Part shown: one piece after another, positions 1-32,000 of the stretch
How the letters are laid out: each line of letters starts with the position of its first letter
Position numbering within the stretch: position 1 is the stretch's first letter
Assembly (NCBI GenBank): GCA_963815095.1
Contig: CAWFFH010000003.1
Location: forward strand, 1,109,962-1,141,961
DNA from: Candidatus Bathyarchaeota archaeon
GTDB lineage: Archaea > Thermoproteota > Bathyarchaeia > Bathyarchaeales > Bathycorpusculaceae
Length of the DNA: 32,000 nucleotides
Direction of reading: 5' to 3'
Notes under the pieces: model-generated
What the model was told of the DNA's origin: nothing
What the model saw: the letters and a program-made list of their open reading frames with translations, nothing else
Databases searched by the model: none
Position numbers and translations under genes: made by a program

Positions 1-1389
1 TTTCTACCCAACATCCCCCAGTTTGTAATCGCGTATTTTGGGGTTCTTAAAGCAGGCGGGGTTGTTACAACGATTAGTCCTCTGCATCGGGGACGGGAAG
101 TCGAGTACCAACTTAGCGATTCAGGCGCCCAAACCATAGTTGCTTTGGATTCGCTGTATCCCATTGTGGAGAAAGTTAGGGAAAAAACCAATCTAAAACA
201 AATAATAATCACAGGTTTAGAAGATTATGGTTCCGAAAATATCTCTTCTTCAAGCATTCCAAATACTTTGTTTTTCAAGCAATTACTGAAAAACATCCCT
301 GTAGAAGATCCAAACGTTAAGATTAATCCATATGAAGACTTAGCAGCACTCCAGTACACTGGTGGCACCACAGGAACAGCGAAAGGTGCAATGCTTACCC
401 ACGCAAACCTCGTTTCAAATGCTCTTGCATTTGCGGCTTGGATAAAAGGCGTCGCAACCCAAGAAACCTTCCTATCTGCATTGCCACTGTTCCACATATA
501 TGGAATGACAACAAGTATGACCGTACCCATCAGTTTAGCAGCAAATATGGTCTTAATGCCAAAATTTGAGCCAACAAAAGTTTTGGAAACCATACAAACA
601 CAAAAAGTTACAGTTTTCTGTGGCGTCCCAACTATGTACTCAGCATTGCTTGTTAATCCGAACCTTGGTAAATATGACTTAACCTCGATTCGGGTTTGCA
701 TTTCGGGCGCTTCCTCTCTTGCTCCCCAAATCCAAAAGAAGTTCATGGAAGTTACAGGAGGCTTCCTTGCAGAAGGGTATGGCTTGACTGAGGCATCGCC
801 GGTAACGCATTGTACTCCTGTGGATAAATCGATGCTGACGGTCAGGGTTGGTTCAATTGGGTTCCCGCTGCCAGACACCGACGCCAAAATTATTGACTTA
901 GAAACAGGGGAAAAAGTTCTTGCTGTAGGTGAAGCGGGAGAGTTAGCAGTGAAAGGATTGCAGGTTATGAAGGGGTACTGGCACAAGCTAGAGGAAACCG
1001 ATTTGGTACTGCGGGACGGGTGGCTTTTAACAGGCGACATAGCACACATGGATGATGACGGTTATTTCTACATTACAGACCGTAAAAAAGACCTAATCAA
1101 GACAAAAGACTACAGCGTCTACCCAAGAGAAATTGAAGATCTTCTTTACGAGCATGCAGCCATAAAACTCTGCGCGGTCGTGGGCAAACCCGACCCATTG
1201 GCAGGTGAGGTTCCAAAAGCCTACATAGTGCTCAAAGAAGGCAGGAGAGCATCCGCCGAGGAAATAATGTTTTTCGTCAATGGCAAAGTGGCACCCTACA
1301 AGGCAATCCGTGAAGTCGAATTCAGAAAAGAACTGCCCATCAGCTCAGCAGGCAAAGTCCTTAAGCGAATGCTCCAAGAAAAACCTTAA
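1..1389 (+). CDS. AMP-dependent acyl-CoA synthetase/ligase (ANL superfamily), 5' end lies outside the window
   Basis: Frame 1 is open from base 1 (FLPNIPQFVIAYFGVLKAGGVVTTISP...), so the tracked Met at 145 is internal. AMP-binding motifs are present: YTGGTTGTAKGAMLTH, GYGLTE, TGDIAHMDDDGYFYITDRKKD and a C-terminal GKVLKR. Confidence 0.88.
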   Translation, partial: FLPNIPQFVIAYFGVLKAGGVVTTISPLHRGREVEYQLSDSGAQTIVALDSLYPIVEKVREKTNLKQIIITGLEDYGSENISSSSIPNTLFFKQLLKNIPVEDPNVKINPYEDLAALQYTGGTTGTAKGAMLTHANLVSNALAFAAWIKGVATQETFLSALPLFHIYGMTTSMTVPISLAANMVLMPKFEPTKVLETIQTQKVTVFCGVPTMYSALLVNPNLGKYDLTSIRVCISGASSLAPQIQKKFMEVTGGFLAEGYGLTEASPVTHCTPVDKSMLTVRVGSIGFPLPDTDAKIIDLETGEKVLAVGEAGELAVKGLQVMKGYWHKLEETDLVLRDGWLLTGDIAHMDDDGYFYITDRKKDLIKTKDYSVYPREIEDLLYEHAAIKLCAVVGKPDPLAGEVPKAYIVLKEGRRASAEEIMFFVNGKVAPYKAIREVEFRKELPISSAGKVLKRMLQEKP

Positions 1390-1601
1390 CTGCTCTTTTT
1401 TCTCCTCCAAACTTTGAAGGCAACTTTTTCGCCTATCCAAGCAAAAAACAGTAAAACAAAAAATGGACCCAAAAAAAGCCCGAAAACAAAATCGTTGTTA
1501 TTGGTTGCTGCTTTCCCCAAGATATCTGGATAGAGCATTATGCCTGCTATGACTAAAACACTTGTCAAAACAAACGCCATAGCGAAGGTTAGAGCCTTCA
1601 T
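1386..1601 (-). CDS. hypothetical small membrane protein (two hydrophobic segments)
   Basis: 71-aa ORF with two hydrophobic stretches and a basic C-terminus (WRRKKSS). It is convergent with the ligase gene and overlaps its stop by 4 nt. No recognisable family. Confidence 0.35.
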   Translation of the reverse strand: MKALTFAMAFVLTSVLVIAGIMLYPDILGKAATNNNDFVFGLFLGPFFVLLFFAWIGEKVAFKVWRRKKSS

Positions 1602-1710
1602 TTACCATCAAATATCTTCTGTTAAGCTTGTCTGTTTTAAATGTTGTCAAAAATTGCTTCGAAATGTATAAGAGAAAACCTCGAGCATGAATTAGGTTAA
1701 GGCTTCGTCT

Positions 1711-3993
1711 TTGCGTGTAAAAGTTGCTGTCTCAGGTATTGTTCAAGGTGTAGGTTTCCGCCCATTCATCTATCGGTTAGCGGTGCGAAACGGCTTGGCA
1801 GGGTATGTCCGAAATAGAGGGGATGCTGGGGTAGAAATCCTACTTGAGGGCAGCCAGACGGACATAAAGTGTTTTATGCGTGATTTAAAGGTGGAGAAGC
1901 CGCAGTTAGCCTCCATCTATGATATTAAATCAACCGAGCTTTCGGGAAGAAAAGAATACCAAAACTTCACAATTTACAAGAGTTCCACTGAGGCAGAGTC
2001 TTCCGGTTCAATCATACCTCCTGACATCGCCATTTGCAATCAATGCCTCAAAGAACTCCGTGACCCCAAAGACTCCCGCTACGAATACTTTTTTATAACT
2101 TGCACCGACTGCGGGCCACGCTTCACAATCATTGAGAAGCTCCCGTACGACCGGGAAAACACTACTATGAAAGAGTTTCCCCTGTGTGGTTTTTGCCTCA
2201 AAGAGTATGAGGACCCAGCGAACAGGCGTTTTCATGCACAAACCGTAGCGTGCCCAACCTGCGGACCCAAAGCATATTTGACAACAAAAAAGGGTGAAAT
2301 AATCCACACCAAGGACCCTGTGAGGGAAGCTGGGAAACTGCTCTCGGAAGGCAATATCCTTGCGGTGAAAGGGTACGGTGGTTTCCATATTGCAGCTTCA
2401 ACATTGATAGAGAAGCCTCTGCAAACCCTCCGTGCAACCAAGCATAGACGCGAGAAACCTTTTGCTATCATGGCAAGAAGTCTTGAAGCAACAATGGGGT
2501 TCGCCGAAGTGGGTTCAAAGGAAAAAGAACTGCTGCTTTCCCCTTCACGCCCAGTGGTGCTGTTAAACAAAAGTCTCAGTTACAACCTTTCGCCACAGGT
2601 GGCGCCTCACCTGCATAACGTGGGCGTAATGCTACCTTACACGGGCCTACACTATATGCTCTTCGACCAAGTCAACGACCCAGCATACGTAATGACCAGC
2701 GCCAACCCGCCAAACCAACCCATCGTGAGGGACAATGTACAAGCGCTCAAAGCATTGGGCAACACTGTTGATTATTTCCTGTTTCATAATCGCGAGATTG
2801 CGCATCGCTGTGACGATTCAGTACTGCGTGTCCATGGCGACTACCAAGTGTTCCTTAGACGAAGCCGAGGTTACGCTCCTGCACCAATAAGGCTTAAACA
2901 AAAATCCAAACGCTGCGTTGTCGCCTTAGGCGGCGAACTTAACAATACTTCCTGTGTTCTGTTGGATGATAAAGCTTTTATCAGCCAGTATATCGGCGAT
3001 GTCGAAAACGTTGAAACTCGCAGCTTCCTACAAGAAGCAACTAATCATCTTCAGCTTTTGACCAACTGTAAGAGCGAGATGGTTGCTTGCGATTTGCATC
3101 CCAAGTTCACCACAACCAACTTGGCTAAGGCGATGGCTGAGGCTAATGGTTCGTTGGTGGTTCAAGTCCAGCATCACCATGCTCATGCGGCAGCTTTGAT
3201 GGCGGAACACAGTTTGGATGAAGCGGTCAGCATTGTTTGCGATGGTTACGGCTACGGCACGGATGGTGAAGCGTGGGGTGGTGAGGTCCTTTTCTGTGCG
3301 CATAAATCAGCCGAGTTCAAAAGGCTTGGGCATTTGAAGACTCAACCTTTGCTGGGCGGCGACTTAGCGAGTCGATATCCCGTGCGTGTGGCGGTTGGGA
3401 TGCTTGGCAAGGTAGGAGTAAACGTTGAAGAATGGCTCTCAAAGAACAACCAGCATTTGCCTTATGGCGAGCCCGAAGCCAAACTTATACTAAGCCAACT
3501 CCAAAAAGGTGTAGGTATCATTGAGACTACGAGTTGCGGGCGAGTTTTGGATGCGATTGCCGTAGTTTTAGGAGTTTGTTTTGAGCGAACATACGAGGGA
3601 GAATTAGCAATGAAACTAGAATCTACAGCTTTAGCTGGCACGGACCTTTTGAAGCTAGAACCTCAACTACAAGGAGATGTTTTGGATACTTCTTACCTGA
3701 TTGGTTCAATTTATGACAGTTTGGGCACGGTTTCTGCTGCAGATTTAGCTTATTCTGCCCACGTTTACCTTGCCAAAGGCTTAGGGCAACTGGCAATTCA
3801 GGCTGCAAATGAGAAAAACTTGAAGAATGTGGGTTTTTCAGGCGGCGCCGCGTGCAACCAAATCCTTGCCCATCTCATGCGCGAAACTGTTGAATCTGCT
3901 GGTTTGAGGTTCTTTGTCCACAAATCTGTCCCCGCTGGAGACGGCGGAATCTCGTTTGGTCAAGCAGTTGTCGCTGGGTTTTCGAAGTTTTAG
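1711..3993 (+). CDS. hypF: [NiFe]-hydrogenase maturation carbamoyltransferase HypF
   Basis: 760 aa. N-terminal acylphosphatase motif (VSGIVQGVGFRPFIYRLA). Two zinc-finger pairs (CNQC...CTDCGPRFT and CGFC...CPTCGPK). YrdC-like region (LAVKGYGGFHIA) and a Kae1-like C-terminal half. Apparent TTG start at 1711; the in-frame upstream ATG is followed by a stop. Confidence 0.93.
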   Translation: MRVKVAVSGIVQGVGFRPFIYRLAVRNGLAGYVRNRGDAGVEILLEGSQTDIKCFMRDLKVEKPQLASIYDIKSTELSGRKEYQNFTIYKSSTEAESSGSIIPPDIAICNQCLKELRDPKDSRYEYFFITCTDCGPRFTIIEKLPYDRENTTMKEFPLCGFCLKEYEDPANRRFHAQTVACPTCGPKAYLTTKKGEIIHTKDPVREAGKLLSEGNILAVKGYGGFHIAASTLIEKPLQTLRATKHRREKPFAIMARSLEATMGFAEVGSKEKELLLSPSRPVVLLNKSLSYNLSPQVAPHLHNVGVMLPYTGLHYMLFDQVNDPAYVMTSANPPNQPIVRDNVQALKALGNTVDYFLFHNREIAHRCDDSVLRVHGDYQVFLRRSRGYAPAPIRLKQKSKRCVVALGGELNNTSCVLLDDKAFISQYIGDVENVETRSFLQEATNHLQLLTNCKSEMVACDLHPKFTTTNLAKAMAEANGSLVVQVQHHHAHAAALMAEHSLDEAVSIVCDGYGYGTDGEAWGGEVLFCAHKSAEFKRLGHLKTQPLLGGDLASRYPVRVAVGMLGKVGVNVEEWLSKNNQHLPYGEPEAKLILSQLQKGVGIIETTSCGRVLDAIAVVLGVCFERTYEGELAMKLESTALAGTDLLKLEPQLQGDVLDTSYLIGSIYDSLGTVSAADLAYSAHVYLAKGLGQLAIQAANEKNLKNVGFSGGAACNQILAHLMRETVESAGLRFFVHKSVPAGDGGISFGQAVVAGFSKF

Positions 3994-4044
3994 ACCAATT
4001 TGTTTTTATCGCCCTTTACAGCCTCTTCTATTGACTGATTAGTT

Positions 4045-4269
4045 ATGTGTTTAGCAATTCCAGCCAAAATAATGAGCCTTAATGGGGCAACAGCCCATGT
4101 GGATTTTGGTCAAGGCGTTTTACGCGACGTTAACGTGTCCTTAGTTGACGCTAAGGTAGGCGAGTACGTGTTGGTTCATGCAGGTTACGCGATTCAGGTT
4201 TTAGAGGAAAAGGAAGCCTTAGAGACACTGAGTCTTTGGGAAGACGTTTTAGCTGCTGCTGGAGAATAA
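4045..4269 (+). CDS. hypC: hydrogenase maturation chaperone HypC/HupF family
   Basis: 74 aa starting MCLAIPAKI, the N-terminal Cys-2 hallmark of HypC. It sits between hypF and hypD. Confidence 0.9.
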   Translation: MCLAIPAKIMSLNGATAHVDFGQGVLRDVNVSLVDAKVGEYVLVHAGYAIQVLEEKEALETLSLWEDVLAAAGE

Positions 4270-4285
4270 ACTGTAAGTTGAGAGC

Positions 4286-5374
4286 ATGGCACAAAACCTC
4301 AGGTTCCGAAATTCCGAATTGGCACACAGCATAGCAGAAAAAATCAAATCAGTGTCGCCCAAAAGGGGGCAAGTTAAGTTTTGCCATGTTTGTGGTACCC
4401 ATGAATGGACCATAACCCACTTTGGCTTGCGAAGTTTATTGCCGGAAAATGTTGAGGTCATCGCTGGACCCGGATGCCCAGTTTGTATTGTGCCTGCTGC
4501 AGAAATCGACGAAGCAGTGCAGTTGGCGCAAAAAGGGATGGTGATAACATGTTTCGGCGATCTTCTCCGAGTGCCGGGAAGTCAATCCTCGCTTTTAGAA
4601 GCCAAAGCAGCTGGCGCTGACGTCAGAATTGTATATGCCGTTTCAGACGCCATTGAAATGGCTAAACGCGAGCAAACTAAACAATTTGTTTTTCACGCCG
4701 TCGGTTTCGAAACCACTGCCCCTATCACTGCGCTTGAAGCCCTCGGTGATTTGCCCAAAAACTTTAGCTTCTTGGTTTCCCATCGCTTGATTCCGCCAGC
4801 CATGGAACTTTTGCTTGGCGTCGGCGACTTGCATATTGACGGATTCATTGCGCCCGGGCATGTAAGCGCCATTATCGGTTTGAAACCCTACGAGTTATTT
4901 ACTCGAGTTTACCGGATGCCTACAGTTGTGGCAGGGTTTGAGCCCAACGACGTGTTGATGTCGCTTTACATGCTTCTAAAACAAGTCAGCGAAAGCGATG
5001 CTTTGCTGGAGAATGAATATTCTCGTGTTGTTAAGCCTGAAGGCAACCCTAAAGCGCTGGAAATGATGAGGCAAGCTTTCACGGTTACTGCTGGGAACTG
5101 GCGCGGCATCGGCAGGCTACCCGACTCAGCATTGCAGTTGCGCGAGTCACTTAAACAGTATGATGCCCGAGAAAAATTCGATGTTCACGTTAAGGAAGGA
5201 AAAGACATTAACTTTGGGTGCGAATGTCATCTGGTAATTATTGGAAAAATCAAGCCCAAAGAATGTCCCCTCTTCATGAAAACATGCACGCCCGCAAAAC
5301 CAGTTGGCGCATGCATGGTTAGCAGCGAAGGCACCTGCCGCGTATGGGCAAAAAACGAAGCTGCCCAAGCCTAA
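4286..5374 (+). CDS. hypD: hydrogenase maturation Fe-S protein HypD
   Basis: 362 aa with the HypD motifs CHVCGTHE and GPGCPVC, plus a C-terminal Cys cluster (FGCECH..., PVGACMVSSEGTC). Confidence 0.93.
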   Translation: MAQNLRFRNSELAHSIAEKIKSVSPKRGQVKFCHVCGTHEWTITHFGLRSLLPENVEVIAGPGCPVCIVPAAEIDEAVQLAQKGMVITCFGDLLRVPGSQSSLLEAKAAGADVRIVYAVSDAIEMAKREQTKQFVFHAVGFETTAPITALEALGDLPKNFSFLVSHRLIPPAMELLLGVGDLHIDGFIAPGHVSAIIGLKPYELFTRVYRMPTVVAGFEPNDVLMSLYMLLKQVSESDALLENEYSRVVKPEGNPKALEMMRQAFTVTAGNWRGIGRLPDSALQLRESLKQYDAREKFDVHVKEGKDINFGCECHLVIIGKIKPKECPLFMKTCTPAKPVGACMVSSEGTCRVWAKNEAAQA

Positions 5375-5381
5375 CTGATTG

Positions 5382-6980
5382 TTACGGAATATTCGTTTGG
5401 AAAACAAAAACTCTATACGGCAGAGTCCCAAAGACTGTTTCGTGAGTAAAATTGCCACTTACAACTAACATGTTGTATACTCCTTGAGCAGTTAAAGTTG
5501 AATTGAAGTATTCGAAACTTGTGTTTTCATCCAACATTAAATACTTGACATTTTTTTGTTCGCACAATACAACCAACTCATTAATGCTAAAGTTTGGTGT
5601 ATATGAGTCGGGCGGCAAAGTGGGGTACTGCCAAACCGAGTTATTATTCGATCTATCGGCATTCAAATAAAACTGGACCATGTTAATATTGAGATTATTT
5701 ACTGGACAGATAACCAAAACAGAATCATTACTGCCTAATCCTTTAGCTACATACTGGGTGGCTTCAGGCAAAGGTATGTAAACTGATTCGTTTGCAACCC
5801 AGGTTTCCGCATCAACAATGCTGTAAACGATGGCGGCTCCCGTAAGAACTATGAGGCAACCAGCGAGAATTTTGACCGCCCATTTGCGATGAATGCTTGT
5901 ATTGAAGGATCTCCAAGTTTTCTCAAATTTATTGTATATGGCTGAAACAAAACATGCGCTTGAAACCGCTAACACTGGAAAAAGAGGCATTGCATAACGC
6001 CAAGTTCTCGAGGCTATCAAAGTGAAGAAAACGTAAACAACAATAAACCAAACCAGGAAAAATTTGTCTTCGGGTTTTTTTCGCCAAGCAAACAGACCCA
6101 ACCCCAACAACCCAAGAACAAATACAAGTATAGAAATTGGGTGAACATACTGCATTCCTTGAAAAGATATTTCCATCAAATAGAAGATTGGTTGAGGAAA
6201 TCTTGCACTGTACACGTTTGCTTGGGCGTCGTTGACTTGAAGCAAATTAATCCATTGCCCTAAACCACCTGAAATAAAAATTGCTGTGAAAACTGGAATT
6301 ATCATGGCTCCAGAGGCAAGGATAAAAAGCGGGAATCTTGAAAACTTTGCTTTAAATTTACTTCGGTAGAGGAGAAAAGGCAAAGTAACAAGTAACACTA
6401 ATCCTGCAACGATTGCTTGATACTTAGTCAAAAACGCTAACCCCAACACTAACCCGCATAGAAGAATAATTTTGTCTTTACCCGTATGCAACCATTCAAC
6501 AAAAAGCAGCAACGTAGCCAAAAAGAAAAATTCCAGCGCCATCTCCAAAAGCGAAAGTCTAGAGAGCCAAATAAACGCCGGCATTGTCGCCATGAATATG
6601 CAAGATATGAATGCGACTCTGTGTCCGTATGTTTTTGAGGCAAGTTTAAACAAAACCCCTAGGGTAAGCAACCCAAAAACTACGGAGACCAGTCTTCCTG
6701 CCCATAAACTGGTGCCGAAAACCGCAAAGAAGCCAGCTGTAACTGCGTCGAATAAGGGTGGATAAAACGTTACGCCAAGATATTCCGTGATACGTCCTTG
6801 CGATAATAGAAGTGCTCCATATAGGTGAGGTGTTTCATCCCAAAGTATGCTTTTGTAAGCCAAATTATACAATAGCAAAAGACCACAAGTAACTGTGAAA
6901 ATCAAGAATAAAATATGCCAACGCTCAAACCTAAACCTTACTTGTTTAGACCTGATTTGAGAGAGCATTTTGTCACCCAA
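5382..6980 (-). CDS. GT-C fold membrane glycosyltransferase (PMT/ArnT-like, GT39/GT83-type)
   Basis: 532 aa. Many hydrophobic segments fill the first ~390 aa, followed by a soluble C-terminal domain rich in N-x-S/T sequons. The acidic first-loop motif LWDETPHLYG resembles the DE motif of the PMT/ArnT families. Confidence 0.7.
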   Translation of the reverse strand: MGDKMLSQIRSKQVRFRFERWHILFLIFTVTCGLLLLYNLAYKSILWDETPHLYGALLLSQGRITEYLGVTFYPPLFDAVTAGFFAVFGTSLWAGRLVSVVFGLLTLGVLFKLASKTYGHRVAFISCIFMATMPAFIWLSRLSLLEMALEFFFLATLLLFVEWLHTGKDKIILLCGLVLGLAFLTKYQAIVAGLVLLVTLPFLLYRSKFKAKFSRFPLFILASGAMIIPVFTAIFISGGLGQWINLLQVNDAQANVYSARFPQPIFYLMEISFQGMQYVHPISILVFVLGLLGLGLFAWRKKPEDKFFLVWFIVVYVFFTLIASRTWRYAMPLFPVLAVSSACFVSAIYNKFEKTWRSFNTSIHRKWAVKILAGCLIVLTGAAIVYSIVDAETWVANESVYIPLPEATQYVAKGLGSNDSVLVICPVNNLNINMVQFYLNADRSNNNSVWQYPTLPPDSYTPNFSINELVVLCEQKNVKYLMLDENTSFEYFNSTLTAQGVYNMLVVSGNFTHETVFGTLPYRVFVFQTNIP

Positions 6981-7054
6981 GCGACTCTAACCTCGCCTGG
7001 TCATTATATTAATATTTGCAGAAAACTGGAGACAATCTCTCTTTGTCTGATTTG

Positions 7055-8119
7055 TCAACAGATTCTTGGTACTGGATCGCCAACTGGTTTTGCGATTATT
7101 CTTTTGCCACCCACCAAAGTTTGCATCGCTACTCCCTTGAATTCGGAGGTGATTTCGCCGATTATTTGTGCATCCTTGCCCTCTTTGGTCTGCTTTAAGA
7201 ACGCGAGTACTTCTTCGGTTTTTTGGTGAACAGCGCCAATTATGATTTTGCCCTCATTGCCAATTTCTAAGGGGTCTAGGCCAAGCATTTCGCATGCAGT
7301 TTGTACGTCGCTTCGGATTGGGACCTTGTCTTCATGGATTAGGATGCCTATTTTTGATTTTTCGGTCCATTCGTTTAGGGCGTCGGCTAAGCCTCCTCGG
7401 GTGGGATCTTTCATTGCGACAACGCCGCCGACATTGCCCAGCAAACTTTGAATCATTCGGTTAAGCGGCTTCACATCCGACTTTATTTCACTGCCAAACT
7501 TTAAGCCCTGCTGTGCCGAAAGCACTGCTAAACCATGGTCTCCGATTGTGCCTGACAATATGATTTTGTCGCCGACTGCAAGGTTAGAATCAAGTGCCCA
7601 GCGGGCTTTAAGTTCACGATATTTCCTGGCAACTTGAAGGTTACTCTCGAGAGCTGGAGTTCGCCTGCCTATGCCTGAAACATTCATAACACATCCGCCT
7701 AGACTGCCCTTCTCCACAACTTTCGTATCACCCGTAACTATGCCAACGCCCGCTTCAATGCAGGCTTGTCGCATGCTACCAAGGATAAGCTTCAAATCCG
7801 ATAGTAACAAACCCTCCTCAAGGATGAGTCCGCAAGCCAACGCATAAGGCTCCGCGCCCAAGCACGAAATATCGTTAACAGTACCTGAAATGGATAGACG
7901 CCCGATGTCGCCGCCTGGGAAAAATATGGGTTTAACGGCGTGGGAGTCGCTTTTGAAAACTATATCTCCAATGACTGCTGCGTCATCCATGGCTTCCAAT
8001 GGAACTTCGGCTTCGTTGACTAATCCGCCAAAATATTTTACTATGTAGTTTTTGACGAGGTCATGCATTACTGAGCCGCCCGCGCCATGCAGCATTGTGA
8101 TTTTCTCGATTTTATCCAT
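7055..8119 (-). CDS. hypE: hydrogenase maturation carbamoyl dehydratase HypE
   Basis: 354 aa PurM-fold protein. N-terminus has MLHGAGGS, and the C-terminus ends ...PRIC, the HypE-specific terminal cysteine motif. Confidence 0.93.
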   Translation of the reverse strand: MDKIEKITMLHGAGGSVMHDLVKNYIVKYFGGLVNEAEVPLEAMDDAAVIGDIVFKSDSHAVKPIFFPGGDIGRLSISGTVNDISCLGAEPYALACGLILEEGLLLSDLKLILGSMRQACIEAGVGIVTGDTKVVEKGSLGGCVMNVSGIGRRTPALESNLQVARKYRELKARWALDSNLAVGDKIILSGTIGDHGLAVLSAQQGLKFGSEIKSDVKPLNRMIQSLLGNVGGVVAMKDPTRGGLADALNEWTEKSKIGILIHEDKVPIRSDVQTACEMLGLDPLEIGNEGKIIIGAVHQKTEEVLAFLKQTKEGKDAQIIGEITSEFKGVAMQTLVGGKRIIAKPVGDPVPRIC

Positions 8120-8402
8120 GGATTTGCTGTCCCCTGAGGCTTTTTACTAGAATAGAATAGCCTAAATGTGAAAAATAAACACATCGCAAAGAAATATGAT
8201 TTTTCTAAGTTCTCAAATGAGGATAAAGTTATTGCAAGCTCTCGCCAGTAATTTTGATTTTGTTTTCTTAGAGTTTTTTAGGTAAAGTATAAATGGTTAA
8301 ACGCAATCCCAAAACTATACACCTCACGCGTTCGAATTGTTCCGTCGCAGGAATGTCACTTAGTCAGTTAAGAGTAAAATCTTAGTTGTGATACGGAAAG
8401 CC

Positions 8403-8410
8403 ATATAAAT
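8403..8410 (+). promoter_or_regulatory. candidate TATA box for the L22-led r-protein transcription unit
   Basis: ATATAAAT lies about 40 nt upstream of the L22 ATG at 8450, with GGAG between them. It is in a 330-bp divergent intergenic region shared with hypE. Confidence 0.35.
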
Positions 8411-8449
8411 TGCTTTTACGTGTTTGAATGGCGCACTGGAGAAATATTA

Positions 8450-8935
8450 ATGCCAAAATGGGGATACACAATAATTGAAGAAATGCTCAATCCAGAAAAA
8501 ACAGCGAAAGCAAGCGGAAGAGAACTCAAAGTATCCCATAAAGCCGCACGGGAAGTCTGTAAAGCTGTTAAGGGCATGAATCTATCACAATCTAAAGAGT
8601 TTTTGCGCGACGTTATGGTCAAGAAAAGACCAGTTCCATATACAAGGTACACTAAAAAACTAGGCCATAAAGGCGGAATGCAAGGCAGATGCGTGGGCAG
8701 GTTCCCCATAAAGTGCGCCGAGCAAATTCTTCATGTTATAGAAGCAGCCCAAGCCAATGCAGAAAACAAAGGCTTAGACGTTGACCGTCTCCGAATTATG
8801 CATGCAGCAGCTTACCAGGGTATAAAACTTAAGCGTTTTATGCCAAGAGCACACGGCAGAGCCTCACCAAAATTCGATACAACCACACACGTTGAAATAG
8901 TCCTAGAAGAGAAACCGACTCAAGGAGAGCAATAA
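8450..8935 (+). CDS. rpl22: 50S ribosomal protein uL22
   Basis: MPKWGYT...KASGRELKVSHKAAREVCKAVKG... is typical archaeal L22. I prefer the ATG at 8450 (GGAG 10 nt upstream) over the tracked GTG at 8420. Confidence 0.92.
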   Translation: MPKWGYTIIEEMLNPEKTAKASGRELKVSHKAAREVCKAVKGMNLSQSKEFLRDVMVKKRPVPYTRYTKKLGHKGGMQGRCVGRFPIKCAEQILHVIEAAQANAENKGLDVDRLRIMHAAAYQGIKLKRFMPRAHGRASPKFDTTTHVEIVLEEKPTQGEQ

Positions 8936-9691
8936 ATGAGCATAGTTAAACGTTTCATCACTGAATCAATAAAAAGAACAGAAATAGATGAATTTTTACA
9001 AAAAAAGCTTGAACGCGCAGGATACGGTGGGGTAAACCTGTCTAAAACGCCACTCGGCACCCACGTGGTTATCTACGCTATGCGTCCCGGCTTAGTTATA
9101 GGCAGAGGCGGAGAAACCATCAAAGAACTCGCCTCAGCATTAGAGCACAACTTTAAAGTTGCTAACCCTCAAATTTCAGTTTCAGAAATCGAAGTTCCAG
9201 AATTCAATGCCCATGTCGTCGCAAACCGCGTTGCTTCAGCTCTTGAGCGAGGAGTTCACTTTAGACGTGCAGGTTTCTGGGCACTAAACCAAGTAATGGA
9301 AGCAGGCGCACTTGGCGCAGAAATAGTGATCAGTGGAAAACTCACCACCGAACGAGCACGCTTCGAAAAATTCAAAGCAGGTCACTTTCCAATAGTCGGT
9401 GAACCAGCACTTAAAGCCATGAAAACGGCCGAAGCCCACGTTCTTCTAAAACCAGGCATAATCGGTGTCCGCGTCAAAATCATGCCGCCAGACGCATACT
9501 TCCCAGATAAAGTAACAATTATTGAGCCAGCCAAAGAAGAAGAAAATGTAGCTTCTCCACAAACACAAGCTCCCCCTACACCGGTGACTACACCAGTTGA
9601 GCCAAAAGCTGAAGTAGAGGCAGAACCCGAACCAGAAGTGCAAGCAAAAGAAGTTGTTGACGAACCAAAACCTGAGGAGACAAAAGAATAA
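8936..9691 (+). CDS. rps3: 30S ribosomal protein uS3 with Pro/Glu/Lys-rich C-terminal tail
   Basis: KH-domain motif VIGRGGETIKEL and conserved operon position. The last ~50 aa are low complexity (PTPVTTPVEPKAEVEAEPEPE...). Confidence 0.94.
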   Translation: MSIVKRFITESIKRTEIDEFLQKKLERAGYGGVNLSKTPLGTHVVIYAMRPGLVIGRGGETIKELASALEHNFKVANPQISVSEIEVPEFNAHVVANRVASALERGVHFRRAGFWALNQVMEAGALGAEIVISGKLTTERARFEKFKAGHFPIVGEPALKAMKTAEAHVLLKPGIIGVRVKIMPPDAYFPDKVTIIEPAKEEENVASPQTQAPPTPVTTPVEPKAEVEAEPEPEVQAKEVVDEPKPEETKE

Positions 9692-9981
9692 TGCGAGTAA
9701 AGGACATCAATGCCCTATCAACTGATGATAGAGCGACAAAACTTGCTGATTTACGCATAGAATTAGCTCGTATGAGAACTATGGTTAATGCAGGTGGCGC
9801 TGTTGAGAACCCAACACGTATACGGGAACTGCGCAGAACCATCGCCCAAATATTAACTATTCAAAACGAGAAAAAATTGGGAATCAGGCAGGCTGTTGAA
9901 GAGACAAAACAAGAAAAGAAAGTCCCAAAAACCGCCAAAGTTCCAAAAGCTAAGAAAGAATCTAAGGAGACCGTTTCCTAA
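9691..9981 (+). CDS. rpl29: 50S ribosomal protein uL29 with Lys-rich tail
   Basis: 96 aa. LRIELARMR...NPTRIRELRRTIAQILT matches L29. The start overlaps the S3 stop (TAATG). Confidence 0.92.
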   Translation: MRVKDINALSTDDRATKLADLRIELARMRTMVNAGGAVENPTRIRELRRTIAQILTIQNEKKLGIRQAVEETKQEKKVPKTAKVPKAKKESKETVS

Positions 9982-10262
9982 TGAAAGTAACTCCTGATAT
10001 TATCCGTTACGAGTTTATCGGTGCTCAAGCAAGAATCGCTCAGAGTGTTCATGCAGGTTACCTTGGTTTAGCTGGTCCAGTAATTGCAGAAACTAAAAAC
10101 ACATTGACTCTGATTCATCAAGGTCAACCTAAAAATGTCATAAAAGACTTGGCAACCTTTGACTTCAAATTTGGCGATGGTACAACTGTAGAAATTGACG
10201 GTAACCTATTAGTTGGCAGGTCTGAAGACAGGCTAAAGAAAGGTGTAAAGAGGTTATGGTAA
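9981..10262 (+). CDS. rnp1: RNase P protein component 1 (Rpp29/Pop4 homologue)
   Basis: 93 aa in the conserved archaeal slot between L29 and S17. Motifs: GLAGPVIAETKNTLTLI and DGNLLVGRSEDRLKK. Confidence 0.85.
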   Translation: MKVTPDIIRYEFIGAQARIAQSVHAGYLGLAGPVIAETKNTLTLIHQGQPKNVIKDLATFDFKFGDGTTVEIDGNLLVGRSEDRLKKGVKRLW

Positions 10263-10263
10263 T

Positions 10264-10584
10264 ATGTCGATGAATTTTAAGCAACCAAAAAAGACATGTG
10301 ACGACCGAAATTGTCCATTCCACGGTGAGTTAGCTGTGCGAGGACGTGTCCTGGAAGGTGTCGTTCACACTGCAAAGATGGATAAAACTGTTATTGTTGA
10401 CCGAGAATTTACTCAATTCTCCTCAAAATTTGTTCGCTATGAACGCAGACACGGCCATATTGCTTCCCACAATCCACCATGCATTGACGTTAAGGAAGGC
10501 GACCGCGTAAAAATCGCAGAGTGCCGACCAGTCAGTAAGACAGTATCATTTGTGGTTGTAGAAAAATTAGGAGAGGAACGATAA
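10264..10584 (+). CDS. rps17: 30S ribosomal protein uS17
   Basis: CDDRNCPFHGELAVRGRVLEGVV...DVKEGDRVKIAECRPVSKT is typical archaeal S17. Confidence 0.94.
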   Translation: MSMNFKQPKKTCDDRNCPFHGELAVRGRVLEGVVHTAKMDKTVIVDREFTQFSSKFVRYERRHGHIASHNPPCIDVKEGDRVKIAECRPVSKTVSFVVVEKLGEER

Positions 10585-10585
10585 T

Positions 10586-11029
10586 ATGTGTGCGGCGAAG
10601 GCAAAGCAGAGAGCCTTAACAGCAAAAGGTATGCTTTCTCACGGCCAGAAAATTAGTCGTGGACTCTTAGCAGGCTCCGAATTAAGGTGTACCGATAACA
10701 CAGGTGCACGGGTTTTGCGTTTGATCCAAGCAATGGGTTATAAAGGTAGACTAAGACGTTACCCATCAGCCACTGTTGGCGACAAAGTAACTGTTTCCGT
10801 ACGTCAAGGCTCACCCGACATGCGCAAAAAAATATTCCAAGCCGTTATTGTCCGCCAAAGGAAATGTTTCCGACGTGTTGACGGGGTTTGGATTCAATTT
10901 GAAGATAACGCCGCAGTAATAATCACACCTGACGGCGAAATGAAGGGTTCTGAAATTCGTGGCCCAGTAGCAAGAGAGGCAGCTGAAAGATGGCCAAGAA
11001 TCGCAAGTGCCTCCAGCATAATTGTGTAG
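10586..11029 (+). CDS. rpl14: 50S ribosomal protein uL14
   Basis: CTDNTGAR...VVRQRK...FEDNAAVII...GPVAREAAERWPRIASASSIIV. The ATG at 10586 follows AGGAGAGG. The internal ATG at 10631 would give a 132-aa protein, the length typical of archaeal L14, so the start is ambiguous. Confidence 0.9.
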   Translation: MCAAKAKQRALTAKGMLSHGQKISRGLLAGSELRCTDNTGARVLRLIQAMGYKGRLRRYPSATVGDKVTVSVRQGSPDMRKKIFQAVIVRQRKCFRRVDGVWIQFEDNAAVIITPDGEMKGSEIRGPVAREAAERWPRIASASSIIV

Positions 11030-11039
11030 GTGTAGAATA

Positions 11040-11693
11040 ATGCAAAATACAAAACGTGTAAAGAACCCTGGTAAACAAAGAAAGATGCTCTTTAACGCTC
11101 CCGCTCACATACGACACAAATTCATGTCAGCCCCTCTATCACGTGAGTTAACTGCGTCAAGAGGCGCAAAGACTCTTCCAGTAAGAAGAGGCGATACCAT
11201 TCTCATTAAACGCGGAGATAACAAAGGATTTGAAGGCAAAGTTTCCCGGGTTGACCTGAAAGCATTCCGCATTTACATTGAAGGATTGACACGCGAAAAA
11301 GTAGACGGAACGAACATCTTCCTCCCCGTTCACCCATCCAAAGTTGAGATACGGAACCTCAACTTGGACGATAAATGGCGAAAGAATATTCTTGAAAGAA
11401 AGAAAGCGACAGAAGCTCCCATTAAACAAGAAAAAACTAAAGCTAAGCCAGCAAAGAAAGCTGAAAAGGCTCCAACTAAAACAAAAGCGGAAGTTGAAGA
11501 AGAAAAAACCGTAGATGCAGAAGTTGCAAAAGGGCCTGCATCAGAAATGACAACCAAAGAAGCACCCGCAAAGAAGCCTGTCGTCAAAAAAACAGTAACG
11601 TCTACAGCAGCAAAGAAGGCACCAGCTGCAAAAGAAACCGCGTCAAAGGCAAAGTCTAAGAAAACCTCTGAAAAAACTCAAGGAGAACAATAA
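11040..11693 (+). CDS. rpl24: 50S ribosomal protein uL24 with ~95-aa Lys/Ala-rich C-terminal extension
   Basis: KOW-type core (LPVRRGDTILIKRGDNKGFEGKVSRVD). I prefer the ATG at 11040 over the tracked TTG at 11022. The tail from about 11400 is KKATEAPIKQEKTKAKPAKKAEKAP... Confidence 0.9.
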   Translation: MQNTKRVKNPGKQRKMLFNAPAHIRHKFMSAPLSRELTASRGAKTLPVRRGDTILIKRGDNKGFEGKVSRVDLKAFRIYIEGLTREKVDGTNIFLPVHPSKVEIRNLNLDDKWRKNILERKKATEAPIKQEKTKAKPAKKAEKAPTKTKAEVEEEKTVDAEVAKGPASEMTTKEAPAKKPVVKKTVTSTAAKKAPAAKETASKAKSKKTSEKTQGEQ

Positions 11694-11696
11694 AAA

Positions 11697-12461
11697 ATGG
11701 GTAAAAAAGGAAAAACTGCAAGGCTGAAACGTAAGCCAGCTCCAGCATTCTGGCCAATTCACAGAAAAGAATTACCATGGATAGTGAAGCCATCATCAGG
11801 TTCACATTCACTGGAAAAATGTGTACCCCTAACGATGGTTCTAAGGGATATGCTGGGTGTAGCACAAACAAGAAAGGAAGGCAAAATAATTATTTCCCAA
11901 GGCAAAGTAATAGTCAACGGGAAAGTTTACAAGAAAGACGACATCCCAGTTGGATTAATGGATGTCATTGCTTTCCCTGATAGCGACAAATACTACAGGG
12001 TTATGCCATCACACAAAGGTTTGGTTTTAGCTCCAATAAATAAGGAAGAATCCAATGTATCTTTGCTTAGAGTAGAGAACAAAACCACGGTCAATAGCGG
12101 AGTACAAATTGCTGTTCACGATGGTTCAGTGATGCTGGTAAAAGTGGCTGACCCAAAAAAACCAGTTGAAGTGACATTTGAAACATTCGATATCTTGAAA
12201 GTAACTTATCCAGATAAACAAGTAGTTCAAACCTTAAAGGTAAAGGAAGGAAACTTGGCAGTAATTACCGGCGGAAAAAACATCGGCAAACTCGGTAAAA
12301 TAGTTGAAATTGAAAAAACAGAAGCAAAAAAACGTCGCCAAGCCCTAGTAGTCATCGAAGACTCAGAAGGTAAACGTTGCCAAACAATCCTTGACTTCAT
12401 CTTCTCAATAGGAGAAACTGAACCACTTATAACTCAACTGGAGGCATCAGAAGTTGTCTGA
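11697..12461 (+). CDS. rps4e: 30S ribosomal protein eS4
   Basis: MGKKGKTARLKRKPAPAFWPIHRKE... is the canonical S4e N-terminus. Conserved position between L24 and L5. Confidence 0.94.
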   Translation: MGKKGKTARLKRKPAPAFWPIHRKELPWIVKPSSGSHSLEKCVPLTMVLRDMLGVAQTRKEGKIIISQGKVIVNGKVYKKDDIPVGLMDVIAFPDSDKYYRVMPSHKGLVLAPINKEESNVSLLRVENKTTVNSGVQIAVHDGSVMLVKVADPKKPVEVTFETFDILKVTYPDKQVVQTLKVKEGNLAVITGGKNIGKLGKIVEIEKTEAKKRRQALVVIEDSEGKRCQTILDFIFSIGETEPLITQLEASEVV

Positions 12462-12993
12462 AGAAGCACTAATTAGTAAATGGGAACAACATCCAATGTT
12501 AAAGCCACGAATCGATAAAGTAGTAGTGAACCTTAACGTTGGGAAATCAGGCGAACCACTTGAAAAAGCAAACAGCGTCCTCAAGGAAATCACAGGTCAA
12601 ACACCAATAAAAAGGAGAGCCAAGAAAACAATCCGAGACTTCGGCATACGTGAAGGTGAATCAATCGCCGTTGTCGTAACCTTGCGTAAACAAAAAGCCA
12701 TAGATTTCCTCAAAAAAATATTGCCTGTAGTAGATAACAAGGTTGCAAAACGTTCCTTTGACGAACGCGGCAACTTTGCCTTTGGTCTAAAAGAACACAT
12801 TGAAATTCCAGGCGTAAAATACGACCCAGAAATTGGCATTTTTGGAATGGATGTCTGTGTCTCAGTTAATCGTCCTGGACAAAGAATCAGAATCCGCAGA
12901 AAACAAAACAAGAAAATCGGTCCAAAGCACCTGTTAACACCTGATGAATCAATTGTTTTCATAAAACAAACTTTAGGAGTCGAAATCGTCTAA
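12454..12993 (+). CDS. rpl5: 50S ribosomal protein uL5
   Basis: [18 protein letters not shown]...[27 protein letters not shown]. Apparent TTG start overlapping the S4e stop, preceded by GGAGG. Confidence 0.92.
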
Positions 12994-13009
12994 AACTGAG
13001 AGTGAATGT

Positions 13010-13174
13010 ATGGGAAAAGAGCAAGTTAAGAAAGTAAGAAAATACGGCAAAGGTTCACGCCCATGTGTTAGATGTGGTTCGTATGGACCAGTCATCCGAC
13101 GTTATGATTTATATTTATGTAGGACATGCTTTAGAGAAGCTGCACCAAAATTGGGGTTCAAGAAATACGAGTAG
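13010..13174 (+). CDS. rps14: 30S ribosomal protein uS14 (zinc-binding type)
   Basis: Absent from the ORF track because it is under 60 aa. Hand translation gives 54 aa: [54 protein letters not shown], with CxxC...CxxC. It is in the conserved slot between L5 and S8. Confidence 0.9.
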
Positions 13175-13190
13175 GAGCTAAAGAAAAACT

Positions 13191-13574
13191 ATGGATACTT
13201 TAACAAATGGTTTGATAACCATCAAAAACAACGAAACACGCAACAAGCGCGAATGTATAATTAGCCCTGCCTCTAAACTTTTGGGACGCGTATTACGCAT
13301 TATGCAGCTTAACGGTTACATCGGAGAATTCGAGTTCATCGACGATGGACGCCAAGGAAAATTCAAAGTCCAACTGCTGGGTAGGATAAACAAATGCGGG
13401 CCAGTTAAACCACGTTTCGCCGTAAAGGTTGACGAATTTGAAGAATGGGAAAAGAAGTTCCTCCCATCAAGAGATGTTGGCATAATGGTTGTTTCAACTT
13501 CCAAAGGCGTAATAGGTCACAAAGATGCTGAAGGAAAAAACCTTGGAGGAAGGCTCTTAGCCTTCGTGTATTAA
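13191..13574 (+). CDS. rps8: 30S ribosomal protein uS8
   Basis: MDTLTNGLITIKNNE...GYIGEFEFIDDGRQGKFKV...GGRLLAFVY is typical S8. AGGAG lies upstream. Confidence 0.94.
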   Translation: MDTLTNGLITIKNNETRNKRECIISPASKLLGRVLRIMQLNGYIGEFEFIDDGRQGKFKVQLLGRINKCGPVKPRFAVKVDEFEEWEKKFLPSRDVGIMVVSTSKGVIGHKDAEGKNLGGRLLAFVY

Positions 13575-13586
13575 GGAGTGTAATTT

Positions 13587-14132
13587 ATGCGGCTTCCAGA
13601 AATATCTAAAACTGTTCAAGTTCCAAATGACGTAACCCTGAGTCTAGAAAGCAAAAAAATCAGTGTCAAAGGTGCTAAAGGTACATTAATACGCGATTTC
13701 TCGTTTGCTCCAATTTCAATAGAAGGCGAAGGCAAAAACGTCCGCATTTCAGCCAAGTGGCCGCGCAAAAAGGAAGCTGCTCTGGTAGGCACTATCTATT
13801 CGCACATAAATAACATGATAACAGGCGTAACAAAAGGCTACCAATACAAACTCAAAATAGTATTCTCGCACTTTCCCATTTCAGTAAAGCTTCAGGACAA
13901 ATCCGTCTTGATTGAAAACTTTACGGGAGAACGTAGACCTCGCAGGATAAAATTAGTCGGTAGCGTTAAAGTGAAAATTGAACCTGACGACATCATTGTT
14001 GAAGGCGCAAACTTGGAAGAAGTCAGCCAAACCGCCGCCAACATTGAACAGGCAACACGGGTTAGAAATAAAGACCCAAGAGTTTTCCTCGACGGCATAT
14101 ACGTATATGAAAGAAACGAAGGAATGGCATAA
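13587..14132 (+). CDS. rpl6: 50S ribosomal protein uL6
   Basis: 181 aa: VKGAKGTL...GVTKGYQYKLKIVFSHFPISV...DPRVFLDGIYV. AAGGAGTG lies upstream. Confidence 0.94.
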   Translation: MRLPEISKTVQVPNDVTLSLESKKISVKGAKGTLIRDFSFAPISIEGEGKNVRISAKWPRKKEAALVGTIYSHINNMITGVTKGYQYKLKIVFSHFPISVKLQDKSVLIENFTGERRPRRIKLVGSVKVKIEPDDIIVEGANLEEVSQTAANIEQATRVRNKDPRVFLDGIYVYERNEGMA

Positions 14133-14695
14133 TGACTGAAAAGAAACCTTCCCCATCACGCGAAGCACTCAAACTTAGAGCGCGCGCAAGGAACAAGAAA
14201 CCCAAATTCGTAAGAGCTGAAAGCTGGAAATACGACCGCTTCAGCATAAGCTGGAGAAAACCACGCGGCTTAGACAACAAAATACGCCGAAAAATCAAAG
14301 GGTGGCCACCAGGACCCAGTATGGGTTACAAGGGACCAAAAATCGCCCGATTCCTCCATCCATCCGGATACCGCGAAGTCATAATTTTCAATGTAGAAGG
14401 CTTATCCACTATAGATCCTAACACTCAAGCTGCACGCATCTCCCACACAGTCGGCAAACGAAAACGCGCTGGAATCATAGCAGAAGCTAAGAATCTTAAT
14501 ATTAAAATTTTGAACCTCAAAGTTTCTAAGGAAACTGAAGAAGAGACAACCGAGGAAGTCGCTGAGGGTGAAGCACCAGAGGCAGAAGCTGCAGAGAAAG
14601 AAGCCTCAAAAGAAGAGAAGAAGCCAAAGAAAGAAACCAAAAAGAAAGCACCCAAAACTAAACCTAAAGCCAAGAAGGGAGAAAAGAAACAATGA
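14132..14695 (+). CDS. rpl32e: 50S ribosomal protein eL32 with Glu/Lys-rich C-terminal tail
   Basis: KPKFVRAESWKYDRFSISWRKPRGLDNKIRRK is the L32e core. The tail from about 14522 is ETEEETTEEVAEGEAPEAEAAEKEASKEEKKPKKETKKKAPK... Confidence 0.92.
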   Translation: MTEKKPSPSREALKLRARARNKKPKFVRAESWKYDRFSISWRKPRGLDNKIRRKIKGWPPGPSMGYKGPKIARFLHPSGYREVIIFNVEGLSTIDPNTQAARISHTVGKRKRAGIIAEAKNLNIKILNLKVSKETEEETTEEVAEGEAPEAEAAEKEASKEEKKPKKETKKKAPKTKPKAKKGEKKQ

Positions 14696-15147
14696 CTGAC
14701 TTAAGCGGACAAAGACGTTTAGCTGCTCAAATCCTCAAGATTGGGCAAAACCGTGTTTGGATTAATCCTGAACGTATGGCTGATGTTGAAGGCGCAATTA
14801 CACGTGAAGAGGTTAGAAAGCTGATTCACGAGAAAATAATCGTTACATTGCCCCAACAAGGAGTAAGCAGATCCCGCGCAAAGGTTATTCGAGCCAAAAA
14901 ACTCAAGGGCAGACGTAGTGGTCCAGGAAGCCTAAAAGGCGCTAGCCACTCAAAGGTTACCAAGAAAGAAGCTTGGATGATAAAAATTCGTTCTCTACGG
15001 CGCAAGCTTAGAGATTTGAAAGCAAGAAAAGTCATAACTGACGAAACCTACACCCAATATTACAGGATGGCAGGCAGCGGCAGATTTGAGTCTATTGCTG
15101 ATTTAGAACGCAATTTGAAAGCGCATGATTTATGGAGGAAACGTTAG
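14692..15147 (+). CDS. rpl19e: 50S ribosomal protein eL19
   Basis: LSGQRRLAAQILKIGQNRVWINPE...GRRSGPGSLKGA is typical L19e. It overlaps the L32e stop by 4 nt. Confidence 0.94.
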   Translation: MTDLSGQRRLAAQILKIGQNRVWINPERMADVEGAITREEVRKLIHEKIIVTLPQQGVSRSRAKVIRAKKLKGRRSGPGSLKGASHSKVTKKEAWMIKIRSLRRKLRDLKARKVITDETYTQYYRMAGSGRFESIADLERNLKAHDLWRKR

Positions 15148-16044
15148 ATGGCAAAAAAAGCAAATTACCGAGTACAACTGCGACGTAGGCGTGAAGGAAA
15201 AACCGATTACCAAGCCCGCAAGGCACTGGTTACATCCAGAAAGCCAAGGCTTGTCACAAGGGCGTCACTCAAAAATGTTGAAGTACAAATAATAATCGCT
15301 AAGCCCCATGGTGATGAGGTTTTAGCATCAGCTAACAGCCGCGAACTCATTAAGTCTTATGGATGGAGAGCTCCCACAGGCAACATCCCCGCTGCTTACC
15401 TAACGGGTTTGCTTTGCGGTGTGAAAGCTAAAGCTGCAGGCATAAAAGAGGCAATTTTGGACATAGGCTTGGTTTCGCCAACGAAAGGCTCAAAAATCTT
15501 CGCTGTCTTAAGCGGCGTGGTTGACGCTGGAGTGCAAGTTCCTCACGGTGAAGATAAAATCGTCAAAGAACGTATGAAAGGAGAACACATAGCCAAATAT
15601 GCAAAAACCTTGGGCATCGGATCCGAAGATTACACAGCCAAATTCTCACAGTACAACGCGCAAGGTGTGGCTCCAGAAAAAATCGCTGAACACTTCACTA
15701 AAGTTAAAGCTGACATTTTGTCTGGCTCAAAGAGTGCTAAAATAGCCGTAGTAGCTGTTGCACCAAAAGCGGCCTCAAAAGAGAAAGCTACAAAAGCAGC
15801 GGTTAAAACAGCAGCACCAGCCCAAAAAGAAAAAGCACCAATTAAGGCTAAAGAAGAAAAACCAGCAGAAGTAGAACCTGTGAAAGCGAAAGCTGCACCA
15901 AAAGCGAAAGTAGCCAAAGAGAAAACGCCAAAGGAAAAAGTTACAAAAGAAAAAGCTGCCCCAAAAGAAAAAGAGGCAAAAGCACCAAAAGAAGCTGCAA
16001 CCAAAAAAAAGGCTACAGCTAAGAAAGGTGGAAAGAAAGCATGA
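15148..16044 (+). CDS. rpl18: 50S ribosomal protein uL18 with ~100-aa Lys/Ala-rich C-terminal extension
   Basis: YRVQLRRRREGKTDYQARKALV is the L18 N-terminus. The recognisable core ends near aa 190. The rest (from about 15724) is APKAASKEKATKAAVKTAAPAQKEKAPIKAKEEKPAE... Confidence 0.92.
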   Translation: MAKKANYRVQLRRRREGKTDYQARKALVTSRKPRLVTRASLKNVEVQIIIAKPHGDEVLASANSRELIKSYGWRAPTGNIPAAYLTGLLCGVKAKAAGIKEAILDIGLVSPTKGSKIFAVLSGVVDAGVQVPHGEDKIVKERMKGEHIAKYAKTLGIGSEDYTAKFSQYNAQGVAPEKIAEHFTKVKADILSGSKSAKIAVVAVAPKAASKEKATKAAVKTAAPAQKEKAPIKAKEEKPAEVEPVKAKAAPKAKVAKEKTPKEKVTKEKAAPKEKEAKAPKEAATKKKATAKKGGKKA

Positions 16045-16697
16045 GTAGTAGAAACCGAAATGAAAGAGAAAAGCGTACGACTAACTTAGAAGCTTGGATA
16101 CCAAAAACCCGGCTTGGTAAGATGATTCAGGAAGGCAAAATTACCAGCATCGAAGACGTCTTCTTATCGGGCATAAAAATCTCCGAATCTCAAATCGTCG
16201 ACTCGTTGATTCCTGACTTGCAGGAAGAAGTCATAAACGTTAACTTGGTTCAGAAGCAAACTGACGCAGGCGAAAAATCACGCTTCAAAGCCATCGTCGC
16301 AGTCGGCAACCGAGACGGCTACATTGGATTAGGCAGCGGAAAAGCTAGCCAAGTAAGAAACGCTATCGAAAAAGCCGCAGTAAATGCCCGCTTAAACATT
16401 ATCCCCGTTAAACGAGGATGCGGAAGTTGGGAATGTGGCTGCGGTAAACCACACTCAGTGCCATTCGAAGTAGAAGGTAAATGTGGCGGTGTCCGTGTAA
16501 TTATCGTTCCAGGGCCAAGAGGTTTAGGTTTAGTTTCAAGCGAAGTAGCAAAAGTTATATTAGGTTTAGCTGGTGTGAAAGACCTTTGGATGCGAAGTTT
16601 CGGTTCCACAAGAACGGTGCCCTCTTACGCATGCGCAATCTTTGACGGATTAAGGAAGACTTATAATTTGATTACCACAGTGGACTGGGTGAAGTAA
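16041..16697 (+). CDS. rps5: 30S ribosomal protein uS5
   Basis: WIPKTRLGKMIQEGKI...FKAIVAVGNRDGYIGLGSGKASQVRNAIEKA...VPGPRGLGL is typical S5. Confidence 0.94.
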   Translation: MSSRNRNEREKRTTNLEAWIPKTRLGKMIQEGKITSIEDVFLSGIKISESQIVDSLIPDLQEEVINVNLVQKQTDAGEKSRFKAIVAVGNRDGYIGLGSGKASQVRNAIEKAAVNARLNIIPVKRGCGSWECGCGKPHSVPFEVEGKCGGVRVIIVPGPRGLGLVSSEVAKVILGLAGVKDLWMRSFGSTRTVPSYACAIFDGLRKTYNLITTVDWVK

Positions 16698-16698
16698 A

Positions 16699-17187
16699 AT
16701 GGCGCAGAAAATAGAAGAATGCAAACCTCTCGTCGTAGTACGAATCCGTGGACTCGTTAGTGCTCAGCGCGAAGCCAGAGAAACCCTTGACCTACTCAAT
16801 CTAAACCACACCAATCACGCTATCATAATCGACAGCCGACCATCCTACAAAGGTATGCTTCAACGCGTAAACAGCTACGTCACCTACGGGGAACCCACAA
16901 CAGAAACCGTAACTATGATGCTACAAAAACGCGCGCTCCTTGCAGGCGACAAAAAACTAACTGAAGAATACCTTACAAAAATAGGCTACAAATCTTTCGC
17001 GGACCTCGCAGAAGCCATAGTTGCCTGCAAAGTGCAATACGGCAAACTTCCAGACATACAAGCACGTTTCCGACTGCATCCACCAAGCAAAGGCTACAAG
17101 GGCAAAACCAAAAAAGGCTTCAAAGCAGGTGGCGAAGCTGGCTACCGCGGAGAAGCAATCAACGCATTAGTCCAACGCATGGTCTAA
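16699..17187 (+). CDS. rpl30: 50S ribosomal protein uL30
   Basis: LVVVRIRGLVSAQREARETLDLLNLNHTNHAIII is typical archaeal L30. Conserved position after S5. Confidence 0.92.
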   Translation: MAQKIEECKPLVVVRIRGLVSAQREARETLDLLNLNHTNHAIIIDSRPSYKGMLQRVNSYVTYGEPTTETVTMMLQKRALLAGDKKLTEEYLTKIGYKSFADLAEAIVACKVQYGKLPDIQARFRLHPPSKGYKGKTKKGFKAGGEAGYRGEAINALVQRMV

Positions 17188-17207
17188 ACAACAAATACGC
17201 TCAATTA

Positions 17208-17222
17208 TTTTTTGTTTTGTTT
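17208..17222 (+). terminator. oligo-T archaeal-type terminator after rpl30
   Basis: TTTTTTGTTTTGTTT begins 21 nt after the L30 stop. Archaeal termination typically uses T-runs like this. Confidence 0.5.
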
Positions 17223-17645
17223 AATTCTTAATTGGTTTAAAAGTTATTTTGTTAAATTATTTCTAAAGCAGATTGTAATATAGTTCGTTATCATAATTGT
17301 TTTATCCAATAATGATTATTTAACTTTCGAGATCTTTTCTTGTTTATGCTCTAATATTTTTATAAATTTGTTAAGTTTTTGTGAAGTATTTTGTTTAGCA
17401 ATGTAATTTTTCAAATCCATGTAGTATATTTAGTTCATATAGTCTCTATCCAGAAGTTAACGAAGTGGATCATTTTGTTTATTTTTCCAGACATTAATAA
17501 ATTGAAAACCATAAATCACTGAATTGCCCATTATTTTTCACAAAATCAGCCTGCTTCCGCCGGCGTATCACCGTGCAATCGCTGTTTTCATTGATATTTT
17601 GCTTATTGTCGGTTAGGGGATTTGTCACCGTTTATGTGCGATACG

Positions 17646-17653
17646 TTTTATAA
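17646..17653 (+). promoter_or_regulatory. candidate TATA box for the hsp20-rpl15-secY unit
   Basis: TTTTATAA lies ~45 nt upstream of the hsp20 ATG. GGAGG at 17682-17686 sits between them as a Shine-Dalgarno. Confidence 0.4.
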
Positions 17654-17696
17654 CATCCTTAGAGAGATGCGTTAGTCAATTGGAGGGGCAAGATAC

Positions 17697-18140
17697 ATGA
17701 GTGCAAGATGGAGAAGAAGCAGTAAGAAACGCAAGTGGCTTGATTTTAACGAGTTTAAGGACAAGAAACCTGTAGTAACCCAGAAAACTCGACGGTTAAA
17801 AAACATGCCTGCACATACAAGTTTTCGCCCATCCAAAAGCTTTATCAAACGCAACTTAGCTGAACAAAAACCTTTAATTGACATCTTCCAAGAAAACAAC
17901 ACAATTACTATAGTTGCTGAAATAGTAGGCTTTAATAAGGAATCTCTCAAGATAAATGTGAAAGATCAGAAAATTACGCTGTCGGCAAAGTCAAAAGACC
18001 GAAGATACTATAAAAGTTTAAATCTTCCGACGGTAGTGATTCCAAACGCAATGCACACCAAATTTAAGAATGGCGTGCTCGAAATCAAGCTTAAAAAAGC
18101 TGAAACAATCGATAAAGAAGCGGATCAAAATGCCACATAA
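17697..18140 (+). CDS. hsp20: small heat-shock protein (Hsp20/alpha-crystallin domain) with strongly basic N-terminal region
   Basis: The C-terminal ~85 aa look like an alpha-crystallin domain (IDIFQENNTITIVAEIVGFNKESLKINVKDQKITLSAK...FKNGVLEIKLKK). The N-terminal ~55 aa are Arg/Lys-rich (RWRRSSKKRKW...). GGAGG lies ~10 nt upstream of the ATG. Confidence 0.8.
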   Translation: MSARWRRSSKKRKWLDFNEFKDKKPVVTQKTRRLKNMPAHTSFRPSKSFIKRNLAEQKPLIDIFQENNTITIVAEIVGFNKESLKINVKDQKITLSAKSKDRRYYKSLNLPTVVIPNAMHTKFKNGVLEIKLKKAETIDKEADQNAT

Positions 18141-18540
18141 ACTAAGAAAAATCAGAAAAACAAGAGGCTCAAGAACACAAGGTTACGGAAGAATAGGTCA
18201 ACACCGAGACAGCGGCAGTAAAGGCGCCCGAAAAGTTGGACGCCACAAACACCTGTGGAGTCTAGTTGTTACTTCTGAACCCAACTACTTCGGAAAACAC
18301 GGATTTACGTCACCACAAAGCCTACACACTAAAACAAACACAATTAACCTAATCAAACTTGACCAATTAGCTCAAGGCTCCGAAATCGACCTAACCGATC
18401 TTGGCTACACCAAACTCTTAGGCACAGGAAAAATCAGCAAACCCCTGACTATAAAAGTAGCGTCATTCTCAAAATCTGCACAAGAAAAAGTCACCCAAGC
18501 CGGCGGAAAAATCGTAGCTCCCCAAACCCACGGAGAGTAA
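18130..18540 (+). CDS. rpl15: 50S ribosomal protein uL15
   Basis: MPHKLRKIRKTRGSRTQGYGRIGQHRDSGSKG is the canonical L15 N-terminus. I prefer the ATG at 18130 over the tracked 18070. This start overlaps the hsp20 3' end by 11 nt. Confidence 0.9.
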   Translation: MPHKLRKIRKTRGSRTQGYGRIGQHRDSGSKGARKVGRHKHLWSLVVTSEPNYFGKHGFTSPQSLHTKTNTINLIKLDQLAQGSEIDLTDLGYTKLLGTGKISKPLTIKVASFSKSAQEKVTQAGGKIVAPQTHGE

Positions 18541-18549
18541 AACTGCTAA

Positions 18550-19968
18550 ATGCCCGGAAGATTTCTCAGCCTCTTCAAACCAATAGGCAGAGTTTTACCT
18601 GAAATAAAAAAGCCTGAACGCAAAGTAAGCTTTAATGAAAAAATCTTCTGGACTGCACTCGTTCTTATTATTTTCCTTGTCATGACTGAAATCCCGCTTT
18701 TTGGGATTGAAAAAGCAGCCTCTGATAGTTTTGGTCAATTAAGAGTTATTTTTGCTTCCAACCGCGGCACCTTGATGGAGCTGGGTATCGGTCCAATTGT
18801 TACTGCTGGATTAATTCTCCAATTGCTCGCAGGATCCTCAATTATTAAATGTGACATGTCAAACTCTGAGGATAGAGGACTTTTCACTTCAGCAAGCAAA
18901 GTCTTTAGCATTGTATTAACCGGCATCCAAGCTGGCGCATACATTTTAAGCGGCATGTATGGTACGACCCTAGCTGGACCCACAATTATAGTAATTTTCC
19001 TGCAACTCCTTTTCGCAGGCATAATCGTAATGTTAATGGATGAACTCGTCCAAAAAGGATGGGGATTAGGCAGCGGAATCAGCCTATTCATCATGGCAGG
19101 CGTTGCCCAAAACGTCTTATGGTCAACCTTCTCGCCGCCCACAGGATTATTCGTTGGTTCTCTCTCAGCCTATTTAGGCGGTTCACAAACTTTAGTTCAA
19201 TGGTCCTTTGGCAGTGCTTCAGGGGTTTACCCGTCCCTGCTAGGCTTCTTTGCCACTATTGCCGTTTTCTTGATTGTCATTTATTTGCAAGGCGTAAGAA
19301 TTGAGCTTCCAATGAGCTACGCTGGGTACAAAGGCTTCCGAAGCAGATACCCAATTAAACTCCTTTATGTCTCAAACCTGCCAGTTATCTTTGCATCAGC
19401 CCTATTCGCAAACGTTTACTTCTTCAGTCAACTACTTTGGAGTCAATTTGGACGACCTGCGCCAGGAACGAATTTGTTCTTCCAATTTATAGGTGATTAC
19501 AGCTATAACGCAACATCAGGAGCTGTTACAAACGTAGGGGGCTTAGCATATTATGTTACTGCACCACGAAACATTCAAACCGTAATAGCTGCGCCAGTGC
19601 AAGCTTTCGCATACTTAGGTGTCATAATAATTTTCTGTGCCGTCTTCTCATTGATTTGGCTTGAAGTCGGCGGTTTAGGACCTTCAAAAGTCGCACAGCA
19701 ACTCATGGACAGCGGCATGCAAATTCCAGGTTACCGTCGCTCAGGACGACCCATCGAAGCCATCCTCAAACGTTACATACCTGTAGTTACAGTTTTAGGA
19801 GGTATTATCGTTGGGCTTGTGGCTGGGGTCTCCGACTTCTTTGGTGCCTTCGGTTCAGGTACGGGTATCTTGCTGTCAGTAGGCATCATCTACCAGTACT
19901 ACGAACTGCTGATGCGTGAACGCGCCGCAGAGATGTTCCCAGCGTTCAGAAGAATCCTGGGCGAATAG
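18550..19968 (+). CDS. secY: preprotein translocase subunit SecY
   Basis: 472 aa polytopic membrane protein. SecY motifs are present (GTLMELGIGPIVTAGLILQLL, GWGLGSGISLFI). Conserved position after L15. Confidence 0.95.
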   Translation: MPGRFLSLFKPIGRVLPEIKKPERKVSFNEKIFWTALVLIIFLVMTEIPLFGIEKAASDSFGQLRVIFASNRGTLMELGIGPIVTAGLILQLLAGSSIIKCDMSNSEDRGLFTSASKVFSIVLTGIQAGAYILSGMYGTTLAGPTIIVIFLQLLFAGIIVMLMDELVQKGWGLGSGISLFIMAGVAQNVLWSTFSPPTGLFVGSLSAYLGGSQTLVQWSFGSASGVYPSLLGFFATIAVFLIVIYLQGVRIELPMSYAGYKGFRSRYPIKLLYVSNLPVIFASALFANVYFFSQLLWSQFGRPAPGTNLFFQFIGDYSYNATSGAVTNVGGLAYYVTAPRNIQTVIAAPVQAFAYLGVIIIFCAVFSLIWLEVGGLGPSKVAQQLMDSGMQIPGYRRSGRPIEAILKRYIPVVTVLGGIIVGLVAGVSDFFGAFGSGTGILLSVGIIYQYYELLMRERAAEMFPAFRRILGE

Positions 19969-20001
19969 CATAAACAACGCTGACCAGTAAGTTGGCGTTT
20001 G

Positions 20002-20021
20002 CCTCTCTTTCTTTCTTAATT
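20002..20021 (+). terminator. pyrimidine/T-rich terminator-like tract after secY
   Basis: CCTCTCTTTCTTTCTTAATT lies 34 nt after the secY stop. A near-identical tract follows the next gene at 23025. Confidence 0.35.
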
Positions 20022-20251
20022 AAGTCTACTTAATTTCAACCGGTTGTAACTCAGCAACCAAAGAATCACTGGATTCACGACTTTTCCCGACTTTAAAGCG
20101 TAGATTCGGGTAAATGACGGATGGTGTTTTGGGCGCATTTCATTTTCTTAAACGCTAATTTTCGTTATTATGCTCATTTTTTGGTCGGCTCATTTCGTAT
20201 GCTTTGATAGGTCTTCTTAGTTTAGAGGAAAGTGGCTTCTTTACCCAAATC

Positions 20252-20258
20252 TTATAAA
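20252..20258 (+). promoter_or_regulatory. candidate TATA box for the surface-protein gene
   Basis: TTATAAA lies ~85 nt upstream of the TTG start at 20341. The expected transcription start falls at the palindrome at 20283. Confidence 0.35.
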
Positions 20259-20282
20259 CAATATGAAACAAAAATTGAAAGA

Positions 20283-20312
20283 TTGAACAGGTTGCACATG
20301 CTTCCTGTTCAA
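20283..20312. promoter_or_regulatory. perfect 9-bp inverted repeat (TTGAACAGG-N12-CCTGTTCAA): operator or 5'-leader hairpin
   Basis: Read directly from the sequence. It lies between the candidate TATA box and the GGAG/TTG start of the 887-aa gene. Confidence 0.4.
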
Positions 20313-20340
20313 CCAACAAATTGAAAAAGGAGAAAAGAAC

Positions 20341-23004
20341 TTGAGCATTCTAAAAAATCGAAAAATAGCTATCGTGACTATAACTGTACTAATATTAGCA
20401 ATGAGCACGTCTATGATGCTGATTCCGCAGACTAAAGCGCACACGCCGGCATGGCACTGGGTTTCATACCCCTACATAGTTGCTTCGCCGAACCCTGTCG
20501 GTGTCGGCCAGACAGTAGCTGTCGTCTTCTGGATTGATGATCCATTGCCAGGAGCAACAGTTTCAAACGACATACGACGCCACGACTATACCTTAACGAT
20601 CACTGATCCTGATGGACAAGTACAAACTCAAAATTGGCCCGTTCTCAGCGACTCAACTGGCATGCAGTACTATCAATATACACCTGAAAAAGTAGGCAAC
20701 TACACAATCAAATTCAACTATCCAGACCAAATCTACACGTGGCCTTCCTCTGCATCAATGAACTACACTGGCGACGTTTGGCTTGGCGCAAGCAAAACTA
20801 TCACGTTGGAAGTGCAACAAGAACCGATTGCGGCAGCAAGAGACAGCTATCCAATGCCAACTGAATACTGGACACGACCCATCGAAGGCGAAAACACCTA
20901 CTGGTACTCTATCGCGTCGAACTGGCTAGGCACACCATACGTTATCGGTGCAGGTGCAGGCTACGGGATTCCAGGTGCAGTTCAACCTGACGGCTCAGCA
21001 CCCAACAGTGCACACGTAATGTGGACTAAGCCAATTCAGTGGGGTGGAGTAGTCGGAGGAAACAACACAGCGTACCCAGGCGAAATGTACTACGGCGGCT
21101 TATCCTACAATACACGCTTCGGCAACCCAATCATCATGCAAGGCATTCTCTACTACCAAGAACCATGGGGTAACGCAGGCGGAAGCGGCGGCTTATTCGG
21201 CACAGGCGGAGACTACGTTGCAGTAGACATACAAACCGGACAAGAAGTCTGGCGCATAAACCCCGCGGCAACAGGCACAATGCTCGTACCATCCTTCGGC
21301 TACCTATATTCATATGAAGACCCCAACCAACATGGAGTACTTCCAAACGGCATTCTAATCGCATCCTACCGACTTACTGGATACAACACATGTTGGGCAG
21401 CATATGACGCAAGAACCGGCAAACTTCTAACCATGAACTTCACTAACATACCCACAGGTGTTGCAGCTAAAGGACCATCAGGCGAATACCTAATATACAC
21501 TCTGACAAACTATGGCACAACATCGTCACCAAACTGGTATCTGGCACAATGGAATTCCTCTAGGGTCTTCGGCGGACAAGCAGGCGGAATGATGGGCGCT
21601 GGCAACTGGTTCACTATGACTGGATTTGCATGGGCTAATGCGACAACCGCTTACGATTGGAACGTATCCATGCCAAACCTTAAAGGAACCTGGAGCGTCG
21701 GTGTAGCCAGCTTAGGATCCATTCCTCTGGTTAACCCAGGCGACAAACTACTGTTGGTCCAAGGAACCTTCGGCGGACACCCAATGGACTACTACGCAAC
21801 AATATCATTGGATAACGCAAACATCACAGCTGTAAACCTCAAGACAGGCATGGTCGGTCAAACACTCTGGACAAACACGTATACACCAGCACCAGGCAAC
21901 AATACACGACTCATCACTGATTGGGATCCAGTTAACGGGGTCTTCGTGTTCTGCGACAAAGAAGACATGGTTCACTATGGTTGCAGTCTAGCAGACGGCA
22001 ACAAATTATGGGGACCAACCGTTCTCACCAATGACTTCACCACAGACTACAATTACATGGCTATCGGCTTGGAAAGAATAGCTTATGGCAAACTTTTCTT
22101 CACAGGCTACAGCGGCATCCTATACGCATATGACGACAAAACTGGCGACCTACTGTGGACTTATGGCAATGGCGACGCAGGCAACAGCACACTCAGCGGA
22201 TTTGAAACACCATACGGACGTTACCCAACATTCATCAGCGTCATCGCAGACGGAAAAGTCTACTTAGACACAACAGAACACTCACCCAACTCTCCACTCT
22301 ACAAAGACGCACAATTCCGCTGTATCAACGCCACTGACGGAACTGAACTCTTCAAGGTACTAGACTACGGAAACCAAATGTACGGCGGCCAAGCAGCAGT
22401 TGCAGACGGCTACCTAACAACGCTCAACTCCTATGACGCGCAAATCTACTGCTACGGCAAAGGCCCGAGCGCTTTAACTGTTACAGCGCCAGACTTAGCA
22501 GCAGCAGCAGGACAAGCAGTAGTCATACGGGGCACAGTCACCGATGTCGCAGCAGGAACACAGCAAACTGAACAAAAAGGGCGTTTCCCCACAGGTGTAC
22601 CCGCAGTCTCTGACGCAAGCCAAAGCGCGTGGATGGAATACGTCTACATGCAGAAGCCCCGTCCAACCGACGTAACAGGTGTACCCGTCTCAATCGACGT
22701 GATGGATTCTAATGGCAACTTCCGCAACATCGGAACAGTAACAAGCGACGCAAACGGCGTATTCAGCTTAACTTGGCAACCAGACATTGACGGTTCATAC
22801 ACAGTAATCGCTTCGTTTGCAGGTTCAGAATCCTACTATCAATCGCATGCTGAGACATCCTTCGCAGTTTCGGCTGCAACACCAACAGCATCACCGTCCC
22901 CAGTGACCAACGCTCCATCAACTGACATGTCCTTTACAGCTTCAACAATCGCCATAATCATCGCAATCGCGATAGCAACAATTATCATCATCAAGAGAAA
23001 ATAA
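20341..23004 (+). CDS. secreted, C-terminally anchored surface protein with PQQ/BamB-like beta-propeller repeats and an Ig-like domain
   Basis: The TTG start gives a signal peptide (KNRK, IAIVTITVLILAM, then TKA/HT). Repeats of the type VDIQTGQEVWRI, AYDARTGKLL, LYAYDDKTGDLLWTY and CINATDGTELF occur. A C-terminal beta-sandwich-like segment (VPVSIDVMDSNGNFRNIGTVTSDANGVFSLTW) is followed by a Pro/Thr/Ser linker, a hydrophobic helix (IAIIIAIAIATIIII) and KRK. N-x-S/T sequons are numerous. Confidence 0.8.
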   Translation: MSILKNRKIAIVTITVLILAMSTSMMLIPQTKAHTPAWHWVSYPYIVASPNPVGVGQTVAVVFWIDDPLPGATVSNDIRRHDYTLTITDPDGQVQTQNWPVLSDSTGMQYYQYTPEKVGNYTIKFNYPDQIYTWPSSASMNYTGDVWLGASKTITLEVQQEPIAAARDSYPMPTEYWTRPIEGENTYWYSIASNWLGTPYVIGAGAGYGIPGAVQPDGSAPNSAHVMWTKPIQWGGVVGGNNTAYPGEMYYGGLSYNTRFGNPIIMQGILYYQEPWGNAGGSGGLFGTGGDYVAVDIQTGQEVWRINPAATGTMLVPSFGYLYSYEDPNQHGVLPNGILIASYRLTGYNTCWAAYDARTGKLLTMNFTNIPTGVAAKGPSGEYLIYTLTNYGTTSSPNWYLAQWNSSRVFGGQAGGMMGAGNWFTMTGFAWANATTAYDWNVSMPNLKGTWSVGVASLGSIPLVNPGDKLLLVQGTFGGHPMDYYATISLDNANITAVNLKTGMVGQTLWTNTYTPAPGNNTRLITDWDPVNGVFVFCDKEDMVHYGCSLADGNKLWGPTVLTNDFTTDYNYMAIGLERIAYGKLFFTGYSGILYAYDDKTGDLLWTYGNGDAGNSTLSGFETPYGRYPTFISVIADGKVYLDTTEHSPNSPLYKDAQFRCINATDGTELFKVLDYGNQMYGGQAAVADGYLTTLNSYDAQIYCYGKGPSALTVTAPDLAAAAGQAVVIRGTVTDVAAGTQQTEQKGRFPTGVPAVSDASQSAWMEYVYMQKPRPTDVTGVPVSIDVMDSNGNFRNIGTVTSDANGVFSLTWQPDIDGSYTVIASFAGSESYYQSHAETSFAVSAATPTASPSPVTNAPSTDMSFTASTIAIIIAIAIATIIIIKRK

Positions 23005-23024
23005 AAAAAATCAGCCAAAACAAA

Positions 23025-23045
23025 CCTCTCTTTCTTTTTTTAATT
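23025..23045 (+). terminator. T-rich terminator-like tract after the surface-protein gene
   Basis: CCTCTCTTTCTTTTTTTAATT lies 21 nt after the stop. Confidence 0.4.
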
Positions 23046-23143
23046 TTCAAGTTAATCTTTAAATTCCGTTAAATTGTTTATGATGCAATAATATAGTTAA
23101 TAAATCTCTTCAGAGAGACGCTAATCTGTTAAAGTGGGAAAAA

Positions 23144-23677
23144 ATGAAGGCTCTTGTACTTTATGGTAGTCGTTGGGGAGGCACAGTTGGTGTAGCTAAA
23201 AAAATAGGGATAGTTCTAAAAGAAGAAAGCTACAGCGTTGATGTTATTGATGCCAAACATAGTCCCAAAAACATAGAATCATACGACCTTGTTATCATTG
23301 GAAGTGGCATAAGAGCGGACAAATGGACCAAAGAATCTTTGGGTTTCATGGAAAAAAACGCAAGTTACTTAAGAACCAAGAAGACGGCTTTATTTGTCAG
23401 TTGCCAAATGGCTGACCGCATCGAACCAGAAGTTCGAGATAAAGCACAAAAACAATACTTAGAAAAAACGGCTGCACAATACGAATTAAAAACTGTTGCT
23501 TACGGTTTTTTTGGAGGGTTCTTAGATTTTAGCCACAGCCATGGTTTAATTGTAGATATTATGGTTAGAGTTAACAGGAACAGTTTACGCAAAAATGGGT
23601 TGGATACTCGTAAAGTGCGAGATACTCGAGATTGGAGTATAATAGAGGCTTGGGCGCGAGAGGTAGCTAAAACTTGA
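23144..23677 (+). CDS. flavodoxin-domain protein (HemG-like, Flavodoxin_5-type)
   Basis: MKALVLYGSRWGGTVGVAKKIG...YDLVIIGSGIRADKW resembles the long-chain flavodoxin-like fold of HemG-type proteins. A run of seven T follows at 23720-23726. Confidence 0.7.
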   Translation: MKALVLYGSRWGGTVGVAKKIGIVLKEESYSVDVIDAKHSPKNIESYDLVIIGSGIRADKWTKESLGFMEKNASYLRTKKTALFVSCQMADRIEPEVRDKAQKQYLEKTAAQYELKTVAYGFFGGFLDFSHSHGLIVDIMVRVNRNSLRKNGLDTRKVRDTRDWSIIEAWAREVAKT

Positions 23678-23837
23678 CCTTAACGAGCAAATCTCGCATT
23701 TTAGCCATAATTCTTAGGGTTTTTTTGGAAATTTAAATATTTTTTGTTAGTTGCTACTTTCAATTCTCCCTAGTAAATAGAAACCGGTATAAAAGTGACA
23801 GACAAGGACATTTTCTAACGTTCTTGCCGAGAAACAG

Positions 23838-23920
23838 GTTGAGAAGACTCGGGGAGAAAAAATGCATAATAATCTGCATATTTTCTTTTCTCCCAACATC
23901 CCCTCCTCTCGAGTCTCAAC
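23838..23920. ncRNA. candidate structured small RNA or regulatory element (nested hairpins); strand unresolved
   Basis: The outer stem pairs GTTGAG/ACTCG (23838-23851) with CGAGT/CTCAAC (23910-23920). An inner 9-bp stem pairs GGGAGAAAA (23852-23860) with TTTTCTCCC (23886-23894). The apical stem pairs ATGCA with TGCAT. On the plus strand TATAAAA lies at 23788-23794 and a T5 run at 23933-23937. Confidence 0.3.
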
Positions 23921-24048
23921 AACCCCCAAATGTTTTTCTTTAAAATTAAAGAACGATTTCGTGACCTATTTAGAGTCTAAATAAGTGAAAATGGTTATTA
24001 ACAAGAAACATGTACGCTTAGACTTAGAGCGGTTAAGAGGAAAATATA

Positions 24049-24564
24049 ATGTCTATCGATCTCCTGGCAACACTAGCAATCATGGGAATTGCAGCTGGAA
24101 TTGCTTTCTTAAACTCTGGCATAAACAGGGTTTTAATCAACTACTTCATCGGCTGGGAACAATACCGCGTCATGCAGAAAGAAATGGCTGAATATCGTTC
24201 AGAAACAATGGCGGCCATGCGTGCGAACGATAAAAAACAAGTTGAAAAACTCAAAAAGAAAGATTCACAGATAAAAAATATGCAAGCAAAAATGATGAAA
24301 CCTCAAATTGTCCAGTTCGGAATATCTTTTGTTTACCTTATTGTTTGGTTTTTAGTGTTAACGCCTACTTTTCATAATGCTCCTATGGCTTTGATTCCTG
24401 GCATTGGTACAATTGCTAATGCTCAAACAATTACAAATGGCGTTGCGTTAACAATCCCTAACGCAATTCCAGTGTTCTACTGGTACCCCATCTGCTCTCT
24501 TTTCTTTGGCCTACTTTCTTCACGCATAATTGGCATAATGCCAATTGAACAAGGACCTATATAG
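24049..24564 (+). CDS. DUF106/EMC3-type membrane protein (archaeal YidC/Oxa1-like insertase family)
   Basis: 171 aa. A hydrophobic helix is followed by a Lys-rich coiled segment (MQKEMAEYRSE...KLKKKDSQIKNMQAKMMKPQ) and then more hydrophobic helices. It has the conserved archaeal neighbourhood between secY and cmk. GAGG lies upstream of the ATG. Confidence 0.75.
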   Translation: MSIDLLATLAIMGIAAGIAFLNSGINRVLINYFIGWEQYRVMQKEMAEYRSETMAAMRANDKKQVEKLKKKDSQIKNMQAKMMKPQIVQFGISFVYLIVWFLVLTPTFHNAPMALIPGIGTIANAQTITNGVALTIPNAIPVFYWYPICSLFFGLLSSRIIGIMPIEQGPI

Positions 24565-24587
24565 TGCTGAAAACAGGTGAACGCCAA

Positions 24588-25199
24588 ATGGCTAAACAAC
24601 AAGAAAACTGCGTTTCCCCCAAAAAAACTGTAATTTGCATATCTGGATTGGCTGGAACCGGAAAAAGTACGCTCTCCAAAAAACTCGCTGAGAAATACCA
24701 ACTGCGATACTTTTCTGGCGGAGACGTTTTGAAAGAGTTGGCCCAGCAAGAGGGTTACGATGTGTCTATTCAGGGGTGGTGGGAAAGTCCGGCAGGCTTA
24801 AAATTTCTTAGCGAGCGAGCAAACGACCCTAAATTTGACAAGGCTGTTGATGATAAGCTTTTAGAGCATGCTCAGCAAGGAAACGTTCTTTTGGACAGTT
24901 GGACTATGCCTTGGCTATTAAAGGATGGCTTTAAAATCTGGCTGGAAGCGTCGTTCGAAAGAAGAGCTGCAAGAGTTGCCGTTAGAGATGGGTTGACTGT
25001 TGCTGAAGCTTTTGATGTGTTGAAGGAAAAAGAGGCGCGGACTAAAGCTATTTACAAAGCGCTGTATGGTTTTGGTTTAGGTGAAGATTTCAAGCCTTTT
25101 GACTTCATTTTAGACACTGATAATTTGAGCGCAAATGAAGTATTCGAGGTCCTGTGCAAAGTAATAGATAACGTGGCTATTTCTTTCGATAGTGTTTAA
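24588..25199 (+). CDS. cmk: cytidylate kinase, archaeal type (P-loop NMP kinase)
   Basis: P-loop ICISGLAGTGKSTLSKKLAEKY, plus GGDVLKELA. I prefer the ATG at 24588 (AGGTGA 7 nt upstream) over the tracked GTG at 24564. Confidence 0.75.
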   Translation: MAKQQENCVSPKKTVICISGLAGTGKSTLSKKLAEKYQLRYFSGGDVLKELAQQEGYDVSIQGWWESPAGLKFLSERANDPKFDKAVDDKLLEHAQQGNVLLDSWTMPWLLKDGFKIWLEASFERRAARVAVRDGLTVAEAFDVLKEKEARTKAIYKALYGFGLGEDFKPFDFILDTDNLSANEVFEVLCKVIDNVAISFDSV

Positions 25200-25313
25200 T
25201 CTTTTGTGAAATAGAACATTCTTCTATAACACAGTTTCAGCTGATTTAATAACTACAAGCAAGCAAATTAGCCATATGTCGTAAGCATATAACGCGAATG
25301 GGCTGGGCTGTAG

Positions 25314-25694
25314 TTGAAGAATTTAAACCGATTAGTAACAATTTTCTTAGCAGAAACAATAATTCTAATCCTTATAACGTCCTATCGATTAATCAACAGC
25401 AGCCTATGCATCGCCAACCTCTTAATCTTTAATACTTTTTTTATTACACTATTTTTTCAACTTAACGGCAGTTTCAACCTTAAAATGGGCATATTAGCAG
25501 CAGGTAACTTCCTTGGATTACTTTGGAACCTATTTTTCTATTACTTCTCTTTAGCAAGTCATAGTATTTTCAATATATCCTTCGATGTTTTCTTTATGAT
25601 AGTTTATCCCATCTTGAACCTGATGTGGATGGTTCCCTTTTGGTCGTTGAGCTTGAGTCTTTTACCCAAACTACAACTTTCTAAAACTACTTAA
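25314..25694 (+). CDS. hypothetical polytopic small membrane protein
   Basis: 126 aa with about four hydrophobic segments, directly upstream of the GT2 synthase. The start is uncertain (TTG, no Shine-Dalgarno). Confidence 0.4.
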   Translation: MKNLNRLVTIFLAETIILILITSYRLINSSLCIANLLIFNTFFITLFFQLNGSFNLKMGILAAGNFLGLLWNLFFYYFSLASHSIFNISFDVFFMIVYPILNLMWMVPFWSLSLSLLPKLQLSKTT

Positions 25695-25707
25695 TGGGGT
25701 TTGTGAA

Positions 25708-26985
25708 ATGTTAGTAGAAATAATAAACTTATTTTTCGTATTTTCAGCATTAATTATAAGTGCTTATCTTATACGTCACTATTTTTTCACGCTATTCATT
25801 CTGCGGAGTCTAAAGAACTTGCCAAAGGAGGAAGTTTCTAGCCGTGACAATTATGAACCATCGGTTTCAATTCTTATCCCGGCTCATAACGAAGACCAAG
25901 TAATTGGCAAACTGCTACAGAAAATGGCTGAACTGTTATATCCGCATAGCAAACTGGAAATTATAATGATAGATGACGCTTCAACTGATAGAACAGGGCA
26001 AATCGCAGACGAGATTTCAAAACAATATCCATTCATCAAAGTGTTGCACAGAACCAGCCAAGAGGGCGGTAAGGGAAAATCTTCGGCTATGAATGCCGGG
26101 TTAAAGATAGCAAAAGGCGAAATTGTACTTTGCTTCGACGCAGATTATCTCCCACATCCCGATGTAGTTAAGAGACTTGTAAAAAAGTTCGCCGACCCAA
26201 CCGTCGGTGCCGTTCAGGGCAGACCCGTTGTATTAAATGAACCACAAAATATCCTAACTCGCATAATCGCTTTAGAACGTATAGGTGGCTACCGAGTCGA
26301 TCAAGAAGCACGTGATGCTTTAGGTCTTGTGCCGCAATTTGGTGGTACAGTTGGGGGATTTAGGCGATGCATTGTGGATGAATTTGGTGGTTTTGACGAA
26401 TCAATGATTACTGAGGACACCGATTTAACTTTCCACATTTATCTTGCGGGCTATAAAATTCGCTATTGTGGAGACGCAGAATGTTACGAGGAAGCTGTAG
26501 ACTCTTGGAAGGCTTATTGGCGTCAAAGACACAGATGGGCAAAAGGACACATGCAAGTTTGTCTTAAACATGAGCTTAAGGTTATTCGAAGCAAGAAAAT
26601 GAAGTTAAAAGAGAAAATTGATGGCTTGCTTTTATTGAACATTTATTTTATGCCGCTTTTGACTATTTTTTCGTTTTTTGCTGGACTTTTGCTCATCTTG
26701 ACTGGTTCACCAATAATTGAGTACCTTTGGTTAGCGGTGATTATATCTTTTTACAGTTTCGTTGGAAATTATGCGCCCTTCTTTGAGATTGGAATAGGTG
26801 TGTATTTAGATGACAGAAAACGGGTTCAATGGCTAGCCCCATTATTGATTTTTTCTTTTATCTATAACATACTTATCTGCGGAAAAGCTTTCTTTGATCT
26901 GTTAACAGATAAATTACTACGTCGCAAAAGCAATTGGAATAAAACAGAGCATCTAGGAAGGGGAAATCGTTATATTGGGAATTAA
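25708..26985 (+). CDS. membrane-integrated family-2 glycosyltransferase with processive beta-glycan synthase motifs (NodC/HasA/PgaC/BcsA-like)
   Basis: An N-terminal TM helix is followed by a GT-A core with DDASTDRT, CFDADYL, GAVQGRP, ITEDTDLT (TED) and QRHRWAKG (QxxRW). Several hydrophobic helices follow at the C-terminus. Confidence 0.85.
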   Translation: MLVEIINLFFVFSALIISAYLIRHYFFTLFILRSLKNLPKEEVSSRDNYEPSVSILIPAHNEDQVIGKLLQKMAELLYPHSKLEIIMIDDASTDRTGQIADEISKQYPFIKVLHRTSQEGGKGKSSAMNAGLKIAKGEIVLCFDADYLPHPDVVKRLVKKFADPTVGAVQGRPVVLNEPQNILTRIIALERIGGYRVDQEARDALGLVPQFGGTVGGFRRCIVDEFGGFDESMITEDTDLTFHIYLAGYKIRYCGDAECYEEAVDSWKAYWRQRHRWAKGHMQVCLKHELKVIRSKKMKLKEKIDGLLLLNIYFMPLLTIFSFFAGLLLILTGSPIIEYLWLAVIISFYSFVGNYAPFFEIGIGVYLDDRKRVQWLAPLLIFSFIYNILICGKAFFDLLTDKLLRRKSNWNKTEHLGRGNRYIGN

Positions 26986-27008
26986 GTGATAATGCTTTTT
27001 GATATTGA

Positions 27009-27215
27009 ATGATCTCAAATATAACTCTCTTCATTGTGACCTTAATTGGTATGGCTTTGACAATTTTGATAATGTTTCTGCCCACAATTATTGAGTTAAG
27101 AAAACCTCGCGATGCTGGACCAAGATTAATAACAGAGTCCTTTACGTCAGCACAGCCTCTTAATCTTAAAACATCTTCAGACGACAAAGACGAGTTAAAA
27201 AAGACAGCTAATTAG
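27009..27215 (+). CDS. hypothetical small single-pass membrane protein
   Basis: 68 aa with an N-terminal hydrophobic helix (ITLFIVTLIGMALTILIMFLP) and a polar tail. It starts 23 nt after the GT2 stop. No clear Shine-Dalgarno. Confidence 0.35.
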   Translation: MISNITLFIVTLIGMALTILIMFLPTIIELRKPRDAGPRLITESFTSAQPLNLKTSSDDKDELKKTAN

Positions 27216-27228
27216 CTATTTTGAGCTA

Positions 27229-28275
27229 CTAATTTTTTTTGAAAAGTAACTTTGCATTTTTCCATTGGTCTTTAGCTAGTGATATATTTCCGTATGGGCT
27301 TCCGTGAAGCGAATAGAATACGTAGCAGAGATAGTTGCATTGAGTGCATTGGTGATAGTTTTTTCTTAATTGTTTGAATTCTGGACTTTTCCATTTTTGA
27401 GTTAAATCAAAGATTGACCCTGCAAAGTTGTGGCTGTGGCATCCTGCAACTCTGCCCAAATGGTCAATGACTAAAAACTGGTTTAGTGCTTGGCATTTCC
27501 ACGATCTTTTGTTGTCTTCTTCGTAGATGCTTCGAAGTGTTTCAAGCAATTTATCGGTCATGAGAATTTTTTTGTTTTTCTTTTTCATCTCGATAAGCGA
27601 GTTGCAGAGGTTAACCATTGCTTTTTTGTCTGTTATTACAAATTCGTCATTTGCTCTTCCCAGCTTAAACAACTGTTTGCTGTCAGCAGATGTATCGTAT
27701 GAGTAGAGACTATACCAGACTGGAATACCTTTTTCGGTGAAGTGGTTTGTTAGGTCAACGATTTCATAAAGGTTCTTTTGAGAAATTGTTGGAGTTACAC
27801 TAACTTTTATGCCTTCATTGTGGAGGGTTTCAACGGCTTGAGTTGCATTTTTCCAAGCGCCCGGAACTGATTTGATGTAATCGTTTTTTGCTTCATCCAG
27901 ACTATCAATTGAGATTGCAACGAAATCCACTTTTCTTAATGCATCAAGTTTTTTTGCAGCCATACTTCCATTATCATAAACAGTTGTAACAAACAATTTT
28001 GATGCATAATTGATTATTTCGCCGATGTCATCTCGAAGTAGCGGGTCTCCGCCTGAGAGGACAAGCTCAATTACACCAATTTTTTTTAGAATATCTAAGC
28101 CTTTCTTTATTTCGTCGGTTGCAAGTTCTCTTTGATCTTGTTCTTTCCAAACGGTGCATCCACGGCATTGATAGTTGCATTTTCTTGTTACTAGCCATTG
28201 TGCATGATGAGGTTTGCCAGAAGCAAGCGAACGCGCCGCAATTGATGCTGCTTTTTTGAAACCAGACGTCAACAA
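27229..28275 (-). CDS. radical SAM enzyme with SPASM/twitch-like C-terminal Cys motifs
   Basis: CNYQCRGC (CX3CX2C) lies near the N-terminus, with GGDPLL as a SAM-binding motif. The C-terminal CQALNQFLVIDHLGRVAGC fits CX9-15GX4C and is followed by CTQCNYLC. TTG start; the in-frame upstream codon is a stop. Confidence 0.85.
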   Translation of the reverse strand: MLTSGFKKAASIAARSLASGKPHHAQWLVTRKCNYQCRGCTVWKEQDQRELATDEIKKGLDILKKIGVIELVLSGGDPLLRDDIGEIINYASKLFVTTVYDNGSMAAKKLDALRKVDFVAISIDSLDEAKNDYIKSVPGAWKNATQAVETLHNEGIKVSVTPTISQKNLYEIVDLTNHFTEKGIPVWYSLYSYDTSADSKQLFKLGRANDEFVITDKKAMVNLCNSLIEMKKKNKKILMTDKLLETLRSIYEEDNKRSWKCQALNQFLVIDHLGRVAGCHSHNFAGSIFDLTQKWKSPEFKQLRKNYHQCTQCNYLCYVFYSLHGSPYGNISLAKDQWKNAKLLFKKN

Positions 28276-28360
28276 GTATCACTAGCCGATTAATTGTTAT
28301 TACCTATCTCGGGTAGGAACTATAAAAACCATTATAAAACTAAGGTTCTCGTATGTTGTT

Positions 28361-29377
28361 TCATGTGCTTTGACGAGACAGTGCAATCCACAGATGGTCT
28401 GAGGTTGGTCTTGGTAATATCTCTGGCGAATCATCCTTGTGAATGATTATGCGTTTGTTTGGGGTTGGGTTGAATTCGCCGATGACATCAGCGTATATGT
28501 GTTCTTGGCCGAGTGAGTCGATAATTTTATTTGTGGCTTGTGGGTCGGCGGCGATAAGTAGTGCTCCTGAACTGATAAGTTGCAGTGGGTCAATTTCGTA
28601 AAACCTGCAGATTTTAGCGGTTTCAGGTTCAATAGTTATTTTCTCTTCAAACACGCGTACGCCTAAGCCTGCTGCGTCCGCCATTTCGTGAATACCGTTT
28701 AAGATTCCGCCTTCAGTTGGGTCGTGCATGGCATGTACTCCACCTGCTCTGTAAGCGGTTAAGGCATCTTTTACGATGCTGATTTGTTTGTAGAAACCTT
28801 TAGCGCTATCCAACAAGGTGGAGGTGAAAGTTTTTGTGAGCTGCACTTCCCGGTCAGAAGCTAAGATAGCTGTGCCCTCAATTCCTGCGCTCTTCGTCAA
28901 AATTAGTTTGTCGCCTGCTTTGGTGCCAGCGGCAGTAACGTATTTGCCTTTTTCGGTTAAACCCATGATGCAGCCCACCACAATCGGGTTCTCTAAGCCG
29001 GGTGTGGATTCGCAGTGTCCGCCCACAATAGCAATGCCCAACTCTTTTGCAGCTTTGTGCATTTGGGTACTGATGGTTTCAACGATTTTGCTGTCCGCGT
29101 TCTCTGGAAGCATTATGCATGAGAAGAAAAACGCGGGTTCCACGCCGAAAGTGGCAACATCGTTGGCGTTTACGTTTATGGCTTCCCATCCGACTCGCTC
29201 AACCGCACCAGTTATGGGGTCCATAGAGACTATAGCGTTCTTATTTCCAAAATCTAAAACGGCTCCGTCCACACCTGCGGCGGGTCCCAAAATAACTTCG
29301 CTACGGGCGGTGCCGAGGTTTTTGAAAACTACATCTTTTAGGATGTCTATGGGAATTTTTCCAGGTGGAAGCTTCAT
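28361..29377 (-). CDS. AIR synthase-related protein (PurM/HypE/ThiL superfamily), specific function unknown
   Basis: MKLPPGKIPIDILKDVVF...GVDGAVLDF...VSMDPITG...NDVATFG...GGHCE...HAMHDPTEGG. It lacks the HypE C-terminal PRIC. I prefer the ATG at 29377 (GAGG 8 nt upstream) over the tracked 29452, which would overlap the upstream gene. Confidence 0.8.
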   Translation of the reverse strand: MKLPPGKIPIDILKDVVFKNLGTARSEVILGPAAGVDGAVLDFGNKNAIVSMDPITGAVERVGWEAINVNANDVATFGVEPAFFFSCIMLPENADSKIVETISTQMHKAAKELGIAIVGGHCESTPGLENPIVVGCIMGLTEKGKYVTAAGTKAGDKLILTKSAGIEGTAILASDREVQLTKTFTSTLLDSAKGFYKQISIVKDALTAYRAGGVHAMHDPTEGGILNGIHEMADAAGLGVRVFEEKITIEPETAKICRFYEIDPLQLISSGALLIAADPQATNKIIDSLGQEHIYADVIGEFNPTPNKRIIIHKDDSPEILPRPTSDHLWIALSRQST

Positions 29378-29390
29378 GCGTATTCCTCTG

Positions 29391-29918
29391 TTAAAGCTGG
29401 CTTTTAAGCTGTGGGAAAATACGCAGTACTGCGTGCATGATTGGTACTGCAATTATCAGGCCAATGAGCATTTGAACGATGTTGAAAGGAACTTCTAGAA
29501 TCGCCACAGTACTTCCTAAGATAAGTGTTTCATAAAGGAAGTATCCTAAAACCATCTCAAACCCTCCAATAACAATGGATATGGTGGCGCTTAAAGTGAT
29601 GCTTTTAGTCTTCTGTACTATTTTCTTGTATAGGATGCCGACGAGTAAACCTTCAATTGCTTTTATAGTGAAGGTTCCGGGGGCATACTGCGGAGCTACA
29701 AGTGCATCTGCTATTGTTGCTCCTGCACCTGCTATGGCACCTACAAAAGGCCCGAACAGCAATGCAGCTACGTAAATGAGAGTCTCTCCGAGATTGAAGT
29801 ATCCACTGGTAGCAGGAATAGGAATCACAAACAGTAGTGTGGCTGCTGCGACTAGTGCTGCAAAGATTGCGGCTACTGCAATTTTGAATGGTGTGGTTGT
29901 GTTAAATTTGGATTGCAT
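29391..29918 (-). CDS. ECF-transporter S-component-like membrane protein (substrate unknown)
   Basis: 175 aa with about six hydrophobic segments. The pattern GYFNLGETLIYVAALLFGP...GAGATIADAL...YAPGTFTIKAIEGLLVG is typical of the S-component family. No EcfA or EcfT genes are in the window. Confidence 0.7.
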   Translation of the reverse strand: MQSKFNTTTPFKIAVAAIFAALVAAATLLFVIPIPATSGYFNLGETLIYVAALLFGPFVGAIAGAGATIADALVAPQYAPGTFTIKAIEGLLVGILYKKIVQKTKSITLSATISIVIGGFEMVLGYFLYETLILGSTVAILEVPFNIVQMLIGLIIAVPIMHAVLRIFPQLKSQL

Positions 29919-29991
29919 GTTTTTCGCCTTAGTATAGTTGTGACTATAGTATAGTTGCAGCTATACCATCTAATAAATATTCCCAAAACAA

Positions 29992-31404
29992 TCACATCAG
30001 CAACTGAATCTCATCAAACGCCGCCAAAACTTTTTTCCCACGCTCCGAAACACGGAAAAACTTCTTCCCACCAACCTCGTAACCAATCACCAACCCCTTA
30101 TCTGACAGTTCGTTGAGGTGTTGGTAGATAGCGGCGCGCGTCATTATCTTGCCCAATTGTTTCCACAAATCATAACCATACGTATCTTTCTCATTGAGAA
30201 TCTTGAGAATTTTCTGTTTCGTACTTACCGCGAGCCCTAAGCCTATCGTCTTCTGTTTCTTGTTCAAAGCTTGCAACACATCAGTGGCTTTAAGACCGCT
30301 CCCCGTAATTAGGCACACAACGCTACCGTCTTTTGAGATTCTTTTTTCATCTACAAGCTTTTTCAATGCTGCGACAGTTATTGCACTGGCTGGTTCTGCA
30401 AACACGCCCTCTAGTTTTGCGATCTGGAGTTCTGCAATCAAAATGTCTTGATCGGACACGGTTAAGGAAAGCCCTCCTGACTCAGTTATTGCTTTGGAGG
30501 CAAGTTCGCATTGAAGTGGATTTCCTACGAGGATTGCAAGGGCTCGAGTGGATGGATTGCAAGTTTTATTATTTTCAGAACCTTTGGCCGCGTTCACTAT
30601 AGCAGCACATCCGTCAGGTTGAACTCCAACCATCTTTGGCAAGGTCTTCGTTAAGCCGCGTTGTTTTAGTTCTTTGAATCCTTTCCAAACTGAGTAAATG
30701 GTGCCCCCGCTTCCCATGGAAACTATCATCCACTCGGGAACCTCATATTGTTCCATAATTTCGAAAGAAATGGTTTTTTGGGCTTCAATCACCAGCGGGT
30801 TAAGTTCCGCAGTTGCTTGATACCAACCTGTTTCTTTTGCTACAGCCTTTGCTTTTTGGATTGAGTCGTCAATGATTTCGCCGTATTCCTCAATTATCGC
30901 ATCGTAGGCAAGTATCTGGGCAAGTTTTCCCACATCCACTTCTTTTGGAACTATTACATGACAATTTAATCCAGCTTTTGCCGAGTAAGCGGCCAGAGAT
31001 GCTCCCATGTTGCCGTTAGTTGCGCATACCAGTGTATCTGAAAGGAGGTCTATAGCATTAGAGGTTAGGAGTGCAGCAGCCCGGTCTCGATAGGAGTTGG
31101 TTGGGTTTCGTGTTTCATCCTTCAAATAAAGTTTAGTTAATCCCATTGTTTTCGCAAGTCTCTCAGCCTTATGAAGGGGTGTTCCACCCTCTCCTAAACT
31201 GACCATTTGCCTGACAGCAGGAAGCATTTGCCTATACCTCCAAAACCTAAGTGTTCCAGAAAACTTGACCGATCGTTTCTGGGGAACGTCTGCCGTGTAC
31301 TCCAATATTTTACCGCATTTTTCGCAGTTACTTCTAAGTGGGTAAACTGGAAATTTGGTGCCACAATGACTGCATTGAAGGTTTTCGTTGGACTCTTGGA
31401 GCAT
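29992..31404 (-). CDS. zinc-ribbon / threonine-synthase-like (fold-type II PLP) domain with Lys-to-Arg at the Schiff-base position / C-terminal PadR-like winged helix
   Basis: CSHC-x12-CEKC at the N-terminus. LYLKDETRNPTNSYRDRAAA compares with the canonical NPTGSFKDRG. CATNGNMGASLAAY and SMGSGGTIYS are also present. The C-terminal LKILNEKDTYGYDLWKQLG...IYQHLNELSDKGLVIGYEVGGKKFFRVSERGKKVL resembles PadR. Confidence 0.85.
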   Translation of the reverse strand: MLQESNENLQCSHCGTKFPVYPLRSNCEKCGKILEYTADVPQKRSVKFSGTLRFWRYRQMLPAVRQMVSLGEGGTPLHKAERLAKTMGLTKLYLKDETRNPTNSYRDRAAALLTSNAIDLLSDTLVCATNGNMGASLAAYSAKAGLNCHVIVPKEVDVGKLAQILAYDAIIEEYGEIIDDSIQKAKAVAKETGWYQATAELNPLVIEAQKTISFEIMEQYEVPEWMIVSMGSGGTIYSVWKGFKELKQRGLTKTLPKMVGVQPDGCAAIVNAAKGSENNKTCNPSTRALAILVGNPLQCELASKAITESGGLSLTVSDQDILIAELQIAKLEGVFAEPASAITVAALKKLVDEKRISKDGSVVCLITGSGLKATDVLQALNKKQKTIGLGLAVSTKQKILKILNEKDTYGYDLWKQLGKIMTRAAIYQHLNELSDKGLVIGYEVGGKKFFRVSERGKKVLAAFDEIQLLM

Positions 31405-31465
31405 TTTTGGTTAAATCCAGTCAACTATTATTGTGTTCCTCCATTTCTCTCTTATCCAAAATTTG

Positions 31466-31481
31466 GTTACTAAATAGTAAC
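31466..31481. promoter_or_regulatory. palindrome GTTACTA-AA-TAGTAAC in the divergent promoter region upstream of the ThrC-like/wHTH gene
   Basis: 7-bp perfect arms with a 2-bp spacer, 62-77 nt upstream of the ATG at 31404. The palindrome ACTATAGT abuts it at 31480-31487. Confidence 0.4.
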
Positions 31482-31585
31482 TATAGTTGTTTCCCAAGAG
31501 CATTACAAAAGTAGCTAATGCGAGGGGGAAAATCTAAATGTGACTTCTTCAAAGAATAATGTAGAACTAAGAGAGTTGCGTAAAA

Positions 31586-31990
31586 ATGAGCACTGTTAGA
31601 GAAGACCCAATTAAAATGCATAAAGATGCAATCACGTTGATGGAAAATGGCAAGTACGCTGAGGCAAAAGACCTCTTTATGAAAGTGGCAGAACTCTATT
31701 ATAAGGGACAGAACTATTTTGGCGCGGCAGAAATGAATTATAAAGCAGGCGAATGTAGTTTTGCGCTAAAAGACTATACAAAAGCTGTAGAATTTTTCAC
31801 CAAATCTGCTGACATCTCATTTGGCAAAGGCTTTGAGCGTTATGGCGTTAGTGCATTAGAGCAAGCGCGTGATAGCCAGAAATCATTGGGTAACGCTAAA
31901 GAAGTAGCGGAACTGGAAAAGAAGATTAGGGAAATCAACGACAAACAAAAAGAGCCTGAAGGCGAATCTTCGTTCTCTGTATTTTCCTAA
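31586..31990 (+). CDS. hypothetical protein with TPR-like helical repeats
   Basis: 134 aa. Helical repeat signatures occur (NGKYAEAKDLFMKVAELYY, KDYTKAVEFFTKSADI). GAGAG lies upstream of the ATG. No specific family recognised. Confidence 0.5.
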   Translation: MSTVREDPIKMHKDAITLMENGKYAEAKDLFMKVAELYYKGQNYFGAAEMNYKAGECSFALKDYTKAVEFFTKSADISFGKGFERYGVSALEQARDSQKSLGNAKEVAELEKKIREINDKQKEPEGESSFSVFS

Positions 31991-32000
31991 ACTTGTTTAG

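Follow-up and report, generated by a model that had tools for sequence, protein, structure and literature searches.

A small heat shock protein (sHSP) gene, hsp20, was inserted once ahead of L15 in the ribosomal-protein cluster of Bathyarchaeia and was subsequently remodelled. In the family of the organism studied here, this gene encodes a strongly basic sHSP lacking a C-terminal IxI motif, and part of its coding sequence is frozen at the nucleotide level and probably serves as an internal promoter of the downstream L15 and SecY genes.

Organization of the locus

The window, i.e., the whole stretch of 32,000 nucleotides analysed, belongs to a Candidatus Bathyarchaeota genome (assembly GCA_963815095.1, contig CAWFFH010000003.1, positions 1,109,962 to 1,141,961). 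An earlier note on this DNA had described an sHSP gene between L30 and L15-SecY whose 3' end overlaps the L15 start. Open reading frame (ORF) calls and Pfam searches confirmed the gene in this position, and the overlap indeed amounts to 11 nt, with the hsp20 stop codon (TAA) at 18138-18140 and the L15 ATG at 18130. The features of the region are listed below.

16041-16697: S5 gene
16699-17187, + strand: L30 gene, the last of the upstream ribosomal-protein block (Pfam Ribosomal_L30)
17188-17637, + strand: AT-rich spacer with T-runs (T-run scan; GC 29.5%)
17638-17653, + strand: P1, predicted hsp20 promoter (conservation)
17682-17688, + strand: hsp20 Shine-Dalgarno (SD) motif GGAGGGG, 8 nt before the start codon
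17697-18140, + strand: hsp20 gene of "type B", 147 aa (ORF, Pfam, AF2)
17697-17870, + strand: codons 1-58, disordered basic N-terminal arm (AF2, charge)
17871-18101, + strand: codons 59-135, alpha-crystallin domain (ACD; AF2, Foldseek)
18010-18025, + strand: P2, candidate L15-SecY promoter (profile score, synonymous freezing)
18120-18126, + strand: SD-like motif of L15, GCGGATC (conservation, 16S complementarity)
18130-18540, + strand: L15 gene (Pfam Ribosomal_L27A and orthologue alignment)
18550-19968, + strand: SecY gene (Pfam SecY and Plug domain)

The flanking genes and their order are those of the archaeal spc-type arrangement (S5-L30-L15-SecY), from which the locus differs by the insertion of hsp20 with P1 between L30 and L15, and by a candidate L15 promoter and SD motif lying inside hsp20. 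At related loci, L30 orthologues are located upstream of hsp20, and SecY follows L15 in all cases. A longer L15 ORF starting at 18070 was dismissed because the orthologues begin at MPHKLRK, an N-terminus that is invariant in an alignment of 70 sequences. On the minus strand, a 92-aa ORF (17672-17950) overlaps the 5' half of hsp20; it mirrors the purine-rich composition of the coding strand and shows no sign of being a gene. Further upstream, the eL32 and uL18 ORFs (14132-16044) have long C-terminal tails rich in Lys, Ala, Glu, and Pro.

Distribution of the hsp20-L15 arrangement

The order hsp20-L15-SecY was found in all 20 loci of the window's genus and in more than 60 further Bathyarchaeia loci, at identities down to about 40%. 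Its distribution was surveyed in 401 genomes of the class, 103 of them from the window's family, with a junction pattern composed of the KNGVLE codons followed by 35-65 nt and the ATGCC of L15; this pattern replaced a family search with the N-terminal arm only, a weak query that matched 22 of 121 genomes. The junction was detected in 96 of the 103 family genomes, including 39 of 40 from the genus. Outside this family, it was present in three of seven genomes of one family and in one of 25 of another, and the remaining families among the 401 genomes gave no match. A longer Hsp20 precedes L15 in three other families of the same order, and in at least seven other families of that order L30 abuts L15, the two genes being about 0-60 nt apart. 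None of the Hsp20 homologues of Desulfurococcales, Heimdall/Hodarchaeota, Nitrososphaerota, and Methanomethylicia adjoins L15. The L30-hsp20-L15 synteny, which the earlier note had left to be checked in related genomes, is thus conserved and not unique to this assembly; with its occurrence in many independent MAGs, the presence of hsp20 between L30 and L15 is not an assembly artefact. Public databases hold more than 900 protein clusters in this sHSP subfamily, annotated only as "Hsp20/alpha crystallin family" or "IbpA", and a literature search found no paper on Hsp20 in the ribosomal-protein clusters of Bathyarchaeia.

Hsp20 retains an alpha-crystallin domain

Profile searches, structure prediction, and structural comparison agree in identifying the product as an Hsp20 with an alpha-crystallin domain, as had been proposed from the sequence. 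The Pfam HSP20 profile (PF00011) matches residues 62-140 of the 147-aa ORF with 34.7 bits (cut-off 20.8). The AF2 model displays a seven-strand beta-sandwich (residues 60-134, pLDDT >90) preceded by 58 residues predicted to be disordered, and its top Foldseek matches are sHSP ACDs throughout, the best in the PDB being the ACD of S. solfataricus Hsp20.1 (4RZK; 45% identity, TM 0.87, rmsd 1.5). The CS/p23 domain (PF04969) also matches this ORF; this identity was ruled out by its weaker score (23.8 bits) and by the Foldseek ranking, in which Sgt1 CS domains appear far below the sHSPs. With the NCBIfam profile for archaeal Hsp20 (NF041800), the protein scored 93.4 bits, short of the curated cut-off of 140, and covered only the ACD part (profile positions 70-152 of 162).

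Compared with Sulfolobus-type Hsp20s (NF041800; 4RZK; S. acidocaldarius Hsp20), the protein shares an ACD without a long beta6 loop and a short RRRR near the N-terminus. Yet, it has no acidic helical N-region, no YGFS..GPDGKP hairpin, and no IxI, its pI is 10.3 rather than about 5, and its gene lies in a ribosomal-protein cluster. The short tail reads ...AETIDKEADQNAT and has no C-terminal I/V-x-I/V (IxI) motif, by which sHSP dimers are joined into large oligomers, and the 58 N-terminal residues carry a net charge of +15 with 33% K/R. In sHSPs, which act as ATP-independent holdases, the N-terminal region is typically hydrophobic and aromatic. Here, the N-terminus had been singled out as unusually basic, and this holds for the extended arm but not for the short RRRR motif, which is common among archaeal Hsp20s; only the extended basic arm and a basic ACD are particular to the L15-linked clade. 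The first 16 or so residues of type B proteins (S-A-K/R-W-R-R-x-x-K-x-x-K-W-L-D) are strongly conserved. Median dN/dS values were 0.15 for hsp20, 0.12 for L30, 0.13 for L15, and 0.10 for SecY, and hsp20 is under purifying selection comparable to that of its neighbours. Location in the ribosomal-protein cluster, basic charge, and a conservation rate like that of ribosomal proteins, three traits expected of a ribosomal protein or a stoichiometric ribosome-bound factor, are all found in hsp20.

Single origin and remodelling of the L15-linked copies

In a maximum-likelihood tree, all L15-linked Hsp20s fall into one clade (support 97/98) that excludes the unlinked archaeal Hsp20s, among them the 198-aa paralogue encoded by the same genome. 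Type B is monophyletic within this clade (support 100/98) with long branches, and the linked copies form a nested series leading from type A through a shortened intermediate, A', to type B. Type A copies are full-length (175-181 aa), with a retained IxI tail and a pI of about 5-9.6; the basal linked copies are full-length members of NF041800 (181 bits, as compared with 167 bits for the 198-aa paralogue). Along the series, the pI rises from about 5 to 9.5 and then above 10. The IxI motif, present in all type A sequences and in the paralogues, was lost only in type B, which also lacks the acidic helical N-region and the YGFS...GPDGKP hairpin. In type B, the N-terminal arm has a net charge of +10 to +21 (median +15; 31-33% K/R), the ACD a median charge of +6, and the whole protein a pI of 9.9-10.9. 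The unlinked paralogues remain acidic and retain IxI, with charges of -3 for the arm and -5 for the ACD in the 198-aa protein.

The window's genome also encodes two conventional sHSPs, one a member of NF041800 and the other Hsp14-like, and their retention therefore left the linked copy free to specialise. The gene of the 198-aa paralogue (acidic, with IxI) lies upstream of the linked hsp20, at a distance of about 20 kb, and about 2 kb left of the window (G000:C3:1107862-1108125; locus L023, 1495-2091, minus strand), and in most genomes of the genus this gene occurs on the same contig, about 17-38 kb from the L15-linked copy.

These observations bear on the simplest view of the protein, namely that it is an ordinary cytosolic sHSP holdase whose position is a frozen accident, retained solely owing to the L15-SecY signals inside the gene, and whose basic charge has no specific target. 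Its intact ACD, 45% identical to that of a characterised chaperone, would fit such a role, as would the public annotation, and entrenchment alone accounts for the synteny. However, the charge shift is directional, is seen in the arm as well as in the folded domain, and occurs only in the L15-linked clade, and IxI was lost while two conventional sHSP paralogues persist in the same genome. We consider this view somewhat unlikely, albeit a serious alternative.

The L30-hsp20 spacer and promoter P1

The L30 gene ends 509 bp ahead of hsp20, in a region with a GC content of 29.5%. The oligo-T that the earlier note had seen after L30 was found as one T6 (17208-17213) followed by five T5 runs (at 17357, 17376, 17407, 17482, and 17534); the T-run scan thus counted six runs in the spacer, as compared with only two in the ~8.7 kb of the upstream cluster and none in 17697-18540. 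The spacer T-runs are candidates for archaeal termination signals at which the upstream ribosomal-protein transcript may end. Spacer length ranges from 222 to more than 2400 nt within the genus, with L30 lying more than 1.5 kb from hsp20 in some members, and is reduced to 71-102 nt in distant type B lineages. These wide differences indicate that extra DNA was inserted at the break point. Rfam searches of the spacer and the gene gave only a sub-threshold chance match, and no tRNA was found there.

The predicted hsp20 promoter, P1, consists of a GCGATAC box (17638-17644), a G, and the TATA box TTTTATAA (17646-17653), and lies 44 nt upstream of the start codon. Within the genus, it is essentially invariant and present at each of the 20 loci; it is conserved as well in distant type B loci, in A' loci, and in some type A linked loci, and it also occurs where L30 ends just 71-102 nt ahead of hsp20. 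It is absent from loci where L30 abuts L15 and occurs only once in its own genome at up to one mismatch, which argues that P1 came with the inserted gene. Its conservation thus supports, at the sequence level, the earlier proposal that hsp20 has a promoter of its own behind the T-runs of L30.

With a promoter profile learned from the 40 tRNA genes of the same genome (consensus RGnAAnG-TTTAAAT), P1 scored only 4.5 bits because its upstream box is atypical; speculatively, a specially regulated promoter would fit this low score. A corresponding regulon was sought and discarded, the motif GCGATAC-N-TTTTATA being unique and relaxed patterns yielding no heat-shock or ribosomal genes. Upstream of P1 (17560-17637), two blocks are conserved within the genus only, AATCGC-GTTTTCAT-G..T.TTGCT and TTCAGGTGTTTT.T.ACC.TTTATGTG, which are possible regulator sites. 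An RNA thermometer or other structured leader upstream of hsp20 was ruled out, since the consensus fold of 19 leaders contained 0 pairs and the single-sequence fold gave a z-score of +1.0.

A candidate promoter of L15-SecY inside hsp20

P2 has the sequence ATAAAAGTTTAAATCT, lies within codons Y105-L110, and comprises a BRE-like ATAAAAG and the TATA box TTTAAAT (18017-18023). On the tRNA-promoter profile, it reaches 11.2 bits, equal to the median tRNA promoter, and is the top site of the + strand in 16600-18600 and within the top 4.3e-5 of genome positions; the profile was used in place of the exact P2 word, whose 10 genome-wide matches are too few to judge. The best profile match 113-134 nt upstream of the L15 ATG is this element in about 67 of the 71 distinct type B loci. 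The 12-mer AAAAGTTTAAAT (18012-18023), read as AAA-AGT-TTA-AAT and encoding K106-N109, shows frozen synonymous sites in about 70 species: a single codon is used in 99, 87, 97, and 99% of the 71 sequences at K106, S107, L108, and N109, respectively, as compared with top-codon frequencies of 35-50% for Leu, 42% for Ser, 55-79% for Lys, and 59% for Asn in comparison conserved columns. Type A and A' copies encode other residues at this position, and their best promoter-like words occur in the longer hsp20-L15 spacer (type A) or in the hsp20 3' end (A'). P2 is thus probably an internal promoter of L15-SecY, and the simplest reading of the series is that it moved into the coding sequence upon collapse of the spacer. 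With the embedded P2, the amino acid motif YKSLN would be fixed as well.

Alternatively, the frozen 12-mer might be constrained at the nucleotide level for another reason, for example as a processing site of the mRNA, as a site bound by RNA or protein, or as a promoter of the antisense strand. A TATA box has near symmetry, and the antisense strand of P2 still scores 6.8 bits. However, the sense score is as high as that of the median tRNA promoter, the BRE-like AAAAG is found on the upstream side, and the distance to L15 is constant, so we regard such a constraint as unlikely. Since the hsp20 coding sequence is AT-rich and Lys-rich, TATA-like words arise easily within it. A second such word, in the EIKLKKA-coding stretch (18084-18099) about 40-50 nt before L15, scores 7.8 bits and up to 11.5 bits at locus L019; it is not frozen at synonymous sites and is therefore a chance match or a species-specific extra promoter.

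In the earlier note, L15 and SecY were thought to be transcribed from the sHSP promoter, and a separate internal L15 promoter was named as evidence against this view. Computationally, P2 is a candidate for just such a promoter, by both its score and its freezing across some 70 species, and the claim as originally worded was not borne out.

Start codons of hsp20 and the SD-like motif of L15

L15 has a putative translation signal of its own. This SD-like motif, conserved across type B loci at 4-6 nt from the ATG, lies within the final codons of hsp20 and reads GCTGATC or GCTGGTT in relatives. The 16S 3' end is GGATCACCTCCT, and its GAUC part is complementary to the motif. Loci with L15 directly behind L30 use GGTGAT-type motifs. 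The conserved end of the Hsp20 tail (...K-E/V-A-D/G) is partly explained by the L15 ribosome-binding motif located there. Across type B loci, the hsp20 stop falls between -16 and +30 nt relative to the L15 start, and several genus members have it 1-23 nt before L15, without overlap.

By comparison, initiation of hsp20 combines a strong SD with an often weak start codon. The GGAGGGG(G) motif is conserved in the genus 6-11 nt upstream of the start position, and throughout type B this position sits 6-11 nt after a strong GGAGGGGG. Among the 71 distinct type B sequences, the codon found there is ATG in 26, TTG in 22, GTG in 9, ACG in 11, CTG in 2, and ATA in 1. The 14 cases of ACG, CTG, or ATA all belong to the genus-level group of the window (14 of 34), and in 11 of them the interval from the upstream stop to the conserved N-terminus contains no in-frame ATG, GTG, or TTG. 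The non-standard codons, which align with 17697-17699, occur in loci L007-L009, L011, L014, L017, L019, L020, L049, L051, L053, and L055-L057. In ACG species, the Arg at codon 6 of the arm is encoded by either AGA or CGT, and the Leu at codon 15 by five different codons (CTN/TTA); these synonymous swaps indicate that the arm is translated even in such species. ACG, CTG, and ATA are flagged here at a start position that is conserved and preceded by an SD. Automated gene calling probably misplaces the start of these genes, which would probably account for the 142-144-aa database variants covering 97% of the query. A literature search found no paper on ACG starts in archaea.

The L15 start, in contrast, is always ATG. 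From these codons, translation of Hsp20 seems tuned to a lower or conditional level, and a fixed 1:1 ratio of the two products is therefore unlikely, which argues against the earlier idea that the amount of the sHSP is tied to that of L15/SecY. Translational coupling of L15, also suggested there as possible, would fit the position of the hsp20 stop near the L15 start, but L15 has its own SD-like motif and the overlap is not conserved.

The model from which these proposals came, a single operon read from the hsp20 promoter only, with L15 translationally coupled and Hsp20 acting as a ribosome or translocon holdase matched to L15/SecY, can be weighed on this basis. It is consistent with the conserved P1, the stretch from P1 to SecY without T-runs, the proximity of the hsp20 stop to the L15 start in type B, and the basic arm. 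Nevertheless, a conserved promoter-like P2 within hsp20, the SD-like motif of L15, the weak or near-cognate hsp20 starts set against an invariant L15 ATG, and the genus members without overlap all speak against it, and we find the model very unlikely.

Proposed entrenchment of hsp20 and a possible remodelled holdase

We lean towards a model, as a whole slightly favoured by the evidence, in which an ancestor shared by part of the Bathyarchaeia would have acquired hsp20, together with P1, by a single insertion between L30 and L15. In the window's family, the hsp20-L15 spacer would then have collapsed, with the consequence that P2 and the L15 ribosome-binding motif now lie inside hsp20. Transcription of L15-SecY would probably start for the most part at P2, although some transcripts may read through from P1. 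Under these circumstances, loss or relocation of hsp20 would harm L15-SecY expression, and the near-universal synteny would be explained without any functional link between the chaperone and its neighbours.

As for the protein, it keeps an intact ACD but was otherwise remodelled, and its synthesis would begin behind a strong SD, though often at a weak start codon. The directional rise in positive charge, in the arm as well as in the ACD, the missing IxI, and the retention of ordinary paralogues together suggest polyanion binding rather than a classical large-oligomer holdase. The lack of IxI and the short tail are shared with human HSPB6 and the C. elegans Hsp12 class, sHSPs that form small oligomers; unlike type B, these sHSPs come from metazoans, are not strongly basic, and have an unrelated genomic context. 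Type B Hsp20 may be a low-abundance, small-oligomer holdase that is kept in place by a polyanion, with RNA or ribosomes as the most likely candidates. A functional analogy for a ribosome-bound state is provided by E. coli Hsp15 (HslR), a basic RNA-binding heat-shock protein on 50S subunits, whose S4-like fold is unrelated to that of the window's Hsp20. The complex prediction for L15 and Hsp20, both given as alignments, scored 0.00, which is no verdict for or against an interaction, and the ESM Atlas look-alikes of the arm all scored at most 0.81 and were uninformative.

Basic charge alone does not name the ligand. RNA or ribosomes are the most economical guess, from the genomic location and the precedent of E. 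coli IbpA, an sHSP whose cationic ACD cluster binds its own 5' UTR (PMC10474464) and which controls sigma-32 translation (PMC10410725). By analogy, type B Hsp20 could be an mRNA-binding regulator of the translation of its own or the L15-SecY mRNA that senses aggregation; in type B, an invariant cationic stretch, KSKDRRYYK, lies between beta5 and beta7, and the surface is basic. Yet, the IbpA target is a structured 5' UTR, whereas no conserved structure was seen in the hsp20 leader, and P2 places a DNA-level constraint on part of this cationic stretch. IbpA also differs in that it retains IxI, forms oligomers, and is not in a ribosomal cluster. Regulation of this kind thus appears scarcely probable.

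Membranes are an alternative ligand, given that S. acidocaldarius Hsp20 binds and stabilises them (review PMC9133787). The Trp/Arg-rich arm (KWRR..KNRKW), in which W5, R6, R7, and W14 are nearly invariant, might hold a membrane- or translocon-proximal holdase on anionic lipids beside SecY, in keeping with the gene linkage to secY. However, the arm is predicted to be disordered and has neither a hydrophobic nor an amphipathic helix, the secY linkage is indirect, via L15, and the ACD has a basic surface as well, a feature more typical of proteins that bind nucleic acids. This placement likewise has little to recommend it, and a holdase held on RNA or ribosomes is preferred.

Implications

The Hsp20 described here appears to be a known superfamily member in a new derived form and with a new genomic role, and its embedded promoter, its start-codon pattern, and its basic, IxI-less architecture are each unusual, the functional claims being drawn from sequence. 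A bolder reading, which we deem distinctly unlikely as a whole, would make type B Hsp20 a ribosome- or rRNA-bound factor that was recruited from an sHSP and is specific to the Bathyarchaeia, initiated at near-cognate codons in many species, and with a coding sequence doubling as the L15-SecY promoter. If this were true, a chaperone domain would be permanently stationed on the translation machinery, and the ACG, CTG, and ATA codons would represent the first documented case of natural near-cognate initiation in an archaeal gene. The locus would offer a natural example of gene entrenchment in the most conserved gene cluster of archaea, with a chaperone gene fixed because the promoter and the ribosome-binding site of essential downstream genes moved into its coding sequence. 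It also brings to light a large, unstudied subfamily of sHSPs that occurs in nearly all genomes of one Bathyarchaeia family. As its members lack IxI and have a basic surface, the idea of an sHSP directed to RNA or ribosomes becomes testable.

Follow-up and report, generated by a model that had tools for sequence, protein, structure and literature searches.

A conserved regulator, S-component and PurM-fold gene unit of Bathyarchaeia with a possible role in vitamin B6 salvage

The window, meaning the whole 32,000-nt stretch of bathyarchaeal DNA that was analysed, contains four consecutive minus-strand genes and two sets of palindromic repeats (Table 1). The ORF coordinates give gaps of 73, 13 and 85 nt between the genes, and the 13-nt gap between the S-component and PurM-fold genes (CAGAGGAATACGC) contains GAGG, both as first annotated. 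Pfam and NCBIfam assign PALP and PadR domains to the regulator, ECF-ribofla_trS to the S-component, AIRS and AIRS_C to the PurM-fold protein, and Radical_SAM with a borderline SPASM domain to the last gene product. The regulator, S-component and PurM-fold genes form a conserved three-gene unit in Bathyarchaeia, of which we found no published description in the literature.

Table 1. Genes and candidate operator sites of the locus (window coordinates).
Feature	Position	Strand	Remarks
Regulator gene	29992..31404	-	470 aa ORF
S-component gene	29391..29918	-	175 aa ORF
PurM-fold gene	28361..29377	-	338 aa, counted from the ATG at 29377
Radical SAM gene	27229..28275	-	348 aa, TTG start
Palindrome GTATAGTT-NN-AACTATAC, two overlapping copies	29932..29966	none	Candidate operator, 14-48 nt upstream of the S-component ATG
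Palindrome AACTATAGTT	31479..31490	none	Upstream of the regulator gene; candidate autoregulation site

The regulator consists of an N-terminal zinc ribbon, a central threonine-synthase domain of the fold-type II PLP class and a C-terminal PadR-like winged helix (Pfam PALP, 1.3e-72; PadR, 1.8e-08). The PadR model PF03551 covers residues 399-461 with 34.7 bits, above its cut-off of 27, and the NCBIfam model NF004170 spans residues 9-463, including the tail. The PLP lysine motif reads NPTGSFKDR in the ThrC structures 2zsj and 2d1f and NPTNSYRDR in the regulator. The Schiff-base lysine that marks a threonine synthase is thus replaced by arginine; a separate canonical ThrC with the lysine is encoded in the same genome. 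The arginine is kept in all full-length type-1 orthologues checked that have the same gene order, and some type-1 regulators (L163, L164; codes in f, G and L stand for the GTDB families, genomes and loci compared) retain lysine. In the sister clade of the regulator the position is M, L, I or V wherever it is readable. Besides losing the lysine, the regulators have changed the GNTS loop to GN[ML]G, and their winged-helix tail is highly conserved. Together with the conserved linkage to S-component and PurM-fold genes, the lysine loss supports the initial annotation of this protein as a dedicated pseudo-enzyme regulator. Its TIGR00260 score (206) lies above the threonine synthase cut-off of 167, so automatic annotation will call it a threonine synthase. 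The protein has PALP and PadR domains in place of GntR and Aminotran_1_2, neither of which gave a match, and is not a member of the MocR/PdxR family, although by analogy we propose that it acts like PdxR.

As ThrC is the closest relative of the sensor domain, the locus could in principle be a threonine or homoserine unit, in which the sensor binds O-phosphohomoserine or threonine and the PurM-fold enzyme supplies the homoserine kinase activity that is missing from a genome with no ThrB. No ThrB score above the cut-off was obtained in the genome, and in family f11 the regulator adjoins a canonical thrC. However, an origin of the regulator in a tandem duplication of thrC would leave just such an adjacency, and the genome encodes a 'proposed homoserine kinase' (TIGR02535, 515 bits against a 446-bit cut-off). 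The altered GNTS loop and lost lysine also count against this explanation, and it leaves the pdxST and PdxU-type links described below unaccounted for; we judge it very improbable.

The S-component matches PF07155 with 103.5 bits (cut-off 26.7) over residues 12-164, which places it by profile HMM in the PdxU/HmpT type. PF07155 is the family of PdxU and PdxU2/HmpT (PMC9997740), S-components for which COG4720 is given as the other family identifier. Its only sequence match in the PDB is 4hzu_S (E 1.4e-14, nearly full-length alignment), and HmpT (4HZU chain S) binds pyridoxamine (PMC4860826). Our data suggest that the S-component is a candidate subunit for the binding and import of a B6 vitamer. 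The Pfam name of PF07155 is the ECF riboflavin S-component family, and the lack of a lumazine synthase match in the genome means that the organism probably needs external riboflavin. Nevertheless, we give hardly any credence to a RibU whose substrate is processed by the PurM-fold enzyme, since the genome encodes three archaeal CTP-dependent riboflavin kinases, the PDB search returned only HmpT and no RibU structure, and no flavin genes occur among the genomic links found.

In shared-module ECF systems, EcfAA'T is usually encoded away from the S-component. The S-component had been described as an orphan lacking EcfA/T partners, a description that no longer holds: EcfT (CbiQ match, 121.9 bits) and two paralogous ABC ATPases, which form an energising module, are encoded in the same genome at G000:C3:397605-400058.

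The PurM-fold protein contains both AIRS (PF00586, 62.5 bits) and AIRS_C (PF02769, 86.1 bits). Its AF2 model (pLDDT 95.8) matches the structures of HypE, ThiL, SelD and PurM; HypE is the nearest (TM 0.81-0.83, 22% identity), with TM values of 0.70-0.72 for ThiL and SelD. By profile HMM the protein falls below the NCBIfam cut-offs for hypE (TIGR02124, 107.5 against 251.6), thiL (TIGR01379, 91.7 against 184.15 bits) and selD (TIGR00476, 69.9 against 125), and likewise below that for purM. A canonical ThiL is encoded elsewhere in the genome (G000:C3:232073-233095, 256.8 bits). The PRIC C-terminus of HypE carries the carbamoyl-accepting cysteine. In the locus protein the C-terminus is ...ALSRQST, without a terminal Cys, and the product of the gene at 7055-8119 ends in PRIC, which identifies that gene as the true hypE. 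These results agree with the earlier view of the PurM-fold gene as a non-HypE paralogue. The protein is an ATP-utilising enzyme of an uncharacterised subfamily, in which acidic and His/Gly motifs are conserved, and sits in a well-supported 47-row clade whose members adjoin an S1-type S-component (the type found at the studied locus), the regulator or pdxST. We infer that it may be the B6-vitamer kinase that these archaea appear to lack. The known members of the PurM superfamily act on an amide or carbonyl oxygen, phosphate or selenide, and to our knowledge none phosphorylates an alcohol.

The pairing of S-component and PurM-fold gene, for which co-transcription had been proposed from the short gap, is conserved. 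Of 29 loci from the same genus, 27 have an S-component homologue next to the PurM-like gene, and the S-component adjoins a PurM-like gene or the regulator across many Bathyarchaeia families. Among the 46 loci of the window clade, that is, the clade of the studied PurM-fold protein, S1 lies at most two genes away in 29, in every orientation and under no fewer than 10 GTDB family codes; 15 have no S1 within two genes. The regulator family and the PurM-like clade are also linked to pdxST. In three genomes (G146, G080 and G143, with PdxT confirmed), all from one GTDB family, sister-clade regulators are divergent to pdxS-pdxT, and at five loci (L149, L150, L153, L158, L159) they are divergent to S1-type S-components. 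In G067, PurM-like, pdxS and pdxT genes follow one another on one strand.

Of the two overlapping palindrome copies upstream of the S-component gene, one has a single mismatch and is the best match in the 2.69-Mb genome; the other has two mismatches, as do six matches genome-wide. The same palindrome lies between regulator stop and S-component start in many orthologous loci, across families. The motif CAACTATA occurs four times in the window against 0.84 expected; three of the four lie in the two promoters of the cluster, among them the match at 31482-31489 within the palindrome upstream of the regulator gene. The palindrome ATATATAAG-N6-CCTATATAT is common to both sister-clade settings, divergent to pdxS-pdxT and divergent to S1-type S-components.

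The organism's own genome (98% complete, 2.69 Mb) gave no match for PdxS, PdxH or the PdxK/ThiD family PF08543, the last of which is present in 14 of 14 control genomes; PdxH was not found in the genus either. Across the class, the PurM-like gene occurs in 129 of 151 genomes, PF08543 in 71 and PdxS in 24, and nearly all of the PF08543 matches are of ThiDN size. PdxS-positive and PdxS-negative genomes alike contain the PurM-like gene, so there is no clean phyletic complementarity.

Thiamine-precursor salvage is a different way to read the same genes: the S-component would import HMP or thiazole, and the PurM-fold enzyme would be a ThiD-, ThiM- or ThiL-like kinase feeding thiamine phosphate synthesis. 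HmpT-type S-components were originally assigned to HMP, HmpT itself having first been predicted to be an HMP transporter. The PurM-like family also has thiamine links, since ThiN is a fusion partner or neighbour of relatives that share about 40% identity (P0245 is a ThiN and PurM-like fusion, and in Methanocrinis ThiN is directly upstream of the PurM-like gene), other such relatives being fused to HAD, and in Thermofilum ThiN lies two genes from the PurM-like gene, with S1 at the same locus (L090). In the genome of the studied locus, ThiT is paired with a PurM-like paralogue, a pairing kept in 8 of 8 relatives fetched, and other members of the genus have an operon of S-component, methyltransferase, PurM-like gene and ThiE. 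As cases of a general pattern of S-component and PurM-like pairings, these last two also speak for the B6 reading. However, the ThiN- and ThiT-linked proteins form a basal clade separate from the window clade, and the regulator family and window clade are linked to pdxST rather than to thi genes. The organism's own genome gave no match for ThiE, ThiN, ThiC, ThiD or a true ThiM and would thus have no use for phosphorylated thiamine precursors, and ThiL is already supplied by the canonical gene. We therefore regard thiamine-precursor salvage as quite unlikely.

The radical SAM protein (Radical_SAM, 81.2 bits) has a CX3CX2C motif at C33/C37/C40 and a Cys-rich C-terminus of twitch or partial SPASM character (C261, C279, C310, C313, C317). 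The SPASM score of 20.5 bits falls just short of the 21.5-bit cut-off, with only five C-terminal cysteines, including CX2CX3C, against the seven-Cys pattern. No NCBIfam model passed its cut-off, the best being TIGR03961 (108.8 against 306). The initial annotation included this protein in a four-gene pathway in which the PurM-fold enzyme activates the imported compound and the radical SAM enzyme then modifies it. In such a pathway the modification could be an O2-independent oxidation of pyridoxine (phosphate) to pyridoxal (phosphate), in place of the absent PdxH. Alcohol-to-carbonyl oxidation has a precedent in the SPASM/twitch radical SAM dehydrogenases anSME and BtrN. The gene is directly downstream at our locus and in L059, L064 and L066, and lies about 1-4 kb from the PurM-like gene in f1, f2, f3 and f6. 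The lack of PdxH in the genus is in keeping with such a role. On the other hand, an orthologue is found in only 32 of the 151 class genomes, far fewer than contain the PurM-like gene, and it is unlinked to that gene in f11, f17 and several f1 genomes. Where it lies nearby, the intervening genes vary, for example a GT2 on the opposite strand. The 85-nt gap upstream contains T-runs and TATA-like AT-rich sequence, and the gene probably has its own promoter. For its narrow distribution and loose linkage we do not count the radical SAM gene as a member of the unit; it is probably no more than a neighbour, and the four-gene pathway, which also lacks a radical SAM family assignment above a cut-off, is unlikely. 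Of the four-gene co-occurrence originally envisaged, the linkage of regulator, S-component and PurM-fold genes is what remains.

On balance we lean towards the view that the locus serves the uptake and salvage of vitamin B6 in a soil Bathyarchaeon auxotrophic for it, a reading for which the evidence is all comparative, from kin genomes that are not independent. Salvage of a vitamin-like small molecule, as first suggested, is supported by the conserved linkage, the PdxU/HmpT-type S-component, the pdxST links and the lack of matches for PdxS, PdxH and PdxK. The pathway had been left without a known match, and here the bacterial PdxR regulons, which comprise pdxST, pdxK and pdxU (PMC5320631), now offer an analogy that makes vitamin B6 the best candidate substrate. 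The lysine-less ThrC-fold protein probably senses B6 and controls the importer and the ATP-using enzyme.

In the mechanism we propose, the S-component would bind a B6 vitamer and import it through the distantly encoded EcfAA'T module. The PurM-fold enzyme, its translation coupled to that of the S-component, would convert the vitamer to its 5'-phosphate with ATP, in place of the missing PdxK, and the resulting PMP or PLP would pass to PLP-dependent enzymes. The product of the upstream gene would be a dimeric PadR-type winged-helix repressor whose threonine-synthase-fold sensor, with the PLP pocket kept and the Schiff-base lysine lost, takes PLP or another B6 form as ligand. When B6 is plentiful, the regulator would occupy the palindrome overlapping the S-component promoter and switch the operon off. 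In this scheme we infer which molecules serve as ligand and substrate, that the kinase acts on an alcohol, and that the regulator represses rather than activates.

Vitamin B6 salvage has recognised gaps, in that alternative B6 kinases still await discovery and little is known about B6 transporters (PMC9997740); we found no PLP-sensing regulator described in Archaea in the literature. In a lineage of soils and sediments that is widespread and mostly uncultured, the locus provides candidates for three roles, those of sensor, importer and kinase. It suggests that B6 and B1 must come from outside for most Bathyarchaeia, which, if true, bears on their cultivation. It also points to systematic mis-annotation, as the lysine-less regulators score above the NCBI cut-offs for threonine synthase and public sources label the PurM-fold proteins as HypE. 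A wider idea, which we hold only tentatively and consider doubtful, is that Bathyarchaeia exchanged the ribokinase-fold PdxK, ThiD and ThiM for a radiation of PurM-fold kinases, each beside its own S-component (B6, ThiT, ThiE-linked). The B6 member would then be an alternative B6 kinase, the lysine-less ThrC a new archaeal class of PLP sensor, and the adjacent SPASM-like radical SAM enzyme an O2-independent replacement for PNP/PMP oxidase in some lineages.

The PurM-fold protein shares its two-domain fold with HypE, ThiL and SelD and differs from them in its genomic partners, namely a vitamin transporter, a PLP-fold regulator and pdxST. Like PdxU2/HmpT of Lactobacillus brevis (PDB 4HZU chain S), the S-component belongs to PF07155 and would depend on a shared EcfAA'T module; however, the two are only distantly related, and the locus S-component has a PurM-fold gene and its own regulator as partners. 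The proposed ATP-dependent phosphorylation of B6 by the product of a gene beside a B6 transporter, under a PLP-sensing regulator, resembles that of the ribokinase-fold enzymes PdxK, PdxY and ThiD2. In contrast, their fold is unrelated to that of our candidate, for which phosphorylation of an alcohol would be a new chemistry in its superfamily.

The closest parallel is with the bacterial PdxR (MocR/GabR-type) regulons (PMC5320631). Like PdxR, the archaeal transcription factor has a PLP-fold sensor derived from an enzyme and lies beside genes for PLP synthase, for a B6 S-component and for a salvage enzyme, which it presumably controls by way of repeated or palindromic operators in the intergenic regions that they share. 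The sensor of PdxR is a fold-type I aminotransferase, whereas the archaeal protein has a fold-type II threonine-synthase domain, in most members without the Schiff-base lysine, and the N-terminal GntR domain of PdxR contrasts with the C-terminal PadR-like winged helix. In the archaeal locus, the position of pdxK is held by the PurM-fold protein.

The window cluster is read here as a candidate vitamin B6 uptake and salvage unit of regulator, S-component and PurM-like protein. All four minus-strand ORFs of the initial annotation, including a downstream radical SAM gene, were re-found with gaps of 73, 13 and 85 nt, as was the GAGG in the 13-nt gap between the S-component and PurM-like genes, which reads CAGAGGAATACGC. 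The source is a Bathyarchaeia archaeon with a 2.69 Mb genome. The whole case rests on comparison, in which related genomes are non-independent samples, and relatives' neighbourhoods were rebuilt from fetched loci with crude ORF calling and approximate ORF starts. A divergent gene upstream of the cluster keeps its position in many same-genus loci. In some relatives an Amidohydro_2 gene takes the regulator's place just upstream of the S-component.

Features of the cluster and of related loci. Coordinates are in the window unless prefixed (G000, own genome; L, fetched loci; P, proteins).
Feature	Location	Strand	Details
Regulator	29992-31404	-	PALP + PadR (Pfam/NCBIfam); Lys-less
S-component	29391-29918	-	ECF-ribofla_trS (PF07155), 103.5 bits
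PurM-like	28361-29377	-	AIRS + AIRS_C
Radical SAM	27229-28275	-	Radical_SAM + borderline SPASM match
Palindrome, two overlapping copies	29932-29966		14-48 nt ahead of S-component ATG
Divergent upstream gene	31586-31990		134 aa
True HypE	7055-8119		PRIC terminus
Lys-less regulator	L145:6674-8140		
Amidohydro_2 gene (PF04909)	L064:479-1210, L066:4290-5024, L067:4413-5138		~243 aa; Pfam basis: L066 only
ThiT + PurM-like paralogue	G000:C3:103404-104975 (L002:1441-3012)		
Third S-component + 258-aa AIRS-like ORF	G000:C3:1335379-1336832 (L058:1294-2747)		
S-component/methyltransferase/PurM-like operon	L194-L197 (G015, G003, G042, G022)		ThiE in 3/4 loci, Pfam-confirmed in L194
apgM-like 'proposed homoserine kinase'	G000:C5:54551-55747		TIGR02535, above cut-off
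Bacterial PurM-like clade	P0172, P0222, P0215, P0225; loci L088-L138		
DUF1614 membrane protein	L148:7535-8233, L165:654-1358, L170:4480-5169		~230 aa, 6-7 TM

The S-component and PurM-like genes, already paired in the initial annotation, are indeed linked. Of 29 same-genus loci, 27 have an S-component homologue right next to the PurM-like gene. A tree built from 123 PurM-like sequences places the window protein in a well-supported Bathyarchaeia clade of 47 rows, and 29 of the 46 other loci of this clade carry an S-component of the window's type no more than two genes away, in every orientation and across ten or more GTDB family codes. Many families have the regulator ahead of the pair, and f11 has the S-component after the regulator instead. 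Two earlier assignments did not survive. The S-component is no orphan, since EcfT and two ABC ATPases are encoded elsewhere in the genome, and membership of the radical SAM gene is not borne out. Its orthologue occurs in 32 of 151 class genomes, which belong to families f1, f2, f6 and f11 and, as distant copies, to f17 and f20. In f1, f2, f3 and f6 the gene stands 1-4 kb away from the PurM-like gene, and the genes between the two vary and often include an opposite-strand GT2; no linkage is seen in f11, f17 and several f1 genomes. The window's direct adjacency is one of several arrangements. The radical SAM is counted outside the proposed unit, and the idea that it serves as an anaerobic B6 oxidase is a low-probability speculation.

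The regulator carries a C-terminal winged helix that is among its best-conserved regions. Alignment to solved threonine synthases places an arginine at the Schiff-base lysine position (NPTNSYRDR versus NPTGSFKDR), and this arginine is kept in all full-length orthologues of the same gene order. The GNTS loop of ThrC is replaced by GN[ML]G in the regulators, and the glycine-rich loop (GSGGT) and TGSGLK motif are retained. A second, canonical ThrC in the same genome has the lysine and no tail. Dozens of full-length matches with the tail were found across 151 Bathyarchaeia genomes, and the family comprises two clades: type 1, which includes the window protein, mostly has arginine at the lysine position, with lysine retained in two members, and type 2 (~490 aa) has Met, Leu, Ile or Val where readable. 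The 'threonine synthase' model NF004170 spans the entire regulator including the tail and the TIGR00260 cut-off is passed, so annotation pipelines will label it threonine synthase. Two Lys-less regulators, one in a fetched locus and the window protein, exceed NCBIfam threonine synthase cut-offs, with scores of 314.7 for NF006050 (cut-off 303) and of 230.7 and 206 for TIGR00260 (cut-off 167). Public 'threonine synthase' names on Lys-less regulators are probably wrong. Literature searches for a ThrC-wHTH regulator gave nothing relevant.

The interval from the regulator stop to the S-component ATG holds a palindrome that resembles TAGTATAGTT-NN-AACTATACTA and is kept across families; one window copy is the genome-wide best match. 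The window has four occurrences of the motif CAACTATA (0.84 expected), three of them in the cluster's two promoters. The position of the palindrome suggests repression through promoter occlusion. A genome-wide scan for the type-1 palindrome gave chance-level matches only elsewhere, with no wider regulon detected, and an Rfam scan of 27000-32000 gave no match to any family, and so no riboswitch.

The PurM-like protein has a confidently predicted fold (pLDDT 95.8) whose nearest solved structures are HypE (TM 0.81-0.83, 22% identity), then ThiL and SelD. In agreement with its initial description as a non-HypE paralogue, it lacks the PRIC terminus present in the true HypE and falls under every NCBIfam cut-off. 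Database homologues are mostly near-identical Bathyarchaeia proteins named 'HypE' or 'AIR synthase family protein', and JGI annotates them as HypE. A fusion of S-component and PurM-like domains was sought among longer representatives, which gave HAD, ThiN, NYN and GIY-YIG fusions instead. A bacterial clade of the PurM-like subfamily (Chloroflexota, Poribacteria, Acidobacteriota, Planctomycetota and others) lacks an adjoining S-component, and a HAD, NYN or GIY-YIG fusion is present at the N-terminus of some of its members. The neighbours of bacterial homologues (Cdc6, SHMT, VanW, PIG-L, TldD) shared no common theme.

Paralogous pairs occur beside other S-components. In the same genome, ThiT (TIGR02357, above cut-off) is followed at once by a PurM-like paralogue 33% identical to the window protein. 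All eight relatives fetched keep this pair, which lies away from the canonical ThiL and may serve in thiamine salvage. Also in this genome, a third S-component (PF12822) shares 4 nt with a 258-aa ORF that has a weak AIRS N-domain match only and no NCBIfam match. An operon of PF07155 S-component, class I methyltransferase, third PurM-like type and, in three of the four loci, ThiE is present in four further genomes of the order, three of them from the same genus; it may serve to import and activate a precursor of thiamine. Homologues fused or adjacent to ThiN group with the paralogue linked to ThiT and outside the window clade. Given these ThiT, ThiE and ThiN associations, the subfamily seems to comprise vitamin-related ATP enzymes that differ in specificity. 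Thiamine-precursor salvage by the window unit itself is unlikely, because its genome has no match for ThiE, ThiN, ThiC, ThiD or a true ThiM.

Several observations point to vitamin B6 as the substrate. PF07155 includes PdxU and PdxU2/HmpT (PMC9997740), and the sole PDB sequence match of the S-component is 4hzu_S, the pyridoxamine-binding HmpT (PMC4860826). Type-2 regulators are divergent to pdxS-pdxT, with PdxT confirmed, in three genomes (G146, G080 and G143), all from one GTDB family, and to S-components of the window's type in five further genomes; the palindrome ATATATAAG-N6-CCTATATAT is common to both kinds of intergenic region. In another genome (G067) pdxS and then pdxT come after a PurM-like gene of the window clade, with all three co-oriented. 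A DUF1614 membrane protein, which could be another B6-related membrane protein, recurs beside a type-2 regulator, beside pdxT and between two PurM-like pairs.

The window's genome (98% complete) requires PLP, for example for ThrC, and has no match for PdxS, PdxH or a PF08543 kinase. Among the 151 class genomes, PdxS occurs in 24, PF08543 in 71 (nearly always as ThiDN-sized ORFs) and the PurM-like gene in 129; the clean PurM-like/PdxS anticorrelation expected across them was not found. Three other readings (homoserine kinase, riboflavin, HMP) were considered and down-weighted. The genome has no ThrB, but that gap is covered by an apgM-like 'proposed homoserine kinase', and riboflavin is unlikely as substrate because the genome encodes three archaeal riboflavin kinases.

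For the B6 unit, the reaction of the PurM-like protein is the weakest link, because alcohol phosphorylation is not a known reaction of the PurM superfamily and would be new chemistry for it; literature searches for a PurM-fold pyridoxal kinase gave nothing relevant. Bacterial PdxR regulons consist of pdxST, pdxK and pdxU (PMC5320631). The same three positions are occupied here, with a PurM-fold gene, the candidate B6 kinase, in the place of pdxK.

Follow-up and report, generated by a model that had tools for sequence, protein, structure and literature searches.

The use of an enzyme-derived domain as the sensor of a DNA-binding protein is already precedented in MocR/PdxR, ThiR, and RbkR. In the bacterial MocR/GabR/PdxR proteins, an N-terminal GntR-type winged helix-turn-helix (wHTH) is joined to a fold-type I aminotransferase-like domain with its lysine, and this PLP-enzyme-derived domain is the effector sensor. 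Among them, PdxR responds to PLP and controls B6 genes (cited in PMC9997740). ThiR is an archaeal vitamin regulator composed of an HTH and a ThiN-like domain; its sensor comes from an enzyme of related chemistry, its operators are palindromic, and its regulons include vitamin transporters. The reference for ThiR and the role of PF0601 are given in PMC10746257, and the mechanism is reportedly described by Rodionov et al. (2017, J Bacteriol 199:e00743-16). RbkR is composed of a wHTH and a CTP-dependent riboflavin kinase which keeps its activity. It controls archaeal vitamin synthesis and uptake genes through palindromes, including its own gene, and these palindromes are lineage-specific and at times occur two side by side (PMC5397151). 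Classical PadR regulators have an N-terminal wHTH, dimerise through a C-terminal helix or domain, and bind the ligand at or near the dimer interface.

The window analyzed here, a stretch of 32,000 nucleotides of Bathyarchaeia DNA, encodes a fusion protein resembling these regulators, whose regulatory role is inferred. Compared with MocR/GabR/PdxR, the domain order is reversed with a PadR-type wHTH at the C-terminus, the enzyme-derived domain is of fold-type II and has lost the lysine, and the family is archaeal instead of bacterial. Compared with ThiR, neither the sensor fold nor the DNA-binding domain is related, and the two are in opposite order. In contrast to RbkR, catalysis is apparently lost and no operator is present 5' of the regulator gene. 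The C-terminal 79 residues superpose on subfamily-2 structures of the PadR family (PadR, LmrR, Rv3488, and BcPadR), including the trailing helix, and a palindromic operator is likewise associated; however, the wHTH is appended to a 370-residue enzyme-derived domain, which is the presumed source of both dimerisation and ligand binding. The fold, the PLP-pocket motifs, and the N-terminal zinc ribbon are shared with archaeal threonine synthase (ThrC, EC 4.2.3.1), while the Schiff-base lysine and the residues for the phosphate of O-phosphohomoserine are missing and a DNA-binding domain is added. The initial annotation had named MocR/GabR as the nearest described logic; ThiR and RbkR are also precedents.

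The fusion gene is an ORF at 29992..31404 on the minus strand, which starts with ATG and encodes 470 amino acids. Residues 11-30 (31315..31374, minus strand) constitute a zinc ribbon, C11-x2-C14-x12-C27-x2-C30, read from the sequence; all four cysteines are invariant or nearly so in an alignment of 48 homologues, and this ribbon is common to canonical archaeal ThrC. The fold-type II PLP-enzyme domain, the proposed ligand sensor, occupies residues 68-368 (30301..31203, minus strand) and matches Pfam PALP with the E-value 1.3e-72. Its best matches in both sequence and fold are ThrC structures: the identity to solved bacterial ThrC is 35-38%, and the full-length AlphaFold model (pLDDT 87.7) shows TM-scores of 0.82-0.87 (target-normalised) to ThrC structures, which are the top Foldseek matches. 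Residues 372-393 (30226..30291, minus strand), with pLDDT <50, are predicted to be a flexible linker. The PadR-type wHTH and a C-terminal helix follow at residues 394-470 (29995..30225, minus strand), supported by Pfam, a separate domain model, and Foldseek. Pfam PadR (PF03551) matches residues 399-461 with 34.7 bits against the gathering score of 27. The C-terminal 79 residues modelled separately (pLDDT 95.9) show an H-H-H-E-E-H topology, and their best PDB matches in Foldseek, with TM-scores of 0.80-0.86, are the PadR-family structures 4esf, 3hhh, 6abt, 4zzd (LmrR), 5zi8, and 5dym. Pfam and NCBIfam revealed neither a GntR match nor a ThiN-family match in the fusion protein. These domain matches are far above chance, and the architecture repeats in hundreds of protein clusters. 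The three-part architecture of zinc ribbon, ThrC-like domain, and PadR-like wHTH, which had been proposed from the sequence alone, was thus confirmed by Pfam, alignments, and structure models, and the expected C-terminal wHTH was detected over the gathering score. The protein had not been recognised there as a described family, but it is covered in databases. The NCBIfam model NF004170/PRK05638, named threonine synthase, matches the fusion protein over profile positions 2-441 of 442, so that the wHTH lies inside the model, with a score of 396 bits, under its cutoff of 421. The cutoff of TIGR00260 (thrC) is passed with 206 versus 167 bits. No description of a ThrC-PadR fusion was found in the full-text literature searched, where a part of the matching was spoiled by word-start hits.

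The Schiff-base lysine of ThrC is replaced in this protein. The motif at residues 100-111 is NPTNSYRDRAAA, in which the codon CGA (31087..31089, minus strand) encodes Arg106. In HMMER alignments to four ThrC structures (2zsj, 2d1f, 6cgq, and 1uim), Arg106 is placed opposite the lysine of NPTGSFKDRG. Among 120 close homologues, Arg is present at this position in all 119 in which the motif was found, one having no detectable motif. Other parts of the PLP pocket are retained. The loop binding the 5'-phosphate of PLP, G-S-G-G-T at residues 231-235 (30700..30714, minus strand), corresponds in the column comparison to GNAGN of ThrC and lies within SMGSGGTIYS at residues 229-238. No variation was found among 48 sequences at N100, P101, T102, S104, D107, R108, G131, N132, G231, G233, and T367. 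Both the Lys-to-Arg substitution at the aldimine position and the retained phosphate loop had been claimed in the initial annotation, and both held. The substrate site is not retained. T85, T88, N154, S155, and R160 (Thermus thermophilus numbering), which we take to be the phosphate/carboxylate site residues for O-phosphohomoserine in ThrC, correspond to N130, M133, A199, E200, and V205, and the carboxylate loop STGNT reads TNGNM. This indicates the loss of the O-phosphohomoserine phosphate site. A migrated catalytic lysine was considered and rejected; the only invariant lysines, K95, K160, K210, and K372, are also kept in real ThrC. K396 is within the wHTH.

The fusion architecture was found in hundreds of archaeal homologues, including those from complete genomes of Pyrococcus and Thermococcus. 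Among approximately 500 homologues, the presence of the wHTH tracks the absence of the lysine almost perfectly. An alignment-based count was made on 150 representatives clustered at 50% identity. A regular-expression test for the wHTH misses divergent domains, and the reliable figures are those from the alignment-based count and the precomputed Pfam columns; the precomputed PF03551 annotation is present for nearly all homologues. In the alignment-based count, the wHTH-bearing representatives have R, L, I, V, M, T, F, S, A, N, or Y at the lysine position, and only two, P0122 and P0125, have K. The lysine is kept in all 71 proteins of the K-type group, which have no wHTH or another C-terminal domain. 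Fusions and enzymes are separated into distinct clades in a neighbour-joining tree. The wHTH-bearing proteins form two clades, one with R and the second with I, L, V, or M at the lysine position. A homologue set seeded with a Thermococcus protein includes 114 R and 2 K (n = 120), while a set for the second clade includes no K (n = 120). A contig scan with a pattern allowing either R or K gave largely true ThrC, and only L003-L005 among its matches are fusions. A canonical K-type thrC is on the same contig as the fusion in L004, at a distance of about 0.8 kb, and in L160, where it divergently adjoins the fusion; it is also present in other Bathyarchaeia (L016). A protein identical to the fusion protein (P0001) is encoded on Bathyarchaeia contigs, several of them longer than 1 Mb, and orthologues exist in complete genomes of cultured archaea; therefore, an assembly chimera is ruled out. 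The wHTH/lysine correlation, the complete genomes, the coexisting thrC, and the operator described below together support the earlier proposal of a non-catalytic metabolite sensor with a DNA-binding domain, where binding to DNA and ligand is inferred. No alternative active-site lysine, which would have contradicted this proposal, was found.

Downstream of the fusion gene on the same strand is a predicted operon, and its first gene (29391..29918, minus strand) encodes an ECF-type S-component of PF07155 (103 bits). Below E = 0.5, the PDB yielded a single match, 4hzu_S, HmpT/PdxU2, with the E-value 1.4e-14. Of the six HmpT pocket residues, four (E41, Y120, N140, and Q143) are kept and two differ, with K for H84 and E for Q87. 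This gene adjoins the fusion gene in all six loci fetched by protein (63-100% identity), and is about 3 kb apart in L004 (57%). In the second clade, it adjoins the fusion gene in three of four loci. The second gene (28361..29377, minus strand) encodes a 338-residue protein of the AIR-synthase superfamily with AIRS and AIRS_C domains. Its reaction is unassigned; it scores under every NCBIfam cutoff, the closest models being HypE and ThiL. An AIRS-like gene follows the S-component in 40 of 43 loci, on the same strand in 36, with gaps mostly shorter than 80 bp. It is adjoining in five of the six protein-fetched loci, the sixth contig ending first. The AIRS-like protein of the window is 50% identical to the copy beside a fusion from the second, hydrophobic (I/L/V/M) clade. 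Assignment as HypE was rejected, as the score is under the cutoff and the Cys motif at the C-terminus is missing. Elsewhere in the window, at 1711-8119, there is a separate cluster, hypF-hypD-AIRS. A Radical SAM/SPASM protein (27229..28275, minus strand; Pfam and NCBIfam) is a further conserved neighbour. Of the 13 loci that have 6 kb or more of downstream sequence, 12 contain a homologue. Its position and strand vary, and whether it belongs to the system is uncertain.

Between the fusion gene and this operon lies a palindrome, GTATAG-N6-CTATAC, at 29949..29966 (family consensus TAGTATAGTT-NN-AACTATACTA), the sole exact match in the window. It is a predicted operator without binding data. A second, overlapping copy with one mismatch, found by motif search, is at 29932..29949, 13 nucleotides 5' of the S-component ATG. 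The palindrome is just after a TATA-box-like element, TTTATTAG (29970..29977, minus strand), which is inferred to be part of the promoter of the downstream operon from an AT-rich block conserved in orthologous spacers, without transcript data. The exact operator is present in all seven fusion loci fetched by protein, directly 3' of the gene, and in none of 79 other loci. A capped scan of metagenomes gave at least 120 motif-bearing loci. Fusion and/or S-component homologues flank 84 of 120, including 67 with both, 8 with the fusion alone, and 9 with the S-component alone, and the operator is directly 3' of the wHTH-encoding fusion gene in 75. In five further motif-bearing loci, the operator precedes an operon of an S-component and thiL. 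On Bathyarchaeia contigs, thiL in such an operon scores 272 and 261 bits against the cutoff of 184, with a perfect operator 5'. The symmetry extends to positions that the search pattern left free, with an AT-rich box immediately 5'. Exactly one site was found in 87 of 100 related loci scanned (763 kb). Ten loci have a second site, and the pair is within 60 bp in all except L166.

The initial annotation had proposed two regions for DNA-binding assays. One of them, 29919-29991, holds the conserved palindrome, while the other, 31405-31585 upstream of the fusion gene, has no conserved site. The operator is absent from 42 orthologous regions upstream of the fusion gene, which show no enrichment of half-sites either; therefore, no autoregulation signal links the protein to the site. 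Two palindromes of the window in this region, AACTATAGTT (31479-31488) and GTTACTATTTAGTAAC (31466-31481), were treated as chance, and autoregulation through them was rejected. No Rfam family reached the gathering score anywhere in the window and no tRNA was found; a riboswitch or another known RNA in the spacer was rejected on this basis. In the second-clade loci L090 and L213, the S-components are preceded by AT-rich inverted repeats as possible operators, which could not be distinguished from TATA boxes. Neither the S-component nor the AIRS neighbour was found at the orthologues from Thermococcales or at one Methanomicrobia-like orthologue, and thus the targets either differ by lineage or are unknown in these archaea.

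The architecture, the loss of the lysine, its family-wide correlation with the wHTH, the conserved operator, and the gene linkage are established by these data. The fusion protein is likely to be a ligand-gated, dimeric PadR-type repressor of a vitamin-salvage operon, with a thiamine-pathway phosphate as the best guess for the ligand; DNA binding, repression, dimerisation, and ligand identity are all inferred. In this model, a duplicated archaeal thrC with the N-terminal zinc ribbon would have gained a C-terminal PadR wHTH through a linker of about 20 residues, and then would have lost the lysine (Arg106 here) and the O-phosphohomoserine phosphate site. The pocket for the phosphorylated pyridine ring of PLP would have been kept, and would now hold a small phosphorylated heterocycle reversibly, without catalysis. 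An inferred ThrC-type dimer would offer two wHTH domains to the 20-bp palindrome. Because the palindrome lies between the TATA-like box and the next start codon, its occupancy would block assembly of the pre-initiation complex, from which a repressor is inferred. By analogy with archaeal ThiR, the ligand is probably a co-repressor. The predicted targets are the operon of the HmpT/PdxU2-like S-component and the AIR-synthase-superfamily protein, and in other Bathyarchaeia contigs the S-component-thiL operon.

The evidence on the ligand conflicts. Domain ancestry and the HmpT/PdxU2 similarity suggest B6, while thiL and a ThiT gene beside the L090 fusion suggest thiamine. The favoured candidate may be HMP-P, with TMP or TPP as alternatives and a B6 vitamer (PLP or PMP) as the main alternative. 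HMP-P has a ring methyl and a phosphooxymethyl group like those of PLP but NH2 in place of CHO, and the lysine would therefore be unneeded. None of the loci studied was found to encode ThiR. A universal thiamine role is weakened by the report that Thermococcales use ThiR for thiamine transport (PMC10746257). A bolder reading is compatible with the present evidence, but less likely than not. The PLP pocket would have been re-tuned to HMP-P or HMP-PP (or TMP/TPP), and the fusion would fill the place of the thiamine regulator that is missing in Bathyarchaeia and related archaea. The genes under its control would form an unknown salvage route with an HmpT-like S-component and an AIR-synthase-family kinase similar to ThiL in logic, and its sister, the second clade (I/L/V/M), would sense another ligand.

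The alternative that survives best keeps the same transcription-factor mechanism with a B6 form (PLP or PMP) as the effector, held non-covalently in the ancestral pocket. The regulon would then serve B6 uptake and salvage through a PdxU-type S-component and a novel AIRS-family activating enzyme, and the fusion would be an archaeal counterpart of bacterial PdxR. This remains possible. The PLP-contact residues are invariant despite the lysine loss, and HmpT/PdxU2, the sole PDB match of the S-component under the E-value limit given above, bound pyridoxamine (PMC4860826). The four kept pocket residues are among six HmpT-conserved residues probed for pyridoxamine contacts by MD in the same study. 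PdxU and PdxU2 are members of PF07155, and alternative B6 kinases are still sought (PMC9997740). The reported use of ThiR for thiamine in Thermococcales leaves space for a B6 role, and an aminotransferase, another PALP protein, and a HAD phosphatase are found near the L213 fusion. On the other hand, the operator is also 5' of bona fide thiL, and ThiT is beside one fusion, neither having a role in B6. None of pdxS, pdxT, pdxK, and pdxH was found in any locus examined. The assignment of HmpT to pyridoxamine rests on mass spectrometry and MD, and HmpT was originally predicted to be an HMP carrier.

It is unlikely that the palindrome belongs to a different regulator, such as a ThiR or RbkR of Bathyarchaeia, and that the fusion protein is only a neighbour with another role. 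In favour of this, the site is 3' of the fusion gene and also occurs at thiL operons without a fusion nearby. ThiR and RbkR control vitamin transporters through palindromes, and one reported RbkR consensus, TnAG-N6-CTnA, resembles ATAG-N6-CTAT. An rbkR-like gene is located 4 kb from the fusion in L086. However, the site abuts the wHTH-encoding gene in most of the motif-bearing metagenome loci, as counted above. The L086 rbkR-like gene has no such site upstream, while RbkR regulons normally contain rbkR, and the operator is thus not supported as an RbkR site. The S-component is HmpT-like rather than RibU-like, and a wHTH that is kept in hundreds of fusions requires a DNA target.

It is very unlikely that the regulator senses a metabolite of the ThrC pathway (O-phosphohomoserine, threonine, or homoserine) and has threonine or amino-acid metabolism under its control. 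The descent of the domain from ThrC and the canonical thrC near the fusion in L160 and L004 are in line with this. However, ThrC N154, S155, and R160 are replaced by A, E, and V, the carboxylate loop is altered, and, beyond the second sites described above, no second operator copy turned up in the scan of related loci, some of which carry thrC. What is conserved next to the fusion is a vitamin-type S-component together with an AIRS-family enzyme, with no amino-acid genes, and the thrC adjacency, seen in two loci only, is explained equally well by tandem duplication. That the fusion is still an enzyme, either threonine synthase or with another PLP-dependent activity, with the wHTH as an accessory or oligomerisation module, is supported by the TIGR00260 score, the threonine synthase label in all sources, and the intact rest of the PLP pocket, but is all but excluded by the replacement of the lysine with chemically unrelated residues (R, L, I, V, M, T, S, F, Y, A, and N) across the family, the loss of the substrate phosphate site, the coexisting canonical thrC, and the lack of any fusion-specific conserved lysine as a substitute.

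Hundreds of archaeal genes labelled as threonine synthase probably do not encode enzymes. The label is backed by a curated "equivalog" model, and examples include genes from Pyrococcus horikoshii, P. abyssi, Thermococcus onnurineus, and many MAGs of Bathyarchaeia and Asgard archaea. Such mislabelling distorts metabolic reconstructions, for example, calls of threonine prototrophy. For protein evolution, the family provides a clear case from nature of a probable pseudoenzyme sensor derived from the fold-type II PLP scaffold, in which the lysine was lost in two ways in two clades. Missing steps of vitamin salvage, which are still unidentified according to published genomics (PMC9997740), may be supplied by the AIR-synthase-like enzyme and the HmpT-like S-components. 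Few regulators of archaeal cofactor metabolism are known, and the fusion architecture was not met among them in the searches. The family supplies a concrete protein, a predicted 20-bp operator, and predicted target genes, and if the bolder reading is true, a family of archaeal cofactor sensors would have been hidden under the name of threonine synthase.

The fusion is encoded on the minus strand of the window at 29992-31404, has an ATG start, and comprises 470 aa. The initial annotation had described it as a zinc ribbon, a threonine synthase (ThrC)-like domain with arginine in place of the pyridoxal phosphate (PLP) lysine and with a retained phosphate loop, and a C-terminal PadR-like winged helix (wHTH). 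This observation was confirmed in every detail. The CxxC-x12-CxxC pattern is made up of C11, C14, C27, and C30, NPTNSYRDRAAA stands at residues 100-111 with the coding-strand codon CGA for Arg106 at 31087-31089, and the phosphate loop SMGSGGTIYS is found at residues 229-238. HMM searches with Pfam detected both PALP (residues 68-368, E = 1.3e-72) and the C-terminal PadR (residues 399-461, 34.7 bits against a gathering score of 27). When the protein is aligned with HMMER to 2zsj, 2d1f, 6cgq, and 1uim, the four solved threonine synthases nearest to it (E = 1e-61 to 1e-51), Arg106 falls opposite the NPTGSFKDRG lysine. For the full-length protein, AlphaFold2 with 48 homologues gave a model of mean pLDDT 87.7; residues 372-393 are predicted to be disordered and to be followed by a C-terminal H-H-H-E-E-H unit. 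ThrC structures are its first Foldseek matches, with target-normalised TM scores of 0.82-0.87. A separate model of the C-terminal 79 residues (pLDDT 95.9) best matches the PadR-family regulators 4esf, 6abt, 3hhh, LmrR 4zzd, Rv3488, and CdPadR (TM 0.80-0.86). The reading as a non-catalytic, metabolite-sensing transcription factor is supported and extended, with DNA binding, repression, and the ligand remaining inferences.

An assembly chimera, raised as a possibility from the outset, can be dismissed: the identical protein is present on several long contigs, and the fusion is not alone, with close relatives assigned to Bathyarchaeia by their source names. All 120 best matches (≥73% identity) contain PALP and PadR, and 119 contain NPT[NHS]SYRDR; in the remaining one this motif went undetected. 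For a wider view, 150 diverse relatives from a search of 1.84 billion cluster representatives were aligned and the position of the Schiff-base lysine was read. Among proteins bearing a C-terminal domain of ~70-80 aa, this column shows R in 19, L in 19, and I in 16, with V, T, M, F, S, A, N, or Y in others, and K is retained in just two wHTH-bearing representatives, P0122 (Bathyarchaeota) and P0125 (Lokiarchaeota). K is present in 71/71 proteins of the K-type group, which are mostly ~400-420 aa long without wHTH. Four K-type ThrC-like proteins of ~620 aa (P0193, P0225, P0226, and P0249) carry a different C-terminal extension of ~200 aa and form one cluster in the tree. The loss of the lysine is coupled family-wide to the presence of the wHTH.

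The neighbour-joining tree of the PALP domain separates the fusions from the K-type enzymes as two groups, an R clade including the query and a hydrophobic clade; this split is only indicative, because the tree is a quick distance tree. Searches were additionally seeded from each clade. R-clade proteins are found in Pyrococcus horikoshii, P. abyssi, P. yayanosii, Thermococcus onnurineus, and many other Thermococcales, as well as in Methanomicrobia-like MAGs and Odin- and Hermodarchaeota, and in the 120-protein set of this clade the lysine column has R in 114, K in 2, S in 2, and M in 1. The hydrophobic clade is hosted by Bathyarchaeia, Nitrososphaerales, and Thor-, Njord-, and Prometheoarchaeota, and K is absent from the column in all 120 proteins retrieved.

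Residues N100, P101, T102, S104, D107, R108, G131, N132, G231, G233, T367, and the GLK motif are invariant in 48 R-clade sequences. By alignment to Thermus thermophilus ThrC, these match the lysine-flanking motif, the Asn contacting PLP O3', the 5'-phosphate loop, and the Thr contacting the ring nitrogen. In the same alignment, S84-T85-G-N-T88 of ThrC is replaced by T-N-G-N-M, and N154, S155, and R160 by A199, E200, and V205; in ThrC, the replaced residues hold the carboxylate and the phosphate of the substrate. The Glu gained at position 200 is nearly invariant. A relocated catalytic lysine was considered and rejected: the sole invariant lysines of the R clade are also conserved in true ThrC, and thus nothing points to relocation.

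Bathyarchaeia also possess canonical K-type thrC genes, whose products share the N-terminal zinc ribbon. Two of the compared loci carry a canonical thrC (NPTGSFKDR, GNAGN) near an R-type fusion of 57-58% identity: L160:3825-4717(+), divergent and adjoining, and L004:3879-5138(-), 0.8 kb away, a full-length copy that also has the zinc ribbon. Real thrC and the fusion therefore coexist, and this proximity suggests that the sensor originated by local duplication of thrC.

The 73-bp spacer from the fusion stop codon to the ATG of the S-component gene contains TTTATTAG, then GGTATAGCTGCAACTATACT, then an overlapping second copy. The operator core, GTATAG-N6-CTATAC, has a single occurrence in the window, at 29949-29966, and the second copy, at 29932-29949, has one mismatch. 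It is this very element that is conserved in orthologous spacers. The core is present once per locus in 7/7 fusion loci compared and in 0/79 other loci; a scan of 100 related loci (763 kb) gave a single site in 87 and a second site in 10, within 60 bp in all but one. A scan of the metagenome collection with RGTATAGNTNNAACTATACTA returned at least 120 loci. Of 120 classified by BLAST against the window proteins, with genes within 250 bp counted, 67 have both fusion and S-component homologues, 8 the fusion only (at least some of them at contig ends), 9 the S-component only, and 36 neither. Most of these 36 look like chance matches in unrelated DNA, with neighbours such as integrases and gyrB. 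Fusions flanking the site share 57-85% identity with the query, and every one whose lysine-region motif is readable has R. Symmetry extends to positions outside the search pattern (T is found at -2 in 100% of loci and at +6 in 87%). Directly upstream of the operator lie an AT-rich TATA-like block and a GAAA block, placing it between the TATA-like box and the start codon; the transcription start is inferred. Such a site is the usual arrangement for archaeal repressors. A highly specific, conserved palindrome stands at a promoter-like position beside the fusion gene; that the fusion protein binds it, represses, and dimerises like ThrC is inferred. A search of 42 orthologous regions preceding the fusion gene gave no operator. 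In the window, the stretch at 31466-31488, upstream of the gene, holds two perfect palindromes that overlap, AACTATAGTT and GTTACTA-TT-TAGTAAC; they resemble operator half-sites and are absent from the same 42 regions.

Downstream of the fusion, on the minus strand, are genes for an ECF S-component (PF07155, 29391-29918, 175 aa) and an AIR-synthase-superfamily (AIRS-like) protein (28361-29377, 338 aa), which reaches no NCBIfam cutoff and comes closest to the HypE and ThiL models. This triad recurs in loci with 73-100% identity despite differing flanks, and also in L003 at 63% identity. The AIRS-like gene follows the S-component in 40/43 loci with enough sequence, on the same strand in 36, and the gap is mostly <80 bp. 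A radical SAM/SPASM protein (27229-28275, minus strand; nearest model TIGR03961, the PTO1314 family, far below cutoff) is within the locus in 12/13 loci with ≥6 kb downstream of the S-component, at varying distance and strand; besides the window, the loci listed are L108, L133, L149, L150, L152, L156, L163, L164, and L166. The window also contains a hydrogenase-maturation cluster: HypF (1711-3993; acylphosphatase, zf-HYPF, Sua5, and Kae1-like domains), HypD (4286-5374), and a second AIRS/AIRS_C protein (7055-8119, minus strand), which is probably HypE. The AIRS-like gene at 28361-29377 is therefore a distinct paralogue.

The Thermococcales orthologues and one Methanomicrobia-like orthologue lack S-component and AIRS-like neighbours in the loci examined. 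In P. horikoshii and T. onnurineus, the fusion gene lies 4-5 bp after the gene for aCPSF1 (KH/beta-CASP) (L087:4050-7323, L088:4049-7335), and co-transcription with this termination factor gene is conceivable.

At five of the 36 loci with neither gene close to the motif (L102, L106, L116, L126, and L143), a perfectly symmetric palindrome lies directly upstream of a longer PF07155 S-component gene followed by a ThiL-like AIRS gene. NCBIfam scoring covered L106 and L102, whose genes are bona fide thiL (TIGR01379 scores of 272 and 261 bits; cutoff 184). The S-component cluster of these loci is assigned by NCBI to Bathyarchaeia MAGs. An AmmeMemoRadiSam-type radical SAM gene (L102:9995-11053(-); 216.6 bits, just under the cutoff of 220) starts 1 bp after thiL; it is unrelated to the window radical SAM protein. 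Among hydrophobic-clade loci, 3/4 have an adjacent PF07155 gene: L090 a divergent S-component, with a ThiT-family gene and an AIRS-like protein 50% identical to that of the window, L092 a divergent S-component, and L213 an upstream S-component and a complete EcfT/EcfAA' module. Linkage with HmpT-like S-components and with genes of the AIRS family, thiL among them, is conserved. At L090:4960-4995 and L213:4940-4966, AT-rich inverted repeats (ATATATAAG...TATATA) precede the S-component genes and may be either a different operator or mere TATA boxes. The short S-component (29391-29918 in the window), found beside R-clade fusions, carries K at HmpT position 84 and N at position 140, and the long form (thiL-linked L106:6398-7318; L213:4974-5918) has H and D there and an N-terminal extension of ~140 aa. 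Both keep an acidic residue at position 41, Y120, and Q143.

The fusion resembles MocR/GabR/PdxR in joining a PLP-fold sensor to a wHTH, and in logic the archaeal regulators ThiR (ThiN-like sensor and HTH) and RbkR (riboflavin kinase and wHTH), the latter binding palindromic, sometimes doubled, operators (PMC5397151). It belongs to none of them: its sensor is of fold-type II and lacks the lysine, a PadR-type wHTH stands at its C-terminus, and Pfam and NCBIfam show no GntR, ThiN, or riboflavin-kinase domain in it. An RbkR-like gene (weak MarR-type HTH matches and a CTP-dependent riboflavin kinase domain) is present 4 kb from the fusion at L086:1694-2383(-), with no operator copy upstream.

The sensed ligand is inferred, and two lines of evidence point different ways. 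A B6 vitamer is possible: PLP-ring contacts are kept in a sensor descended from a PLP enzyme, and the only PDB match of the window S-component below E = 0.5 is Lactobacillus brevis HmpT/PdxU2 (4hzu_S, E = 1.4e-14), of whose six residues conserved among homologues it keeps E41, Y120, N140, and Q143. This protein co-purified with pyridoxamine (PMC4860826), and PdxU and PdxU2 are PF07155 members (PMC9997740). A thiamine-pathway phosphate is also no more than possible, and is ranked slightly higher: the operator is common to the fusion-linked operon and thiL, whose control is inferred, a ThiT gene adjoins the fusion of L090, and HmpT was first predicted as a hydroxymethylpyrimidine carrier. Earlier reports already assign ThiR to thiamine transport in Thermococcales, which counts against a universal thiamine role. 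Within the thiamine-pathway reading, HMP-P would reconcile both lines, by inference only. It has the ring methyl and phosphooxymethyl groups of PLP and an amino group for the aldehyde, and could therefore fill the old pocket, where the lysine would be useless for want of the aldehyde. Glu200 and Arg106 might contact its amino group and a phosphate.

No description of a ThrC-PadR fusion was found in the full-text literature searched; a prior mention cannot be excluded, because most subscription papers lie outside it. The family is named threonine synthase or pyridoxal-phosphate dependent enzyme in the sources. The fusion passes TIGR00260 (thrC; 206 against 167 bits), and the NCBIfam equivalog NF004170/PRK05638, "threonine synthase", spans the zinc ribbon, PALP, and wHTH. 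Despite passing the TIGR00260 threshold, it does not meet the defining catalytic features of ThrC. The label is likely to be a systematic mis-annotation, one worth correcting. In the simplest reading, a duplicated thrC would have kept its pocket for a phosphorylated aromatic ring and given up catalysis.
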